Positions 1 through 64,000 of a stretch of 64,000 nt of DNA are shown here, in pieces. Each line of letters starts with the position of its first letter. Within the stretch, counting starts at the first letter, position 1. The position numbers and the translations under genes were made by a program. The notes beneath the pieces were generated by a model. It was not told the DNA's origin, made no database searches, and saw only the letters and a program-made list of their open reading frames with translations. Origin of the DNA: a virus; the IMG/VR virus record IMGVR_UViG_3300029998_000020, positions 9,130 through 73,129 of that record, one strand, 5' to 3'.

Positions 1-173
1 AAAATATTAATTACATTATCATAAGCATCAGATTGAGCCTTTTTACAAATATAAACTGCATCACTTCTATCTAAAAATCTTCTATATTCAAAATCATTTT
101 GTAGTAGATTTTTCCAAAATCTACCAGAACCAATTTGTCTAACAAAAACTTCTTTCCATGTATCTTCTTTCAT
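1..173 (-). CDS. Hypothetical protein, partial (runs off window start)
   Basis: ATG at 173, open frame MKEDTWKEVFVRQIGSGRFWKNLL... to position 1. Confidence 0.55.
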   Translation of the reverse strand, partial: MKEDTWKEVFVRQIGSGRFWKNLLQNDFEYRRFLDRSDAVYICKKAQSDAYDNVINI

Positions 174-176
174 AAA

Positions 177-620
177 TCATTTACGATAGATTCTGTTGTT
201 GTTATATTGTTTTGTCTTTTGACTATACATTTTAGATTGCATCTTATTTGTTATAACTTTACAATTCATGTCCATTTCTTTTTTGTATAAATTATCATCA
301 ATATTTGTATACCAAAAATAAGAGTCAGGATAATGAAAATCTTTAGTGCTATCAACAATTATAGATTTTTCAATAAAACTTAAAATTAATTCTTCTTTAC
401 TATTGTGTTTTGTGTTATTAGTTACACTTAATAATTTTAACTTCCTGTATAATTTCTTATCAATACTAAAATTTACAATATGTTCATATGAGCTTTTTAT
501 GTTCAATCCAGTATAATTCATTTTTATAAACTTACAAATTTCAATATTGTAAAATTTAAGAACTGCACCATGTTTGCTTGACATATCAAATGTGAATAAT
601 ATTAAATTATTATCTATCAT
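177..620 (-). CDS. Hypothetical protein
   Basis: 147 aa ORF in co-oriented run with ATGA overlaps. Confidence 0.6.
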   Translation of the reverse strand: MIDNNLILFTFDMSSKHGAVLKFYNIEICKFIKMNYTGLNIKSSYEHIVNFSIDKKLYRKLKLLSVTNNTKHNSKEELILSFIEKSIIVDSTKDFHYPDSYFWYTNIDDNLYKKEMDMNCKVITNKMQSKMYSQKTKQYNNNRIYRK

Positions 621-919
621 TTTTCTAAATCTTTTTTAGAAATATATTCAATAACGTCTTTTGATTTTTTAATTTCAGAAATAACCAATGAATATAATGA
701 ATCTTTAATTATTATTTTGTCATCATTTGAAGAACTTTCTAATATTGCTAATAGATTACTCATAGGACTTAATTTATTTCTAACATTAGCAAGTTCTTCA
801 ATTTGATATTTTTCAATCTCTTTAAGAAGGTCTTGCTTATCATTCCAACTTGATGCTGGTTGTTGCTCGGAATCAAATTTCCAAAAACTATTTACTAAAT
901 TTAAAATTTTGCTTTTCAT
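617..919 (-). CDS. Hypothetical protein
   Basis: 100 aa ORF, ATGA overlaps both sides. Confidence 0.65.
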   Translation of the reverse strand: MKSKILNLVNSFWKFDSEQQPASSWNDKQDLLKEIEKYQIEELANVRNKLSPMSNLLAILESSSNDDKIIIKDSLYSLVISEIKKSKDVIEYISKKDLEK

Positions 920-1167
920 AACATTTTCAATTTTTCCAATTTTTCTAATCTTAATATTTTAATTTTGTAAGTTTTCATTTTATTCAAGAATAAATCTTCA
1001 TTAGTGAAATCACCTAAGAAAATATCATATCCACCGTAATATAATTTATAATTAGTAAAATATCTCATTTCTACTTCACGTACCATAAATTTGTGAGTAT
1101 AACCATACCAAGTACGATCTTCAATATCATATCTAAAATTATTTAATATTAGGGTAGCTTCTGTCAT
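916..1167 (-). CDS. Small protein with C-terminal RxxKLxxL tag
   Basis: Ends ILRLEKLEKLKML. Confidence 0.7.
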   Translation of the reverse strand: MTEATLILNNFRYDIEDRTWYGYTHKFMVREVEMRYFTNYKLYYGGYDIFLGDFTNEDLFLNKMKTYKIKILRLEKLEKLKML

Positions 1168-1204
1168 TTATATAAAGTTACAAAAATGTTTTGTAATTAC
1201 CAAA

Positions 1205-1414
1205 TTATTTTTGAATTATTTTAATTTCATAGCCGATATTACTCAATTCCTTGATTATATCTTTCACCATCTGTTCAGCTTCTTCAACTTGAAGAACAGC
1301 ATACATACCTTCACCATTTTCTGTGGTTCTGAATATGTATATTGCCTCCAATAGTGCAAATTTTATTTTTTCGTTGTCTTCTTTCAAAGATAATTCTTCT
1401 AACTTGTTATCCAT
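1205..1414 (-). CDS. Hypothetical protein
   Basis: 69 aa ORF in operon. Confidence 0.6.
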   Translation of the reverse strand: MDNKLEELSLKEDNEKIKFALLEAIYIFRTTENGEGMYAVLQVEEAEQMVKDIIKELSNIGYEIKIIQK

Positions 1415-1416
1415 AT

Positions 1417-1830
1417 TTAATTTAATTCTTTATAGTAACCTTTATATTTTATGTTTGTTGTAGAATAGCCAAGTTTTTCCATTTTATCAGGTTTTACTGT
1501 TTCAACATAACCATCCAAATAAAGCCAAGTAATACCTATTTCTTTACATTTTTCTTCATAGTGTTTTAATAATTTAACACCAATTCCAGTATTTTGATAT
1601 TTAGGTAATACACCAACACTCCATAGCATGGAGCCTTGGCATAATAATTTTTCACCTAATACAAATCCAACACATTCTTCATCTAATTCATAGGTGAAAA
1701 ATAAATCTGTTAGACTTATAAGTTCTAAATACCAATCATAGTAAGATATTCCACCTTCAGTAGATGTGTTGCTTAATCCTGGTGCATTTGAAATTTCACA
1801 GATTTTTTAATAAATCTTTTTCAATTGTTT
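1417..1830 (-). pseudogene. GNAT (RimI-like) acetyltransferase with +1 frameshift in an A6 run
   Basis: ATG at 1830 (MIRKTIEKDLL); removing one A at 1803-1808 joins it to a frame ...CVGFVLGEKLLCQGSMLWSVGVLPKYQNTGIGVKLL (GNAT motif A). Confidence 0.75.
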
Positions 1831-1859
1831 TTCTTATCATTTTTAGGTTTAATTATTTA

Positions 1860-1890
1860 CAAATATACAAAAAATAATTGACATATCAAA
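1860..1890 (-). promoter_or_regulatory. Bacteroidota sigma70-type promoter
   Basis: TTTG-N19-TATATTTG upstream of the GNAT gene. Confidence 0.7.
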
Positions 1891-2172
1891 ATTTATTTGG
1901 TTATGTTTTTATCTAAATATTCTTTCCACATCTGTTCAACAAATTCTGAACGATTTATATTGTTATCTTTGAGGTATTTATCTATCTTATCAAAAACATC
2001 ATTATTTATTGATATGCTTATGTTCTTCTTCTTTTCTTCTGTTTCTTTTTTTGGTCTACCCATGATTTATTTTATATTTTACTATTATATATGAAAAAAT
2101 ATTCTTGGTTTAAAAATAGAAAAATATGACTTATTTTTATTTATATATAGATAAAAATGATACACAATTATT

Positions 2173-2334
2173 ATGAAAACAGAAAGAAACACAAAAGTAA
2201 TGTCAATAACTATAGATAAGGATGTATATGACAAAATATCAGAATTAGTTAATAACAAATCCAAATTTACTGAATGGCTATTCATTAACTATTTAGATAA
2301 CATCGGAATTGATGTAAAAAATATAAAATTTTAA
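2173..2334 (+). CDS. Ribbon-helix-helix (CopG-like) small DNA-binding protein; not in ORF track
   Basis: MKTERNTKVMSITIDKDVYDKISELVNNKSKFTEWLFINYL..., 53 aa, 1 nt before the HNH gene. Confidence 0.65.
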   Translation: MKTERNTKVMSITIDKDVYDKISELVNNKSKFTEWLFINYLDNIGIDVKNIKF

Positions 2335-2335
2335 A

Positions 2336-3199
2336 ATGGATTATTTAAAAATATATAAAAAATTGATAACAAATGCAATAGAAAGGACAATTTCTGATAA
2401 TGAAGTATATGAAAAACATCATATAATATCAAAATGTATATTCAATGATAACTATTCTATATCAGTATTTAATGATTATTATAAATTAGTCAAATCAAAA
2501 TATAGTCTTAGTAATGTAGTTAAATTAACACTAAGAGAGCATTATATTTCACATTTATTGTTGGTTAGAATTTTTGAAAAAAATAAAAATTGTCATTTTA
2601 AATTATTATGTGCTGCAAATTTTTTGACCAACAGAACAAAAAATAATAGGGAATATGAATGGCAAAAGAAAGAATACATTGAGAAATTAAAAATATCTAT
2701 GACTGGAAAGCCAAGTAGAGCAAAAGGAAAAAAATGGTCAGAAGAATCAAAGAAAAATAAATCAGGCACAAATCATTATATGTATAATAAAAATTATGAT
2801 GAACTTTATGGATTAGAAAAATCTCAAGAGTTGAAAGAAAATAGAAGAAATTCACAATTAGGTAGAATAAAATCAACTGAAGAAAAAAATAAATTATCTA
2901 ACAGAATATTCACAGAAGAATGGAAAAATAATATATCAAAAAATAAAAAAGGTAAAAAACTATCAGAAACAAATAAAGATAATATTAAGAAGTTTATGTT
3001 AAATCCAGATTTGAACCCGAATGTGGATCAGACATTATATAAATTTTACCATATAGATGGCAGGGAAATTATATCAAGAAAAATTGAAATGAAAAAAAAT
3101 TATAATTGTACAGACATACACAAAATAATAAGCGGTATTAGAAAAATTTCTAAAGGATGGAGGTATAAAGGAGAAATAATAAAAAAAAGTGATGAATAA
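2336..3199 (+). CDS. Free-standing HNH homing endonuclease with NUMOD3-like DNA-binding repeats
   Basis: YEKHHII...NVVKLTLREHYISHLLL; K-rich S.E.K..S repeats. Confidence 0.8.
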   Translation: MDYLKIYKKLITNAIERTISDNEVYEKHHIISKCIFNDNYSISVFNDYYKLVKSKYSLSNVVKLTLREHYISHLLLVRIFEKNKNCHFKLLCAANFLTNRTKNNREYEWQKKEYIEKLKISMTGKPSRAKGKKWSEESKKNKSGTNHYMYNKNYDELYGLEKSQELKENRRNSQLGRIKSTEEKNKLSNRIFTEEWKNNISKNKKGKKLSETNKDNIKKFMLNPDLNPNVDQTLYKFYHIDGREIISRKIEMKKNYNCTDIHKIISGIRKISKGWRYKGEIIKKSDE

Positions 3200-3216
3200 T
3201 CATCACTTTTTAATTT

Positions 3217-4296
3217 TTAAATTTTATATAGAGGACAATCACGATTACAACGAATAAGGTTATTTCTAAAATTAATAGTCTTTTCGTTATTCCAAATATC
3301 ATCAATAAAATTACCACATTTTAAAACATTTAGTCCTTCTTTCCAATTTTCTGTATTTGGAGTAAATGAGCAAGGAAAATAATTTCCTTTGACATCAATA
3401 TAGCTACTATAACAACTTGACTCACATGGCTCTACACATTGCTTCATTTTGTTTCTGTATTCATCTGATAATGAGTTATCTGATTCCAAATATTTTAGAA
3501 ATTTGTGACTACTGCAACTATCAAATCCTATACTTATTTTTTCATCTAATGCAAATTTGCAAAGTTCATTAAACTTATCCTGTGGTAAAGGGTGAAATCT
3601 ATTTTCTGCTCTACCTTTAGTTTTTAAACTTAGTAAAACTAATGCGTTAAGATTTTTTAATCTTTCATCATTTTTACAATCTTTAATTACTTGCATTGTA
3701 TAGTCAAAATTTTCCAAGCAAATCATATCGTGAATGTTTACTTGTGTCATTCCTCTATCAGTTAATTCTTTTATTGCGTTGTAACTATTGTCTTTATTAT
3801 AAGATGTACCAACTGATACAGCAACTGCTCCCATTGTTTTTGATAATCTATCATACAATTCTGATGTCATTCGTGATCCATTTATTGTTACATTAGGAAC
3901 AACATCTTGAGAGCGAGTATAATCAAAAATATCCCACATATCTGGATTTGAATCAATGTCTGTTATTCCAAATGCTACCTGAGTTACAGTTAAAGGAAGC
4001 TTAGAAAAAATGTTTTTATATGTGTCTAATGACATATATTCACCATCTTTATTGTTGCTCTTGTAGCAAAATGAACAGTTTTGTTTACACGCTGTGTCAA
4101 TTTCAATATCAGCAATTTCAGGTAATCCTATTTCTAAATCACCATCATCATCTTCTGTTTTACCCCATCTGGCAAAAAACCCTGTTTTTTTGTTAAATAA
4201 GAAATTGTAGTTTTCTGATTTTAAAATTTTAACATCTTTATTATCTACAATTAGTGCTTCTTCACCGTTTGAAAGTTTTAATTTAGTTTGTTTCAT
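3217..4296 (-). CDS. Radical SAM protein with SPASM/twitch-like C-terminus
   Basis: CKQNCSFC (CxxxCxxC); C-terminal PCES.C...YIDVKGNYFPC...C. Confidence 0.85.
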   Translation of the reverse strand: MKQTKLKLSNGEEALIVDNKDVKILKSENYNFLFNKKTGFFARWGKTEDDDGDLEIGLPEIADIEIDTACKQNCSFCYKSNNKDGEYMSLDTYKNIFSKLPLTVTQVAFGITDIDSNPDMWDIFDYTRSQDVVPNVTINGSRMTSELYDRLSKTMGAVAVSVGTSYNKDNSYNAIKELTDRGMTQVNIHDMICLENFDYTMQVIKDCKNDERLKNLNALVLLSLKTKGRAENRFHPLPQDKFNELCKFALDEKISIGFDSCSSHKFLKYLESDNSLSDEYRNKMKQCVEPCESSCYSSYIDVKGNYFPCSFTPNTENWKEGLNVLKCGNFIDDIWNNEKTINFRNNLIRCNRDCPLYKI

Positions 4297-4550
4297 ATTT
4301 TGTTTAATTTGTTTAATTTGTCTCTTCTTTCAGATTTTAATGATGATTCAAATAATTCAATATAATATAATGTATAGGGTTGTTCTGATATTCCTATACG
4401 CAAAATGTCTTTGTTAATAGATGAATATTGTAGTCCATCTACAGTGTAATTTTTATCAAAACTCAAATCTGATGGTATTCCAATTTGCTCAAATATGTTT
4501 GTTGGTTTTTTGAGTATAACTTTATCACCAATTTTCAAGTTTGTTATCAT
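4293..4550 (-). CDS. KIGD-type small beta protein with C-terminal tag
   Basis: Starts LKIGDKVIL, ends ERRDKLNKLNKI. Confidence 0.7.
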   Translation of the reverse strand: MITNLKIGDKVILKKPTNIFEQIGIPSDLSFDKNYTVDGLQYSSINKDILRIGISEQPYTLYYIELFESSLKSERRDKLNKLNKI

Positions 4551-4575
4551 GTTTGATTATTTAAAACATTTTAAT

Positions 4576-4830
4576 TTAACACTCAGATATTTCTATTTCA
4601 TTTGTTTCATTTACATCACAAAAATTCTCATTTAGAATATTCAATGCTTTGTTAAAATTGTTTTCTGTTGTATCTACAACATCTTTATATTCTGATGAAC
4701 TATCAGCATATAAAATAGTCCAACCATTTTTTCCTGCTTGAATCGTTACAATTAACTGTCCTGCTCCAACTCTGAAACTTTTTTCTTTTTCTACCTCACT
4801 TGAAGGCATCATCCCACAAAATCTATTCAT
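4576..4830 (-). CDS. Hypothetical protein
   Basis: 84 aa ORF. Confidence 0.65.
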   Translation of the reverse strand: MNRFCGMMPSSEVEKEKSFRVGAGQLIVTIQAGKNGWTILYADSSSEYKDVVDTTENNFNKALNILNENFCDVNETNEIEISEC

Positions 4831-5009
4831 ATTATTTTACTGTTATTTTTACTAATTTATTCTTCTATTTGTTTATCAATCTTTCTTTTTGATGCATTAT
4901 ATAATCCTAATCTTTTAATTTTAATTGTTTTGTTTGTTAACCACCATTTAACAAAATAAGATTTTTTAATTTTCTTTTTTTGTTTTCTGATGACATAAAT
5001 TTATTTTTT

Positions 5010-5327
5010 TTAAATAGAATAAACAAAGTCTGCTGACATTCTGTGTTCAACTTGTTCTCCTGAGTCATTTTGAAAAGTTAAATATAAACTGTGAATATAT
5101 TCAGTTTTTAGTAATTTGTATGTTTCATCACATACAAATAAGTCATCAACTAGACATGCCTCTTCTATTAGATGATCAATAACTTCTTTTGACTCTAACT
5201 TTTCTTTTATTTCATTATAAGCATCAGAATAAGTGTCTGTATTTTCTACTTTGAAAACAAGTCCATTAGATACCCAGTAATCTTCTCTATCCACATTTGA
5301 GAATAAAATTGCATTTTTCTTTTTCAT
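5010..5327 (-). CDS. Hypothetical protein
   Basis: 105 aa ORF. Confidence 0.65.
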   Translation of the reverse strand: MKKKNAILFSNVDREDYWVSNGLVFKVENTDTYSDAYNEIKEKLESKEVIDHLIEEACLVDDLFVCDETYKLLKTEYIHSLYLTFQNDSGEQVEHRMSADFVYSI

Positions 5328-5339
5328 ATTTTTTATTTT

Positions 5340-5627
5340 TTATTTTTTAAAATCATTCAAAGTTATATAGAACACATCAATTAAAAAGTAATAATCTTTA
5401 TTATATAAATGTTGTTTTGTATAATCGCTATAATTACTTTTCATTGTGCCATACATCATCACACAAGGATATATTGAAGGCGATTTAAATGTTGATGTTT
5501 GGTACTCATATTGTTCTTTTTTTGAACTGTAAATTGCTTTGTTAATATTTTTATTTGGTATAATATTATAGATATCATCTAATAATTTATATAAGTATTT
5601 TTCAGTTTCTAATAATTGTTTTTTCAT
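5340..5627 (-). CDS. Hypothetical protein
   Basis: 95 aa ORF. Confidence 0.6.
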   Translation of the reverse strand: MKKQLLETEKYLYKLLDDIYNIIPNKNINKAIYSSKKEQYEYQTSTFKSPSIYPCVMMYGTMKSNYSDYTKQHLYNKDYYFLIDVFYITLNDFKK

Positions 5628-5629
5628 TT

Positions 5630-5887
5630 TTAAAATAATTTATCTGGAAATATATCTTTATCTAATTTATTGAGTCTTTCATTTAACTCATTATATTTAT
5701 CTATTTTATTTTTGTGAATAATCTTACATACTTTTTCAATTTCTTCTGTTAGATTATTAATAAATCCACATTTGATGACTGTTATCGAATCATCATTCTC
5801 AATTATTGCTACTATTGAATTTTTTTTATATTTCAATTCAATATCGACATCATATTTATCTATAAATTTCAAAATTATACTTTCCAT
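5630..5887 (-). CDS. Hypothetical protein
   Basis: 85 aa ORF, ends with tag-like ERLNKLDKD. Confidence 0.6.
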   Translation of the reverse strand: MESIILKFIDKYDVDIELKYKKNSIVAIIENDDSITVIKCGFINNLTEEIEKVCKIIHKNKIDKYNELNERLNKLDKDIFPDKLF

Positions 5888-5896
5888 TATTATTTT

Positions 5897-6322
5897 TTAT
5901 TGTATAAATATTTGTTTAATCATATTCAATCTTTCTTCATCTGTCATTGGCTTATTCATTTCATATGAATATTTTTCAGATATCAATCTCAATCTTTCAC
6001 TTTCAGAATAATCAAATAAATTATCTATATTTGAACAATCAGCTATGATATTATCTTTGTCATCATAAATTATATAATTATCTTTATTCTGTTCTAATTC
6101 ATCATATATACTATCAGATATAAAATCATTTATTATATTAGCTGTAGATACACCATAAATAGAATTTAATAAAATAATATTAATCTTATTATAAGTTTCT
6201 AAAAAATCAAATAAATCTAATCCATTTTCATGAATACACTTCTCTTTTTTTCCTTCTTCTATAGAAAGTTCAACAAATTTTGTAAATGTGTATTTTTTCA
6301 TACTATTTTTTATTTTTGTCAA
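5897..6322 (-). CDS. Hypothetical protein
   Basis: ORF in operon; true start may be the second Met (MKKYTF). Confidence 0.6.
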   Translation of the reverse strand: MTKIKNSMKKYTFTKFVELSIEEGKKEKCIHENGLDLFDFLETYNKINIILLNSIYGVSTANIINDFISDSIYDELEQNKDNYIIYDDKDNIIADCSNIDNLFDYSESERLRLISEKYSYEMNKPMTDEERLNMIKQIFIQ

Positions 6323-7106
6323 TATCAGGAAATATGTATTCCAAGTAATATCTTGTTAATGAATATACATCAGCCCATTCAGATTTGCTACCAGAAAAAT
6401 TTGTATTGATGAATGACAAACCAGTATTATAAAAATATTCTTTATTTATCTCTTTTTTAACATCTGTTATTATATAGGCATCACCCAATTTATCACCAAC
6501 TTTAAAATCAGCTATTTTATTAGCCATATCGTTTTCAGCAAACAATTCACAATGTTTACTGAAAACTTCATCACAGGCAAATAATAACAAATCTAAACTG
6601 TATATGGTTTCACCTATTTGAGCCATTTTAACCTCAGTGAATTTAGGACGAACAAATGAAAGAGTATTCCAAATAGCATGAACGTTATCTTTTTCAATAA
6701 TTTCAATTAGTGAAGGAAGAATTTGTTTCATTGTTAAAAATTTGTCATCAACATGTGCATCAGAGGTTTCATCATCCATTTTGTCACGGTCATCACTTAT
6801 TGTGAAAACAGACATTCTATCTCGATATGAAATTTCTTTATCTTTGTTAATAGATATAAATGTGAAATGACTACTATATTGTCTTACTAATAGTTGAACA
6901 TTATCCTTAACTAAGAAAAACCAATCATAGTTTTTTCCCTCACTAAATTTTAAATCGTCAAAGGTAAATTTATCATCAACAGTATTGATAGGTATATATT
7001 TTAACAAATATTCAAAACTATATTTTAATTTTTGTATCAGCTTATTTTCATAAACTATGTGTTGTTTAAAATTGCTTTCTTCAAACTTGAAAATATCTTT
7101 TTCCAT
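6303..7106 (-). CDS. Hypothetical protein
   Basis: 267 aa ORF with TATCTTTG -7 element at 7130-7137. Confidence 0.7.
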   Translation of the reverse strand: MEKDIFKFEESNFKQHIVYENKLIQKLKYSFEYLLKYIPINTVDDKFTFDDLKFSEGKNYDWFFLVKDNVQLLVRQYSSHFTFISINKDKEISYRDRMSVFTISDDRDKMDDETSDAHVDDKFLTMKQILPSLIEIIEKDNVHAIWNTLSFVRPKFTEVKMAQIGETIYSLDLLLFACDEVFSKHCELFAENDMANKIADFKVGDKLGDAYIITDVKKEINKEYFYNTGLSFINTNFSGSKSEWADVYSLTRYYLEYIFPDIDKNKK

Positions 7107-7486
7107 ATTGTTTTTATTTTTTAATTACACAAAGATACTAATTAATTTGATGATTATATTAATCAAGAGCTATTTTTTATTTATTTTTAACTATTTAACT
7201 AATATCGTGATTATTAGTTAGTTATAAATAAAAATAAACTATTTGTTTATTTAAGTCTATACAATAACATACTAAGTTAATTTATGGTAACTATTTATTA
7301 CTATATAATAATATAACTAATAATTATAAATCAAATTAGATAATCTAATTTTATAATTAATTGATGATTTAATCTGCTGATTTCCTTACTGTGAATCATA
7401 TCTTATAGGCAGATTTTACTTTTTTACTTTGAATTTATACAATAATTCTACTTTTTAAAATCATCAATCAAAAACAAATTAAAGAC

Positions 7487-7954
7487 ATGAGAAAAATTAT
7501 AATAAGCATAATAATTATGCTATTGACTTTTAGTGCTTATACTAATGCACAAAATGAACAAAAAAAATTCATAAATAAATTTGATGAATTATCTATATCA
7601 CTAAGTAATGAATTTAAAATACCAGTCAGCGTAATACTTGCTATTTCATTGTGGGAAAGTGGTTCTGGTACAAGTAGATTAAGTAGAACTAAACATAACT
7701 ATTTTGGAGTAAAACAAGGAAAAAATTATAAACGTTATGATAATGATTCTGTATCATTTAGACATTTTTGTGAATTCATTTCAAAAAGAAAATATTATAA
7801 AAAATTAACATCTAACAATGTAACTGATTATCATATATGGGTACTCAATATCAAAAGAGGAGGATATTCAGAAACAAAAACATGGGACAAACATGTTATC
7901 TCTATGATTGAAATATATAATTTAACTATGATTGATGATAAATCTGAAGAATAA
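7487..7954 (+). CDS. GH73 glucosaminidase (FlgJ-like) with N-terminal signal peptide; putative lysin
   Basis: AISLWESGSGTSRL...HNYFGVK...GGYSE; hydrophobic N-terminus. Confidence 0.8.
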   Translation: MRKIIISIIIMLLTFSAYTNAQNEQKKFINKFDELSISLSNEFKIPVSVILAISLWESGSGTSRLSRTKHNYFGVKQGKNYKRYDNDSVSFRHFCEFISKRKYYKKLTSNNVTDYHIWVLNIKRGGYSETKTWDKHVISMIEIYNLTMIDDKSEE

Positions 7955-7955
7955 T

Positions 7956-8111
7956 TTATAGATTATTTAATCTATTTAACTTTTCAGTTCTATCATTTTT
8001 TAATTTCTTTCTTTCTTCTTCTCTATCAAATATCATTTTAAATGTATAGTTATAAAATGCAGGATTTGCTACTAAGTCGTAGCTGAAAAGTTTACTTGAT
8101 TTTATTTCCAA
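7956..8111 (-). CDS. 51 aa mini-ORF: prohead-protease-like motif plus C-terminal tag; not in ORF track
   Basis: TTG start; MEIKSSKLFSYDLVANPAFYNYTFKMIFDREEERKKLKNDRTEKLNRLNNL. Confidence 0.6.
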   Translation of the reverse strand: MEIKSSKLFSYDLVANPAFYNYTFKMIFDREEERKKLKNDRTEKLNRLNNL

Positions 8112-8403
8112 TTTGCTTCAATTTCTTTTTTCTTAGATGCTTAACATATTCATTAGGAAAGTTATCATAGTCCAATACAGGCTTGTTTGAAGCTTCCTTT
8201 ATGACATCTAATTGCCATTGTATTGACTCAACTGGATCATCACATTCACTTTCATAAGATATTATAGTAATTGGATTTTCAGTACAAGCTTCAGGTAAGT
8301 CCGTTTCATCGTTATAATATACTTCATAAATACTAAAATGAACATCAGAGTATAAATCTGTTGTTATTCTTTTTGCTAAAATTCTATAATTCCAATGTGT
8401 CAT
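8092..8403 (-). CDS. Phage protein (WNYRI type) with C-terminal tag
   Basis: MTHWNYRIL...; ends HLRKKKLKQI. Confidence 0.7.
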   Translation of the reverse strand: MTHWNYRILAKRITTDLYSDVHFSIYEVYYNDETDLPEACTENPITIISYESECDDPVESIQWQLDVIKEASNKPVLDYDNFPNEYVKHLRKKKLKQIGNKIK

Positions 8404-8437
8404 AATAATTATATATCTATAAGATAAAATAGTTTAT

Positions 8438-8471
8438 AAAAAAAGTCAGAATAATTATTCTGACTTTTTTT
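8438..8471. terminator. Perfect palindrome / bidirectional terminator
   Basis: AAAAAGTCAGAATAATTATTCTGACTTTTT, identical to 14082-14113. Confidence 0.75.
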
Positions 8472-8480
8472 ATTGTTGTG

Positions 8481-8681
8481 TTATATCATAACATTTAACC
8501 AATTTGCTATTGGAATCATTACATAAATAGCCAATAAACATATAATCAATACTATTATTGAAGTTATTGGATATAATCTCCAATAAAATTTTATTCCAAT
8601 AATAACAGATGATAAATGACAAAAAGCACACACAATGAGTGAAATTATTTGTAAAAAAATAAGAAAATTTATATTTACCAT
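8481..8681 (-). CDS. Small two-helix membrane protein
   Basis: 66 aa, two hydrophobic segments. Confidence 0.55.
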   Translation of the reverse strand: MVNINFLIFLQIISLIVCAFCHLSSVIIGIKFYWRLYPITSIIVLIICLLAIYVMIPIANWLNVMI

Positions 8682-8694
8682 GATAATTTTTAAT

Positions 8695-8988
8695 TTATTG
8701 AATTGAATTTAATTTGTTTAATTTATTTTTTCTTGATAAATTTTTGATAGCATTATCAATTAGGTTATCTGTAATTTCTTTTTTATAATATCTGAAATTA
8801 TAAGAAGACTTCATTATTTCTAATTGATGTTCATTTGCATTCATTAATTTATTTAAAATACCCTCTTCTAATTCTTTATAGAATAGCATTTGACCTACCA
8901 CTTGAATATCCTTATATTTTAATGTGAGTTCTGAAATTAATTCTAAGTTATCACAACTTTTTTTTAATTGTTCAATTAATTCCTCCAT
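8695..8988 (-). CDS. Small protein with C-terminal tag
   Basis: Ends LSRKNKLNKLNSIQ. Confidence 0.7.
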   Translation of the reverse strand: MEELIEQLKKSCDNLELISELTLKYKDIQVVGQMLFYKELEEGILNKLMNANEHQLEIMKSSYNFRYYKKEITDNLIDNAIKNLSRKNKLNKLNSIQ

Positions 8989-8996
8989 TTAATTAT

Positions 8997-9329
8997 TTAG
9001 ATTAAACTTATTTTATATCCTAATTTTTTTAGACATCTATAAAAATTGTCAATATCTAAAACTCCACTATTTTTTAGTAAAATATTAATATTATCTGTTT
9101 CCTTTTTTTCTTCAATTTCAAAATCTAATTGTCCTTTTACAAATCTCTCGACATCTGAATCATTAGGATAAGAATCTACAATTTCTTGTAAATCTTCAGT
9201 AGATAAATCATACCTATTCATCATCTCACCTATTTCTGATAAATAATCTGACATTGTGTAACTACAATAATCATCATCATTTACGAATTTTTTCATTTCA
9301 ATGTAGAATTTCTCTAATTTTGTTTTCAT
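8997..9329 (-). CDS. Hypothetical protein
   Basis: 110 aa ORF. Confidence 0.65.
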   Translation of the reverse strand: MKTKLEKFYIEMKKFVNDDDYCSYTMSDYLSEIGEMMNRYDLSTEDLQEIVDSYPNDSDVERFVKGQLDFEIEEKKETDNINILLKNSGVLDIDNFYRCLKKLGYKISLI

Positions 9330-9330
9330 G

Positions 9331-9825
9331 TTACATTATTTTTTTAGTTAATTTATTGAATATTGGAGCACAGTGTTTTAATTTGCACCACTGGACAGAT
9401 TTTAATGTTTTTGTGTCATATAAGCTTCCTGTCATTTCTCCATTATATGAAATATCATGATAATAAACTTTACCCCAATGATACACAAGAACCATATTTC
9501 TTTTGTTCTCTGAATTGTGATATGGTACTTCTTTACCAAGAATATAATTATCTGATAATTTATAATCCTTATATTCAAAGTTATCTAAGCTTTGATATTC
9601 TGTACCATCAAACACCCAAGAATCTTTAATACTATTGAAGTAAATATTCATTAATCTACTGAACTCTTGAGATTTAATTATAGTAGAGTTAAGAAGAAGA
9701 AATTCATTGAATGATATTCTTTTATCTACTAACTTTATATCATTCCTTATAGAAAATGTGTCTGTATTTTCATTGTATTGCACTAATTTACCACAATCAG
9801 TTTTATAATACACTTTCTTATTCAT
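9331..9825 (-). CDS. Hypothetical protein
   Basis: 164 aa ORF. Confidence 0.65.
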   Translation of the reverse strand: MNKKVYYKTDCGKLVQYNENTDTFSIRNDIKLVDKRISFNEFLLLNSTIIKSQEFSRLMNIYFNSIKDSWVFDGTEYQSLDNFEYKDYKLSDNYILGKEVPYHNSENKRNMVLVYHWGKVYYHDISYNGEMTGSLYDTKTLKSVQWCKLKHCAPIFNKLTKKIM

Positions 9826-9828
9826 GAT

Positions 9829-10161
9829 TTATTTTTTAAGAGTAAGTAAATAATATTCATCTTTATTTATCATAGATTTATATGATAATTCAGATTTACA
9901 TTGATAATTACCAGACGGTAACATCATCAATATATCTTGTTCTTCAATAGGTAAATCAAGTTGTCCATAATCGCCATCTAAGAAACATGGAATATCAAAT
10001 TCTGCTAATTCCTCAGCATCATCGTGTATATAAGCTCCTTTTCCTATTGGAAGATTAATAAGTTTACCTAAATTAATATTCTCAGTGGATATTAATAATT
10101 CACTTTGTTCAGAAGAAAACATTCCATGCGGATTTGTTGTAGTAAATCTTAATTGCTTCAT
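9829..10161 (-). CDS. Hypothetical protein
   Basis: 110 aa ORF. Confidence 0.65.
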   Translation of the reverse strand: MKQLRFTTTNPHGMFSSEQSELLISTENINLGKLINLPIGKGAYIHDDAEELAEFDIPCFLDGDYGQLDLPIEEQDILMMLPSGNYQCKSELSYKSMINKDEYYLLTLKK

Positions 10162-10279
10162 AATTATTTTTAAAATATAAAAAATCTTATAACATTACAT
10201 AAAGATATCAAAAGACATATTAGTATAAATTTCATTTCTTTTTTCATATGATTTTTTATTAGTATACATTTTTCACATA

Positions 10280-10819
10280 TTATTTAATATCTACAAATTG
10301 ATGTAAGTTTAAACCAACACTGATTCCTTGTTCTCTTATTCCACACGTATATTTAATGTCAATTTTTTTGAATGATGAACAGATTATAATGCCTGTATTA
10401 TAATATGAACTAGAACTACCCAATTTAATATGTCCATATTCCATATCACTATATAATTGTGATTTAGAAACAAGCCCCACAAATGGTATGACATATAACC
10501 ATTTGTTTGTTGTAATACAATATCCAACTTTGAAACTTTCAAGTAATTCTTTATCTGTTAAATATCCTTCACCATATACATTTTCTGGACTCGAACCATA
10601 ATTACTACCATATGAAAAATAACAATTAAGAAAAGTAATACCAAATGATAATACGATAGGAGAAGAATAATTTGTGTTTAAATATGACACTCCTAAATCA
10701 AACGTGTTAATACCAAATGGATATTTACCAGTGTATGGTTTTTTAAAACTCCAATCTGATTTAGATTGTGAAAACACACTCACAGAAACAATCAACATTA
10801 ACAATGATATTTTTTTCAT
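10280..10819 (-). CDS. Secreted protein, possible small outer-membrane beta-barrel
   Basis: Signal peptide MKKISLLMLIVSVSVFSQ; alternating aromatic/Gly strands; ends GISVGLNL. Confidence 0.55.
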   Translation of the reverse strand: MKKISLLMLIVSVSVFSQSKSDWSFKKPYTGKYPFGINTFDLGVSYLNTNYSSPIVLSFGITFLNCYFSYGSNYGSSPENVYGEGYLTDKELLESFKVGYCITTNKWLYVIPFVGLVSKSQLYSDMEYGHIKLGSSSSYYNTGIIICSSFKKIDIKYTCGIREQGISVGLNLHQFVDIK

Positions 10820-10830
10820 ATAATTTTTTA

Positions 10831-11247
10831 TTAGTATACATTTACTTCAGAAAATTTGCAAATATTTAGTATTTCTATATCTTTTGATACATCATTACCT
10901 ATACTTCTATTATATGGTATATCAACAGTGAAAAAATAATCTTTCCTGATGTTCCACATTTTTGATTCTCTGTTACCCCAGAATATCACAAAATATGAGC
11001 TATCTGATTTCAATTTAATTGTCATGTCAGTATAATAGCTATCTTTGAAGTACATTTTAAATGTTGTGTCATTAAAACTAGCATACTCACTTAATGACAG
11101 ATAATCTTTATTCTCGATGATACAATCTTTAAAATTGTCTTTTCTGAAATCTGATTTTTCTGATATTTTAATAGCAAATTGATATATTAATGCTGAATAT
11201 AAACTGAATATCAGTATAAACCATAATGCAACTAATGTTTTTTTCAT
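10831..11247 (-). CDS. Membrane-anchored protein, paralog of 11752-12072
   Basis: N-terminal TM; shared SYYT.xTIKL...WGNR.S..W....D.FF. Confidence 0.65.
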   Translation of the reverse strand: MKKTLVALWFILIFSLYSALIYQFAIKISEKSDFRKDNFKDCIIENKDYLSLSEYASFNDTTFKMYFKDSYYTDMTIKLKSDSSYFVIFWGNRESKMWNIRKDYFFTVDIPYNRSIGNDVSKDIEILNICKFSEVNVY

Positions 11248-11255
11248 ACTTTTTA

Positions 11256-11771
11256 TTATTCTTCTATAAAATTACCAATTAAATTATCACTAAATAGACT
11301 ATCTGATTTGATAAAAATAGTATAACCATTTTCATATTTTTCTATGAAATTTTCATAATTATCATCAATTGTTCCTTTGAGTTCTTTAAGTTCAAGACAA
11401 TCAAAAACTTTAAATGCATTATAATCATACTCTTTTGATTTTTTACTCAGCCAGTCCTTTCTTTCTTCTTTTGTTTTAAAAGACTCAACGCCATGCCTAT
11501 GTTCATATGCAATAAAATCATGCTCTACTATTACCACATTTCCGTCGTCAATTATAATGTATGATTTCTCAGATAATTTAGATTTTGTTATACTTTTATC
11601 ATATTCATATAACAATGAATCAACATCACCCTTATTTTCAACAAAACTGGATAACCAATAGTCATTGAATTTATTTTTATCATTAGATTTTTTAAATTCT
11701 TCAATGAGTTCTTGCCTAATGGACAAATATCTTGAAATTAAATCATTATCTTTATTTACTATTGGTTTCAT
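11256..11771 (-). CDS. Hypothetical protein
   Basis: 171 aa ORF. Confidence 0.65.
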   Translation of the reverse strand: MKPIVNKDNDLISRYLSIRQELIEEFKKSNDKNKFNDYWLSSFVENKGDVDSLLYEYDKSITKSKLSEKSYIIIDDGNVVIVEHDFIAYEHRHGVESFKTKEERKDWLSKKSKEYDYNAFKVFDCLELKELKGTIDDNYENFIEKYENGYTIFIKSDSLFSDNLIGNFIEE

Positions 11772-12072
11772 AATAATGAGTTTTTGATTTAAGAATGTTC
11801 AAAATATGAGTATCAATATCTGTGTGTTTGGTTTTACTGACAATGTTAGCACAAAAAAAGAAATCTTCTTTAAAATACCATAACCATGATTTTCTATTAC
11901 CCCAGTAACACACACAATAAAATCTATCATCATTCCCACATTCAGATAGTTTAATAGTTAACATGGTATAATAACTATTTTTTATAGGCATAAAAAAATG
12001 ATGATTAATACTATCATATTCAAACTTATCAAAGTTTTTTAGTATGAAATCTTTACATTTTGATTTTCTCAT
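11752..12072 (-). CDS. Hypothetical protein, paralog of 10831-11247
   Basis: SYYTMLTIKL...YWGNRKSWLW. Confidence 0.65.
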   Translation of the reverse strand: MRKSKCKDFILKNFDKFEYDSINHHFFMPIKNSYYTMLTIKLSECGNDDRFYCVCYWGNRKSWLWYFKEDFFFCANIVSKTKHTDIDTHILNILKSKTHYYETNSK

Positions 12073-12443
12073 GATTCAATTTTTAAATCACCAAAAATAT
12101 CTTTATTGTCATTCACCATCTCTTGTAGCTGTTTTGATCTTGGTGCCATTTTAAATACATTTAAATAAAGTTGAGCAACATCATTTAAATCTATTATGAT
12201 CAAGTGAGTATATAACAAGTCGATTGTCATTTCTTCTATGTTCCAACCTTCTTTTTCCCTAATACCATCAGATAATTCTTCAATTAATGCAAAATCTCCA
12301 CAGATTAACTTAATTAATCTTGAAACTTCAGAATTATACTTTTTTTCTTTGTGACATATTGTAATTACTTTATCAGATTTTTTTCTAATTTTTTTCAATA
12401 TTTCCTCAAAATTACCAAGTGGCTTTATATCTTCTATTTTCAT
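12069..12443 (-). CDS. Hypothetical protein
   Basis: 124 aa ORF, ATGA overlaps. Confidence 0.65.
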   Translation of the reverse strand: MKIEDIKPLGNFEEILKKIRKKSDKVITICHKEKKYNSEVSRLIKLICGDFALIEELSDGIREKEGWNIEEMTIDLLYTHLIIIDLNDVAQLYLNVFKMAPRSKQLQEMVNDNKDIFGDLKIES

Positions 12444-12676
12444 ATCTTAGATTCTTCTTTTGTCTTTTTTAATTCTATTTCTTTGAATTTCTTCTTTGTT
12501 TCTTCAATGTTTTTATTCATTTTTCTGATAATTGAACGAATTTCATCTTCTCTTTGTTCAGCTAAACTATCTTCACTCCATTGTTCGTACCTAAAATGAT
12601 ATTTTGGATGATAAATTTTAGCAATACTATTCAATGCTTCACTTTTATACTGTCGTATGATTTCATTTTTTGTCAT
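12440..12676 (-). CDS. Hypothetical protein, tandem paralog of 12715-12921
   Basis: EALN.IAKIY.PKY.F.Y shared. Confidence 0.7.
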   Translation of the reverse strand: MTKNEIIRQYKSEALNSIAKIYHPKYHFRYEQWSEDSLAEQREDEIRSIIRKMNKNIEETKKKFKEIELKKTKEESKI

Positions 12677-12714
12677 TGCCTTATAATTTAGATTGTTTTA
12701 TATTTTCTCTTTGT

Positions 12715-12921
12715 TTACTCAATGTCTTTATGCATCTGTTCAATGATAGAACTTATTTTATGCTCCCTTTGTTCAGAACAACTTACATCATCACCAAAGT
12801 CATAGTAATCTCCTATATCATCCCTGTCATAGTAGTCAAACTTATATTTTGGATTATAAATTTTCGCAATATTATTCAATGCCTCATTTCTAATTTGTTG
12901 TAATATTTGATCTCTTGTCAT
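12715..12921 (-). CDS. Hypothetical protein, tandem paralog of 12440-12676 (C-terminus possibly truncated)
   Basis: Stops early relative to paralog (HKDIE*). Confidence 0.65.
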   Translation of the reverse strand: MTRDQILQQIRNEALNNIAKIYNPKYKFDYYDRDDIGDYYDFGDDVSCSEQREHKISSIIEQMHKDIE

Positions 12922-12941
12922 TGAATTATATTTTAGAATGT

Positions 12942-13121
12942 TTATTCATTAAGTCCAGATAGTTCAATAACAATATCTTCTTTTAATTTACCAGTACAAA
13001 TTGCAAGAACCTCACTAATTTCAAAAATTGAAATTTGGTTTTCAACGTCTGCTTGATTTTTGTTTGATCTAACAAATGCTCTTGCATTATTAATCATCAT
13101 TTGATAATAAGGATTTTCCAT
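12942..13121 (-). CDS. 59 aa hypothetical protein; not in ORF track
   Basis: MENPYYQMMINNARAFVRSN...ELSGLNE fills the gap in the operon. Confidence 0.55.
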   Translation of the reverse strand: MENPYYQMMINNARAFVRSNKNQADVENQISIFEISEVLAICTGKLKEDIVIELSGLNE

Positions 13122-13122
13122 T

Positions 13123-13365
13123 TTATTTAGTTTTTATTGATAATTCATTAACTATAGTATTCATGTCCTCAACTATTGGAACAATCTTGGCTCTTACTTC
13201 TTCTGATAGAATATAGTCCTTTACAAATAACAATTGGCACGAAATAGAGTCAAACTCATTCTTCAATTTGTTTAGTTCCTCAGATATTTTTCTGTACTTT
13301 TCTTTTTGATCTGGATTAAGCTGTTTCATTTTATTTAGTTTTATAATTATGATACAAAGATACAA
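13123..13365 (-). CDS. Small coiled-coil protein (true start probably MKQLNP)
   Basis: Annotated 5' part overlaps the promoter at 13355-13383. Confidence 0.6.
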   Translation of the reverse strand: MYLCIIIIKLNKMKQLNPDQKEKYRKISEELNKLKNEFDSISCQLLFVKDYILSEEVRAKIVPIVEDMNTIVNELSIKTK

Positions 13366-13383
13366 CTATTTTTTATGATTCAA
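13355..13383 (-). promoter_or_regulatory. Bacteroidota sigma70-type promoter
   Basis: TTG-N18-TATCTTTG. Confidence 0.6.
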
Positions 13384-13675
13384 GTAAAATATTATTATTT
13401 TTTGTGATTTTTTGTGATTCTTCTATTTGTTTTAATTTTACTTTCCTTTCTTCTTTCTCAGAATAAAAAAATCTATTAAAATTAGGAAGTTCTTCATAAT
13501 CTTTTTCTAATGAGAAACAATAATAAGTATATCGATTATTTTCATTAATATTACGCATCTCAACAAAATATCTAAATAACTCATTCATAACATAATAATT
13601 ACCTCTAACGAAATCATATATTGATTCTTTACAACAATATTTCCTTTTTGTGTTTTTAATTCTACTATCCAACAT
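13373..13675 (-). CDS. Small protein with C-terminal tag, paralog of 13665-13913
   Basis: KYCCKESIY...FFYSEKEERKVKLKQI. Confidence 0.7.
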   Translation of the reverse strand: MLDSRIKNTKRKYCCKESIYDFVRGNYYVMNELFRYFVEMRNINENNRYTYYCFSLEKDYEELPNFNRFFYSEKEERKVKLKQIEESQKITKNNNILLES

Positions 13676-13913
13676 TATTGAGGCTTTCTAATTTTAACAT
13701 TCTTTCTTCTTTTTCACTGTAAAAATAATCATAAAAATAAAAATAGTAAGTTGTATATTTAAATATACAGAAAATTTCATCAAACTCTATTCCATCCACT
13801 ATCAAACGTAATATAACATCACTGTTGCTACACCAAGTTGTGTAATAACTATGCCCTTTTTCAAATCTATATATTGACTTCTTACAAAGATACTTTGTAC
13901 CTATTTTCAACAT
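13665..13913 (-). CDS. KIG-type small protein with C-terminal tag
   Basis: MLKIGTKYLCKKSIY...YFYSEKEERMLKLESL. Confidence 0.7.
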   Translation of the reverse strand: MLKIGTKYLCKKSIYRFEKGHSYYTTWCSNSDVILRLIVDGIEFDEIFCIFKYTTYYFYFYDYFYSEKEERMLKLESLNNVG

Positions 13914-13928
13914 TGTTTATATTTTTTA

Positions 13929-13958
13929 CAAAGATAATAAAAATATTTTATATGACAA
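13929..13958 (-). promoter_or_regulatory. Bacteroidota sigma70-type promoter
   Basis: TTG-N19-TATCTTTG. Confidence 0.7.
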
Positions 13959-13991
13959 TTTTTTTATATAAGAGAAATAAAAAAATTAAAT

Positions 13992-14081
13992 ATGAAATAT
14001 GCAAAAATATTTGAATTGTATCATGAGTATGATATAAATTATGTGGGTACTCGTGGTGGCTCTCCTAATAATAAAAAATAA
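13992..14081 (+). CDS. 29 aa micro-ORF with MKY.K.FE N-terminus; not in ORF track
   Basis: MKYAKIFELYHEYDINYVGTRGGSPNNKK, preceded by TTTTATATA, followed by terminator. Confidence 0.4.
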   Translation: MKYAKIFELYHEYDINYVGTRGGSPNNKK

Positions 14082-14113
14082 AAAAAAGTCAGAATAATTA
14101 TTCTGACTTTTTT
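14082..14113. terminator. Perfect palindrome / bidirectional terminator downstream of dnaK
   Basis: Identical to 8438-8471. Confidence 0.75.
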
Positions 14114-14132
14114 ATGTTAATTATGTTAAATA

Positions 14133-16007
14133 TTATTTTATTTCCTCAAAATCCACGTCTGTTACATTTTCAGAATCATCTTTTTTGTCAGATGAATTGC
14201 TTTCATTCGTTGACTGATTTTTTGATTCTTCATAAAGTTTACCACTAATGTTTTGCCAAACATCATTAAGTTCTTTGGTGTATTTATCAATATTATCAAC
14301 ATTTTGAGTTTTGTGAGCTTCTTTAAGATTATCAAGTTTAGAATTCAATTCAGTTTTGTTTTCTTCATTCAATTTATCACCAAATTCTTCAATTTGTTTT
14401 TCAGTTTGAAAAATCATTGAGTCAGCTTGATTCAACTTATCAACTTTTTCTTTTTCTTTCTTATCAGCATCAGAATTTTGTTCAGCTTCCATTTTCATTC
14501 TTTCAATCTCTTCTTTTGTTAGAGATGAATTACCTTCAATCCTAATGTCATTCTTTTTTCCTGTTGCTTTATCAACTGCAGTAACTGTCAAAATATTATT
14601 TGCATCAATTGAAAACGAAATTTCTATTTGCGGTACTCCTCGTCTGGCTGGCATAATTCCATCTAAATTAAAAGTTCCCAACATTTTATTATCCTTAAAC
14701 ATACTTCTATTTCCAGTTGAAACATTAATCTGAACACCAGGCTGATTGTCAGTGGCTGTACTGAATATTTGTGTCTTAGTTGTAGGAATTGTTGTATTAG
14801 CCTCTACCATGACACTGGCTACACCGCCCATACTCTCCAGTGAGAAGTTTAAAGCTGTAACATCGAGTAATAAGATGTCAGTTGTATCACCAGCAAGAAC
14901 AGATGCTTGTATAGCTGCACCTGATGCAATTGCAGTATCAGGATTAAGTGACTTATTCGCTTTCTTACCAAAATATTTTTCAATACTTTCTGACAAATAT
15001 GGAATTCTAGTGCTACCTCCAACAAGTACAATTTCGTCAATATCTGAAACTTTCTTACCACTTTTATTCATTGATGATTGAATCAATGATATTGTTTTAT
15101 CAACATAGAATTGAATCAATTGTTCAAATTTAGATCTTGTTAATTTTTGAACCAAATGTTTAGGTTGTCCATCTACAGCAGTGATGTATGGTAAATTTAT
15201 TTCTGTTTGTGTAGTATTAGACAATTCTATTTTTGCTTTTTCTGATGCTTCTGTAACACGTTGTAGAGCCATTGGATCTTTACGAATATCAACGCCTGTT
15301 TCTTTTAAAAATTCATCAGATATAAAATTCACAAGTGCGTCATCAATTAAATTACCACCTAAATCTAAATCACCATCAGTTCCAATAACTTCAAATAATC
15401 CGTCCTCTATATCTAAAACTGAAAAATCACTTGTACACCCACCACTATCAACTATCATATAAAGTTTACCAGTTTTATCTTTAATATTTAATGATGCTGC
15501 TGTTGGTTCAGATATAATTCTATCAACAGTAAATCCTGCTATTTCACCTGCAACTTTTGTACTGCTTCTTTCATCTGAATTGAAATATGCTGGAGTTGTT
15601 ATGACCGCATTGGTTACATTTGTTCCAAGGTAATCTTCTGCTGTTTTTTTCATTTTTTGAAGGATCATTGCAGAAATTTCTTCTGGTGAATATATTCTTT
15701 CACCAATTTTTACACCAGCCTTACCATTATTATCAACTATATCATAAGGACGTTTAAGATGTTTAACTTCCTCATAAGTTCTACCAATAAGTCTTTTGAT
15801 ATTAAAAATTGTGTTTTTTGGATTTAATGCTGCTTGTCTTTTTGCAGATTCACCAACTTTAATTTCTCCTGTTTTTTCATCAAATGATACAATTGAAGGA
15901 GTTGATAGCGATCCTTCTGAATTAGGTATGACAATTGTTTGTCCACCTTCTACTATAGATACGGCTGAATTGTATGAACCTAAATCTATTCCAATAATTT
16001 TTCCCAT
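14133..16007 (-). CDS. dnaK: Hsp70 chaperone DnaK
   Basis: MGKIIGIDLG, IKRLIGR, EPTAA, VGGSTRIP, DNQPGV, RGVPQIEISF, C-terminal DVDFEEIK. Confidence 0.97.
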   Translation of the reverse strand: MGKIIGIDLGSYNSAVSIVEGGQTIVIPNSEGSLSTPSIVSFDEKTGEIKVGESAKRQAALNPKNTIFNIKRLIGRTYEEVKHLKRPYDIVDNNGKAGVKIGERIYSPEEISAMILQKMKKTAEDYLGTNVTNAVITTPAYFNSDERSSTKVAGEIAGFTVDRIISEPTAASLNIKDKTGKLYMIVDSGGCTSDFSVLDIEDGLFEVIGTDGDLDLGGNLIDDALVNFISDEFLKETGVDIRKDPMALQRVTEASEKAKIELSNTTQTEINLPYITAVDGQPKHLVQKLTRSKFEQLIQFYVDKTISLIQSSMNKSGKKVSDIDEIVLVGGSTRIPYLSESIEKYFGKKANKSLNPDTAIASGAAIQASVLAGDTTDILLLDVTALNFSLESMGGVASVMVEANTTIPTTKTQIFSTATDNQPGVQINVSTGNRSMFKDNKMLGTFNLDGIMPARRGVPQIEISFSIDANNILTVTAVDKATGKKNDIRIEGNSSLTKEEIERMKMEAEQNSDADKKEKEKVDKLNQADSMIFQTEKQIEEFGDKLNEENKTELNSKLDNLKEAHKTQNVDNIDKYTKELNDVWQNISGKLYEESKNQSTNESNSSDKKDDSENVTDVDFEEIK

Positions 16008-16025
16008 AATTTTTTAATTTATTTT

Positions 16026-16259
16026 TTATTTTTTATTAATTTTTATTAATTGTAATTTTCTATATTCTTTTAGTGATATGAATCTGTTAGCATCAAATCT
16101 ACCTTTTATATTAGTTAATCCTACACTATTAACATTATAACTATAACAATACTCATCTATGACATACGTAGAATATTTTTTTAAATTCTTATATGGTTCA
16201 AAAGTAGTAGCATCATCACCATCATCAATACAAACAACTATATCTCCTATTTTAAACAT
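16026..16259 (-). CDS. KIGD-type small protein with C-terminal tag
   Basis: MFKIGDIVVCIDD...FISLKEYRKLQLIKIN. Confidence 0.75.
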   Translation of the reverse strand: MFKIGDIVVCIDDGDDATTFEPYKNLKKYSTYVIDEYCYSYNVNSVGLTNIKGRFDANRFISLKEYRKLQLIKINKK

Positions 16260-16358
16260 ATAATATTTAATTACTTATTATTAATCAATAGTCATGCCAA
16301 AACAATGATAGTGTCATTGAGTCATAATATATGACAAATTGACACTATCTTTATTTTT

Positions 16359-16637
16359 TTAACTGTCAAACACGATCATCATTTTATTTATCCAAGGATG
16401 TGCTTCAAAAAAAGCTAATATCCAATAATATGCTTCTGGATCATAATCATCTTTATTTTCTTCAATTAATTCTGATTTTCTCCAATGAGATTTACCTTCG
16501 ACTGATGATATATGATGTTCTCTTATATAATCACAACATTTGTTCCATTCCATATTAGAATTTATTGTTATAAATTCTATAATATCACATTCATCCACAT
16601 AATGTATCTGTTGAGTTTCGTCTAATACTTGTTTCAT
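16359..16637 (-). CDS. Hypothetical protein
   Basis: 92 aa ORF. Confidence 0.65.
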   Translation of the reverse strand: MKQVLDETQQIHYVDECDIIEFITINSNMEWNKCCDYIREHHISSVEGKSHWRKSELIEENKDDYDPEAYYWILAFFEAHPWINKMMIVFDS

Positions 16638-16646
16638 ATTTTATAT

Positions 16647-16829
16647 TTAATAATACCAACAATTTAAACAAGCTTCAACATTATCATCAATTTGAACTAA
16701 TGATTCTAAATCTTGACTTCCATGTGGAAAATCCTCATTGCTTGAAATCTTTTCTCTCAAATCATCAATATGTTTTAATAGATTTTCTCTAAGAGTTACT
16801 TCATATTTTTTTCTATCTTCTTCTGTCAT
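16647..16829 (-). CDS. Hypothetical protein
   Basis: 60 aa ORF behind the promoter at 16844. Confidence 0.6.
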   Translation of the reverse strand: MTEEDRKKYEVTLRENLLKHIDDLREKISSNEDFPHGSQDLESLVQIDDNVEACLNCWYY

Positions 16830-16843
16830 TTTTATATTTTGTG

Positions 16844-16875
16844 CAAAGATAATAAAAATATTTGTATCTTACAAA
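16844..16875 (-). promoter_or_regulatory. Bacteroidota sigma70-type promoter
   Basis: TTTG-N20-TATCTTTG. Confidence 0.65.
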
Positions 16876-16883
16876 TTTTCGCA

Positions 16884-16918
16884 AAAAAAGGATGAAAATA
16901 ATTTTTTCATCCTTTTTT
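16884..16918 (-). terminator. Intrinsic terminator after rtcB
   Basis: AAAAAAGGATGAAAA-TAAT-TTTTCATCCTTTTTT. Confidence 0.75.
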
Positions 16919-16920
16919 AA

Positions 16921-17793
16921 TTAAAACTTTTTCATTTTTTGGTAAGAAATTTCATTTCTTTCGTTACTACGTTGCTTATCTTTCTTTTTTTGTTCTTTCT
17001 TGTCCTTCCAAGATGTACCTTCAGATTTATCTTTGATATTTAAGATTGGTTTGATTTTATCAAGAATCAAAGCAGTAGGTCCAATTGCTTTTTCAATCAT
17101 TTCAGAGTTTTTGTAAGCAAATGGTGATTCATCAATTGTACTTTTACATACAGAAGTTGAATATATACCTTTCATTACTCTCTGAAAGTCTTTTAAATCA
17201 ACTGACTCTTTTGCTTTTGATCTTGACATCAAACGACCAGAACCATGTGGAGCTGAGTTATTCCAATCTTCATTTGATTTACCTTCACATATAAGTATTC
17301 CATCTCTCATATTGAATGGTATAATCATTTTTTCTCCAACATATGAAGATATAGCACCTTTTCTTATGATAAAGTCTTTGAAATCCACATAGTTATGTAT
17401 TGAATGAATTTCTTCATCAAATTTTTTGATATTCAATGCTTTTTTTATCAAAGACAACATAGTTTTTCTGCTCCATAGAGCATATTGTTGAGCAAAAATC
17501 ATATCAAATAGATAACCAATAAGATATTCTCCGTCTAAATATTCTTTGCCAATATTAAGACTGTATCTTGTTCTCAATTCTTTTATTTTTTTATCAATAT
17601 CAGATTTTGGATAAGTATTCATAGTAATGTCATCCAATTCCATGTTATATTCTTTGGTTGCAACAAATACTTTACCATTTGCTACTTTAGTCCAGTGTTC
17701 AGCTATTTTCAAACCAAAGTTTCTTGAGCCAGAGTGAACTGTTACCCAATAATCATTAGTCTTATCTGACTTACCAAGTTCAATAAAGTGATT
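16921..17793 (-). CDS. rtcB: RNA ligase RtcB, exon 2
   Basis: NHFIELG, VHSGSRNFG, HNY, SAPHGSGR.MSR, DESP.AYK. Confidence 0.92.
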   Translation of the reverse strand, partial: NHFIELGKSDKTNDYWVTVHSGSRNFGLKIAEHWTKVANGKVFVATKEYNMELDDITMNTYPKSDIDKKIKELRTRYSLNIGKEYLDGEYLIGYLFDMIFAQQYALWSRKTMLSLIKKALNIKKFDEEIHSIHNYVDFKDFIIRKGAISSYVGEKMIIPFNMRDGILICEGKSNEDWNNSAPHGSGRLMSRSKAKESVDLKDFQRVMKGIYSTSVCKSTIDESPFAYKNSEMIEKAIGPTALILDKIKPILNIKDKSEGTSWKDKKEQKKKDKQRSNERNEISYQKMKKF

Positions 17794-18887
17794 CAATTTT
17801 GTTACTATTATTTTAATTTCAATCTAAATAACCTCATTTTTATAGATTGCTTTGTTCTTTTAAGATTTTCTATTGATTCAGATATATCATTATTTATAAT
17901 ATAATTATCTTCATAGTCTGTCCATATTTTACGTTCAAAATCTATTTTTTTGATATTAATTGGTCTTTCCCAATTTAATATTTTTTGAGCAGAATCATAT
18001 TTTCTATTTATACTCATACAATCTTTATAATATAATATTTCAATTATTTTTTGAGAATTTTCATTCATCACCATTATATTATATAAGTTATCTCTTTTAT
18101 TTTTATTTGTTATTTTTTTATATCCAATAATGTTAGATAAAAAAACAACAAATTGTTCAGCAAGTTTACTAGAACATGTAACTAAAGATATGAAAGGTAA
18201 TCCTTTTTTTGTAAATCCTAATGATCCATCGCCATCTATAACTCCTCTCCAGTAATCAATTTCTATTATATTATCTGGTTTCTGAATTGTGTGTGATTTT
18301 TTACCAACAGGTAAATACTTTTTAAATTCATTTCTTGTTTCTAATTCAAATATTTTTAATGCTGATGTATTTGAAATATATTTGTATTCTTTAATATTAA
18401 TATTTCTTGTTCTTTCAGTTATTGAAACATTACAATTAAGAATAGATTTTATATATTTTAATATATTATCATCACTTTTATTTATTTCAAGTGTGATTCT
18501 TCCTCTATTTCTAGTTGATTCGTATAAATTACCATCAGTTTGTAATAAACCTATAATGTATGCATGTTTCTTATTTAAAATGTCTATTTTCATAATGTGT
18601 TTTTATTTGTATATATAATTTCACTTTATTGAAAATTTACATTTCATTGAAATTGTAATAACGAGATAGACATTTCTGCTATCTTCAATATCTTCTTATT
18701 AAATATTGTTCAGAATGTACCTTTTACCTTTGTGTATTACAGTGAGATAAAACAAGTCCCTCCATTCGTTACAGGGTGTTATCTAAAATGACAGAGCACT
18801 TCCCTCGGTATTAGCATCACAGCCGTCCACCGATTTGGACGATTTTAACTACTATTAGCTATTAACTAATACGGTGGCAATCAATTC
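17794..18887 (-). mobile_element. Self-splicing group I intron (IA-like) in rtcB, carrying a LAGLIDADG homing endonuclease
   Basis: 5' exon ends GGUGGU pairing with intron GCCACC (U.G at splice site); UGAUU pairs with 3' exon AAUCA (P10); P7 GAAUG(18763-67)/CAUUC(18713-17); terminal G at 17794; splicing restores TLGGG|NHFIE. Confidence 0.93.
17808..18593 (-). CDS. Intron-encoded double-motif LAGLIDADG homing endonuclease
   Basis: YIIGLLQTDG and YWRGVIDGDG motifs. Confidence 0.9.
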   Translation of the reverse strand: MKIDILNKKHAYIIGLLQTDGNLYESTRNRGRITLEINKSDDNILKYIKSILNCNVSITERTRNINIKEYKYISNTSALKIFELETRNEFKKYLPVGKKSHTIQKPDNIIEIDYWRGVIDGDGSLGFTKKGLPFISLVTCSSKLAEQFVVFLSNIIGYKKITNKNKRDNLYNIMVMNENSQKIIEILYYKDCMSINRKYDSAQKILNWERPINIKKIDFERKIWTDYEDNYIINNDISESIENLKRTKQSIKMRLFRLKLK

Positions 18888-19409
18888 ACCACCGCCTAAC
18901 GTTCCAATTGATTTATAAAATTTACCTTCGTCAATACCTATATCTTTCAATTTTGATGTTAGCCATTTTTCATTGTATGTAGGTGATTCATAAGAAGTTC
19001 CAAATTTTTCATTAAATTTTACAATGAAATTATCCGCAATTACTTGAACATCGCCAAACGGTATATTTTTAAATTTAATATCTTCGTGCATACCAAATCC
19101 CATAGGAACATTTTCACGTATAAGATTGTCAATTTTCTCTAAATCTAATGAAGTCTTACCTGAAAAACTTGCGCTAAGCATCCCGCAGCCCAAATCTACT
19201 CCGATCGTCGACGGCTTAATGTATTTACCTAATTCTTGTGTATATCCGATTACGCATCCCGATCCAACATGTGTATCTGGCATTATTCTGATTTTCAATC
19301 CTTTAGATGTCTCAGAATTAATACTATCATATATTTGAGTATATACTCCTTCTTCAACTTCATCGATAAATATTTTAGCGTCAGTATATTTACCTTTTAA
19401 TTCAATCAT
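18888..19409 (-). CDS. rtcB: RNA ligase RtcB, exon 1
   Basis: IMPDTHVG, IGVDLGCG, SIGTLGGG; spliced product 464 aa. Confidence 0.92.
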
Positions 19410-19460
19410 AATTTACCTCCTTTTTTTAATTGATTTTAATTATTATTTTAATATATTTTG

Positions 19461-19490
19461 CAAATGTACTACATTTATTTTGATTGACAA
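19461..19490 (-). promoter_or_regulatory. Bacteroidota sigma70-type promoter for rtcB
   Basis: TTG-N19-TACATTTG. Confidence 0.7.
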
Positions 19491-19732
19491 AATATTTCAT
19501 TCAATTTATTTATTTTATTTATTTTATTCATTCTTAAAACTCTTTTACTAATGAAAAATGATCCATAACTTATATAACATATAACTCCAGCATCTGTCAT
19601 TATTGATATAGCTCCAAGCATTATTTCTAATACTTTATAATCTTTGCCTACTGAAATAAGGTGATCATTTGTGTTATCAATTTTGATGCAAGTAACAATT
19701 TCACCAATTTTATATTTATTTATTTTTTTCAT
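19475..19732 (-). CDS. KIG-type small protein with C-terminal tag
   Basis: YKIGEIVTCI...VLRMNKINKI. Confidence 0.7.
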   Translation of the reverse strand: MKKINKYKIGEIVTCIKIDNTNDHLISVGKDYKVLEIMLGAISIMTDAGVICYISYGSFFISKRVLRMNKINKINKLNEIFCQSK

Positions 19733-20054
19733 TTATTTTATTAAGTTTCAATGTTCTATATTCTTTTACCCCAATGAATCTTTTCATATCAAAAACAGTA
19801 TGTCCATGTATCTTTTCAACTTCATCTAATATATATGATGTGTTTTCATATGTACTACTGGTATTATCAATTTTGTCTCCACAATTTCCATCATCTCCCC
19901 AATATGTATGAATTTCTTTAATTGTATAATATTTATACTTTTCTAATGGATTTATTTTATGATATTCTAAAATACAAGAAGAATAATCATAAAATATTTC
20001 CTTTGAGTAAGGTTTATCATCAATACAAACCATAATATCACCTACTTTGTACAT
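19716..20054 (-). CDS. KVGD-type small protein with C-terminal tag
   Basis: MYKVGDIMVCIDD...FIGVKEYRTLKLNKIN. Confidence 0.75.
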   Translation of the reverse strand: MYKVGDIMVCIDDKPYSKEIFYDYSSCILEYHKINPLEKYKYYTIKEIHTYWGDDGNCGDKIDNTSSTYENTSYILDEVEKIHGHTVFDMKRFIGVKEYRTLKLNKINEKNK

Positions 20055-20282
20055 ATCTTATTAAGTTTTTCTAATTTCATTTTTCTATAATAAGAAGTTT
20101 TAATAAAATATGATGATTTAAACCATAATACAATATTTCTTGTTTCAATACGAATGTAGATTGAATAAAAAAGATGATTTGTTGATTTTATTTTATATCT
20201 TTCTCATTTTTTTTAGATATTCACGAGAAAGGTAATCTCCATCATCATTAATAAAAGTAACAGAATCACCTACTTTGAACAT
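20042..20282 (-). pseudogene. Frameshifted KVGD-family gene with C-terminal tag
   Basis: MFKVGDSVTFINDDGDYLSREYLKK / +1 shift at A8 run / ERYKIK...YYRKMKLEKLNKICTK. Confidence 0.7.
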
Positions 20283-20539
20283 ATTTTATTGAGTTTTTCT
20301 AATTTCATTTTTCTAATTGATTGATCATCTGTGAAAAATTCTATCGGTATAAATTGGGAAAATCTTTTTGTGTCAGTTTTTATACAAATTTTATTAAAAA
20401 AATGATAATCTAAATCATTGATTTTATATTTTTTGCCTATTGTTAAATGTTGTTCCCAGTAATCATCATTGTCATATTTTACGCAAGTAACAACTTGTCC
20501 AATTTTAAAATCTTGATAAGTCAATTCTTTATTTTGCAT
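20270..20539 (-). CDS. KIG-type small protein with C-terminal tag
   Basis: FKIGQVVTCV...SIRKMKLEKLNKICSK. Confidence 0.75.
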   Translation of the reverse strand: MQNKELTYQDFKIGQVVTCVKYDNDDYWEQHLTIGKKYKINDLDYHFFNKICIKTDTKRFSQFIPIEFFTDDQSIRKMKLEKLNKICSK

Positions 20540-20808
20540 AATTTATTGAGTTTTATTTTTCTTAAAATTGAAATCAATTCTCTTTCAGTTATAAAATGAT
20601 TACTTATTGATTGTCTGCATATATTTCCATTGATATTAGATTTAATAATTATTCCATATTTTGAATTATTATTGTTATAACTTATTGAAAGTATATCTAC
20701 ATCATGTGAAATATTTAAATTAAATTTTTTGTTATAATATTGTCTTAATTCTCTTAATAAGAGTAAATATGATTTAATGTCTAAGTTTGAAACTATATTG
20801 TCTGACAT
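20521..20808 (-). CDS. Small protein with C-terminal tag
   Basis: Ends ILRKIKLNKLCKIKN. Confidence 0.65.
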   Translation of the reverse strand: MSDNIVSNLDIKSYLLLLRELRQYYNKKFNLNISHDVDILSISYNNNNSKYGIIIKSNINGNICRQSISNHFITERELISILRKIKLNKLCKIKN

Positions 20809-21131
20809 AATTTTACAAGTTTTTGTTTTCTCAAAAAAATATTATGTTCTTTATCATCAACAAATTGATATAGCACATCACCTATAACTTCATGATTAGA
20901 ATACATAAGTGTATATATTTTGTGTTCAAACCTAATAGAAAAAGATGTTTCGCATGAATAGAAAATTTCAAACCTTCTATTGTATCTTTCATTAAGTAAT
21001 GTTATTGCAGCAGACCTAATTATTTCTTTTCTTTCATCTTTTGTAATAAAATTATCCATTTGATAACAATTACGAGGCATACCCCATAATCCATTATCTT
21101 GTTTTTTTGATTTTATTGGTATTATATCCAT
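20793..21131 (-). CDS. Small protein with C-terminal tag
   Basis: Ends FLRKQKLVKLCQTI. Confidence 0.65.
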   Translation of the reverse strand: MDIIPIKSKKQDNGLWGMPRNCYQMDNFITKDERKEIIRSAAITLLNERYNRRFEIFYSCETSFSIRFEHKIYTLMYSNHEVIGDVLYQFVDDKEHNIFLRKQKLVKLCQTI

Positions 21132-21141
21132 GATAATTTAA

Positions 21142-21648
21142 TTATAATTTGCCTAAACTATTCAGTTCATTATTCAGTTTAGATCCAAGCAGTTCCAAAT
21201 TTTTCAGTTGATTTTTTACTTGATTTATACTATCATTAAAATCTTCTTTGATATTATTATTAAATTCTTCTATATCATCTTTATTTATTAACTCATCTAA
21301 TTTTTTATACAATTCTTCACGTTCCATATTGTTTGCATTATAATCAAATTCATCATTTTCAGTATCTTTTTCATATTGAGATTCATTTTCAGATATCTTT
21401 TTGTTTACAGATAGTATATCATCTTTTGTTTTATTAGATAATTCTTTAAATTTGAAAGTATATTCTTCAGTTATAAGAGGACACCATTTTGGTTTATATT
21501 CATTCTCATCTAACTCGATATAATGTTCATTTAATTTTAAATAATTTGATAATACGCATATATTTGTGTCTGGATTTACTGTTGCATCATAGTCATATTC
21601 TGTGTGACAAAAAGGGCAATTCAAGCAACCATTTACTGTTTTTTTCAT
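21142..21648 (-). CDS. Cys-rich (Zn-binding-like) N-terminus plus coiled coil
   Basis: GCLNCPFC...C.LS...PKWCPL. Confidence 0.65.
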   Translation of the reverse strand: MKKTVNGCLNCPFCHTEYDYDATVNPDTNICVLSNYLKLNEHYIELDENEYKPKWCPLITEEYTFKFKELSNKTKDDILSVNKKISENESQYEKDTENDEFDYNANNMEREELYKKLDELINKDDIEEFNNNIKEDFNDSINQVKNQLKNLELLGSKLNNELNSLGKL

Positions 21649-21815
21649 TTTAAGTTATTTATTTTTTCTATCTTTTTCTTTCTTTCTATTTTTGTTATTT
21701 TTCTTTTTAGTTCAGCAGCTAATTTTTCATCTATATCAAAAGATTCTGGATATAAACTTGCATAATCAAAATTAGATATACTATATAAATCTTCAAATTT
21801 CAGATTCTTCTTCAC
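21645..21815 (-). CDS. 56 aa mini-ORF: PolB motif-A-like peptide plus C-terminal tag; not in ORF track
   Basis: GTG start; MKKNLKFEDLYSISNFDYASLYPESFDIDEKLAAELKRKITKIERKKKIEKINNLK; TGA overlaps next ATG. Confidence 0.65.
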   Translation of the reverse strand: MKKNLKFEDLYSISNFDYASLYPESFDIDEKLAAELKRKITKIERKKKIEKINNLK

Positions 21816-22452
21816 TACAATTTATTTTATTTAATTTTATTTTTCTATTGAATTTTATCAATAGTTCAGTATCCTTATATCTTAATATAGACAATTCAAA
21901 TCCGTTATTATTATAATGATTTTCTAATTTAGATATAAATAATTCAAAATTTTCAGATAGAACTCCATTTTTTTCAAATATTTTTGGCTTGTTATTTTTA
22001 TTTTCATATATTCCTCTAATTAGAACCTTATTTATACGTGTTGAAAAATTTATATAATCTTGGTCATTGCATAATTTCCAATTTTGATTTAATATTAATT
22101 TTTTAATTTTTTTATATTGTTCATCTATGATACCCCAATAGTGATATTCATTTTCACTGTCAGCTCCTTTGTTATAGCTACTTATAAATATTACATATGG
22201 AGTATCTTTATATAAAGTTTTGAATAATTCATATTTAGATTTGCAATCTAAATCAAACACTGGATAAATAACATTTTTAAATTTTGACTCAATTAAAACT
22301 TCACAATATCTATCAATATTAATCATAGTTCTGAAGTATTTCATTATACTACCAATAGATTTATATTTTAGTTTTGATGTTGTATCATAACTTCCATAAT
22401 GTGTTGTTTGATGTAGATATATTAATTCATTTTTATTTTTAAATAAAATCAT
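21793..22452 (-). CDS. Possible AEP/primase-like or nucleotidyltransferase-like protein with C-terminal tag
   Basis: PVFDLD...IFISS...HYW; ends FNRKIKLNKIN. Confidence 0.45.
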   Translation of the reverse strand: MILFKNKNELIYLHQTTHYGSYDTTSKLKYKSIGSIMKYFRTMINIDRYCEVLIESKFKNVIYPVFDLDCKSKYELFKTLYKDTPYVIFISSYNKGADSENEYHYWGIIDEQYKKIKKLILNQNWKLCNDQDYINFSTRINKVLIRGIYENKNNKPKIFEKNGVLSENFELFISKLENHYNNNGFELSILRYKDTELLIKFNRKIKLNKINCSEEESEI

Positions 22453-22464
22453 ATTATTTTTTAA

Positions 22465-22683
22465 TTATTTATACTGATGATTTCTGTTATGTTTCCAAGT
22501 TTTATACATTCTTATTTGGTACATTAACAATTGTTTCTTTTTATATTTCCTTGTTAATCTTGAGCATTCTGGATAAAAGTGTAAACCCTCATCCCAATAA
22601 GGATCAGTATTATCGTTAGTTATAATATTGTAGGTTTTGTTGTCAGTTACTACTTCTGATTTCGGACATTTTATTCTTTTCAT
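22465..22683 (-). CDS. Small basic phage protein
   Basis: Ends RMYKTWKHNRNHQYK. Confidence 0.6.
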   Translation of the reverse strand: MKRIKCPKSEVVTDNKTYNIITNDNTDPYWDEGLHFYPECSRLTRKYKKKQLLMYQIRMYKTWKHNRNHQYK

Positions 22684-22871
22684 TTCTATTTGATTATTTT
22701 TTAATAATCTAATAGTTATCTAATTTTTTCTTCATTTTGTATATTATGTCATCTTTAAATTTTATATATATGTTTTTTAATTAAATGTTTTTTAAAAATA
22801 TAAAACTTTTTTTATTTATATGATATAAGTGATATAATTTTAAATTGATTCTATACTCAAATAGATTTTTA

Positions 22872-22901
22872 CAAAGATAACAAAAATATTCAATAAAACA
22901 A
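22872..22901 (-). promoter_or_regulatory. Bacteroidota sigma70-type promoter
   Basis: TTG-N19-TATCTTTG. Confidence 0.7.
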
Positions 22902-22908
22902 TTTTTAT

Positions 22909-23199
22909 ATGGTAAATAATAAAGTTGAAAGACTTTTAGCAGGAGAAACAATTATTAGTAAAGAACCTGGTAACTCAATGCTTCCATTAATTAAATCAAA
23001 ACAACCTGTAACATTAGAACCAGCAACTTGGGAATCAGTTGAAGTAGGTGATATAGTTTATGCTAAATATCACGGAAAATTATACACTCACATAGTAAAA
23101 TCAAAAAATTCAGAACAAGGAGTTCAAATTGGAAACAATAAAGGACATATCAATGGATGGACAAAGAATGTCTATGGAAAAGTCATAAATATATCATAA
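22909..23199 (+). CDS. S24/S26 peptidase-like domain protein
   Basis: EPGNSMLPLIKS...GDIV...YTHIV. Confidence 0.7.
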   Translation: MVNNKVERLLAGETIISKEPGNSMLPLIKSKQPVTLEPATWESVEVGDIVYAKYHGKLYTHIVKSKNSEQGVQIGNNKGHINGWTKNVYGKVINIS

Positions 23200-23218
23200 A
23201 AAATAAATAACAAAATAT

Positions 23219-23407
23219 ATGAGAGCTACATGCAAGCTAGATTACGGACAGTTTGAAAACAACAAAACCTACAATTATTCATACACTAAAGACAACAAAT
23301 ACCACGTCGATGGACAATATGGAAAAACAGAATTCAATAAAAGACAATTTGGTGCACTATTCACATCAGAAAAAATAAAAAACCCAAACAAATCATTTAA
23401 TTTTTAA
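23219..23407 (+). CDS. Hypothetical protein
   Basis: 62 aa ORF. Confidence 0.55.
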   Translation: MRATCKLDYGQFENNKTYNYSYTKDNKYHVDGQYGKTEFNKRQFGALFTSEKIKNPNKSFNF

Positions 23408-23417
23408 TATCTAAGAA

Positions 23418-23675
23418 ATGAAATATCATGTCGGTGATAACGTTGTGTTCATAAATAATTCCAAAAATGCTTACGATTGGAACATAACTGAGTATAAAAT
23501 CTATAAAATTTATGGATATTCAATTCATAAATCTCAAATTGTATATTCTGTCAAATTTGGAACAACTATTCAAAGTTGGTACAGTGAATGTGACTTCATG
23601 TCATTAAAAGAATATAGAAAATTGAAAATAGAAAAAATAAATAAACTAAAAAATGGGTATATTGGAGATAGATAG
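23418..23675 (+). CDS. VGD-type small protein with C-terminal tag
   Basis: MKYHVGDNVVFI...FMSLKEYRKLKIEKIN. Confidence 0.75.
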   Translation: MKYHVGDNVVFINNSKNAYDWNITEYKIYKIYGYSIHKSQIVYSVKFGTTIQSWYSECDFMSLKEYRKLKIEKINKLKNGYIGDR

Positions 23676-23888
23676 TGAATATATACAGAAAGAAGAATTG
23701 ACTACATTAGGATTAGTTTGTCACTGAGTAAAGACAGTCAATAATAAATTTTATTATCACATTATGAATATTGGTGATAGTAAAAAAATAGACATTTATG
23801 TTACACAGCAAGAACTTAATAATATTGAAGAATATATGAAAAATTATTATAAAGAAATTAGATTAAAAAATTAAAAAAATTAAAATGA
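23653..23888 (+). pseudogene. Degenerate small gene with in-frame TGA and a 1-nt deletion in the tag
   Basis: MGILEIDSE...VCH*VKTV...YYKEIRLK(K)LKKLK; TGA at 23725-27. Confidence 0.5.
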
Positions 23889-24202
23889 AAAAAATTAAAA
23901 AAATAATAATTTTTTTAAATAAGTCATTTAATCCATATTATGAATTAAATAAACAGGCAAAAACAATTGAAAATATATATGAAAAACTTATATCAAGTCA
24001 ATTAGATAGTAGACTGAATGAACTTGAAAGACTTAGAAATATGAGTGAAGAAGATATAAAAAATGAGAAAGAAAAAATCTTAAATATAGAGGCAACTAAA
24101 ATATTAACTCAGTTAGAATGTAATCCAGAATTATATAGAGTATTTAATAATATATTAAGAATAAATAAATTTAAAAAAATAGAAGATAGTAAAAATGAGT
24201 AA
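23885..24202 (+). CDS. Helical protein with C-terminal tag
   Basis: Ends ILRINKFKKI. Confidence 0.65.
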   Translation: MKKIKKIIIFLNKSFNPYYELNKQAKTIENIYEKLISSQLDSRLNELERLRNMSEEDIKNEKEKILNIEATKILTQLECNPELYRVFNNILRINKFKKIEDSKNE

Positions 24203-24779
24203 TTTAATAGAACATGCAAAAAAAGAATTTATAGCATTAGGATATAAACCAGTTGATGAATGTGAAGAAGGACCAAATAGATGGGTACAAGAAAATGTAT
24301 TGGAATTACTTGAGATGTTTTCTAAACAAGGACATTCAGGATTTTCAGCAAAAATTGTTATTGACTATTTTAAAAAATTAGCAAATTTTAAACCAATTGC
24401 GCCAATTATGTGTACTGATGATGAATGGATCGATGTTTCTATATATAATAATGATGTGACTTATCAAAATACTCGTTGTTCTGCTGTTTTTAAAAATTCA
24501 ATAAATGACTCACCATATTATTTGGATGCAATAGTTTTTGTTGAAGATGGAAATTCATCTTATACTGGAGGTGCTTTTAATAAGAAGCATGAACGTATCA
24601 CAAGTAGTCAAGAAATAAAAATTCCGTTTATTCCAAAATCTTTTTATGTCGATGTTGTAGATATTGATGGAGAACATCACATTAAAGATGAATCTCAATT
24701 AAAGGAAATTTGGGAATATTATGAGCATCAAGAAACAAAATCATTTATTAGATTACAAAAATTAAAAGCATTAAAATGA
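24195..24779 (+). CDS. Phage protein with C-terminal tag
   Basis: MSNLIEHAKKEF...FSKQGHSGFSA; ends FIRLQKLKALK. Confidence 0.75.
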   Translation: MSNLIEHAKKEFIALGYKPVDECEEGPNRWVQENVLELLEMFSKQGHSGFSAKIVIDYFKKLANFKPIAPIMCTDDEWIDVSIYNNDVTYQNTRCSAVFKNSINDSPYYLDAIVFVEDGNSSYTGGAFNKKHERITSSQEIKIPFIPKSFYVDVVDIDGEHHIKDESQLKEIWEYYEHQETKSFIRLQKLKALK

Positions 24780-24994
24780 AAATAACAATAGATGAATCAC
24801 AATTTGATGTCAAATGGGATTTTGGAGATTTACCAGATAATCCCAGTAAAAGTTTGACTATTGATATGTTAAATAGGTGGCAAGAATTTATAAATTATGA
24901 CAAAATAAATGAAGCAAGAAAAGAAGCAAGAAAATTAAGAATTGATAAATTAAATGAAATAATTTCAAAATCAAATGACAATACAGAATTATAA
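24776..24994 (+). CDS. Small protein with WDFGD motif and C-terminal tag
   Basis: VKWDFGD...RKEARKLRIDKLNEI. Confidence 0.65.
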   Translation: MKITIDESQFDVKWDFGDLPDNPSKSLTIDMLNRWQEFINYDKINEARKEARKLRIDKLNEIISKSNDNTEL

Positions 24995-25295
24995 GAAGAA
25001 ATATTTAATATGTAAAGATGACTTTTATAAAAATATATATGCTGGCGATACAGTTGAATTGTATTGTCCAACGGAAATATCAACTACATGGAATTCAATA
25101 GTTTATTGGAATATGTTAGATGGTGCTTTTATTCATTCTCATCAGGTTGGTAAACTGTTGTATGGAGAAAATAGTATGACTAAATTATCTTCAATGATTA
25201 ATCAACAAGAATTGAATATTTGTGATGTTGGAAGTGATATTCCAATCAAATATAAGGGATATTGTAAAAAAATTAAATCTTTTTATCAAGAATAA
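24975..25295 (+). CDS. Hypothetical protein
   Basis: 106 aa ORF. Confidence 0.6.
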   Translation: MTIQNYKKKYLICKDDFYKNIYAGDTVELYCPTEISTTWNSIVYWNMLDGAFIHSHQVGKLLYGENSMTKLSSMINQQELNICDVGSDIPIKYKGYCKKIKSFYQE

Positions 25296-25345
25296 CATAT
25301 AAAATAATATAAAATAATAGAATAATATAAAATAATAGAATAAGA

Positions 25346-26089
25346 ATGTTAAATATAAATGAAATTTATTTAGGAGATTGCCTTGATGTTATGAAAGACA
25401 TTGATGACAAATCTGTTGATATGATATTAGCGGATTTACCTTATGGTACAACAAAATGTAAATGGGATTCTCAGATTGATTTAGATAAATTATGGGTTCA
25501 ATATAATAGAATAATTAAAGATCATGGAGTAATTGTATTGTTTTCTCAAACTCCTTTTGATAAAGTTCTTGGAAGTAGTAATTTAAAAATGTTAAGATAT
25601 GAATGGATATGGGAAAAATCTCAATCAACTGGACATCTAAACGCAAAAAAAATGCCAATGAAGTCTCATGAAAATTTGCTAGTATTTTATAAAAAGTTAC
25701 CAACATTTAATCCTCAAAAAACATTTAATCATAAAAGAAAAATTTCTACAGCTTTTCACAAAAGAAATACAAATACAGGAGAAATATATGGTAAATGTGA
25801 TGTATTTTCTGATTATGATTCAACAGAAAGATATCCTAGAAGTATTCAGTTGTTTCCTAGTGATAAACAAAAATTAAATCTACATAGCACACAGAAACCT
25901 TTGTCCTTATGTGAATATTTGATAAAAACTTACACGAACGAAAATGATTTAGTTCTTGATAATGTTTGTGGAAGTGGAACCACTGGGGTAGCTTGCTCAA
26001 AATTAAATAGAAATTTTATCATGATAGAAAAAGATTTGACTTTTTTTAATACCTCTACAGAAAGATTAAAAAAATTTCCTTTGGAATAA
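25346..26089 (+). CDS. Orphan N4/N6 DNA methyltransferase (beta class)
   Basis: GDCL, ILADLPYG, HSTQKP, VLDNVCGSGTTG. Confidence 0.88.
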   Translation: MLNINEIYLGDCLDVMKDIDDKSVDMILADLPYGTTKCKWDSQIDLDKLWVQYNRIIKDHGVIVLFSQTPFDKVLGSSNLKMLRYEWIWEKSQSTGHLNAKKMPMKSHENLLVFYKKLPTFNPQKTFNHKRKISTAFHKRNTNTGEIYGKCDVFSDYDSTERYPRSIQLFPSDKQKLNLHSTQKPLSLCEYLIKTYTNENDLVLDNVCGSGTTGVACSKLNRNFIMIEKDLTFFNTSTERLKKFPLE

Positions 26090-26118
26090 AAAAAGCTTCA
26101 TTAAAAATGAAGCTTTTT
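26088..26118. terminator. Bidirectional terminator between convergent genes
   Basis: AAAAAAGCTTCAT-TAAAA-ATGAAGCTTTTTT. Confidence 0.75.
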
Positions 26119-26123
26119 TGTTT

Positions 26124-26501
26124 TTAATTTATAGTTGGATCAGTAGTACCAGGATCTCCAGTAGAATTAGTTTTAGTTGTTATGATGTCTGTTTTATTAT
26201 CATTGGAATCAATTGCACTAATATTTGTTGTATTTGTTTGAGTTTTCTCTTTTTGAATTTGAAAAAGAATAAATCCAGCCAGTGTAAATTGTATACCAGC
26301 CCAAATTGCGAAATCTCCAGCAGAGATTTTACTAATATTCACAATTAAAAAATAAATCATACCCCATTGTCCTATAACAAATGCGAAAAATTCTTCAATT
26401 CTTTTTCTAGAAAAAAATGAACTTTTATCTGAGAATGTTTTTAACAATTCAGTAATGAATTTTTTTATATTTGTCCAGCCAAAAAAATAATTCTTTCTCA
26501 T
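26124..26501 (-). CDS. Two-TM membrane protein (holin-like candidate)
   Basis: FSRKRIE followed by two hydrophobic helices and a polar tail. Confidence 0.45.
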   Translation of the reverse strand: MRKNYFFGWTNIKKFITELLKTFSDKSSFFSRKRIEEFFAFVIGQWGMIYFLIVNISKISAGDFAIWAGIQFTLAGFILFQIQKEKTQTNTTNISAIDSNDNKTDIITTKTNSTGDPGTTDPTIN

Positions 26502-26504
26502 AAT

Positions 26505-27047
26505 TTATTTACCTTGTCTTTTTAAAATAGCTTTTTGTAAGCCTTCTGGTAATTTTTTTTGAGATGCGGACAATCCTTTTTTGTCTTCTTCATCATCTTC
26601 ATCATCATCATCATCATCATCTTTTTTAGATTTGCTCATTGGTTTTTTCTTTTCATCTTTATCTTTCTTATCATCATCTTTCATCTTTTTTACAACTTTG
26701 CCTTTCTTTTCACTCTTTTCATCATCGTCATCATCGTCTTCATCTTTGATGTTTTTGAATTCTTTAAGAATATCTTTTGCTACATCAGTACGTTTAGTTG
26801 GTCCTGATTTTTTAAACAAGTCTTTTTCAGAAAAATCATTAAGACAACAAAGATTGTTTAATTTACCATATGAGTTTTCTTCTTTGCTCTTTGATTTTTC
26901 TGTGATGTTTTTTCCGCCAGATTCTTCTTTGTTTTCAAAAATATCTTTTGCAACTTCAGTTCTTTTCGTAACTTTTGCGTTTTTGAATACTTCTTTTTCT
27001 GAAAAATTATCCATGCTAAGTAGATTATTTAATTTAGTATCTTTCAT
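26505..27047 (-). CDS. Acidic/basic low-complexity protein with two TKRT[DE]VAKD repeats
   Basis: Internal duplication; poly-Asp tail; TAATATATA upstream. Confidence 0.7.
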   Translation of the reverse strand: MKDTKLNNLLSMDNFSEKEVFKNAKVTKRTEVAKDIFENKEESGGKNITEKSKSKEENSYGKLNNLCCLNDFSEKDLFKKSGPTKRTDVAKDILKEFKNIKDEDDDDDDEKSEKKGKVVKKMKDDDKKDKDEKKKPMSKSKKDDDDDDDEDDEEDKKGLSASQKKLPEGLQKAILKRQGK

Positions 27048-27080
27048 GTGTTTTTATTTTATTTTTATATTGTATATATA

Positions 27081-27347
27081 TTATTTTTTATTTACTTTTT
27101 CTTCACCGCAAATGTCAATTTTTATTTTATCTAAATCTTTCGTTGCACCTTTTCCTTTAGTCCAATATTTGTTTATATTATCAAAAAATTCACTTTTCTT
27201 TTCATCTGATAATTTTGCAGGAGATTTAACATCATAGCAATCAAGTATAAATTTAAAATATTCTCTATACTCTATTTGTAAATCTGATAATTTTTCATTT
27301 AAAGATAAACTTTCATTATATTGTTTAAAATCTTTGATTTTATTCAT
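27081..27347 (-). CDS. Late small protein with CTS-like N-terminus
   Basis: MNKIKDFKQYNES; TAATATATA at 27368-76. Confidence 0.7.
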   Translation of the reverse strand: MNKIKDFKQYNESLSLNEKLSDLQIEYREYFKFILDCYDVKSPAKLSDEKKSEFFDNINKYWTKGKGATKDLDKIKIDICGEEKVNKK

Positions 27348-27393
27348 GCGTATATTTTCTTTTTTTGTATATATTAAATAATAAAAATCATTT

Positions 27394-27600
27394 TTATTTT
27401 AATGTAAATTGTCTTTTGATTAAATTACCTTTTAACTTAACTATTTTCTTAGATCCATCTTCAAAATATATAGTAATCTCAAAATTATCAAATATTAAGC
27501 CAAAATCTTGATATTCAATATTATCATATGAATTTGATATAATAATTACATTTTTGTTGTGATAAAAACCTTTTCTTCCTACATAATATTCTTTAAACAT
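27394..27600 (-). CDS. Hypothetical protein
   Basis: 68 aa ORF. Confidence 0.55.
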   Translation of the reverse strand: MFKEYYVGRKGFYHNKNVIIISNSYDNIEYQDFGLIFDNFEITIYFEDGSKKIVKLKGNLIKRQFTLK

Positions 27601-27626
27601 TTATATATTAAATTTTTGATATTTTT

Positions 27627-28115
27627 TCATCTTGGATTAATTCTATTTGCAACCTGCATCATTGAATTGTATCTTGCCTTTTCAAACATTTCTAAAGATA
27701 TATAATCAGAATTTGAGAAATCAATATTTTCATTTAATCTTTGACGTTCCTGAGTTTGTTTTATTTCATTTAATCTTTCGTCACGAAGTTTTTGCATAAC
27801 TTCATTTAACTTATTTTCTCTTTCTTCTTGTTTAACTTCATTGATAATCTGTCCATTTACTCTTTTCTCAATGTTAAATTCATTAATGTTAAAATCTTGT
27901 GAGTATTCTTGTCTTCTTACTTCATTTATATTTTGAGTTTTAAAATTACTATAATTATCGTTATAATTAGTATAGTCAGTAGTTTCTTTTAACATTTGAG
28001 TGTTGTATGAGTTGTCGTTACCTCGTAATTGCTCATATGCATAATTTGTTGATTCTGATTTTTGTGTATTTACTTGTTTAAACAAGTCTAAATACGATTG
28101 ATCGTAATATTCCAT
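27627..28115 (-). CDS. N/E/Q-rich protein with repeated [IL]NE motifs (scaffold/core-like candidate)
   Basis: INE, LNE repeated; two TAATATATA motifs upstream. Confidence 0.6.
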   Translation of the reverse strand: MEYYDQSYLDLFKQVNTQKSESTNYAYEQLRGNDNSYNTQMLKETTDYTNYNDNYSNFKTQNINEVRRQEYSQDFNINEFNIEKRVNGQIINEVKQEERENKLNEVMQKLRDERLNEIKQTQERQRLNENIDFSNSDYISLEMFEKARYNSMMQVANRINPR

Positions 28116-28165
28116 TCTATTGTATTGTTTTTGTTATATATTATTATGATGAGTATATATTAATA

Positions 28166-29113
28166 TTACAAGTTAAATTTGGTTATATCTTCATAAAATG
28201 GATTTTCCTTTATAAAATCAGCAAATCTCTCATAAAAAAGTTCTCCATTATTCTTTTTTAACATATTATAAAATTTAGGATATGCACCCAATCTCAATAA
28301 TTTTGTTGATATGTCAATACCTCCTAATCCAGATTCATAATATAATCTATTGTATATTAAAATAACAAAATCATCATACATATATTTTTTAAGTGGAGTC
28401 ATAAAATCATCTATTATATTAAAATTTTTCTCAATCATTGGTAACATATTTGAAAATGTTTTCATATCTTGAATTATCACACCATTATCAAATAGAGTTT
28501 TAAATATATTTATTACTATATTTTTACTTTTATCACTATAATGTCTTAGTTGATAAGTCAAAGGATATAAATAACTTACTTGGTCCTTACCATTTAAATT
28601 TACATTGTTTTTTATTAATAATTCTAATATTTTTTTATTTAATATGGATCCTGTGAGAACTGATTGAGAATTGATATCTATTTTATTTATATCTACTCCA
28701 TCGTTAATTATTTTTTGATATAACTCAACATTGAACAACTTCTTTATTGCTAATGTAATTAGTGTTGTTCTATTAATTTTGGTTACTTGATTAATATTAG
28801 CTCCTAAATCATACAATTTTTTGAATACTTTAAGACTCTTGCAAAAAAATAACACATTCTCGCCTGTAGATTTTACTACTTGATTTAAGTCAACTTTAAA
28901 TTTTAAAATATAATCAATCAAATCTTCATTATTAGATGAAACTACACTCATTAATACGTTTTTACCACTTTTATCACTATAATTAACTAATCTATTAATT
29001 AATGCTGAGTTTTTGTTGTCTTCTGTTTCTAATGATTTTAATATTTCAATTATATCTTCATTAGACATTGATATGTTTTCATTTAATAGAAACATGTTAT
29101 ATTTTTTTATCAT
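28166..29113 (-). CDS. Ankyrin-repeat protein with CTS-like N-terminus and KFNL C-terminus
   Basis: GKNVLM, GENVLF, LYDLGANIN, DGVDIN repeats. Confidence 0.75.
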   Translation of the reverse strand: MIKKYNMFLLNENISMSNEDIIEILKSLETEDNKNSALINRLVNYSDKSGKNVLMSVVSSNNEDLIDYILKFKVDLNQVVKSTGENVLFFCKSLKVFKKLYDLGANINQVTKINRTTLITLAIKKLFNVELYQKIINDGVDINKIDINSQSVLTGSILNKKILELLIKNNVNLNGKDQVSYLYPLTYQLRHYSDKSKNIVINIFKTLFDNGVIIQDMKTFSNMLPMIEKNFNIIDDFMTPLKKYMYDDFVILIYNRLYYESGLGGIDISTKLLRLGAYPKFYNMLKKNNGELFYERFADFIKENPFYEDITKFNL

Positions 29114-29114
29114 A

Positions 29115-29501
29115 TTATATATTGAATTTATTTGAGTTTTTATAAAATTCTAAGTTTTCTGGATGTTCTAAAAAAGAAACATTGTTATATCCTATAATTA
29201 TTCCATAATCGTCTATTAATAATCCACAATTTTTTGCATATTTCTCAGCCTCAATATCATCTTTAATTAAAATTGAGTCATCATCTTTTTGTATTTGCCA
29301 ATAATCTCCATATTTATTTGTATATGGTACATTATATTCATTTGGAATATTCAATCCTGATGCATGTGAAATAAGCCAACCTTCTTTTTTCATTATATCA
29401 TCATAAAGATTACAAAACCATTCAATGAAGGGCTGAAATAAATCTATTGGATATATTTTCTTATTATCTTTAATATTTTCATATTTTTTGATATATTTCA
29501 T
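29115..29501 (-). CDS. Late protein with CTS-like N-terminus and KFNI C-terminus
   Basis: MKYIKKYEN...FYKNSNKFNI. Confidence 0.7.
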   Translation of the reverse strand: MKYIKKYENIKDNKKIYPIDLFQPFIEWFCNLYDDIMKKEGWLISHASGLNIPNEYNVPYTNKYGDYWQIQKDDDSILIKDDIEAEKYAKNCGLLIDDYGIIIGYNNVSFLEHPENLEFYKNSNKFNI

Positions 29502-29549
29502 TTATAACATATATTTATTTATATATATTAAAAAATTAAAGTTATTTTT

Positions 29550-30176
29550 ATGAGCAAAAGTGAAACACCAACAGAGAAAGATTATAGAGAATCATTTCAA
29601 TCAAATATAGACAAATTAAAAACTGAAATTGAAGATGCACAAGAAGAATTGGATTTTGATCCATCAGAATTTTTTCCAGTTAATAATAACATAGATTTAA
29701 ATTTCAAAATTGAAATGCATGATTATGAAAAAGATTTGGAAGTAATAAGAGAAGAATCTAAAGAAACACTTGAATGCATAGCAAATTTATATTTATCAGA
29801 AGATATTATGTTAAATAAAAATATAAATAACATAATAAAAAATGATGCACTTGCAATTTCTGATTTAAAATTTTCAATTTCATGTTCAAAAAGAGGATTA
29901 ATAAATCTGATGAAGCAAATAGATAATGGCAGTTCAGACGCTGATTTATTTCAGGCTGTTTCTATGTTTCAAAGAGAAATGAAAGATTGTATTGAAACTT
30001 TATATAAATTACAAAAAAGTATGAAAGAATTTTTTAAAGATTTAAAAGAAGAATTAAAGGAAATAAACATAGGTGATAGTGAAGTAGAAATACACGATAA
30101 GTATAAAGATATGAGAATTTCAGATAGAGATATTAACAAATCAATTGATATTATATTAGCATCTAAAAAGAAATAA
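29550..30176 (+). CDS. Helical acidic hypothetical protein
   Basis: 208 aa ORF, divergent promoter region. Confidence 0.7.
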   Translation: MSKSETPTEKDYRESFQSNIDKLKTEIEDAQEELDFDPSEFFPVNNNIDLNFKIEMHDYEKDLEVIREESKETLECIANLYLSEDIMLNKNINNIIKNDALAISDLKFSISCSKRGLINLMKQIDNGSSDADLFQAVSMFQREMKDCIETLYKLQKSMKEFFKDLKEELKEINIGDSEVEIHDKYKDMRISDRDINKSIDIILASKKK

Positions 30177-30208
30177 AAAAATCAGTAGATATTCTACTGA
30201 TTTTTTTT
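30175..30208. terminator. Bidirectional terminator
   Basis: AAAAAATCAGTAG-ATATT-CTACTGATTTTTT. Confidence 0.75.
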
Positions 30209-30478
30209 AAATGTTTCTGATTTAATTTTTTCTATTGCTACTATCACTATGCTAACGTACACTTTCTTTTTTTCATCTAAAAGTTCACACATATGCTTTG
30301 TACTATCAGACAATCCTTTTAATTTATCATATTCTTCATCAGTTAAATAAACAGTTTTATTATTATTTCTTCTTGTTGAATATTCCTGAGTTTTAGTTAA
30401 CTCTCCATTTTCACTCAACTCATAAGGATTTCTAAATTTATCCTTATCAACTTCTTCATTAAATTTTTCTATTTTCAT
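30194..30478 (-). CDS. Late protein, paralog of 30493-30777
   Basis: MKIEKFNEE; NGEL...LTD[DE]EY shared. Confidence 0.7.
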   Translation of the reverse strand: MKIEKFNEEVDKDKFRNPYELSENGELTKTQEYSTRRNNNKTVYLTDEEYDKLKGLSDSTKHMCELLDEKKKVYVSIVIVAIEKIKSETFKKNQ

Positions 30479-30492
30479 ATTACTTTTTATTT

Positions 30493-30777
30493 TTATAAAT
30501 TAAATTTATTAGTTGTTCTCATAAATTCAGAGTCATCTTTAACTTTTGATATTGCAGTTCTTAGTCTTAATATCTGTGTTTCTTTCATTGCATTATAATT
30601 CTCACAAGATTTTTTTATATTATCAGCTAAATCTTTTATTCTACTATACTCATCATCAGTTAAGAAAATATTAGAACTCATGGTGTTGCCAAGTTTCAAT
30701 TCTCCATTTTTAGGTTCAATAAAATATCCTTTTTCTCTTGAACTTTCGTTTATTTCTTCAAATTTATTCACCTTCAT
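30493..30777 (-). CDS. Late protein with CTS-like N-terminus and KFNL end
   Basis: MKVNKFEEINES...TTNKFNL. Confidence 0.7.
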   Translation of the reverse strand: MKVNKFEEINESSREKGYFIEPKNGELKLGNTMSSNIFLTDDEYSRIKDLADNIKKSCENYNAMKETQILRLRTAISKVKDDSEFMRTTNKFNL

Positions 30778-30778
30778 A

Positions 30779-31120
30779 TTATATGTTAAATTTTTTTGAA
30801 TTTTTATACACCTCAGGATTGTCTACAAATTTCATTATATCATCAAATTCACTTTGATTTATAATATCACAATATTTTTTTTTAGAACTAGATTCTATAA
30901 TAATCATAACAGAATAAAAATATCCGTTATTTTCAAAATCTTTCTCAATAGTCTTTTCTATACTAATTGCTTTAACTTTTTTAAGTCCATATCCATAATG
31001 ATTTATTCTAAATTGATCATTGAAATTATAATAATCACTTATGAGATTCATAATATCTAACCTTATTCTTTCACACTCATGGTTTAATTTTAAATATTCA
31101 TCATATTTATTTACCTTCAT
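30779..31120 (-). CDS. Late protein, tandem paralog of 31122-31451 (start revised to MKVNKYDEY)
   Basis: Ends NPEVYKNSKKFNI. Confidence 0.7.
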   Translation of the reverse strand: MKVNKYDEYLKLNHECERIRLDIMNLISDYYNFNDQFRINHYGYGLKKVKAISIEKTIEKDFENNGYFYSVMIIIESSSKKKYCDIINQSEFDDIMKFVDNPEVYKNSKKFNI

Positions 31121-31121
31121 A

Positions 31122-31451
31122 TTATATGTTAAATTTTTTTGAGTTTTTATATACATCAGGATTTTCTATAAATTTAATCATATCATCATATTCACTTTGA
31201 GTTAACTTATCATAATTTCTACCTCCTGGTACATAATATTCTATCCAATAAAAATATTCTCCTGAATCATAATCTATTTCATCAGACTTACTAACATTTA
31301 AGACAATTTTAATATTATTATCTCCAATATGAGTTATTCTGAAATCATCATTCAAATTATAATAATCTTGAATTAGACTCATAATATTACTTCTTTCGAT
31401 ATCGTATTTATCTTTCAACTTTAAAAATTGTTCATATCTAGTTACTTTCAT
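31122..31451 (-). CDS. Late protein, tandem paralog of 30779-31120
   Basis: MKVTRYEQF...NPDVYKNSKKFNI. Confidence 0.7.
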   Translation of the reverse strand: MKVTRYEQFLKLKDKYDIERSNIMSLIQDYYNLNDDFRITHIGDNNIKIVLNVSKSDEIDYDSGEYFYWIEYYVPGGRNYDKLTQSEYDDMIKFIENPDVYKNSKKFNI

Positions 31452-31457
31452 GCCAAT

Positions 31458-31763
31458 TTAATTCATTTTGAAATATTTATCATAAACAAACTCAGCGGTA
31501 TATTCTTTTCTTTTATCTTTAAGATTATTTATTTCTTCTAATATTTCTGGATTGTTATCAAACATATTTTTTAGATAAGATTCCGCTTCATCTAATTGAT
31601 TAAAAGACTTTTCACTTATATGTTTTTCATTACAATATATGTGTGATATGTGATCAAATACATCATCAACATAATTTCTTACTGGAAATTTCCATCCAAA
31701 TGAATTTATTTCATATTCTGGATTTTTATTGTACATTTCCGTTATTAATTTAACGTGATTCAT
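31458..31763 (-). CDS. Late small protein with CTS-like N-terminus
   Basis: MNHVKLITE. Confidence 0.65.
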   Translation of the reverse strand: MNHVKLITEMYNKNPEYEINSFGWKFPVRNYVDDVFDHISHIYCNEKHISEKSFNQLDEAESYLKNMFDNNPEILEEINNLKDKRKEYTAEFVYDKYFKMN

Positions 31764-31793
31764 TTAAATATATTTATTTTTCAGTATATATAA

Positions 31794-31824
31794 AAAAAAA
31801 TACACTTAAATAAGTGTATTTTTT
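31794..31824 (-). terminator. Intrinsic terminator
   Basis: AAAAAATACACTTA-AA-TAAGTGTATTTTTT. Confidence 0.7.
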
Positions 31825-33665
31825 AATAATATTTCAAACTTTATATTTGTATCATTTTTAATATATACTCTATTCATTATATTGAAAATATATTTAAATA
31901 TTCTTTTAAGTTCTTTTCTTTGAGTTTTTCTTGCATCTATTAGAGTGCTACTGTAAATATCATTCAATTCAAATTTTGTATAAATTTTTTCAAATAGTAT
32001 ACTATTTTCAATGTCTTTATTTCTTTTGAAATATATTTTTTCTAAATCATTTGATTTTACTGTTCTACATTTAATTTCATTAAAGTCTGTATCTAGCCAA
32101 ATATCATATATTTTTCTGATAGTATCATTTTTGAATTTTGAAATTATATTTTCATCTTTAATACTATTTGTAATAATATAATTTAATATTTCTATTTCAT
32201 CATTTTCAACTTTAATATCATTTTCACTACTAATATTATTAATATCCATTAATTTTTTATTGACTTCATCAGGTGCAAAAACTTTGCCTTTTTCATCTGA
32301 TTCATTCCAAGCCATTGTGATACCCCACTTAACTCCTGAAATATCATTAATAATTTTATTTCTTAATAAATCTAAAAATTTAATATTTTTATAATTTTCT
32401 TTTTTGCATTTTTTGAAAATATTAGATATTGAACCAATACCAGTATGTCCACCTGCAACTGTTCTATCATCATCATATTCTAAATGTTGTTTGAAGTTTT
32501 TTAATAAACCATCCATATATGAACCTAAATTATCAATTGGTATACCATTCTTATCTTTTGGTAAATCATCTGGCGACATATCAGACATTTTAGTTGTCAA
32601 ATTTGCAATTTGAAGTGTATTACCATATTGTAACAGAACGAAATTTAATTTAGTATTATACTGAATAATACCTGATTCAACATCTTGTGAAAAAATAGCC
32701 TTAGCTCTTAATGCATTCGCCCAAGTTCCTGACGGTACATACATTAAATTTCCTATTATTTGATATACAACAGGCTTAACTTGCCATTTTAATTCATCAG
32801 TATTTATTACATTACCTTCATCATCATGATCTATGTATGGAATTTTTTGTGCAAATTTTTTCCAAAATTCATCTTGTGATGAAAATATTATTTTTTTACC
32901 ATCTTCTGTGAACCCTTGTGATTCATTTCCAATACCTTTTGTTTTTGATTTCATTTGTTCTAATCTTAAATATGCATCAGATACAAATTCAGGTTCATCA
33001 CCATTTTTGAAATTAGGATTATTTTTAGGATAGAATATTTTAAATAATCTGAAAATGTTATATATTGATGGTTCTTGAGATGCATTTATAACTTCAATAA
33101 ATGTTTTATGGTCAGAACGCTTGAGCATTTGATTAAATGATGCTGCAAAATTTAACTTTGCATTATCACTATTGATAATATTATTTAAATCAAAATCTAA
33201 TATACCTTTGATGTCTACATGATACTCATCATATTTTGCAGAATCAATCATGTCTATCCAATCTTTTGTGTCATTTGAAAATGGTATGCCTAATTGTTGA
33301 GCTAAACCTTCAGCTGCAGAACCAGTATTTGTTTTTATACTACCTTTCTTTTGTGCTATTATTTTCTCTTCTTCAGAAAAAATTCCATGGTGGTCGACAT
33401 AATAATTAAATGACTCATCATCCGAAGAAAAATCTAATGTTATATTAATCAGTGAGTTATCTAATTTGAATGCATCAACACCTTCTTGGTAATCAATCAA
33501 ACCATATCTAAGAATTTTAAAATCATGATTAATTAAATAATTCTTCATTATTATTGCGGAAACTATTCCGTCTAAATCATTGTGTGTAATTAAACATACA
33601 TTTTTTCCAGATTTGCCTTTTTTTAGCCAATAATTTATATCATTTGGAAGTCTTGGTGCAGCCAT
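31806..33665 (-). CDS. DHH/DHHA1-family phosphoesterase-like protein
   Basis: ITHNDLDG, TLDF, VDHH, AGGH. Confidence 0.75.
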   Translation of the reverse strand: MAAPRLPNDINYWLKKGKSGKNVCLITHNDLDGIVSAIIMKNYLINHDFKILRYGLIDYQEGVDAFKLDNSLINITLDFSSDDESFNYYVDHHGIFSEEEKIIAQKKGSIKTNTGSAAEGLAQQLGIPFSNDTKDWIDMIDSAKYDEYHVDIKGILDFDLNNIINSDNAKLNFAASFNQMLKRSDHKTFIEVINASQEPSIYNIFRLFKIFYPKNNPNFKNGDEPEFVSDAYLRLEQMKSKTKGIGNESQGFTEDGKKIIFSSQDEFWKKFAQKIPYIDHDDEGNVINTDELKWQVKPVVYQIIGNLMYVPSGTWANALRAKAIFSQDVESGIIQYNTKLNFVLLQYGNTLQIANLTTKMSDMSPDDLPKDKNGIPIDNLGSYMDGLLKNFKQHLEYDDDRTVAGGHTGIGSISNIFKKCKKENYKNIKFLDLLRNKIINDISGVKWGITMAWNESDEKGKVFAPDEVNKKLMDINNISSENDIKVENDEIEILNYIITNSIKDENIISKFKNDTIRKIYDIWLDTDFNEIKCRTVKSNDLEKIYFKRNKDIENSILFEKIYTKFELNDIYSSTLIDARKTQRKELKRIFKYIFNIMNRVYIKNDTNIKFEILLKNTLI

Positions 33666-33690
33666 ATTTTTTATTTTTATAATTAGATTA

Positions 33691-33720
33691 CAAAGATAAC
33701 AAAATATTTCTAATATACAA
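33691..33720 (-). promoter_or_regulatory. Bacteroidota sigma70-type promoter
   Basis: TTG-N19-TATCTTTG. Confidence 0.75.
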
Positions 33721-33732
33721 CCATTTGACTGT

Positions 33733-34218
33733 TTAATTTTTCTTGGAGAGTAGAGATGTTATATCACTAATAAACTTATCAGAATGTTTTGGATTCATAT
33801 TTTCAACAATTGAAAAATTACCATTCCCTTTTACTTTTATTCCTTCTGTGATTTTTCTAAGTTCTGGCTTAGTTGAATAGTATTTCAATAAACTATTAAC
33901 AAATTCATTAATATTCATTTTTAATTTTTCATTGTACTTAACAATGTGTAATTGATTATCTTTCTTTCTGATAAAATAATCAGTATCAGAATATTTATTT
34001 TTAATTGTTTCAAGTATATCAGTTATATTACCGTTATTGAATTTGATAATTCTTTCTTCTAATATTTCAATTGTTGAAGTAGAATCATCTTTAGGAGTCA
34101 ATAAAACTTCTTCTTTTATAGGTTCATCTTCAATATAAGTATTAATTGAAATTTTAGATTCAGTAGGTATGTTTTGTACATTTAATGTATCAAAATCACT
34201 ATAGCGTTTTATTGGCAT
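33733..34218 (-). CDS. Late protein, paralog of 48167-48571
   Basis: MPIKRYSDF; KKDNQLHIVKYN...KGN..FSIV. Confidence 0.7.
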   Translation of the reverse strand: MPIKRYSDFDTLNVQNIPTESKISINTYIEDEPIKEEVLLTPKDDSTSTIEILEERIIKFNNGNITDILETIKNKYSDTDYFIRKKDNQLHIVKYNEKLKMNINEFVNSLLKYYSTKPELRKITEGIKVKGNGNFSIVENMNPKHSDKFISDITSLLSKKN

Positions 34219-34338
34219 ATTTTTTTATTAATTTTATATTAATTTATATTATATATTAATAAATTAAAGTCATTTTATTTTTATTGACAAATAAATGTTA
34301 TTTGTAGTTAAATAAATACCTTATTCATTCAAATTGTA

Positions 34339-34368
34339 TTGTATATTTATGATAATGTTGTATCTTTG
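34339..34368 (+). promoter_or_regulatory. Bacteroidota sigma70-type promoter
   Basis: TTG-N19-TATCTTTG. Confidence 0.75.
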
Positions 34369-34478
34369 TATTCAAATTAATTGAAATGATGAAAGAATAA
34401 ATTAAAATAGACTGAATTTGCACTACAATATGACGGAGATTATTCATTTAAAGTATTTAAAATTTAATAAAAAACATT

Positions 34479-34793
34479 ATGAACTTGGAACAAATCGAAT
34501 TTAAAACAATTGAAGATTTTGATAGTATTAAAAATTCAAAATTTTATGACATTCTTAAAGATTTTGATATTCTCAAAATGACATCTGAACAGGAAGAAGA
34601 ACTTAAGATTTTTATTCTTAGTTTATCTGATGAAGAAATTGACTCTGTTATGATTAAAATTATTGATGATGATTATTGTAATTGTTCCACTATTTATGAG
34701 CACAAAAAAAATAAAAAGATGAAAGAATTCTTATCAGATTTAAGATTTGAAAAAATTTTAGAAAGAATATTATATGTACCTAAGAATTATTAA
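34479..34793 (+). CDS. Hypothetical protein with tag-like C-terminus
   Basis: Ends DLRFEKILERIL. Confidence 0.6.
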   Translation: MNLEQIEFKTIEDFDSIKNSKFYDILKDFDILKMTSEQEEELKIFILSLSDEEIDSVMIKIIDDDYCNCSTIYEHKKNKKMKEFLSDLRFEKILERILYVPKNY

Positions 34794-34809
34794 ATATTAA
34801 TAAATTCGC

Positions 34810-34848
34810 AAAAAAAAAGATTATTACTATTAAGTAATAATCTTTTTT
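34810..34848. terminator. Bidirectional terminator
   Basis: AAAAAAGATTATTACT-ATTA-AGTAATAATCTTTTTT. Confidence 0.7.
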
Positions 34849-34862
34849 TGTTTAAAAATTAA

Positions 34863-35375
34863 TTAGATTTCTTGTGCTGGAACTTGTGCAGCAGCAGATT
34901 GAGCACTTGGTTGAATAGTTGCCTGAACTTGTGCCTGAGCACTACCTGCAGGTTGAGCTTGTGCTGTACCTGGCTGAACTTGTGCTTGTGCCTGTGCTCC
35001 TTGTGCTGGCTGAACTTGTGATTCATCACCATACTCATCTTGTGCACCTTGTGCCTGTGGTTGTGCTTGAACTGGTCCTTTATCAGATCCTGTTACTATT
35101 TCAACTGGAAGATTTTCAATATTCAAATAGTTTTCATTAGCCCATTGTACTAATCTTTCAGCTAATCTTTTTTCACCCATTTCTGCTCTCAAATCTTTTC
35201 CTGTACTTTCTTTAACTTTCTTAATGAATGAGCCAACTAAAGATTTTGGAAGATCGACATCAACACTTACACGATAAAAATCGTCAATTGCGTCTACCAT
35301 TTCATTTACTGCTGATACTTGTGTTGTAGATTTCTTACCTTTGAAATCATTTAAACTTAAAATATTTTTTGTCAT
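34863..35375 (-). CDS. Late protein with Gln/Ala/Pro-rich tail
   Basis: MTKNILSLNDF...VNE; AQAQVQP repeats. Confidence 0.7.
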   Translation of the reverse strand: MTKNILSLNDFKGKKSTTQVSAVNEMVDAIDDFYRVSVDVDLPKSLVGSFIKKVKESTGKDLRAEMGEKRLAERLVQWANENYLNIENLPVEIVTGSDKGPVQAQPQAQGAQDEYGDESQVQPAQGAQAQAQVQPGTAQAQPAGSAQAQVQATIQPSAQSAAAQVPAQEI

Positions 35376-35556
35376 TTTTTCAATATTATTTTTTTTGTAT
35401 ATTAATTTTGTATATTATATATTAAAATTCATATGTTCATTTTTATTCAATCATATATATTAAATAAAAAATATGAATTTTTGTATTTTTACTAATTATT
35501 ATTTATTAAACTTTAAATGAAAATTTTTATAAATAAATTAAATTAAATTAGAAAAC

Positions 35557-36060
35557 ATGAAAATAAATATAATTGTAGCAGTATCAGAAAATTGGGTAAT
35601 TGGAAAAGATAATAAATTATTATGGAGATTGAGTAACGATCTTAAAAAATTCAAAGAATTAACATTAAATAAGCCTATTATTATGGGTGACAAAACTTTT
35701 TATTCTTTACCAAAAGGAGCATTACCAAATAGAACTAACATTATTTTGACATTAGACAAGAGTTTTAATGAACCTGATACTATTCCAGTATATTCAATAG
35801 AAGATGCTTTAAAAACAGCCGAGATGTATGGTGATGATGTGTTTATAACAGGAGGAGGAAGTATATATAAACAATTCTTAGATATATCAGATACTGTGTA
35901 TTTAACTGTAGTTCATACAATTATAGATGGAGATACTATATTTCCAGAACTTGATGATAAATGGATTTGTATATCAGAAGAATTTAAATCAAAAGATGAA
36001 AAGAATGATTATGACCATACTTATAAAATATATAATAAAAAATATGATAATGTTAAATAA
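35557..36060 (+). CDS. folA: Dihydrofolate reductase
   Basis: IVAVSENWVIG, LLWRLSNDL, IMGDKTF, LPNRTNI, GGGSIY, GDTIFP. Confidence 0.95.
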   Translation: MKINIIVAVSENWVIGKDNKLLWRLSNDLKKFKELTLNKPIIMGDKTFYSLPKGALPNRTNIILTLDKSFNEPDTIPVYSIEDALKTAEMYGDDVFITGGGSIYKQFLDISDTVYLTVVHTIIDGDTIFPELDDKWICISEEFKSKDEKNDYDHTYKIYNKKYDNVK

Positions 36061-36115
36061 TATATAAAATAACAAATCATAAAATTAACAATCAAACAAA
36101 AAATAATTAAAATAA

Positions 36116-37456
36116 ATGGCTAAAAAAGAAAAAAGTGATAAAATATTTGTACTTGATACAAGTGTAATACTTTATGATCACAATGCAATTTACAATTTTG
36201 AAGAAAATGATGTTGCAATTCCTATTACAGTATTCGAAGAATTAGATGATTTCAAAAAGGGTAATGACACAATTAATTATGAGGCAAGAGAATTTATTAG
36301 AAAAACAGATAAATTAGCATCTAAATGTAATTTGAGCGATTGGATTCCTATTGGTAAAGGAAAAGGTAGAGTTAAGGTTGTGATGAATGAAACAACTGGA
36401 ACAACTGATGCTTGTTTAGTTTTTAAATCTACAAAGCCAGATCATTTAATTTTAAATACTGCGTTGTCATTGGTAGAAGAATATCCTGACAAAAAGATTA
36501 TACTTGTATCAAAAGATATAAATTTAAGATTGAAAGCTAAATCTTTAAATGTTAATTCTGAAGATTATTTAACAGGTAAAATTAAAGATACTGATAAATT
36601 ATTTACAGGTAGATCAACAATTGAATTAGATACAGATGATATAATTACTAAACTATATCAAGATAATGTTTGTACACCACAAGAACTTGGTATTACAGAT
36701 TTATTAAATAATAAATATTTAATTATTAAATCATCTATTTCTGCTGCATCAGCTTTAGCATATTATAATTCATCAAAACAGCAAGTGGAAAGAATAGATA
36801 AAGAAACATGTTATAAAATAACACCAAGAAATTCTGAACAAGTATTTGCGTTACATGCATTATTAAATCCTGATGTTAAATTAGTATCATTACAAGGAGT
36901 TGCAGGAACAGGAAAAACATTGTTAGCTTTGGCTGCTGCACTTAGTCAGAAGAGAAATTTTAAACAAATATTTTTGGCGAGACCAATTGTGCCATTAAGT
37001 GGAAAAGACATAGGCTATCTTCCTGGCGATGTTGATCAGAAGACATCAGTGTACATGATGCCTCTGTTCGATAATCTAAAATTTATACAAAGTCAGTTTA
37101 AAGATACTGATAAGGAATATAAATTCATTCAAGATTGTATTAAAGACGAAAAAGTAATAATAACTCCTTTGACATATATTCGTGGACGTAGTATTTCAAA
37201 TGTTTTTTTTATTGTTGACGAATCTCAGAACCTTACTCCTCATGAAATAAAAACTATTATAACAAGAGCAGGAGAAGGTACAAAGATTGTGTTCACTGGA
37301 GATATAAATCAGATCGACACACCTTATTTAGATGCTCAAAGTAATGGATTATCACATTTAATTGCTAAAATAAAAGGACAACCTATTTATTCTCATGTGA
37401 CTCTTGAAAAAGGAGAACGTTCTGAATTAGCAAATATTGCAAATGAATTACTTTAA
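36116..37456 (+). CDS. phoH: PIN-PhoH (PhoH2/YlaK-type) protein
   Basis: VLDTSV PIN motif; GVAGTGKT; IRGRS; VDESQN; GDINQID. Confidence 0.92.
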   Translation: MAKKEKSDKIFVLDTSVILYDHNAIYNFEENDVAIPITVFEELDDFKKGNDTINYEAREFIRKTDKLASKCNLSDWIPIGKGKGRVKVVMNETTGTTDACLVFKSTKPDHLILNTALSLVEEYPDKKIILVSKDINLRLKAKSLNVNSEDYLTGKIKDTDKLFTGRSTIELDTDDIITKLYQDNVCTPQELGITDLLNNKYLIIKSSISAASALAYYNSSKQQVERIDKETCYKITPRNSEQVFALHALLNPDVKLVSLQGVAGTGKTLLALAAALSQKRNFKQIFLARPIVPLSGKDIGYLPGDVDQKTSVYMMPLFDNLKFIQSQFKDTDKEYKFIQDCIKDEKVIITPLTYIRGRSISNVFFIVDESQNLTPHEIKTIITRAGEGTKIVFTGDINQIDTPYLDAQSNGLSHLIAKIKGQPIYSHVTLEKGERSELANIANELL

Positions 37457-37484
37457 TCTATCCCTTTTAAAATTATTATAAACT

Positions 37485-37516
37485 AAAAAAGCTACTCATT
37501 ATGAGTAGCTTTTTTT
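37485..37516. terminator. Bidirectional terminator
   Basis: AAAAAAGCTACTCAT-T-ATGAGTAGCTTTTTT. Confidence 0.75.
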
Positions 37517-38189
37517 ATTCCTTTTTTTCTTTTTTAAGTTTAACTGCATCTTTTATGCTAAATTTCTTTATTACCATTGGTTCATCTACTGATTCTACAT
37601 AAACATCTCTACCATTTATTCTATTGACATATCCTTTAACTATATCATTATCAATAAATACACCAGCATTTAGTATAGGTCTTTCTTTTGGTGTTTGTGG
37701 GTCAATAATATTAAAGTCTGAAATCTTCTTTATTTCTTGTGCTTTAACTGCTCCAATACCAAAAAGAGGATTTGATTTGTATTCTTTTTCTTGACCTAAC
37801 ATTGTATATTTAGGCATTTCATTAGACTCTTTTACCACATCTTTTGCAACATCTGTTCTTTTAGTTTTTGTAGATTCTAAATCTTTCCAATTTTCATCAA
37901 AATCTTTAAATTTCAAAACATTTTTTATATCTTTCATATTACTATATTTATTTTCTTTTACTGTTTTATTTACTAATTTAGATTTGAATGCTATAGTTTG
38001 TAGTTTACTATCTTTAGCAGCAAATTCTTCCCAACTACTGATATGATTATCAACAGGATTTCCTATATATTGAAGATTTGGTATACCTTTATTCAATCTA
38101 TCATTTGTTGTTAAATCTCCAATGTCTTTTCCTTTTGTTTCTTTTCTTAACTTTTTTAATTGTTTAATTGTAGTATCTCTGGGTAACAT
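37515..38189 (-). CDS. Late protein with TKRTDVAKD motif
   Basis: VKENKYSNMKDIKNVLKFKDFDE...TKRTDVAKDVVKES. Confidence 0.7.
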   Translation of the reverse strand: MLPRDTTIKQLKKLRKETKGKDIGDLTTNDRLNKGIPNLQYIGNPVDNHISSWEEFAAKDSKLQTIAFKSKLVNKTVKENKYSNMKDIKNVLKFKDFDENWKDLESTKTKRTDVAKDVVKESNEMPKYTMLGQEKEYKSNPLFGIGAVKAQEIKKISDFNIIDPQTPKERPILNAGVFIDNDIVKGYVNRINGRDVYVESVDEPMVIKKFSIKDAVKLKKEKKE

Positions 38190-38262
38190 ATTAATTAGTT
38201 ATTTTTTATGTATATATTAAATATCATTTTCCGTTTTTTTATATAAAAAAATGTTGTGAAAA

Positions 38263-38790
38263 TTAATCCACAACATTTTTATTTTCTTTATTCATTTTTT
38301 CTAATAATTCAAGAATTTTTGTTTTCTCTGTGAAGGTTTGAATTTTTTCATCTGAAATTTCTAACGGTATAAAATGTAAAACTATTTCACCTCCTGCCAA
38401 TTTATGTAATTTACCTTCAACAGTATGCCAATCTAAAATTCTATGTATTCCTTTTATAGGTGGAATAACATTAACATTTTTTGAAATTTTAATAGCATGT
38501 TTTTTGAGTCTTTTATAAATTTCAATGCTAGGTGTTCCTTGATTGCTAATAACTCCAATCTCTTTACCATTCTCATCAAATAGTTTAGAATAAACAGTAA
38601 AATCAATATTACAACGTGTTACTGTATATCCAAGTTCTATACATATATCTTCCATGAATCCAACATTAAATATATCGCTTATTACATAGTAAGCTATTAT
38701 ACCATATTTTTCAATTATTGGATTTTTAATGTTGTTGTTTTTTTCTATGAATTCTTCTTTTGTCATTTTGATATTTTTACCAACAGTCAT
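38263..38790 (-). CDS. Hypothetical protein
   Basis: 175 aa ORF. Confidence 0.6.
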   Translation of the reverse strand: MTVGKNIKMTKEEFIEKNNNIKNPIIEKYGIIAYYVISDIFNVGFMEDICIELGYTVTRCNIDFTVYSKLFDENGKEIGVISNQGTPSIEIYKRLKKHAIKISKNVNVIPPIKGIHRILDWHTVEGKLHKLAGGEIVLHFIPLEISDEKIQTFTEKTKILELLEKMNKENKNVVD

Positions 38791-38995
38791 AATCAGTTAT
38801 ATTTTTTTCTTCTTTAAGATAATTATCTATTATAGTTACTGCTGTTGCTATTCCTGTTGGAGTAAATCTATAACTAAATCTACCACCTATTCCTGTTTGT
38901 GGAGATTTTTTTATTTTTTTTTGTTTTTCCATCCACTCATTTGCGGATTTTTCTTCTTTCTCTGTTAAATCAAATTTAATCATATTTTTAATCAT
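38777..38995 (-). CDS. Small phage protein
   Basis: GIGGRFSYRFTPTGIA. Confidence 0.65.
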   Translation of the reverse strand: MIKNMIKFDLTEKEEKSANEWMEKQKKIKKSPQTGIGGRFSYRFTPTGIATAVTIIDNYLKEEKNITDYDCW

Positions 38996-39857
38996 TTGGT
39001 TCTATGTGAATATAAATTTCACTTCTCTTTATTTTATTTTTTATTTCATTCTCAATTTTATCACAGACAGAATGAGCTTCTAATAAAGTTAATTCAGAAT
39101 TTAAATGTAAGTCAAATTTTATAAATGTATCTGCACCTGAGCTTCTAACTTTTAAATCATGAAATAGTTTTACATCTTCACAACTATTTAATATATCTAC
39201 TATAATATCACTCACACCTACTGGTGCTTTATCTAACAGAACATCAATTGCATTTTTAGCTAATCTATAAGAAACTAATATAATTATAAAGGCAACACCT
39301 AATGCAGCAACAGAATCAGCCCAATAAACATTAAAATTTATAAGAATCAAACCAACTAATACAACACATGAACTCCATATATCTGTTTTAAAATGAATAG
39401 AATCTGCTTCTAATGCTTGACTGTTATATTTTTTTGCTACTTTTTTTAACATTCTTGAACGATTTATATCAATTATAATAGATGATATAATAACCACATA
39501 ACTCCATATAGTTACTTCAACATCAAAATCGTTAGAAATTAATTTTGATAATGATTCTGAAATTATCCAAATGCTTGTAACACCTAATAACATTGCTTCT
39601 GCAAATGCTGATAAATTCTCTACTTTACCGTGCCCATAATTATGTTTATAATCTGCAGGTTTATCTGATACTCTAACAGAAAAATATGTAATAATAGCAG
39701 CAACCATATCCAATGTTGAATGTAATGCTTCTGATAATATTCCTAAACTGCCTGTCATCAATCCAATTATAAGCTTGAATAATGTCAATGCTCCTGATGC
39801 AATAACAGATAAAAAAGCTGCTTTCTTTTTTTCAGTTGTGTCTAATTTTTGTTCCAT
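38988..39857 (-). CDS. Cation diffusion facilitator (FieF-like) transporter
   Basis: SEALHSTLD, HNYGHGKVE, ADSIHFKTD, C-terminal IHIEP. Confidence 0.92.
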   Translation of the reverse strand: MEQKLDTTEKKKAAFLSVIASGALTLFKLIIGLMTGSLGILSEALHSTLDMVAAIITYFSVRVSDKPADYKHNYGHGKVENLSAFAEAMLLGVTSIWIISESLSKLISNDFDVEVTIWSYVVIISSIIIDINRSRMLKKVAKKYNSQALEADSIHFKTDIWSSCVVLVGLILINFNVYWADSVAALGVAFIIILVSYRLAKNAIDVLLDKAPVGVSDIIVDILNSCEDVKLFHDLKVRSSGADTFIKFDLHLNSELTLLEAHSVCDKIENEIKNKIKRSEIYIHIEPND

Positions 39858-39868
39858 TTTTCTTATAA

Positions 39869-40111
39869 TTAATTTACTTCACTAAGAGTTTTGAGTTTTT
39901 GTTTACGAATCATTTTTTTTACAAATAAATGATAATCATATAGTTTTATTGATATTTTAATATTTCTATATTTTGCCAATTCCATATCAAAATACTTTAC
40001 TGTGTAGCAAGCTACTTCATCAGAGTAAGAGTGTATTTTTATATCTTCTATTGTATTTTCCCCTAATGCATTTATAGATAATAAATAACTCTTTACTGTT
40101 GGATTTTTCAT
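39869..40111 (-). CDS. Small protein with C-terminal tag
   Basis: Ends MIRKQKLKTLSEVN. Confidence 0.65.
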   Translation of the reverse strand: MKNPTVKSYLLSINALGENTIEDIKIHSYSDEVACYTVKYFDMELAKYRNIKISIKLYDYHLFVKKMIRKQKLKTLSEVN

Positions 40112-40566
40112 GGTTTTAGTTTACCTATTGTTTCAATTTTTATATTAATTAATGATACTAATCTATTTATTTCTTGTGAATGTATACCTCCCTGTGACAT
40201 AGTCCACATTTTTTTTATTTCTACATCAAACAAATCTTTCAATTCTTTAACTGTATCAGTATCATTTATCAAAGATTCAACTTTATCACGATAATCAAAA
40301 AATACATCACTTTTTCTACTTATATTAAATGAAAATGTTATTAAAATTGAAAACATAAATGACAAACCAACAGAGAATTTCAACATAACATTATGAATCC
40401 TAATATCATCATTAGGAATAACATAATAGAATAATAGATAACAAAAACTAACAAAAAATACAAATGATAACACAAAAACAATCCATAAAGAACATGTATC
40501 AAAATACTTACTTAATGTTTTCATAATTTTTATTTTTATAAGTGTAAATAATAAAGAATTGACCAC
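40108..40566 (-). CDS. Two-TM membrane protein
   Basis: Two hydrophobic helices; start probably MKTLSK. Confidence 0.6.
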   Translation of the reverse strand: MVNSLLFTLIKIKIMKTLSKYFDTCSLWIVFVLSFVFFVSFCYLLFYYVIPNDDIRIHNVMLKFSVGLSFMFSILITFSFNISRKSDVFFDYRDKVESLINDTDTVKELKDLFDVEIKKMWTMSQGGIHSQEINRLVSLINIKIETIGKLKP

Positions 40567-40582
40567 AATAAAATTGATATTT

Positions 40583-40945
40583 TCATAATCCTATGCTTAT
40601 AAATAACATTATACAATTACTTTTAAAAATGCTAGAAAAAATACAATATGCATTTAAAAATTCAGCAAATTCAGATGTGATTTCCCTATATTTTATGTCA
40701 GCATCTTTTTGAGATATTTTTTTATCAAGTAATTTATTTTTTATATCAATCATTCTGATAGCAAGGCTAAATACTTTTTTAACCAATTTATCTGAAAAAA
40801 CTCCAACAAATTCAAAAGTTTCCATTAATTTATTGAATGCTTTATAATTATCAATATTATTCTCGTTTATCCAAGAATTTTCTAAGTCATATCCATATTC
40901 TGATTTCATGCTCATTTTATTTAGTTTTTTATAATTATTGTACAA
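40583..40945 (-). CDS. Hypothetical protein
   Basis: ORF behind TATCTTTG at 40943-50. Confidence 0.55.
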   Translation of the reverse strand: MYNNYKKLNKMSMKSEYGYDLENSWINENNIDNYKAFNKLMETFEFVGVFSDKLVKKVFSLAIRMIDIKNKLLDKKISQKDADIKYREITSEFAEFLNAYCIFSSIFKSNCIMLFISIGL

Positions 40946-40999
40946 AGATAATAAAAAAATGAGCTATAATAATCTATAGCTCATTTTATTTTTAATGAT

Positions 41000-41290
41000 T
41001 TAATGTTTTTTGTGTTTATAATATAATTTTTTACTATATTTTTCTTCTTGTTTTTTTCTTTCTTCTAATTTTTTATTAATTTCATTATAAGTGTTATTGG
41101 ATAATTTTTCCAAGTATTTCAACTTTTTCTTTCTATCTTCTTTTTTCCTTACTTGTGATTCGTATTTTTCTATTATTTTAGCAGTAATAGAATCAATAAT
41201 TACATAATTACCAGATCCGTTCAAATTTTTCTGGTGAATAATATTCGCAGCATTTAGTATTTTTTGATATAGTTCACTGTTTTTTGACAT
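41000..41290 (-). CDS. 96 aa protein: T4-gp23-like major capsid segment plus tag
   Basis: LYQKILNAANIIHQKNLNGSGNYVIIDS then RKKEDRKKKLKYLEKL. Confidence 0.65.
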   Translation of the reverse strand: MSKNSELYQKILNAANIIHQKNLNGSGNYVIIDSITAKIIEKYESQVRKKEDRKKKLKYLEKLSNNTYNEINKKLEERKKQEEKYSKKLYYKHKKH

Positions 41291-41304
41291 GTTACATTTT
41301 TAAT

Positions 41305-41331
41305 AAAAAAAGTCTCATAAAGAGACTTTTT
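41305..41331 (-). terminator. Terminator after tRNA-like gene
   Basis: AAAAAAGTCTC-ATAAA-GAGACTTTTT. Confidence 0.7.
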
Positions 41332-41333
41332 AT

Positions 41334-41405
41334 TTGAGCAAGAGGTCTGATTTGAACAGAATCTTTTTACTGGAAGTAAAAAGCATTAACATATGCTACC
41401 TCTGC
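41334..41405 (-). tRNA. tRNA-Gly(TCC), degenerate/atypical
   Basis: D arm GCAT/ATGC, anticodon arm TTTTA-CTTCCAG-TAAAA, T arm TCTG-TTCAAAT-CAGA; acceptor GCAGAGG/CCTCTTGC has a bulge; ends TCAA. Confidence 0.6.
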
Positions 41406-41576
41406 ATTTTAATAATATAGTAATAAAAAAAATTATAGTTTATAAATTATATATAAATTTTAAATTACCAGAATCAAAAATTCTATATATTTTTCTATCT
41501 AACATAATTTGTCAATTAATTGGTATCAAAAAATTAATAAATACCACCTTTTTATTTTTATATATAAAAATAAAAA

Positions 41577-41729
41577 ATGAAAAACAAATCAAAAATTTCG
41601 ATATCATTAAAAAATGAATTGATAGATTATTTAAATGACTTGAGTTTAAATAAATCTAAATTTATAGAAAAATTAATAGAAGAGTATAAAATAATAAAAA
41701 TAAATAATGATAATAACAAAAAAAGTTAA
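41577..41729 (+). CDS. Ribbon-helix-helix small protein; not in ORF track
   Basis: MKNKSKISISLKNELIDYLNDLSLNKSKFIEKLIEEY... Confidence 0.6.
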   Translation: MKNKSKISISLKNELIDYLNDLSLNKSKFIEKLIEEYKIIKINNDNNKKS

Positions 41730-42696
41730 AATTCATATTAAAGGAATATCAATAAAAAGATATAAAAAATTAGGTTATAATGTTGATACTAAAGGATTAA
41801 ATACTATTAATGTTGAAGATCTTCCTAAATGTAGTAATATTAAAGTCATGGTGAAATGTGATAATTGTGATTATGAAAAAGAATTAAAGATTCAAGATTA
41901 TTATTTATCTTTTAAAAATAATAAATATTGTTGTAATAAATGCTCATATGAAAATTATAAAAAAACAATGTTAGAAAGATATGGAGTTGAAAATGGATTT
42001 CAATATAAAGACATAAAAGAAAAATCTAATAGCACTAAAATAAAATTATATGGAGATGAAAATTACAATAATAGAGAAAAAGCGATAGAAACATGTTTAG
42101 ATAAATATGGTGTTGAAAATCCTAATCAAAATTATAAAATAAAAAAAAAATCTAATAATACTTGCTTAGAAAAATATGGATTTGAAACAGCATCTAAAAA
42201 TGAAAAAGTAAAGGAAAAAATAAAAAAAACAAATTTGAAAAGATGGAACAGTACATGTACATTACATTCAGAAAAACAAATTGATAAAATTAAACAAATA
42301 TTTATTGATAAATATGGAGTTGATAATCCTATGAAGAATTTAGAAATATTTTTAAAAGCCCAAAAAACAGCTCTAAATCGTAAAAAATTTAAAGAAACTG
42401 AATTATTATATCAAGGTACATATGAATTAGATTTTTTAAATAATTATTATGAAAAAATTAATATTGAAAATGGTAAATCAATAAAAATAATTTATAATAA
42501 TAATAAAACTGTGTATCATTCTGATTTTTTTTTATCTGAAAAAAATTTAATTATAGAAATAAAATCATCATATTGGTATAATAGATATTATGATAAAAAT
42601 ATAATTAAACAAAAAGAATGTGAAAAATTAGGATATAATTATATCATAATAATAGATAAAAATTATAATGATTTTAATAAATTAATAATGATTTAA
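41707..42696 (+). CDS. Putative free-standing endonuclease: Zn ribbon, KYGVEN repeats, PD-(D/E)xK C-terminus
   Basis: CDNC/CNKC; YGVEN/YGVDN repeats; YHSDF...IIEIKS. Confidence 0.7.
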   Translation: MIITKKVKIHIKGISIKRYKKLGYNVDTKGLNTINVEDLPKCSNIKVMVKCDNCDYEKELKIQDYYLSFKNNKYCCNKCSYENYKKTMLERYGVENGFQYKDIKEKSNSTKIKLYGDENYNNREKAIETCLDKYGVENPNQNYKIKKKSNNTCLEKYGFETASKNEKVKEKIKKTNLKRWNSTCTLHSEKQIDKIKQIFIDKYGVDNPMKNLEIFLKAQKTALNRKKFKETELLYQGTYELDFLNNYYEKINIENGKSIKIIYNNNKTVYHSDFFLSEKNLIIEIKSSYWYNRYYDKNIIKQKECEKLGYNYIIIIDKNYNDFNKLIMI

Positions 42697-42735
42697 AATA
42701 AAACAACTTAGATTTTAATCTAAGTTGTTTTATTT

Positions 42736-44217
42736 TTATATATTTGTTTCTTCTAATTTTTTTAATTCATCTTTTAACTTTTCAAGTTCTTCGTGTTTTT
42801 GATTCATTACTTTCTTCCATTTTTTTCTATCAGAATAAACTTCTCCCATTACTTGAGTAACAACACCATCTTCATTCTTAAATACTGATCCATTGAGAGT
42901 TACAATATCATCAGGTTCAATTGTTAATTGATGTCCATTAAATAATGAGTAATCTTTACCTTTTACTTTTTGTCCTTTATATGAGTCTGCTGATATGTTA
43001 AATTCTCTCATTGTGGTAGGATACAGGGATGCGAAGTCAAAACAACAAGTCCATGTTGCCATTCCTCTCACTGGATCTTTAACCCATCCACCTTTAATAG
43101 ATTCAGATTCAGAATCACTATATTCACTATCTTCATTTCTTACAAGTACAATATTCTTTTGATCTCTTAATTTTTCTCTTAAAATTCCTTCTGTCAGTGC
43201 AAGTGTTGAAATTGCATCTTTAATTTTAATTTTACCTAATACAGCCATACCATAAAGAATATCTACATATTTCATTTTAACGTGAATTCTTTGTACCAGA
43301 CAACTATCTACAGCATTATAAAAAACGAATTTCTTAAAATCTTCTCTATGTAATCTTTTTAAATCTCCATCATAGTTAATTTTCTTGACTTCTTTACCAA
43401 GAATTTTTTCTGATGCAAAATCAAGAGATAAACTTTCTTTAACTTTAACAGATTGATCCCATTTCTTAAATAATTCCATATAATCCACTATAACTCTATG
43501 AGCTGGTAATTCAGCATAATCTAAATGTATTGCATTAGGAGGATTGAATGGTTTGTTAAGTTTCTTTGTGAAAGATGCTACTTCAGGTTCTAGTCCTAAT
43601 TTTCTTGCCCTTGCAACTAAGAATGTCCAGTCATATGCAATAAAATTCCAGCCAGTCATTACTGGCATTTTTGGAACTAATTTATTGAAAAATGCATGAA
43701 GCATATCAAATTCAGTTTTATAATGAACATATTTAAATTTATAATCAGTATCAAATTTTTTGAAGTGAGTATTTAAATCTGATTCAATGTTTTCAATTTG
43801 TTTTGAATCCAGTGATTCTGTTCCAATTACTAACACTTTATTCTTATTTACAATTGATATTGTTTGAATCGCACTTTCTGCTAAATGAGGTTCAGGTTTT
43901 TTATCTAATATTTCATTTTCAATATCGACAAAGAATATATCTGGTTCATTATAACTATATATTTCATTTTTTTCATCTTCATCAAAACTATCAATAAAAT
44001 CATAAATAGAATATCTATTAGGATATTTTGTGAATATTTCTTTTACAGCACTACCATCCCATGTAACATATCTACCAGATTTTTCTGAATCATCATCAGT
44101 AGTTTTTATGAATTTTGTACATCTTGCCCAAGGTTTATATTTTAATTTTATTTGACCTGATTTATCTATGTAACTTATTATAAGGTTATTATTTCTGTAT
44201 TCTGTGTCTATAAGCAT
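42736..44217 (-). CDS. Family-B DNA polymerase, N-terminal half (3'-5' exonuclease plus motif A); split gene
   Basis: VDIE, GWNFIAYD, YNAVD, GGWV, FDFASLYP, DRKKWK; lacks KxxxNSxYG and YGDTDS. Confidence 0.88.
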   Translation of the reverse strand: MLIDTEYRNNNLIISYIDKSGQIKLKYKPWARCTKFIKTTDDDSEKSGRYVTWDGSAVKEIFTKYPNRYSIYDFIDSFDEDEKNEIYSYNEPDIFFVDIENEILDKKPEPHLAESAIQTISIVNKNKVLVIGTESLDSKQIENIESDLNTHFKKFDTDYKFKYVHYKTEFDMLHAFFNKLVPKMPVMTGWNFIAYDWTFLVARARKLGLEPEVASFTKKLNKPFNPPNAIHLDYAELPAHRVIVDYMELFKKWDQSVKVKESLSLDFASEKILGKEVKKINYDGDLKRLHREDFKKFVFYNAVDSCLVQRIHVKMKYVDILYGMAVLGKIKIKDAISTLALTEGILREKLRDQKNIVLVRNEDSEYSDSESESIKGGWVKDPVRGMATWTCCFDFASLYPTTMREFNISADSYKGQKVKGKDYSLFNGHQLTIEPDDIVTLNGSVFKNEDGVVTQVMGEVYSDRKKWKKVMNQKHEELEKLKDELKKLEETNI

Positions 44218-44376
44218 ATATTATATATTTTTATTTTATTATCTAATAAAGTTTCAATGAACTTTTACTTATTTAGTCCAATTCATATTAAAGGTTTAAT
44301 AAAAATATCATAAAAAATATCATAAAAAATGTGCATCGTTTAACGATGCACATTTATATTTTAATTGTCAATTTAT

Positions 44377-47952
<3,576 letters not shown>

Positions 47953-48166
47953 TGTTATTTAATTGTTTTTTTGATATTATATAGAATTATCATTTTTATT
48001 TATGATATATATTAAAATAAAAATGTATTTAAGACTAATCAGAAGCATTTTTTGATAAAATGTCAAGTTTTAACTTTTTTTAACTTCAAAATAAAAATAA
48101 ATATATTTTAATCAAAAATGAACCATTTAATGTTAATATATAGATGTATAAAAATAAATATATTTA

Positions 48167-48571
48167 ATGATAAATAATCAAGAGAATGATAACGATAAAA
48201 TTGTTCAATTTACTGGAAAAGTAGCTAAAATGCCAAGAAACACTAAAGCTAAAAGTGCATATACTTTTTTGGAAAATATAAAAGTGAGTAAAAGCAAGTT
48301 GTGGTATATTCTCATTGAAAAGGATGAGAATGAACTTCAGTGCATTAAATATAATAATAAGATGGGTGTAAATTTGAAAGTTTTTATTGAAGAATTGATG
48401 GAATATCATAAGAAAGACGATAAGCTATCTGAATATATGAAAAAACTCACGATTGAAGGTAATCAGATTTTTTCAATAATAAAGGGTATATCCGATGTAG
48501 AAGTTAAAGATGGTAAGAAAATGATTACATTTTTAACAGAAGAACTTATACAACTACTAAAAGATAAATAA
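48167..48571 (+). CDS. Late protein, paralog of 33733-34218
   Basis: EKDENELQCIKYN...EGNQIFSII; TAATATATA at 48134-42. Confidence 0.7.
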   Translation: MINNQENDNDKIVQFTGKVAKMPRNTKAKSAYTFLENIKVSKSKLWYILIEKDENELQCIKYNNKMGVNLKVFIEELMEYHKKDDKLSEYMKKLTIEGNQIFSIIKGISDVEVKDGKKMITFLTEELIQLLKDK

Positions 48572-48575
48572 TATT

Positions 48576-49274
48576 ATGAGAATAAATAAAGTAGATAATA
48601 ACAAATATGCAAAAGAATATAGAAATAAAAATTCTGAAAAAATAAAAGAGTATAGAAATAAAAATTCTGAAAAAAATAAAGAATATCAAAAAAAATATTT
48701 CAATGATAACAAAGAAATAATTAAAGAGAAACAAAATAAATATAATATTGAGAATAAAGAAAAAATAAAAGATACCAAAAAATTATATTCAGAAAGCAAC
48801 AGAGAAACAATATTAGAAAAAAAGAAAGAATATTATAATAACAATAAAGAAAAAATCAAAGAATATAATAAAGAATATTTTAAAAATAATAAACCTGAAC
48901 TAAATAAAAAAAGAAATATTTATTTGAAAAATAAAATATCAACTGATGATTTATTCAAATTGAAAATAAAGATAAGAACAATAATTTATAAATCTTTAAA
49001 AAAAAAGAAATATATTAAAAAAGAAAGTACTGAAGAAATACTTGGTTGTTCGTTTGAAATTTTTAAAAATTATATTGAATATCAATTCGAATCTTGGATG
49101 AATTGGGCTAATTATGTGAAATATAATGGAAATTATAAATATGGTTGGGATATTGACCATATAATAGAACTAAAAATAGCAGAAACAGATAGTGATATAT
49201 TAAAATTAAATTATTATACAAATCTAAGAACATTAGATTCTAAAATAAATAGGGTGGATAGAAATTTTCTGTAA
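48576..49274 (+). CDS. HNH-type endonuclease with KEY/KNSEK repeat stalk
   Basis: WDIDHII...LNYYTNLRTL...N. Confidence 0.7.
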   Translation: MRINKVDNNKYAKEYRNKNSEKIKEYRNKNSEKNKEYQKKYFNDNKEIIKEKQNKYNIENKEKIKDTKKLYSESNRETILEKKKEYYNNNKEKIKEYNKEYFKNNKPELNKKRNIYLKNKISTDDLFKLKIKIRTIIYKSLKKKKYIKKESTEEILGCSFEIFKNYIEYQFESWMNWANYVKYNGNYKYGWDIDHIIELKIAETDSDILKLNYYTNLRTLDSKINRVDRNFL

Positions 49275-49352
49275 TAAAAAATATACCTGATGTAGAAATA
49301 ACTCCAGGTAAATCTAATTAAGTTCATATTTTTAAATATGAACATTTTTAAT

Positions 49353-49970
49353 TTATTTTAAAACCTCTATAATTTTATCTATCCATAAAAATTTAGTAAC
49401 ATCAGATGTGTAATCATTTTGAAAAAAATATGGACCATCCTTAGGAGTTAAAAAAATATTTTCGTTAGAAGATAATGCTAAATATATATCACTAAACTCA
49501 GATTTTTCTATTGATTTTTTCATTATAGTTATATATAATTTTGCATTTTTTAGATTAGTAATTAGAATTGAGTGAGATGATAGCATATTATAAACTCTAT
49601 AATAATTTTCATTATAATTTTCAATATACATATCATATTTTATGCCTCCACAATTATATAAGCTACCTCCTAAATATATAAGATCAGATTCATCTGGAAT
49701 ATCAAAAAATTCTGGAAAATCATTTATTAAAGTTGCATCATCTTCAAATATAATAAATGGAAAATTATTATCACTTATAGCATTTTCAACCGCTGCTATG
49801 TGAGCATTGGCTATTGTTTCAGTTCTAATTGTAGATATATCATCAAATGTAATACGAGTAAATGATGATAAATTAAGACTTTTTAATGTATTTGTGATAT
49901 CATTTAACCTATGAGAAAATTTTTCAGGATTAATAAAATATCCATGAATGTCGGTATTTTTAAATTTCAT
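49353..49970 (-). CDS. GT25-like glycosyltransferase
   Basis: YFINP, AHIAA, IIFEDDA, LIYLGG, LSSHSIL. Confidence 0.7.
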   Translation of the reverse strand: MKFKNTDIHGYFINPEKFSHRLNDITNTLKSLNLSSFTRITFDDISTIRTETIANAHIAAVENAISDNNFPFIIFEDDATLINDFPEFFDIPDESDLIYLGGSLYNCGGIKYDMYIENYNENYYRVYNMLSSHSILITNLKNAKLYITIMKKSIEKSEFSDIYLALSSNENIFLTPKDGPYFFQNDYTSDVTKFLWIDKIIEVLK

Positions 49971-49984
49971 ATTTTTTTATTTTT

Positions 49985-50716
49985 TTAATAATATTTTAAT
50001 CTAGATTTATTTAAACTTATATTTCTCACTAAAGTAGAATAAGTTAAATTTAAATCTTTTGAGGCTTGTCCTATGGTATCATAAATTTTAGAAGTTAATG
50101 TATCAATAACTTTTTTTAATTTTTTGTGATTTTTACCAGATCTTTTTTCAATTTGATCAAAAGATTGAGTTATTCCAAAAAAATGAGAAGTTGTTCCTGT
50201 TTTTCCATACCAATAATTATTTTCTCCACTAGTTTTTAATTTCCTTTCTATGCTTTGTTTTTTTCCAAAATTAGGATTTTTTTCTCCTTTATTGCCAAAA
50301 TTTGCATTGCCTTCACCTTTAATTTTTTCACAAAATTCTTTAGATCTTTTTTTACCATAAGAAGGATGCAATGTTCCTTTTATTTTTCTTAATTTTTCTT
50401 TAGTTTCTTCACTATGTTTACCTTTACTACCACCTGATGCTAAATTCATCATTTCAAATCCATTTTTTTTATACTCATTTATATAAAAAATTTCTTTTTG
50501 ATCTAATATATCTTGTGTAACATCATCACAATTAAATTCGCATATTATTTCTATTGTGTGATTGTCAAAACCATATTTTACTAAAGAATTAAATATTTTT
50601 GGTTGACGTTCACATTTTAAATTTTTATATTTTCTAAAACGTTTTTTTAAATCCCAACTTTGTCCTATATAAATTTTATCAGATGGACTTGTTATTTTAT
50701 ATATTCCAATATTCAT
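49985..50716 (-). CDS. GIY-YIG homing endonuclease with NUMOD3 repeats
   Basis: GIYKI...KIYIGQS...R; HSEETKEK; HPSYGKK. Confidence 0.9.
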   Translation of the reverse strand: MNIGIYKITSPSDKIYIGQSWDLKKRFRKYKNLKCERQPKIFNSLVKYGFDNHTIEIICEFNCDDVTQDILDQKEIFYINEYKKNGFEMMNLASGGSKGKHSEETKEKLRKIKGTLHPSYGKKRSKEFCEKIKGEGNANFGNKGEKNPNFGKKQSIERKLKTSGENNYWYGKTGTTSHFFGITQSFDQIEKRSGKNHKKLKKVIDTLTSKIYDTIGQASKDLNLTYSTLVRNISLNKSRLKYY

Positions 50717-51467
50717 AAGTTAATTTGTTGTTTTGTATATTTATTGAATTGTTTTTATGTATTAACAATTCATTTTTTATATCATTAACATCTAAATCAG
50801 TGTATCTAGTTTCGCCTATACCACCTTTATCACTAATCGCAAATGCAAAATCTTTACATGAAACTACTTTTGTAGGTGGATTGAAATGAAAATAACCATT
50901 AATATAACTTTCGTCATTTACGCCGGGCTCATATGGTATTTTTTTATCTTCAAGTTGATAAAATAACATAATATTACAAAATTTTATCATGTTTTCAGAA
51001 TTACCTCCAAAAAATGCACCGTAGTAATACATTTGAGGTAATTTAGTATCAAGTGGTACATATGCTTTTGATAATGGATTTCTATCGAATCCTTTTTCAT
51101 TTTTCATCCAATCTTGATCTGCATAATGTTGTCCTCCAACCAAATCACCAACAAACCATTCTTCTGTAAAATCAGTATTTACATTAGTATCAGCATCAAA
51201 ATAAAACAAGTAATCACTTTTTAATTTATTTTTTATTGATAATATTGATGTAAATTTCAAATTAGTACCATCAACCCAATTGCTATTAGATGCATAAAAA
51301 TATTCTACATCTATATCATCAGGAATATAATCTTTTGGATTATTATCAGAGAAAAAATAAAATGTTATATTTTTATCTCCTTTATAAAAATTCATAAATC
51401 TTTTAATAAATCTCACACCCAATACAAAATATGCATTTGTTGCTAATACTACTATTCCTATATTCAT
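50697..51467 (-). CDS. GT6-family (ABO-like) glycosyltransferase
   Basis: IGIVVLATNAY, FYFDADT (DxD), YYYGAFFGG, NDESYIN. Confidence 0.82.
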   Translation of the reverse strand: MNIGIVVLATNAYFVLGVRFIKRFMNFYKGDKNITFYFFSDNNPKDYIPDDIDVEYFYASNSNWVDGTNLKFTSILSIKNKLKSDYLFYFDADTNVNTDFTEEWFVGDLVGGQHYADQDWMKNEKGFDRNPLSKAYVPLDTKLPQMYYYGAFFGGNSENMIKFCNIMLFYQLEDKKIPYEPGVNDESYINGYFHFNPPTKVVSCKDFAFAISDKGGIGETRYTDLDVNDIKNELLIHKNNSINIQNNKLTYEYWNI

Positions 51468-51485
51468 TTAATTATATTTAATTTT

Positions 51486-52397
51486 TTACCAGATGATATC
51501 TTTGAAATTCTCTTCTGTTTCTTTTATTTCTTGTACATAATTATATGTACAATTATCAGTATCAACTTTTATATCTTTATTAAATGGTGAAACTTGATAT
51601 TCAATTTTACTAAAGTGAGTATCACTTTTACCTACTATTCCTGCATTATGAAAAATATAAGTTTCATCCCATCTGTTTATATTATCAGTAGCCCAACTAA
51701 ATTCTAACTCTTTGTTAATCTCAACTTCATGATTAAAATAAACTGCATTCCATAGAACTGCCCACATATCAGACGTCCATGATTGAATAGGATGCTCAGG
51801 ATTATATATACTTTCTGTGCTTTTCATATGAGAATATAATTTTTCACAATCATTATACACTTTTTTCCAATATTCAGAATTTATTCCTTTCATTAGATAT
51901 TGTGCTCCTCCTGCATTTTCATCAATTGCTACTATATCTTCTGGTTTTACTTTAGATATTTCACACATCTCATTAAATAATTTTTCACTTTTACTTTTTA
52001 TATACACTGTATCAATATAAGATCTAGTGTCACTCAAATGCCATTTATTGTCGTTTTCCATTTCAGTGAAATCTATTTTTTTAGTAAAAATCATATCTGG
52101 ATCACAATAAAAAAATGTTTCATTATTATACTCAGGATGTTCTAAAAACATTTTTTCTAATATGTGAGGTCTTAATGAAGATGGATATTTTGGATTTATT
52201 CTTTCATCTTTATAGATGAAAAATTTAGATTTAATTTTATCATTATTCATTATTGATTTTAGAACTGGACTAGGACTTGAAGTTGATATTACATATATTG
52301 TATCATCGTCATATCCGTATTTCATAAAATTGTTAATTTGTACAAGAACTTGCCACAAATAATAATTATGATCAAAAGTTGCTACTAATATTTTCAT
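51486..52397 (-). CDS. GT-A glycosyltransferase resembling peptide O-glycosyltransferases (HPAT/SGT-like)
   Basis: YYLWQ, FYCDPDMIF, GGAQYLM, WTSDMWAVL. Confidence 0.6.
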   Translation of the reverse strand: MKILVATFDHNYYLWQVLVQINNFMKYGYDDDTIYVISTSSPSPVLKSIMNNDKIKSKFFIYKDERINPKYPSSLRPHILEKMFLEHPEYNNETFFYCDPDMIFTKKIDFTEMENDNKWHLSDTRSYIDTVYIKSKSEKLFNEMCEISKVKPEDIVAIDENAGGAQYLMKGINSEYWKKVYNDCEKLYSHMKSTESIYNPEHPIQSWTSDMWAVLWNAVYFNHEVEINKELEFSWATDNINRWDETYIFHNAGIVGKSDTHFSKIEYQVSPFNKDIKVDTDNCTYNYVQEIKETEENFKDIIW

Positions 52398-52454
52398 TTT
52401 TATATTTTTTATTTGATTATTGTATATAAAAAATATCTAAATGTTTATAATTTA

Positions 52455-52493
52455 TAAAAAAATAACTGATTACATTGATAATCAGTTATTTTT
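52455..52493 (-). terminator. Intrinsic terminator
   Basis: AAAAATAACTGATTA-CATTGA-TAATCAGTTATTTTT. Confidence 0.65.
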
Positions 52494-52511
52494 AATCATA
52501 TACTTAATGAA

Positions 52512-54542
52512 TTATGGATAAACATATAAATTCGGTTCTTGATCAATTCCAGCAGATGTTACAACTTTAATACTAGAAGGACCAGTATATCCAAGAGTAT
52601 TAGGAATGATTCCTTTTATTTCTGACTCAGATACATATTCTTGTGAATCTAAATATATATATTCTACATTACCTGTATTTCCAGATGGTATTACACTAAT
52701 GTAAGCATCTGTATAATATTTAACAAAATTTTGTCCTGATATAGTAATTAAAGATCCTTCTGAATAAGTAGAACCTGTTACATAAGTTATAGGATATGAT
52801 AGTAATGATGGTGGCAAAGATGCTTGAATATAAGATTCAAATGGAGAATGTGATATGGTTCCATTTAATGTAGTAGCATAAATATTCATAATTTCATTCG
52901 TACCAGAATGTGTTATTCCAGATGGTACAATCACTCTCAAATGATTGTTATTTATAGTCGTTGTTGTGCCATAAGTACCTGGATAAGATACACCAAAACT
53001 AATTGTACCTCCAGATAGAAGACTACCATATATGTTAATAACATCGCCATATTTTCCAAATATAGGACTTATTTTTGATATTATAGGTTCATTTACAGAA
53101 TCAACAGTAAATCCGCTCATAGTATAATTACCATTTGTACTTTCTACTCTAATATCAACATCACCTGTAGGTATGATATCAGTTGTTGATGCTGCATTTA
53201 ATATTTGTACAGTTAATCCTGATGCGCTGTTATATGAAAATCTAGACAACACATTTCCGACATATACACTCATTGAAGGATTGGTTATAAATCCAGTACC
53301 ATATAAACCTATTGAATGTAGTCCTCTTTGTGAATGAGTAGTACTAAAACTTGTTATAGATAATGGTTTGTTAGATAGTACGTCGTAAGAATAAGATAAT
53401 GATGAGCCATATTTATTTATTACTATTACAGTATTTTTACCTGGTATTACATCATTTCCTATATGAATATCGCAAGTTGTTGAACTAATTATAGTATAAT
53501 CACATATTACTCCACTAAATGTAATTGTTAAAGGTATATTAAAATTTGTACCTATCATTGTTACTGTGTTTCCTGGATAAACTGACGGACTTATACTTGA
53601 TATTGTTGGAATTATACTATTAGTAACTCCGCAAACTGTGAATCCAGATAATGATGTATCATCTACTTTTATTGATGTGTCTCCTATTGGTGTTTCATTT
53701 GAAATAACTGCTGTCATATAACCAGAATTGTGTACAGTTACATTTGTTGATTGAGTTGGACCAAAACGTATTAATGTTGTGCCAGTATTAAAATTTGCAC
53801 CAAATATATCAATTGTGTCTCCTATATTGGCATATGTAGGATTAAAACTATCAAATAATGGAATTAAGCCATTATCAATAGTTATATTTTTGAATAAACT
53901 TTGACCAATATTTGTTTGTATATATAATTGAGTAGGTCCAAGTGCCAATAAAGGTACCTTTGCAGTCAATTTAGTTGAGCTAATTACAGTTGTAACAACC
54001 TCAATTGATGGTACAAAATATAATTTTGTTTTTCCAGCTATGAAATATAATCCTTCTATAGTTATTGTAGAATTAATACTTGCAATAGAAGGACATATTG
54101 TTATTATTGGTTTATTAATTTGATTATAAACTCTATATTTTACTGCTGGCCCAAATCCAAATGGTGATGTTAATATGACATCAACTTCATTGTCATAATT
54201 TGATAGTTCAGGTATTATAACTGTTAATTGATTTGGTGAAAATATTGTTGTTACTCCTGTTACTCCACTAAATGATGCTACAGTATCATTAACAAAATTT
54301 ATTCCATATATTGTTATAGAATCTCCATTATATGCACTAGTTGGATTGAAGTTTAATATGGTTGGTACATTTGAATATCCTGCTAATAAATATGTAGAAT
54401 CACTACCATTATCATCTTTTATCCAAAATCCTTTAGTATCTCCACTACTTACAGTAGAATCATCATAACCAAAATAAACATAACCTTTTTCAGGCGTTTC
54501 AACCTCTTCTTTAAGTATTTTTTTAATTTTAATATAACTCAT
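52512..54542 (-). CDS. IPT/TIG-repeat (Ig-like) virion protein
   Basis: About seven P.I..F.P....G..ITI.G.NF repeats. Confidence 0.82.
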   Translation of the reverse strand: MSYIKIKKILKEEVETPEKGYVYFGYDDSTVSSGDTKGFWIKDDNGSDSTYLLAGYSNVPTILNFNPTSAYNGDSITIYGINFVNDTVASFSGVTGVTTIFSPNQLTVIIPELSNYDNEVDVILTSPFGFGPAVKYRVYNQINKPIITICPSIASINSTITIEGLYFIAGKTKLYFVPSIEVVTTVISSTKLTAKVPLLALGPTQLYIQTNIGQSLFKNITIDNGLIPLFDSFNPTYANIGDTIDIFGANFNTGTTLIRFGPTQSTNVTVHNSGYMTAVISNETPIGDTSIKVDDTSLSGFTVCGVTNSIIPTISSISPSVYPGNTVTMIGTNFNIPLTITFSGVICDYTIISSTTCDIHIGNDVIPGKNTVIVINKYGSSLSYSYDVLSNKPLSITSFSTTHSQRGLHSIGLYGTGFITNPSMSVYVGNVLSRFSYNSASGLTVQILNAASTTDIIPTGDVDIRVESTNGNYTMSGFTVDSVNEPIISKISPIFGKYGDVINIYGSLLSGGTISFGVSYPGTYGTTTTINNNHLRVIVPSGITHSGTNEIMNIYATTLNGTISHSPFESYIQASLPPSLLSYPITYVTGSTYSEGSLITISGQNFVKYYTDAYISVIPSGNTGNVEYIYLDSQEYVSESEIKGIIPNTLGYTGPSSIKVVTSAGIDQEPNLYVYP

Positions 54543-54577
54543 ATATAACGATTTTTCTTTTCGTTATATATAAATAT

Positions 54578-57040
54578 TTAAATTTCATATTGTATTTCCA
54601 ATATTTTATTTCTTTCATAAAATACTATTAGCAATTTGTTTGTATCTTCAAATAATTTTATTTTCGGAATACACCAACTTACACTATTTTTATTTAAAGA
54701 TATTTCAGATATTGTGTAATATGTTTTATTAGTATTTAAATCTTTAATGTCAATATTTAATGACTGCAAATCATCACCATTATAATATATCATCAATTTA
54801 TTTTCATTTCTATCATAACTTATTTTTATGTTATTTTTATCTAAATTGTAATCAATTATATATTTTTTAAAATCAAATAATTTAGGATTTTCTACCAATT
54901 TTGATTCAATTATTCTATCAGTTATCATTTCAGGAGTTATGTTAATAGAACATTCAAATTGTTTATCTGTATCTTTATGCATAGGACACCAATTCCAATC
55001 ACCTGGATCAAATTTATGAGTATTAAAACATCCATTACAAACATTAAAATTGTGTATATTTATGTTATTAGTTTTAAACTCACAAAAAGGATTAGAAAAA
55101 CCTGACATCATTACTACTTTTTTACCTACAGCCCATGCCAACCAACTCAATCCTGAACCAATTCCAATATAGAATTCACACCATTTTAATTGATTTATTC
55201 TGTGCTCAATAGGAAAATCACCAGTGTTATCTATAATATTTTTTAGATTTGTTGATTGCTTACTTATTGTCATAACTTTATACCCTTGCGTATTAAGCCA
55301 ATCAACTAAAATTTGCCATCCTTTATTACTATCTTTACAAGGATAATGCCAATGTTTAGAGTTCGCAGTTGAGAATTGCCCAATACAAATATATTTTTCT
55401 TTAATTGGTCTAACGCCTTCAGGAATTTCAATCTTTGGTATTATTTCTTCATATTCTAATCCAAGAATATCACTTGCTGTTTTTTGTAATGGTATGGTTT
55501 TATAATCAATCGGATTTTTATTACTATCAAATGGTGAATACCATCCAATTTTATATTTAGCATATAAATTTTCTGTGTTTGCTTTTCCTGGATCAACAAA
55601 TGTTATTTCTGGGTATTGTTTTATAAACCAACTATTCCAAAATGTTGAGCACTGAATATTACAATTATGTTTTTTTCTAAATTCTTCTACATATGGAAAC
55701 CATGCTAATGTATCTCCAATTGATTTACTTTCTATTGTTATTAAAACATTTCTATTTGTTAAATCAAAATCATGTGTAATTAATTCGTTATTATGAAATA
55801 TATTAATTTTATACTCCTTATAACATTCATTATTTGTACGACACCAATTATTGTTATTTAATGTTTTTTTGTATATAATTTCTTTTGTATTTTTATCTAT
55901 TATTTCAACATCAAACTCAGATTTTACATCTCCAAGAATTTCTACATTTGCACCGTTAATAAAACTAATATTATAATCATATTGTGGTTCTATTAATTTT
56001 TGAATTGTTTTATTAAGATTAAGTGTGTCATTATATTCTGTTGTTAATCTTGATTCAAATGTTACATTATTATCTATTCTTTTAATATTAAAATTATCCA
56101 AAATTCTTTTAGAATCTTTATCAACATTCATTGTTAAATATTTAATATTTTTGCATGAATCATAAGTATCTAAATATGTATTAAGATTATTTAAATAAAT
56201 AGGCATATTATATGATGTTGCTTCTTTAACAGCTAACGGGTTCAACTCTAATATAGAAGAATGAATTAACAAATCAGATGCTTGGTAAAATGTATCAACG
56301 TCACTTCTTTCTCCATGTATTATACAATTAATTGGTTTATTATTTAACAAAGGTTTCCAATAATCTTCAAAATTTTCTGCTTGATTACCAACAAAGTGAA
56401 ATTGTATTTTATAGTCTTTTAATTTTTCAGCTATTTCAAATACATATCCTTGATTTTTTCCTTTTGTGAATAACCCAACATTTAAAACATGAAAATACTC
56501 AGAATCAAATTTTAATTCGTCAATAGCTAATCCTTTATTTGCTATTAATTTTTCAGATGGATATTCAATAATAGAAGATGGAATATTGAATTTGTTATAT
56601 TGTAGTTGTGAATATTTTGATACAAATAAAAATTTATCTGGGAAATATTTTTTTTTGCTAATATCAAAAGTTGAAGTATGAGTAGTTTCTATTATTTTAT
56701 ATGGTCTGTCATTTCTATATAACCAATTTATATGCTCATTTCTCATTCCAAAAATAAATATTTCTGGTATTTCTTCCATATGAATAATATCAGGATTGAT
56801 ATTATTAATTATATCTTCAAACAAATCACGCTTTGTTTCATTTTCATTATCTCCAAGCGAAATGAATTTATCTCCTAATAACTCAATAAGTCTATTCCTC
56901 TGCACAACAAAACTCCAAGAAATTTGTCTATATTCAATAAGATATACATCATTTGTTTTTATTAAATATTCTACTCTTTTAAGAGCTACCATCGGAAGTC
57001 CTCCTGTAGATCCGTGAGGAATTATTATAAGTATTTTCAT
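54578..57040 (-). CDS. Fused GT4 plus AAH/TibC-like (autotransporter heptosyltransferase family) glycosyltransferase
   Basis: GT4 NVGLF...KNQ...E..PL...EA; SIGDTLAWFPYVEEFRKKH, GIGSGLSWLAW, CNGCFN...WCP...FEC. Confidence 0.8.
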   Translation of the reverse strand: MKILIIIPHGSTGGLPMVALKRVEYLIKTNDVYLIEYRQISWSFVVQRNRLIELLGDKFISLGDNENETKRDLFEDIINNINPDIIHMEEIPEIFIFGMRNEHINWLYRNDRPYKIIETTHTSTFDISKKKYFPDKFLFVSKYSQLQYNKFNIPSSIIEYPSEKLIANKGLAIDELKFDSEYFHVLNVGLFTKGKNQGYVFEIAEKLKDYKIQFHFVGNQAENFEDYWKPLLNNKPINCIIHGERSDVDTFYQASDLLIHSSILELNPLAVKEATSYNMPIYLNNLNTYLDTYDSCKNIKYLTMNVDKDSKRILDNFNIKRIDNNVTFESRLTTEYNDTLNLNKTIQKLIEPQYDYNISFINGANVEILGDVKSEFDVEIIDKNTKEIIYKKTLNNNNWCRTNNECYKEYKINIFHNNELITHDFDLTNRNVLITIESKSIGDTLAWFPYVEEFRKKHNCNIQCSTFWNSWFIKQYPEITFVDPGKANTENLYAKYKIGWYSPFDSNKNPIDYKTIPLQKTASDILGLEYEEIIPKIEIPEGVRPIKEKYICIGQFSTANSKHWHYPCKDSNKGWQILVDWLNTQGYKVMTISKQSTNLKNIIDNTGDFPIEHRINQLKWCEFYIGIGSGLSWLAWAVGKKVVMMSGFSNPFCEFKTNNINIHNFNVCNGCFNTHKFDPGDWNWCPMHKDTDKQFECSINITPEMITDRIIESKLVENPKLFDFKKYIIDYNLDKNNIKISYDRNENKLMIYYNGDDLQSLNIDIKDLNTNKTYYTISEISLNKNSVSWCIPKIKLFEDTNKLLIVFYERNKILEIQYEI

Positions 57041-57098
57041 TGTACATTATTTATTTTTAATTTTTATTCTAACTTTTATGATAAGTTTATAATTTTAA

Positions 57099-57137
57099 TA
57101 AAAAAAGCATCATTGACAAATCAATGATGCTTTTTTT
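57099..57137 (-). terminator. Intrinsic terminator after nadE
   Basis: AAAAAAAGCATCATTGA-CAAA-TCAATGATGCTTTTTTT. Confidence 0.75.
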
Positions 57138-57151
57138 AAAAATTTAATATA

Positions 57152-58918
57152 TTAATCAATTGAAACGTTATTAACAGGCTTGTATTTGTTAATTAATGTT
57201 TCTCTATTACTAAATCCTCTGCTTCTTGGACTCATGATAACAATAGGAGAACTTTGAGCAGCTTTATAAACTGAAATTTTCATTTTACTAACAGCAAAAT
57301 TTACTTGCTCATTCCATTGTTTGATATCATATTTATAAACTTCCTCCATTTTAGGGAAATAGTCAATATTTAATGAATGATTTTTATAATCTAAAATCAA
57401 ATCATCTCGTGTTTTTCTATCTCTAATTAAAGATGCACATATTCCACTTTGCACCCAATAATCAATAGGATCTTCATTTGCATCAGGTAATTCTGCTGCA
57501 GGTTTAAATTTACCATTATATAAATCAAAAGGTACAATCTCATCTTTATACAATTCTGTGTTTATATAATCTGACAATTCATACAATTCAACTTTTGTCA
57601 AATCACCAATAATAGCATGAACACCAATTGATCCAATATCATGAAATGAAGCCCAGCCAAGAACTATTTCAGTGTGATTTCCAGTTGATACAATACCACT
57701 TTTAAATCTGTGAGTATCTTCTAATCCTAACACAGTTCTTAGTACAGCATGAATTGATGCTTTACCTGTATCACTTAATTCAGGTGAATCACTCATATGA
57801 ATTTTATCAACTTCTAATATTTCATTGACTGTTGATTGAATAGGTTGCCAGTATGTATTTGTTCCTAATTTTTCGTCTAATTGAGTTACATAATCTTTTG
57901 ATTTAGTATTCAATGAAGATGGATTAGATATAAATATTGTATGTTCTTTACCCATAGCACGATAAACTAATGCTGCTACAATAGATGAATCAAGTCCTCC
58001 TGACACATGAACTTGAGCATTTTCAATTCCTGATAATTTGAAAAATTCTTTTTGTTCAAATAGAATTGCATCAGTAATTTCTTTATATTTACTATCATCG
58101 CTACCTACTATTGGTTCACTTTTTTTTAGTCTGAATGTTTCAGTTGTTTCTTTAAATTTAGGTAGTTCTTTAACTAATCTACCATAACTATTATAGACAA
58201 GAGAACCTCCATCGTAAATTATAATATTTTTAACAATATCTCCACAACCAACAGAATTTAATGATACTACTGGAACCATATTATTTTTTGCAATTTTAGA
58301 AAATAAATTTTTTCTGATTTTTTGCTTACCATAATAAAAATATGATTGATTAGGTATAATTAAAATTTCTGCCCCCATATTAACCATTTCTTGTGGTATG
58401 TCTCTATGATGGTTCATAAACCAAGAATCTTCACAAATTGGTATTCCTATGATAGTTTTACCTGCATTTGGTAAGTAAACTTCAAAAACTTTAGTTTCAG
58501 TTCCTTCTGTGAAATATTTTCTATCTTCATGATGATCTGTATCTGCTAACAATTGTTTATCATAGGTACGAATTCCATCTTTATCAATTACCGCTACTGA
58601 ATTTTTCAATATAGGAAATCCATTTCTGTTATTACCATGTGATGAAACGAATCCAACAATAATAATACCATGTAATCCTATTTCTTTTCTGAATTTTTGA
58701 ATTTCTTTCAATTTTGTGATTTGATCACGAATGAAATCTTCTCTATCCCAAAGAGAACCACAACAATAACCACTAATAGCAGTTTCTGGGAAAACTGATA
58801 TATCTACAAAATTTTTACTATCTAATTTTAAACAATCCATAATTTTTTGGGTATTTCCAATTAAATCACCAGTGACTGTATTAATCTGATGTAACGAAAT
58901 ATTTGCATTTTCAATCAT
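57152..58918 (-). CDS. nadE: Glutamine-dependent NAD+ synthetase
   Basis: Nitrilase triad FPE/YDK/ICED plus synthetase VSGGLDSS, IGDLTK, PAAEL. Confidence 0.9.
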   Translation of the reverse strand: MIENANISLHQINTVTGDLIGNTQKIMDCLKLDSKNFVDISVFPETAISGYCCGSLWDREDFIRDQITKLKEIQKFRKEIGLHGIIIVGFVSSHGNNRNGFPILKNSVAVIDKDGIRTYDKQLLADTDHHEDRKYFTEGTETKVFEVYLPNAGKTIIGIPICEDSWFMNHHRDIPQEMVNMGAEILIIPNQSYFYYGKQKIRKNLFSKIAKNNMVPVVSLNSVGCGDIVKNIIIYDGGSLVYNSYGRLVKELPKFKETTETFRLKKSEPIVGSDDSKYKEITDAILFEQKEFFKLSGIENAQVHVSGGLDSSIVAALVYRAMGKEHTIFISNPSSLNTKSKDYVTQLDEKLGTNTYWQPIQSTVNEILEVDKIHMSDSPELSDTGKASIHAVLRTVLGLEDTHRFKSGIVSTGNHTEIVLGWASFHDIGSIGVHAIIGDLTKVELYELSDYINTELYKDEIVPFDLYNGKFKPAAELPDANEDPIDYWVQSGICASLIRDRKTRDDLILDYKNHSLNIDYFPKMEEVYKYDIKQWNEQVNFAVSKMKISVYKAAQSSPIVIMSPRSRGFSNRETLINKYKPVNNVSID

Positions 58919-58945
58919 AATATGTGAATGTTTTTAATTTTACTA

Positions 58946-58977
58946 CAAAAATACATATAATAATTGACATAAACAAA
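58946..58977 (-). promoter_or_regulatory. Bacteroidota sigma70-type promoter for nadE
   Basis: TTTG-N20-TATTTTTG. Confidence 0.6.
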
Positions 58978-59059
58978 AAATTCATAATATAATTATGAAT
59001 TTAATCGAGTAATTAAATATAGTTGTGAAATCTTTTATTATTTTTATTTAATGTGTTAT

Positions 59060-61693
59060 TTACACTCTTATCAAACGAAGAGGACAACCAAAAGTTTTTA
59101 ACACTGCAATAGTAGCATTCGTATTAGAATTATAATTTAAATCCATAGCACCACCATTTATAGAAGCAGTTTCAAAAATAGTCCAAATTAATGATCTGTT
59201 ATTTAGTGCTTGATTATTAGATGCCCTATAGCCAGTGCCTAATGCACTAAAACCACTACTATTATCAGCATTCGTATTTGGAGTTAACCAATAAGTTAGT
59301 CCTTCTTTCTTTAGTTTTCCACCTACAACACCAATTCCACCTAAATAAGTACTAAGAGTATTATAATTAGCTATATCTGGAACTTTCCAACCCCAAGGAG
59401 TTGATGGATTAGCAGCATTATAGTAATCTATGTCCATTTGTAATAATTTAACAGCAAACCAATTATATAATTTACCGTATACAGCTCCAATAGCAGCATC
59501 ATTATTATAATAACACCACATAGCTGCTGCTTTAACTGCTGCATAAGTTTTCTGTTCTACTGTGCCTGTGGTTTGTGCATAAATAGCATCATACAATTCT
59601 TGGGAATTTGACCAACCAACTTCTTGGAGAGATATATTATCTATAGAACCTAAAAATCCACTGGTACTATTTATACCTATACTAGTAGATGTAGAAGTAA
59701 CGTATAGATATCCAGTATATATACCAATACTTGTCTTTAAACCAGTAGGACTACCAAATAAAAGTTGAACATTTCCACTAATTATATTCTTTATTTCGTA
59801 TGAGTACTTATACCAAGTATTAATTTTAATTACCATGCCTTGATAGATATAAATTCCATTTGTTGCTGAATCAATATCTATAAATCCTGATGTATTCCAA
59901 GTAGCAATACCCCCATTTAATATCCAATTATTTAAGTTAGTATCAAATCCTCCATTAACAACTTTTTCAACACTTACATTAGGTTGAACATTATTAATCA
60001 AATTACCCCGTGGTGTACATGTCATCTCACAATTAGAAGATTGCCATTGTTGAGTACCAATCGTTACATTAGGTATTTCAGGATATAAATTCTTAATAAA
60101 ATTTGACTCTGCTAAAACTTGCGTAGATGTTAATGCTTGTGAACGTATAATATGAGCTGCTATAGAACCTTTAAATGGCGTTTGATTAGTAATAGCCGTC
60201 ATCAAACAACTAAAATTAATAGAAGTTATAACTATTGGTAAAGTTTCAAATAATGTACCATTAATATAAATATCTAGTGTATTATCACCTTTAGCAACTA
60301 TAGTAATTATTGTATTTTTACCTATTAGAAAATCAACCTTTTTTAATGTTGCTGTTACTTGGGACAGTGTATTTCTTATCTTTAAAGTTCCTGATAAATT
60401 ATCAAATCCAAACAAACTTCCACTACTACTATTGTCACTAGCATAAAAATTGGAAGTAGGTTCCCTTGATGTTGTAACATTAACTAAAGTAGTCATACTC
60501 CAAGCATCCGTAGCGGAAAAACTAATTATTGGATGAATTAAATAATTCTGAGATCCGCTAGGATTCTTAATATATGGATTTTCATTTGGAGCAATAGTTC
60601 CAAGATAAAATGGATATGAAGAACCCCCAACACTAGATAAATCTAAAGGATCACCTGATAATACTTCTTTAATTGATACATTATCGATACTTAAAGTAGT
60701 AGTTCCAACAGCCATTAACCATAATGTTATGCTTGTAGCTACAAAAACCTCTGAAAATATACCATTAGTTTTTCTTTGCGTTCCTACTCCAGTACTCGAA
60801 TTTAACAGAATAGCACCTAATACATAATTAGAAATTTCAAATACTAATTTATATTGTTTTCCAACAGTTAATATAGTACTCTGAGTTATATTTATTCCTG
60901 ATGCTACGTTTAAAAAATTAGCAGTTCCTCCACTAATAGTAATACCTGCTCCTTTACTCCAAACTGTATCAGTATCAAATCCACCGTTAACGACTTTTTC
61001 AACAGTATCTAAAACCTCTGTTCCTTGTGAAGTAATAGAGTAAAGTTTTTTAATATTATTTGATGTATTAGCAATACTCCCCCCAACACCAAGCCAACCC
61101 AGTTTAATAGAATCGTACATATTATTTAACTTACACATTTTAATGTAAGAAGTTGTATTAACTTCCAATAATTCCCTAACTGAAATATTTTTAAAACTTG
61201 CTGATAATCCTAAAGTTGTTGTACTTATAACAAACCCTATGTATAAAACAGTTGAAGTTGAAGTAAAAATCATTGACGTACTGGAACTTGAAAGTAAAGT
61301 GTTATTTACAATAAGATGACTTAATGAGGAGTTTAAAGAAATACGATAAACTGCACTTGTATCGCCATACAAAAAATCAAAAGATACCTTATACTTTTTT
61401 CCTACTTTAGTATTAAAGGCTTGATAGAAATAGCCATAATTATTTGAACCATTGGTAATTTTTAAATAACTTGCATCTAAACTTAAAATTGAGGCGTTAC
61501 CTGTAACCCACCCTTCTATACTACTTCCACCACCATTGGTTACTAACTCAGGTCCGAAATTAGTGTTATCCCCTAACACTCCACCATCCGCTACAACCCT
61601 ATCTTTATAGGTATTAAATAGAGATAATGCAGAATTATAAAAATTCCACATTACTCTACCTGCCATTGCTAGTTGTTCTCTAAATAAACTCAT
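59060..61693 (-). CDS. Tail/receptor-binding protein: carbohydrate-binding repeats, LamG-like domain, C-terminal Fib_succ_major (FISUMP)-like domain
   Basis: VEKVVNGGFDT repeats; YGKLYNWFAV, GWKVP, GGKLK..G...W..PN..A.N.SGFSAL. Confidence 0.75.
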   Translation of the reverse strand: MSLFREQLAMAGRVMWNFYNSALSLFNTYKDRVVADGGVLGDNTNFGPELVTNGGGSSIEGWVTGNASILSLDASYLKITNGSNNYGYFYQAFNTKVGKKYKVSFDFLYGDTSAVYRISLNSSLSHLIVNNTLLSSSSTSMIFTSTSTVLYIGFVISTTTLGLSASFKNISVRELLEVNTTSYIKMCKLNNMYDSIKLGWLGVGGSIANTSNNIKKLYSITSQGTEVLDTVEKVVNGGFDTDTVWSKGAGITISGGTANFLNVASGINITQSTILTVGKQYKLVFEISNYVLGAILLNSSTGVGTQRKTNGIFSEVFVATSITLWLMAVGTTTLSIDNVSIKEVLSGDPLDLSSVGGSSYPFYLGTIAPNENPYIKNPSGSQNYLIHPIISFSATDAWSMTTLVNVTTSREPTSNFYASDNSSSGSLFGFDNLSGTLKIRNTLSQVTATLKKVDFLIGKNTIITIVAKGDNTLDIYINGTLFETLPIVITSINFSCLMTAITNQTPFKGSIAAHIIRSQALTSTQVLAESNFIKNLYPEIPNVTIGTQQWQSSNCEMTCTPRGNLINNVQPNVSVEKVVNGGFDTNLNNWILNGGIATWNTSGFIDIDSATNGIYIYQGMVIKINTWYKYSYEIKNIISGNVQLLFGSPTGLKTSIGIYTGYLYVTSTSTSIGINSTSGFLGSIDNISLQEVGWSNSQELYDAIYAQTTGTVEQKTYAAVKAAAMWCYYNNDAAIGAVYGKLYNWFAVKLLQMDIDYYNAANPSTPWGWKVPDIANYNTLSTYLGGIGVVGGKLKKEGLTYWLTPNTNADNSSGFSALGTGYRASNNQALNNRSLIWTIFETASINGGAMDLNYNSNTNATIAVLKTFGCPLRLIRV

Positions 61694-61696
61694 AAA

Positions 61697-64000
61697 TTAC
61701 ATCCCCCACCATAAATAAATTTGTCCTGCACTACGTATCTCACATTGTAAATAATTAGTACTTAGTGGTACGTAGTCACTTTGTAATGCTCCATAAATCC
61801 AATTACTTGTATACCCACTAAATATAGAAGTTGCTAATGTTCCCCCTGTCATAATAACCTTAAAGGGTTTTTTGATAATTGGATTCATTATAGTAAGAGC
61901 TTGATTAGTTCCCATAGTAACAGAGAACTCCTCTCCTGTAGTCATATCTATATTGAATCCTGGTAGAGCTACTGTTGTTATCGGCTGATTATATAATCCA
62001 ACTATATTTCCATTGGCATCTACTTTAAACAAAGTTACCCATGTACCACTTCCTTTGGTGGCATTAGCTACAGTACACTTTTCAAACAATACAGTACTCA
62101 TTTGATTAGAGTGTCGTATGTCTCCTACTGCATCACCTACAGCTGTAGTTATTGATTGATATACATAACGGAGAGCTAAGTCGCGATAATTTCCTAATGT
62201 ATTATTATTTATCTCTATAATTCCAGTTGTATTTTTTTGGAATGACTGAGTAGAATCGGTCATAGACAACTTCGAATATATCATAACATTATTAGAAGTA
62301 TTTACATAAAAGGAGTTAATACCTGATGTAGGAGAAAAAAACATAGCGTTACCAGAACCATCAAATGAAAACCACTTGTTATATATCCCGAACCCAAATC
62401 CATTATAATTAATACTAAAAGGACTACCAACAGTGATTGAAGTTGCACTAATATAAGTAGCAATAATACGTTCCTCTGAATTGATTATAATTTTTGCTCC
62501 TATCATTGCAGCACTGAATGCCGTACCAATGCCAGTTATAGTAGTACCATTTGTTGAAATAGTTCCAGAAATAGTCCAAGGAGTAGTATGATAGATTATA
62601 CCACCATTTTGAGAAACAAACTTAGTTATTTGATCATTTGATACAGGTAATGTATTTGGATAAATTGTTTTGAATTTTAAACTAGCAGCATCCCAAACAG
62701 ATACTCCTTTGTCGATAGGAACCTCTTCACGAGTAGCTAAAGGTTGAGTACTTCCAACGTCTCCAACTCTTGCTATACCATTATTATCAAATACTAATAA
62801 TCCATCATTAACTCCATCATATAACTTAGCCCTTATACCAACTAACTGTCCTGGAGAAAGTCCTGCAACTGCTAAATCACGAAGTATTATCTCATTTTTA
62901 GTTGTTAATACTTGTTCTGCATGAGTTTCGTAAGAAGCACCTAATTGAGATATGTTCTCTACATGTAAGGTTCCAGCAGCATCCAATAAAACAGAGTGAG
63001 TACCATTAACAAGACTTGTTGGGTCTATTGAAATTAAGGTTGAATCTATTACTTTATTATCTCCATCAATACATAGATAGTGGTTTGTAAGGTCATCTGT
63101 TTGGAATACTCCGTCAGTCAGTCTACAATAATAATAAGTGCTACCAAAATAAGCTAAAGCCCCAAAATCACCCACACAATAAGAATACTTACTATTAACT
63201 CCATTACAAGAATCTACTCCACCAATACAATTAATATAAATACTATCAGGACCGTTAAAAACTTGACCAATACCTCTACAATTTATATGTATGTTATTTA
63301 CCCCATTAAAGGCATTCTCAAGAGCTTCACAATTTATATAAGTACAATTACTACCCCTAAAACCAGATTGTCCTGCCTTACAATTAATAAATTTAGCACC
63401 TAAAGGAGAGATGGTAGTGAAAGTATTATTTAGTTTATTTCCACAATTTTCGAATGAACCAGTTAATGACCCACCGCCAGCAAACATCTCTCTGTCTAAA
63501 CTATTTATATTCTTAAAAGTACCTGAATAAATTGAACTAGAATTAAATAGAGTACCGCCTATACTATTTATATTTTCAAAGATTCCAGAGAACTCCAAAG
63601 CACTATGAAAACTTTCAACACTAGTAACTTCAATATTTCTAAATACTCCAGACAATATAGCATCACTAGTGCCATATATTCTACCTTTACAATTCTCAAC
63701 CAACAAGCCTGGATAATTACCAGATACAAGTAATCCGTTGTGAACGAAATCAAGACCCCTTAATTTTATATTATCTGCCATTACTATACACCCACTGTGA
63801 CCTATTTTAACATCAGCTTGTCCAGTATCTGATACTAAATATATATAAGAAGTATCTAAAACTAATTGTGTGTCCATACCACAGAATCTAGCTTTTATTA
63901 AAATATAAATAGGACTATCAGAAGTAGGAGACATGGTTTTTGCTATATTATATACTGATTCTAATTCCAGACCATTATCAGAATTACTTTGTCCTCCAAA
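61697..64000 (-). CDS. Tail fibre-like protein with beta-helix repeats; 5' end beyond the window
   Basis: Frame stays open from 63934 to 64000; INC.G/NC.A repeats; ISTNGTTITG.GT fibre motif. Confidence 0.7.
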   Translation of the reverse strand, partial: FGGQSNSDNGLELESVYNIAKTMSPTSDSPIYILIKARFCGMDTQLVLDTSYIYLVSDTGQADVKIGHSGCIVMADNIKLRGLDFVHNGLLVSGNYPGLLVENCKGRIYGTSDAILSGVFRNIEVTSVESFHSALEFSGIFENINSIGGTLFNSSSIYSGTFKNINSLDREMFAGGGSLTGSFENCGNKLNNTFTTISPLGAKFINCKAGQSGFRGSNCTYINCEALENAFNGVNNIHINCRGIGQVFNGPDSIYINCIGGVDSCNGVNSKYSYCVGDFGALAYFGSTYYYCRLTDGVFQTDDLTNHYLCIDGDNKVIDSTLISIDPTSLVNGTHSVLLDAAGTLHVENISQLGASYETHAEQVLTTKNEIILRDLAVAGLSPGQLVGIRAKLYDGVNDGLLVFDNNGIARVGDVGSTQPLATREEVPIDKGVSVWDAASLKFKTIYPNTLPVSNDQITKFVSQNGGIIYHTTPWTISGTISTNGTTITGIGTAFSAAMIGAKIIINSEERIIATYISATSITVGSPFSINYNGFGFGIYNKWFSFDGSGNAMFFSPTSGINSFYVNTSNNVMIYSKLSMTDSTQSFQKNTTGIIEINNNTLGNYRDLALRYVYQSITTAVGDAVGDIRHSNQMSTVLFEKCTVANATKGSGTWVTLFKVDANGNIVGLYNQPITTVALPGFNIDMTTGEEFSVTMGTNQALTIMNPIIKKPFKVIMTGGTLATSIFSGYTSNWIYGALQSDYVPLSTNYLQCEIRSAGQIYLWWGM

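Follow-up and report, generated by a model that had tools for sequence, protein, structure and literature searches.

This locus raises the question of why a phage would keep a small piece of a major capsid protein (MCP), joined to a short basic tail, as a gene of its own. It lies in a 64,000-nt stretch of viral DNA (hereafter the window), for which an original prediction, made from the letters alone, had proposed a fragment of a gp23-type capsid protein fused to a tag. The ORF in question is present at 41000..41290 on the minus strand and encodes both peptides quoted in that prediction.

Genomic setting of the mini-protein gene

The window belongs to a viral contig of 92.8 kb that is rated 13% complete and has a G+C content of 22–32%; the sequencing runs that contain its DNA are peat metagenomes. 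The contig encodes a split family-B polymerase (polB) with 55% identity to polB of LR756501 and LR756503, uncultured phages of 735 kb, and we therefore take the contig to be part of the genome of a huge phage related to T4. N-terminal-only polB genes encoding 494–502 aa recur in three related loci (L002, L137 and L139), which indicates that the split is ancestral in the lineage. The gene for the mini-protein is placed in a replication and nucleotide-metabolism region (Table 1), away from head genes. The predicted separation from the structural genes is supported, as no MCP gene was found on the 92.8-kb contig, and in two relatives that carry both genes the distance between mini-protein and MCP is 61 kb (G005) and ~276 kb (G006). 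A 619-aa ORF at 31806..33665 was considered as the MCP of this phage and rejected, having neither similarity to the LR756501 MCP nor a PHROG match.

Table 1. Positions of the mini-protein gene, its modules and surrounding features in the window
Feature	Position	Strand	Description	Source
Mini-protein gene	41000..41290, stop codon included	minus	96 aa, ATG start, TAA stop	ORF list
Copy of gp23-type MCP segment	41159..41281	minus	Residues 4–44	hhalign, Pfam Gp23, AF2, dN/dS
Basic label helix, R-x-x-K-[LI]-x-x-[LI]	41096..41140	minus	Residues 51–65 (EDRKKKLKYLEKLSN)	
Lys/Glu-rich C-terminal extension	41003..41095	minus	Residues 66–96; lineage-specific, without counterpart in most family members	
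Terminator-like hairpin	40956..40987	minus	14-bp stem plus T-run, 13 nt past the stop codon	
10-bp hairpin	41305..41331	minus	Between tRNA-Gly and ORF start; not called by the terminator scan	Direct sequence reading
tRNA-Gly(TCC)	41336..41405	minus	Directly upstream of the mini-protein gene, same strand	ARAGORN
Homing endonuclease	41707..42696	plus	PHROG 3339/12131, DUF7487 type; upstream of the mini-protein gene, beside split polB	
polB N-terminal subunit	42736..44217	minus	493 aa, upstream of the mini-protein gene; exonuclease domain and start of polymerase domain including motif A	
HSP70	14133-16007		666 bits	
PIN-PhoH fusion	36116-37456			
Glutamine-dependent NAD synthase	57152-58918			
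Collagen-repeat protein	44377-47952		1191 aa	

Close homologues of the mini-protein, with 62–99% identity, share its start. The terminator scan found two terminator-like hairpins in the region where 0.1 were expected. Within the hairpin that follows the stop codon, a natural variant strain, recovered from three peat runs, carries two compensatory pairs of changes, 40963 G>A with 40980 C>T (G-C to A-T) and 40967 T>C with 40976 A>G (T-A to C-G). On the upstream side, tRNA-Gly(TCC) and the mini-protein gene are possibly carried on one transcript; none of the RNA runs searched contained the mini-protein gene. A TTATATATA motif is located at 41448-41456 on the minus strand, ~43 nt upstream of the tRNA; across the window this 'late-type' motif is marginally enriched (18 vs 10 ± 3.7), and we draw no inference on timing from it. 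Endonucleases that share the C-terminal motif of the homing endonuclease of the window directly follow the MCP gene in the relatives L030 and L041 and also occur close to the mini-protein gene in G006; L094:6341-7255 belongs to this set as well.

The N-terminal module matches gp23-type capsid proteins

Analysed alone, the window ORF resembles the capsid profiles only faintly. It matches Pfam Gp23 (PF07068) with an E-value of 3.3e-3 and 17.3 bits, under the curated cut-off of 24.4 bits, with residues 5–45 aligned to profile positions 222–262; in a six-frame search of the genome with PF07068 it scores 14.6 bits, and against PHROG 138 ('major head protein') it reaches an E-value of 0.014. A tblastn search with the ORF in 50,697 phage records returned a sole match, located inside a capsid gene, at E=5. 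A profile of five close homologues gave no gp23 or gp24 match at E≤10 among PDB sequences. This profile was too narrow, and the matter was decided by one of 66 family members.

Individually, 57 of the 66 members match Pfam Gp23 (best E-value 7.3e-11) and 48 match PHROG 138 (best E-value 6.3e-10). Alignment of the family with 80 full-length MCPs by hhalign yielded a probability of 97.5% and an E-value of 8.6e-12 over 41 columns, pairing residues 4–44 of the mini-protein with residues 458–498 of the LR756501 MCP. An HMM built from MCPs only matches all 66 mini-proteins, the window ORF at E 3.1e-8, with the best of 660 shuffled mini-proteins at E 0.17. In the reciprocal search, the mini-protein profile picked out the MCP gene of every one of the ten large phage genomes tried, with per-genome E-values of 6e-12 to 2e-7. 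Judged by these profile comparisons, the likeness of the window ORF to gp23-type MCPs is far beyond chance once the family is used, and the Pfam, hhalign and MCP-only HMM matches bear out the description of the ORF as a gp23-type capsid fragment followed by a tag; the result that would have spoken against the original prediction, a lack of profile similarity to gp23, did not occur.

The segment aligns to 'LLFQIDKEAVEIARQTGRGEGNFIIASRNVVNVLAS' of T4 gp23, which corresponds to residues ~287–322 of the mature chain and ~352–387 of the precursor; the gp23 consensus given in the original prediction is correct. Going by the HK97 fold, we tentatively place the copied segment in the A-domain. Only 41 of the 376 profile positions of PF07068 are covered by the mini-protein, which has 96 aa vs 540–670 aa for MCPs. 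Modelling with AF2 from the 66-sequence alignment (mean pLDDT 92.7) predicted a helix at residues 3–23, an extended, unpaired GSGNYVIIDS stretch at 24–33 and a long helix at 34–94, that is, essentially two helices of which the long one is highly charged. Foldseek comparison of this model with the PDB gave no match, as expected from a two-helix model, and the ESM Atlas, which includes the mini-protein sequence, provided no usable look-alikes.

Partial Gp23-like matches other than the MCP were also seen elsewhere in huge phages, in LR756501 (L009, L010 and L011) and in G006 (L128, L129 and L131). They lie in frames of 68–482 aa, among them one of 482 aa that scores 24.5 bits and one of 261 aa that scores 26 bits, and may represent vertex paralogues or more capsid-derived proteins.

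The mini-proteins form a widespread family

An exhaustive profile search of 1.84 billion representative proteins, seeded on the close homologues, recovered 64 representatives at E≤1e-3, nearly all of 55–75 aa and aligned over query positions ~3–60; one is a repetitive 621-aa false positive, leaving about 63 sequence clusters. Close homologues match the window ORF with E-values of 1e-48 to 4e-21. The family consensus reads K.L..KIL.ASNIIH..S..G..NYIIVS...A, then a linker, then R.KKLK.I. Near-invariant positions in the 66-member family are I18, R53 and K56, and the R..K of the tag is the best conserved feature; in the window ORF the tag motif is RKKKLKYL (residues 53–60), which is invariant among the close homologues.

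The median family member is 66 aa long, with the R of the tag a median of 14 residues from the C-terminal end. The window ORF departs from this form in its length of 96 aa and in its internal tag, 44 residues from the C-terminal end, because its sub-lineage carries an extension of ~30 aa. This Lys/Glu-rich extension is common to the window ORF, P0002, P0003 and P0007, and a variant strain diverges within it, whereas the sister protein P0004 has the canonical form of 65 aa and ends right after the tag. Two longer metagenomic members, P0043 and P0047 (L014:67-495), carry a second MCP-derived piece, VY[IV]DP...[IV]LVGR, before the main one; the order of the two pieces is permuted relative to the MCP, with MCP HMM positions 512–540 ahead of 441–486, at marginal domain E-values of 2-3e-3.

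In the sources checked, the mini-protein has no annotation beyond 'hypothetical protein'. The unannotated family phrog_28442 is matched by 16 of the 66 members (best E-value 5.6e-5) and not by the window ORF itself at E≤10; on the strength of these profile matches it may hold a few members of the mini-protein family from reference genomes. With four family members as queries, tblastn found no mini-protein among the 50,697 phage records, and thus no cultured phage with the gene. The capsid-core mini-proteins are a widespread, unnamed family.

The gene is selected, syntenic and sporadically distributed

Comparison of the window ORF with L002 gave a dN/dS of 0.18 at a dS of ~1.0 for the capsid-like part and of 0.56 for the C-terminal extension, and identical copies of the gene occur in independent peat samples. 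The slot between the polB N-terminal subunit and PIN-PhoH is kept in contigs whose mini-proteins are 31–59% identical, as exemplified by P0069 (59% identity, contigs up to 347 kb) and P0025 (~31%); the immediate neighbours are conserved only within the closest sub-lineage. Substitution patterns and gene order together indicate that the mini-protein gene is under purifying selection and is functional, not debris.

The gene is present in G000, L002, L137/L138, L139, G005, G006 and G007 and absent from LR756501 (735 kb), near-complete G001 (640 kb), G002 (676 kb) and G004 (243 kb), all of which have an MCP. Such a sporadic distribution marks it as an accessory gene. Its absence from these MCP-bearing relatives, together with the small share of Gp23 positions that it covers, excludes a shell subunit as its product.

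No recent origin of the capsid piece from the resident MCP gene

The comparison with the phage's own MCP that the original prediction had suggested was made in the two relatives that carry both genes, G005 and G006. There the mini-protein shares no pairwise similarity with the resident MCP at E≤10, and it therefore was not copied from that gene in recent time. The huge-phage clade has kept the corresponding MCP segment almost unchanged in about 50 sequences ('KLIAKINNASNFIATDGRVGPAQYLVTNGNLASVI'), and the window copy is 23–28% identical to it. Identity to MCPs of the 'AANVIHKKTLRGSGNFIVCSPEV' (RGSGNF) type and to the MCP of Microcystis phage Mel-JY01 is 38–41%, a contrast that is biased by the retrieval of the RGSGNF-type MCP loci with mini-derived patterns. 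A locus search with a tighter mini-protein sub-alignment returned mostly full-length MCPs, and large contigs with an RGSGNF-type MCP had no mini-protein in the parts available. The capsid-like part is a helix-strand-helix segment of a gp23-type MCP, copied long ago and evolving on its own since.

The basic tag is shared by unrelated small proteins

Tails matching R..K[LIF]..[LI] are not confined to the mini-protein. Among the 146 ORFs of the contig the motif occurs 21 times within 25 residues of the C-terminal end, in 20 proteins (one has two overlapping matches), vs a shuffle expectation of 0.3 for whole-protein and 0.8 for tail-only shuffling (maximum 4), an enrichment of about 25–70-fold. 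The predicted tag is accordingly real, both by these counts and by its invariance among close homologues. Only three internal matches occur on the contig, the window ORF being one of them. The tagged ORFs of the window, about 20 in number and spanning 916-41290, have unrelated heads, mostly without family.

The R of the tag is encoded by AGA, AGG or CGT and its hydrophobic positions by TTA, TTG, CTC, CTT or ATA; information is concentrated in codon positions 1 and 2, and third positions vary. The varied codons exclude a DNA-level origin, such as a promoter or the ribosome site of the next gene, and, with the information in first and second positions, identify the tag as a protein-level signal. 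Similar tails are found on neighbours of the mini-protein in relatives, and weak tag-only matches in genomes without it.

One part of the original prediction was not supported as stated, namely that the mini-protein is a second instance of a core-protein fragment with a tag. The ORFs proposed as comparable cases, 21645..21815 (polB motif A) and 7956..8111 (prohead protease), tested as single sequences, had no Pfam or PHROG match to those families at E≤0.1. With no profile support for these two, ORF 41000..41290 remains the one instance in the window in which a core-protein fragment with a tag is verified.

Possible functions of the tagged capsid fragment

These features show that the gene encodes a two-module accessory product, consisting of a copy of the MCP core and a label helix; we propose, with a probability of about 60% for the explanation as a whole, that it works as a tagged bait. 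The capsid piece would present a hydrophobic strand, left unpaired by the monomer model, and would bind whatever recognizes that part of an unassembled gp23-type MCP. Candidates are an adjacent subunit, a folding intermediate, a chaperone and a sensor. The label helix would dock the protein to a common partner or drive oligomerisation. As to the consequence of such binding, we place slightly first, at low confidence, a dominant-negative interference with the folding or assembly of gp23-type capsids, more probably of other phages than of the phage itself. The own-lineage MCP differs from the mini-protein at the copied motif. The copied piece is internal to the MCP chain and presumably lies in the interior once the protein has folded; assembled capsids therefore offer no evident surface for binding. 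A single attempt at complex prediction for the G006 MCP and its own mini-protein gave a score of 0.00, which speaks neither for nor against binding, and no relevant account of capsid fragments that act as dominant negatives when phages compete came up in a literature search. A wider picture, which we hold just as tentatively, is that the address-tagged mini-proteins of giant phages show single conserved capsid pieces, and that this mimicry derails the gp23-type capsids of competitors or blunts the host's reading of nascent capsid.

The label can also be read as a packaging signal. A label shared by about 20 otherwise unrelated small proteins has the look of a sorting signal, and the head of the mini-protein is MCP-derived, so the label helix could load small proteins into the procapsid, with the capsid piece sitting at the inner shell or core, and the product could be injected with the DNA. 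Such a packaged cargo is unlikely, given that the gene lies among replication and nucleotide-metabolism genes and not with the head genes, and that the family alignment, judged by eye, has no conserved protease-type cleavage site beside the tag; the complex prediction returns no verdict here either. Still less likely is a defence decoy or blocker that offers a conserved capsid epitope to a host sensor and occupies it without triggering it. Capsid proteins do trigger Lit, CapRel and CmdTAC, and the segment in question ranks with the best conserved ones of the MCP, near-invariant in about 50 huge-phage MCPs, but this segment is not the Gol region, the mini-protein resembles the MCP of its own phage too poorly to be a good stand-in, and a trigger supplied as a free copy should switch a sensor on, not silence it.

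The function might instead have nothing to do with capsids. If the helix-strand-helix were an exapted scaffold, serving as a dimerising or folding unit, the activity, such as nucleic acid or membrane binding, would belong to the label helix or to the charged tail. The best conserved residues, R53 and K56, do fall in the tag outside the capsid-like part, the model amounts to little more than two helices, one of them long and highly charged, and other tagged proteins have unrelated heads; however, the capsid-like part evolves at a dN/dS of 0.18 and has retained MCP-conserved positions after long divergence, and the second MCP piece in the two longer members suggests that the capsid likeness itself matters, which leaves this account improbable. 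The remaining account, that the ORF is a leftover of a capsid gene moved by recombination or by the adjacent homing endonuclease, could appeal to the location of that endonuclease 400 bp away and to the same-family endonucleases beside the MCP genes of L030 and L041. In our judgement it is refuted by the results on family, selection, synteny and terminator: the 64 clusters, counting the false positive, have a conserved start, length and tail, the dN/dS is low, synteny extends across 31–59% identity, the gene has its own terminator, and its product is unlike the resident MCP.

Comparison with known systems

Capsid proteins are usually seen as shell subunits only, yet here a 40-residue slice has long been kept as a separate gene under selection. 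If the mimicry implied by the tagged-bait reading is true, the mini-protein would be a natural, evolved dominant-negative or decoy fragment, and part of the dark small-protein content of giant phages could be read as a head that names the imitated target and a tail that names the destination. Even without a function, the family offers a clean, testable pair of modules.

The closest known relative is the gp23-type MCP itself (T4 gp23, PF07068, PHROG 138), of which residues ~352–387 in T4 are homologous to residues 4–44 of the mini-protein. The mini-protein lacks the N-arm, the E-loop, the P-domain and the remaining A-domain and cannot form a shell; conversely, it has a basic tail, which the MCP lacks, and its gene sits outside the head module. 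A tag common to unrelated proteins recalls the T4 internal proteins IPI-III and Alt, which carry a capsid-targeting sequence at the N-terminus that is cut by the head protease. In both cases one short peptide is common to unrelated small proteins, but the T4 signal is N-terminal, cleaved and of another sequence, whereas the label described here is a C-terminal basic helix and only a putative address.

Small accessory proteins that act on capsids are also known from satellites, in which P4 Sid, SaPI CpmB, PICI Ccm and PLE TcaP redirect the HK97-fold capsid assembly of another element, and Ccm is itself a capsid-protein homologue. The satellite proteins are scaffolds, external or internal, or else MCP homologues of full length, whereas the mini-protein is a 40-residue core fragment encoded by a giant phage, with at most a proposed effect on assembly. 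Gol, residues ~93–122 near the N-terminus of T4 gp23, activates the e14 Lit protease together with EF-Tu. Like the mini-protein, Gol is a short stretch of gp23, and it is biologically active beyond its part in the shell; but Gol is not a separate gene, whereas the mini-protein corresponds to a different region of gp23 and is encoded by a conserved stand-alone gene, with a tag.
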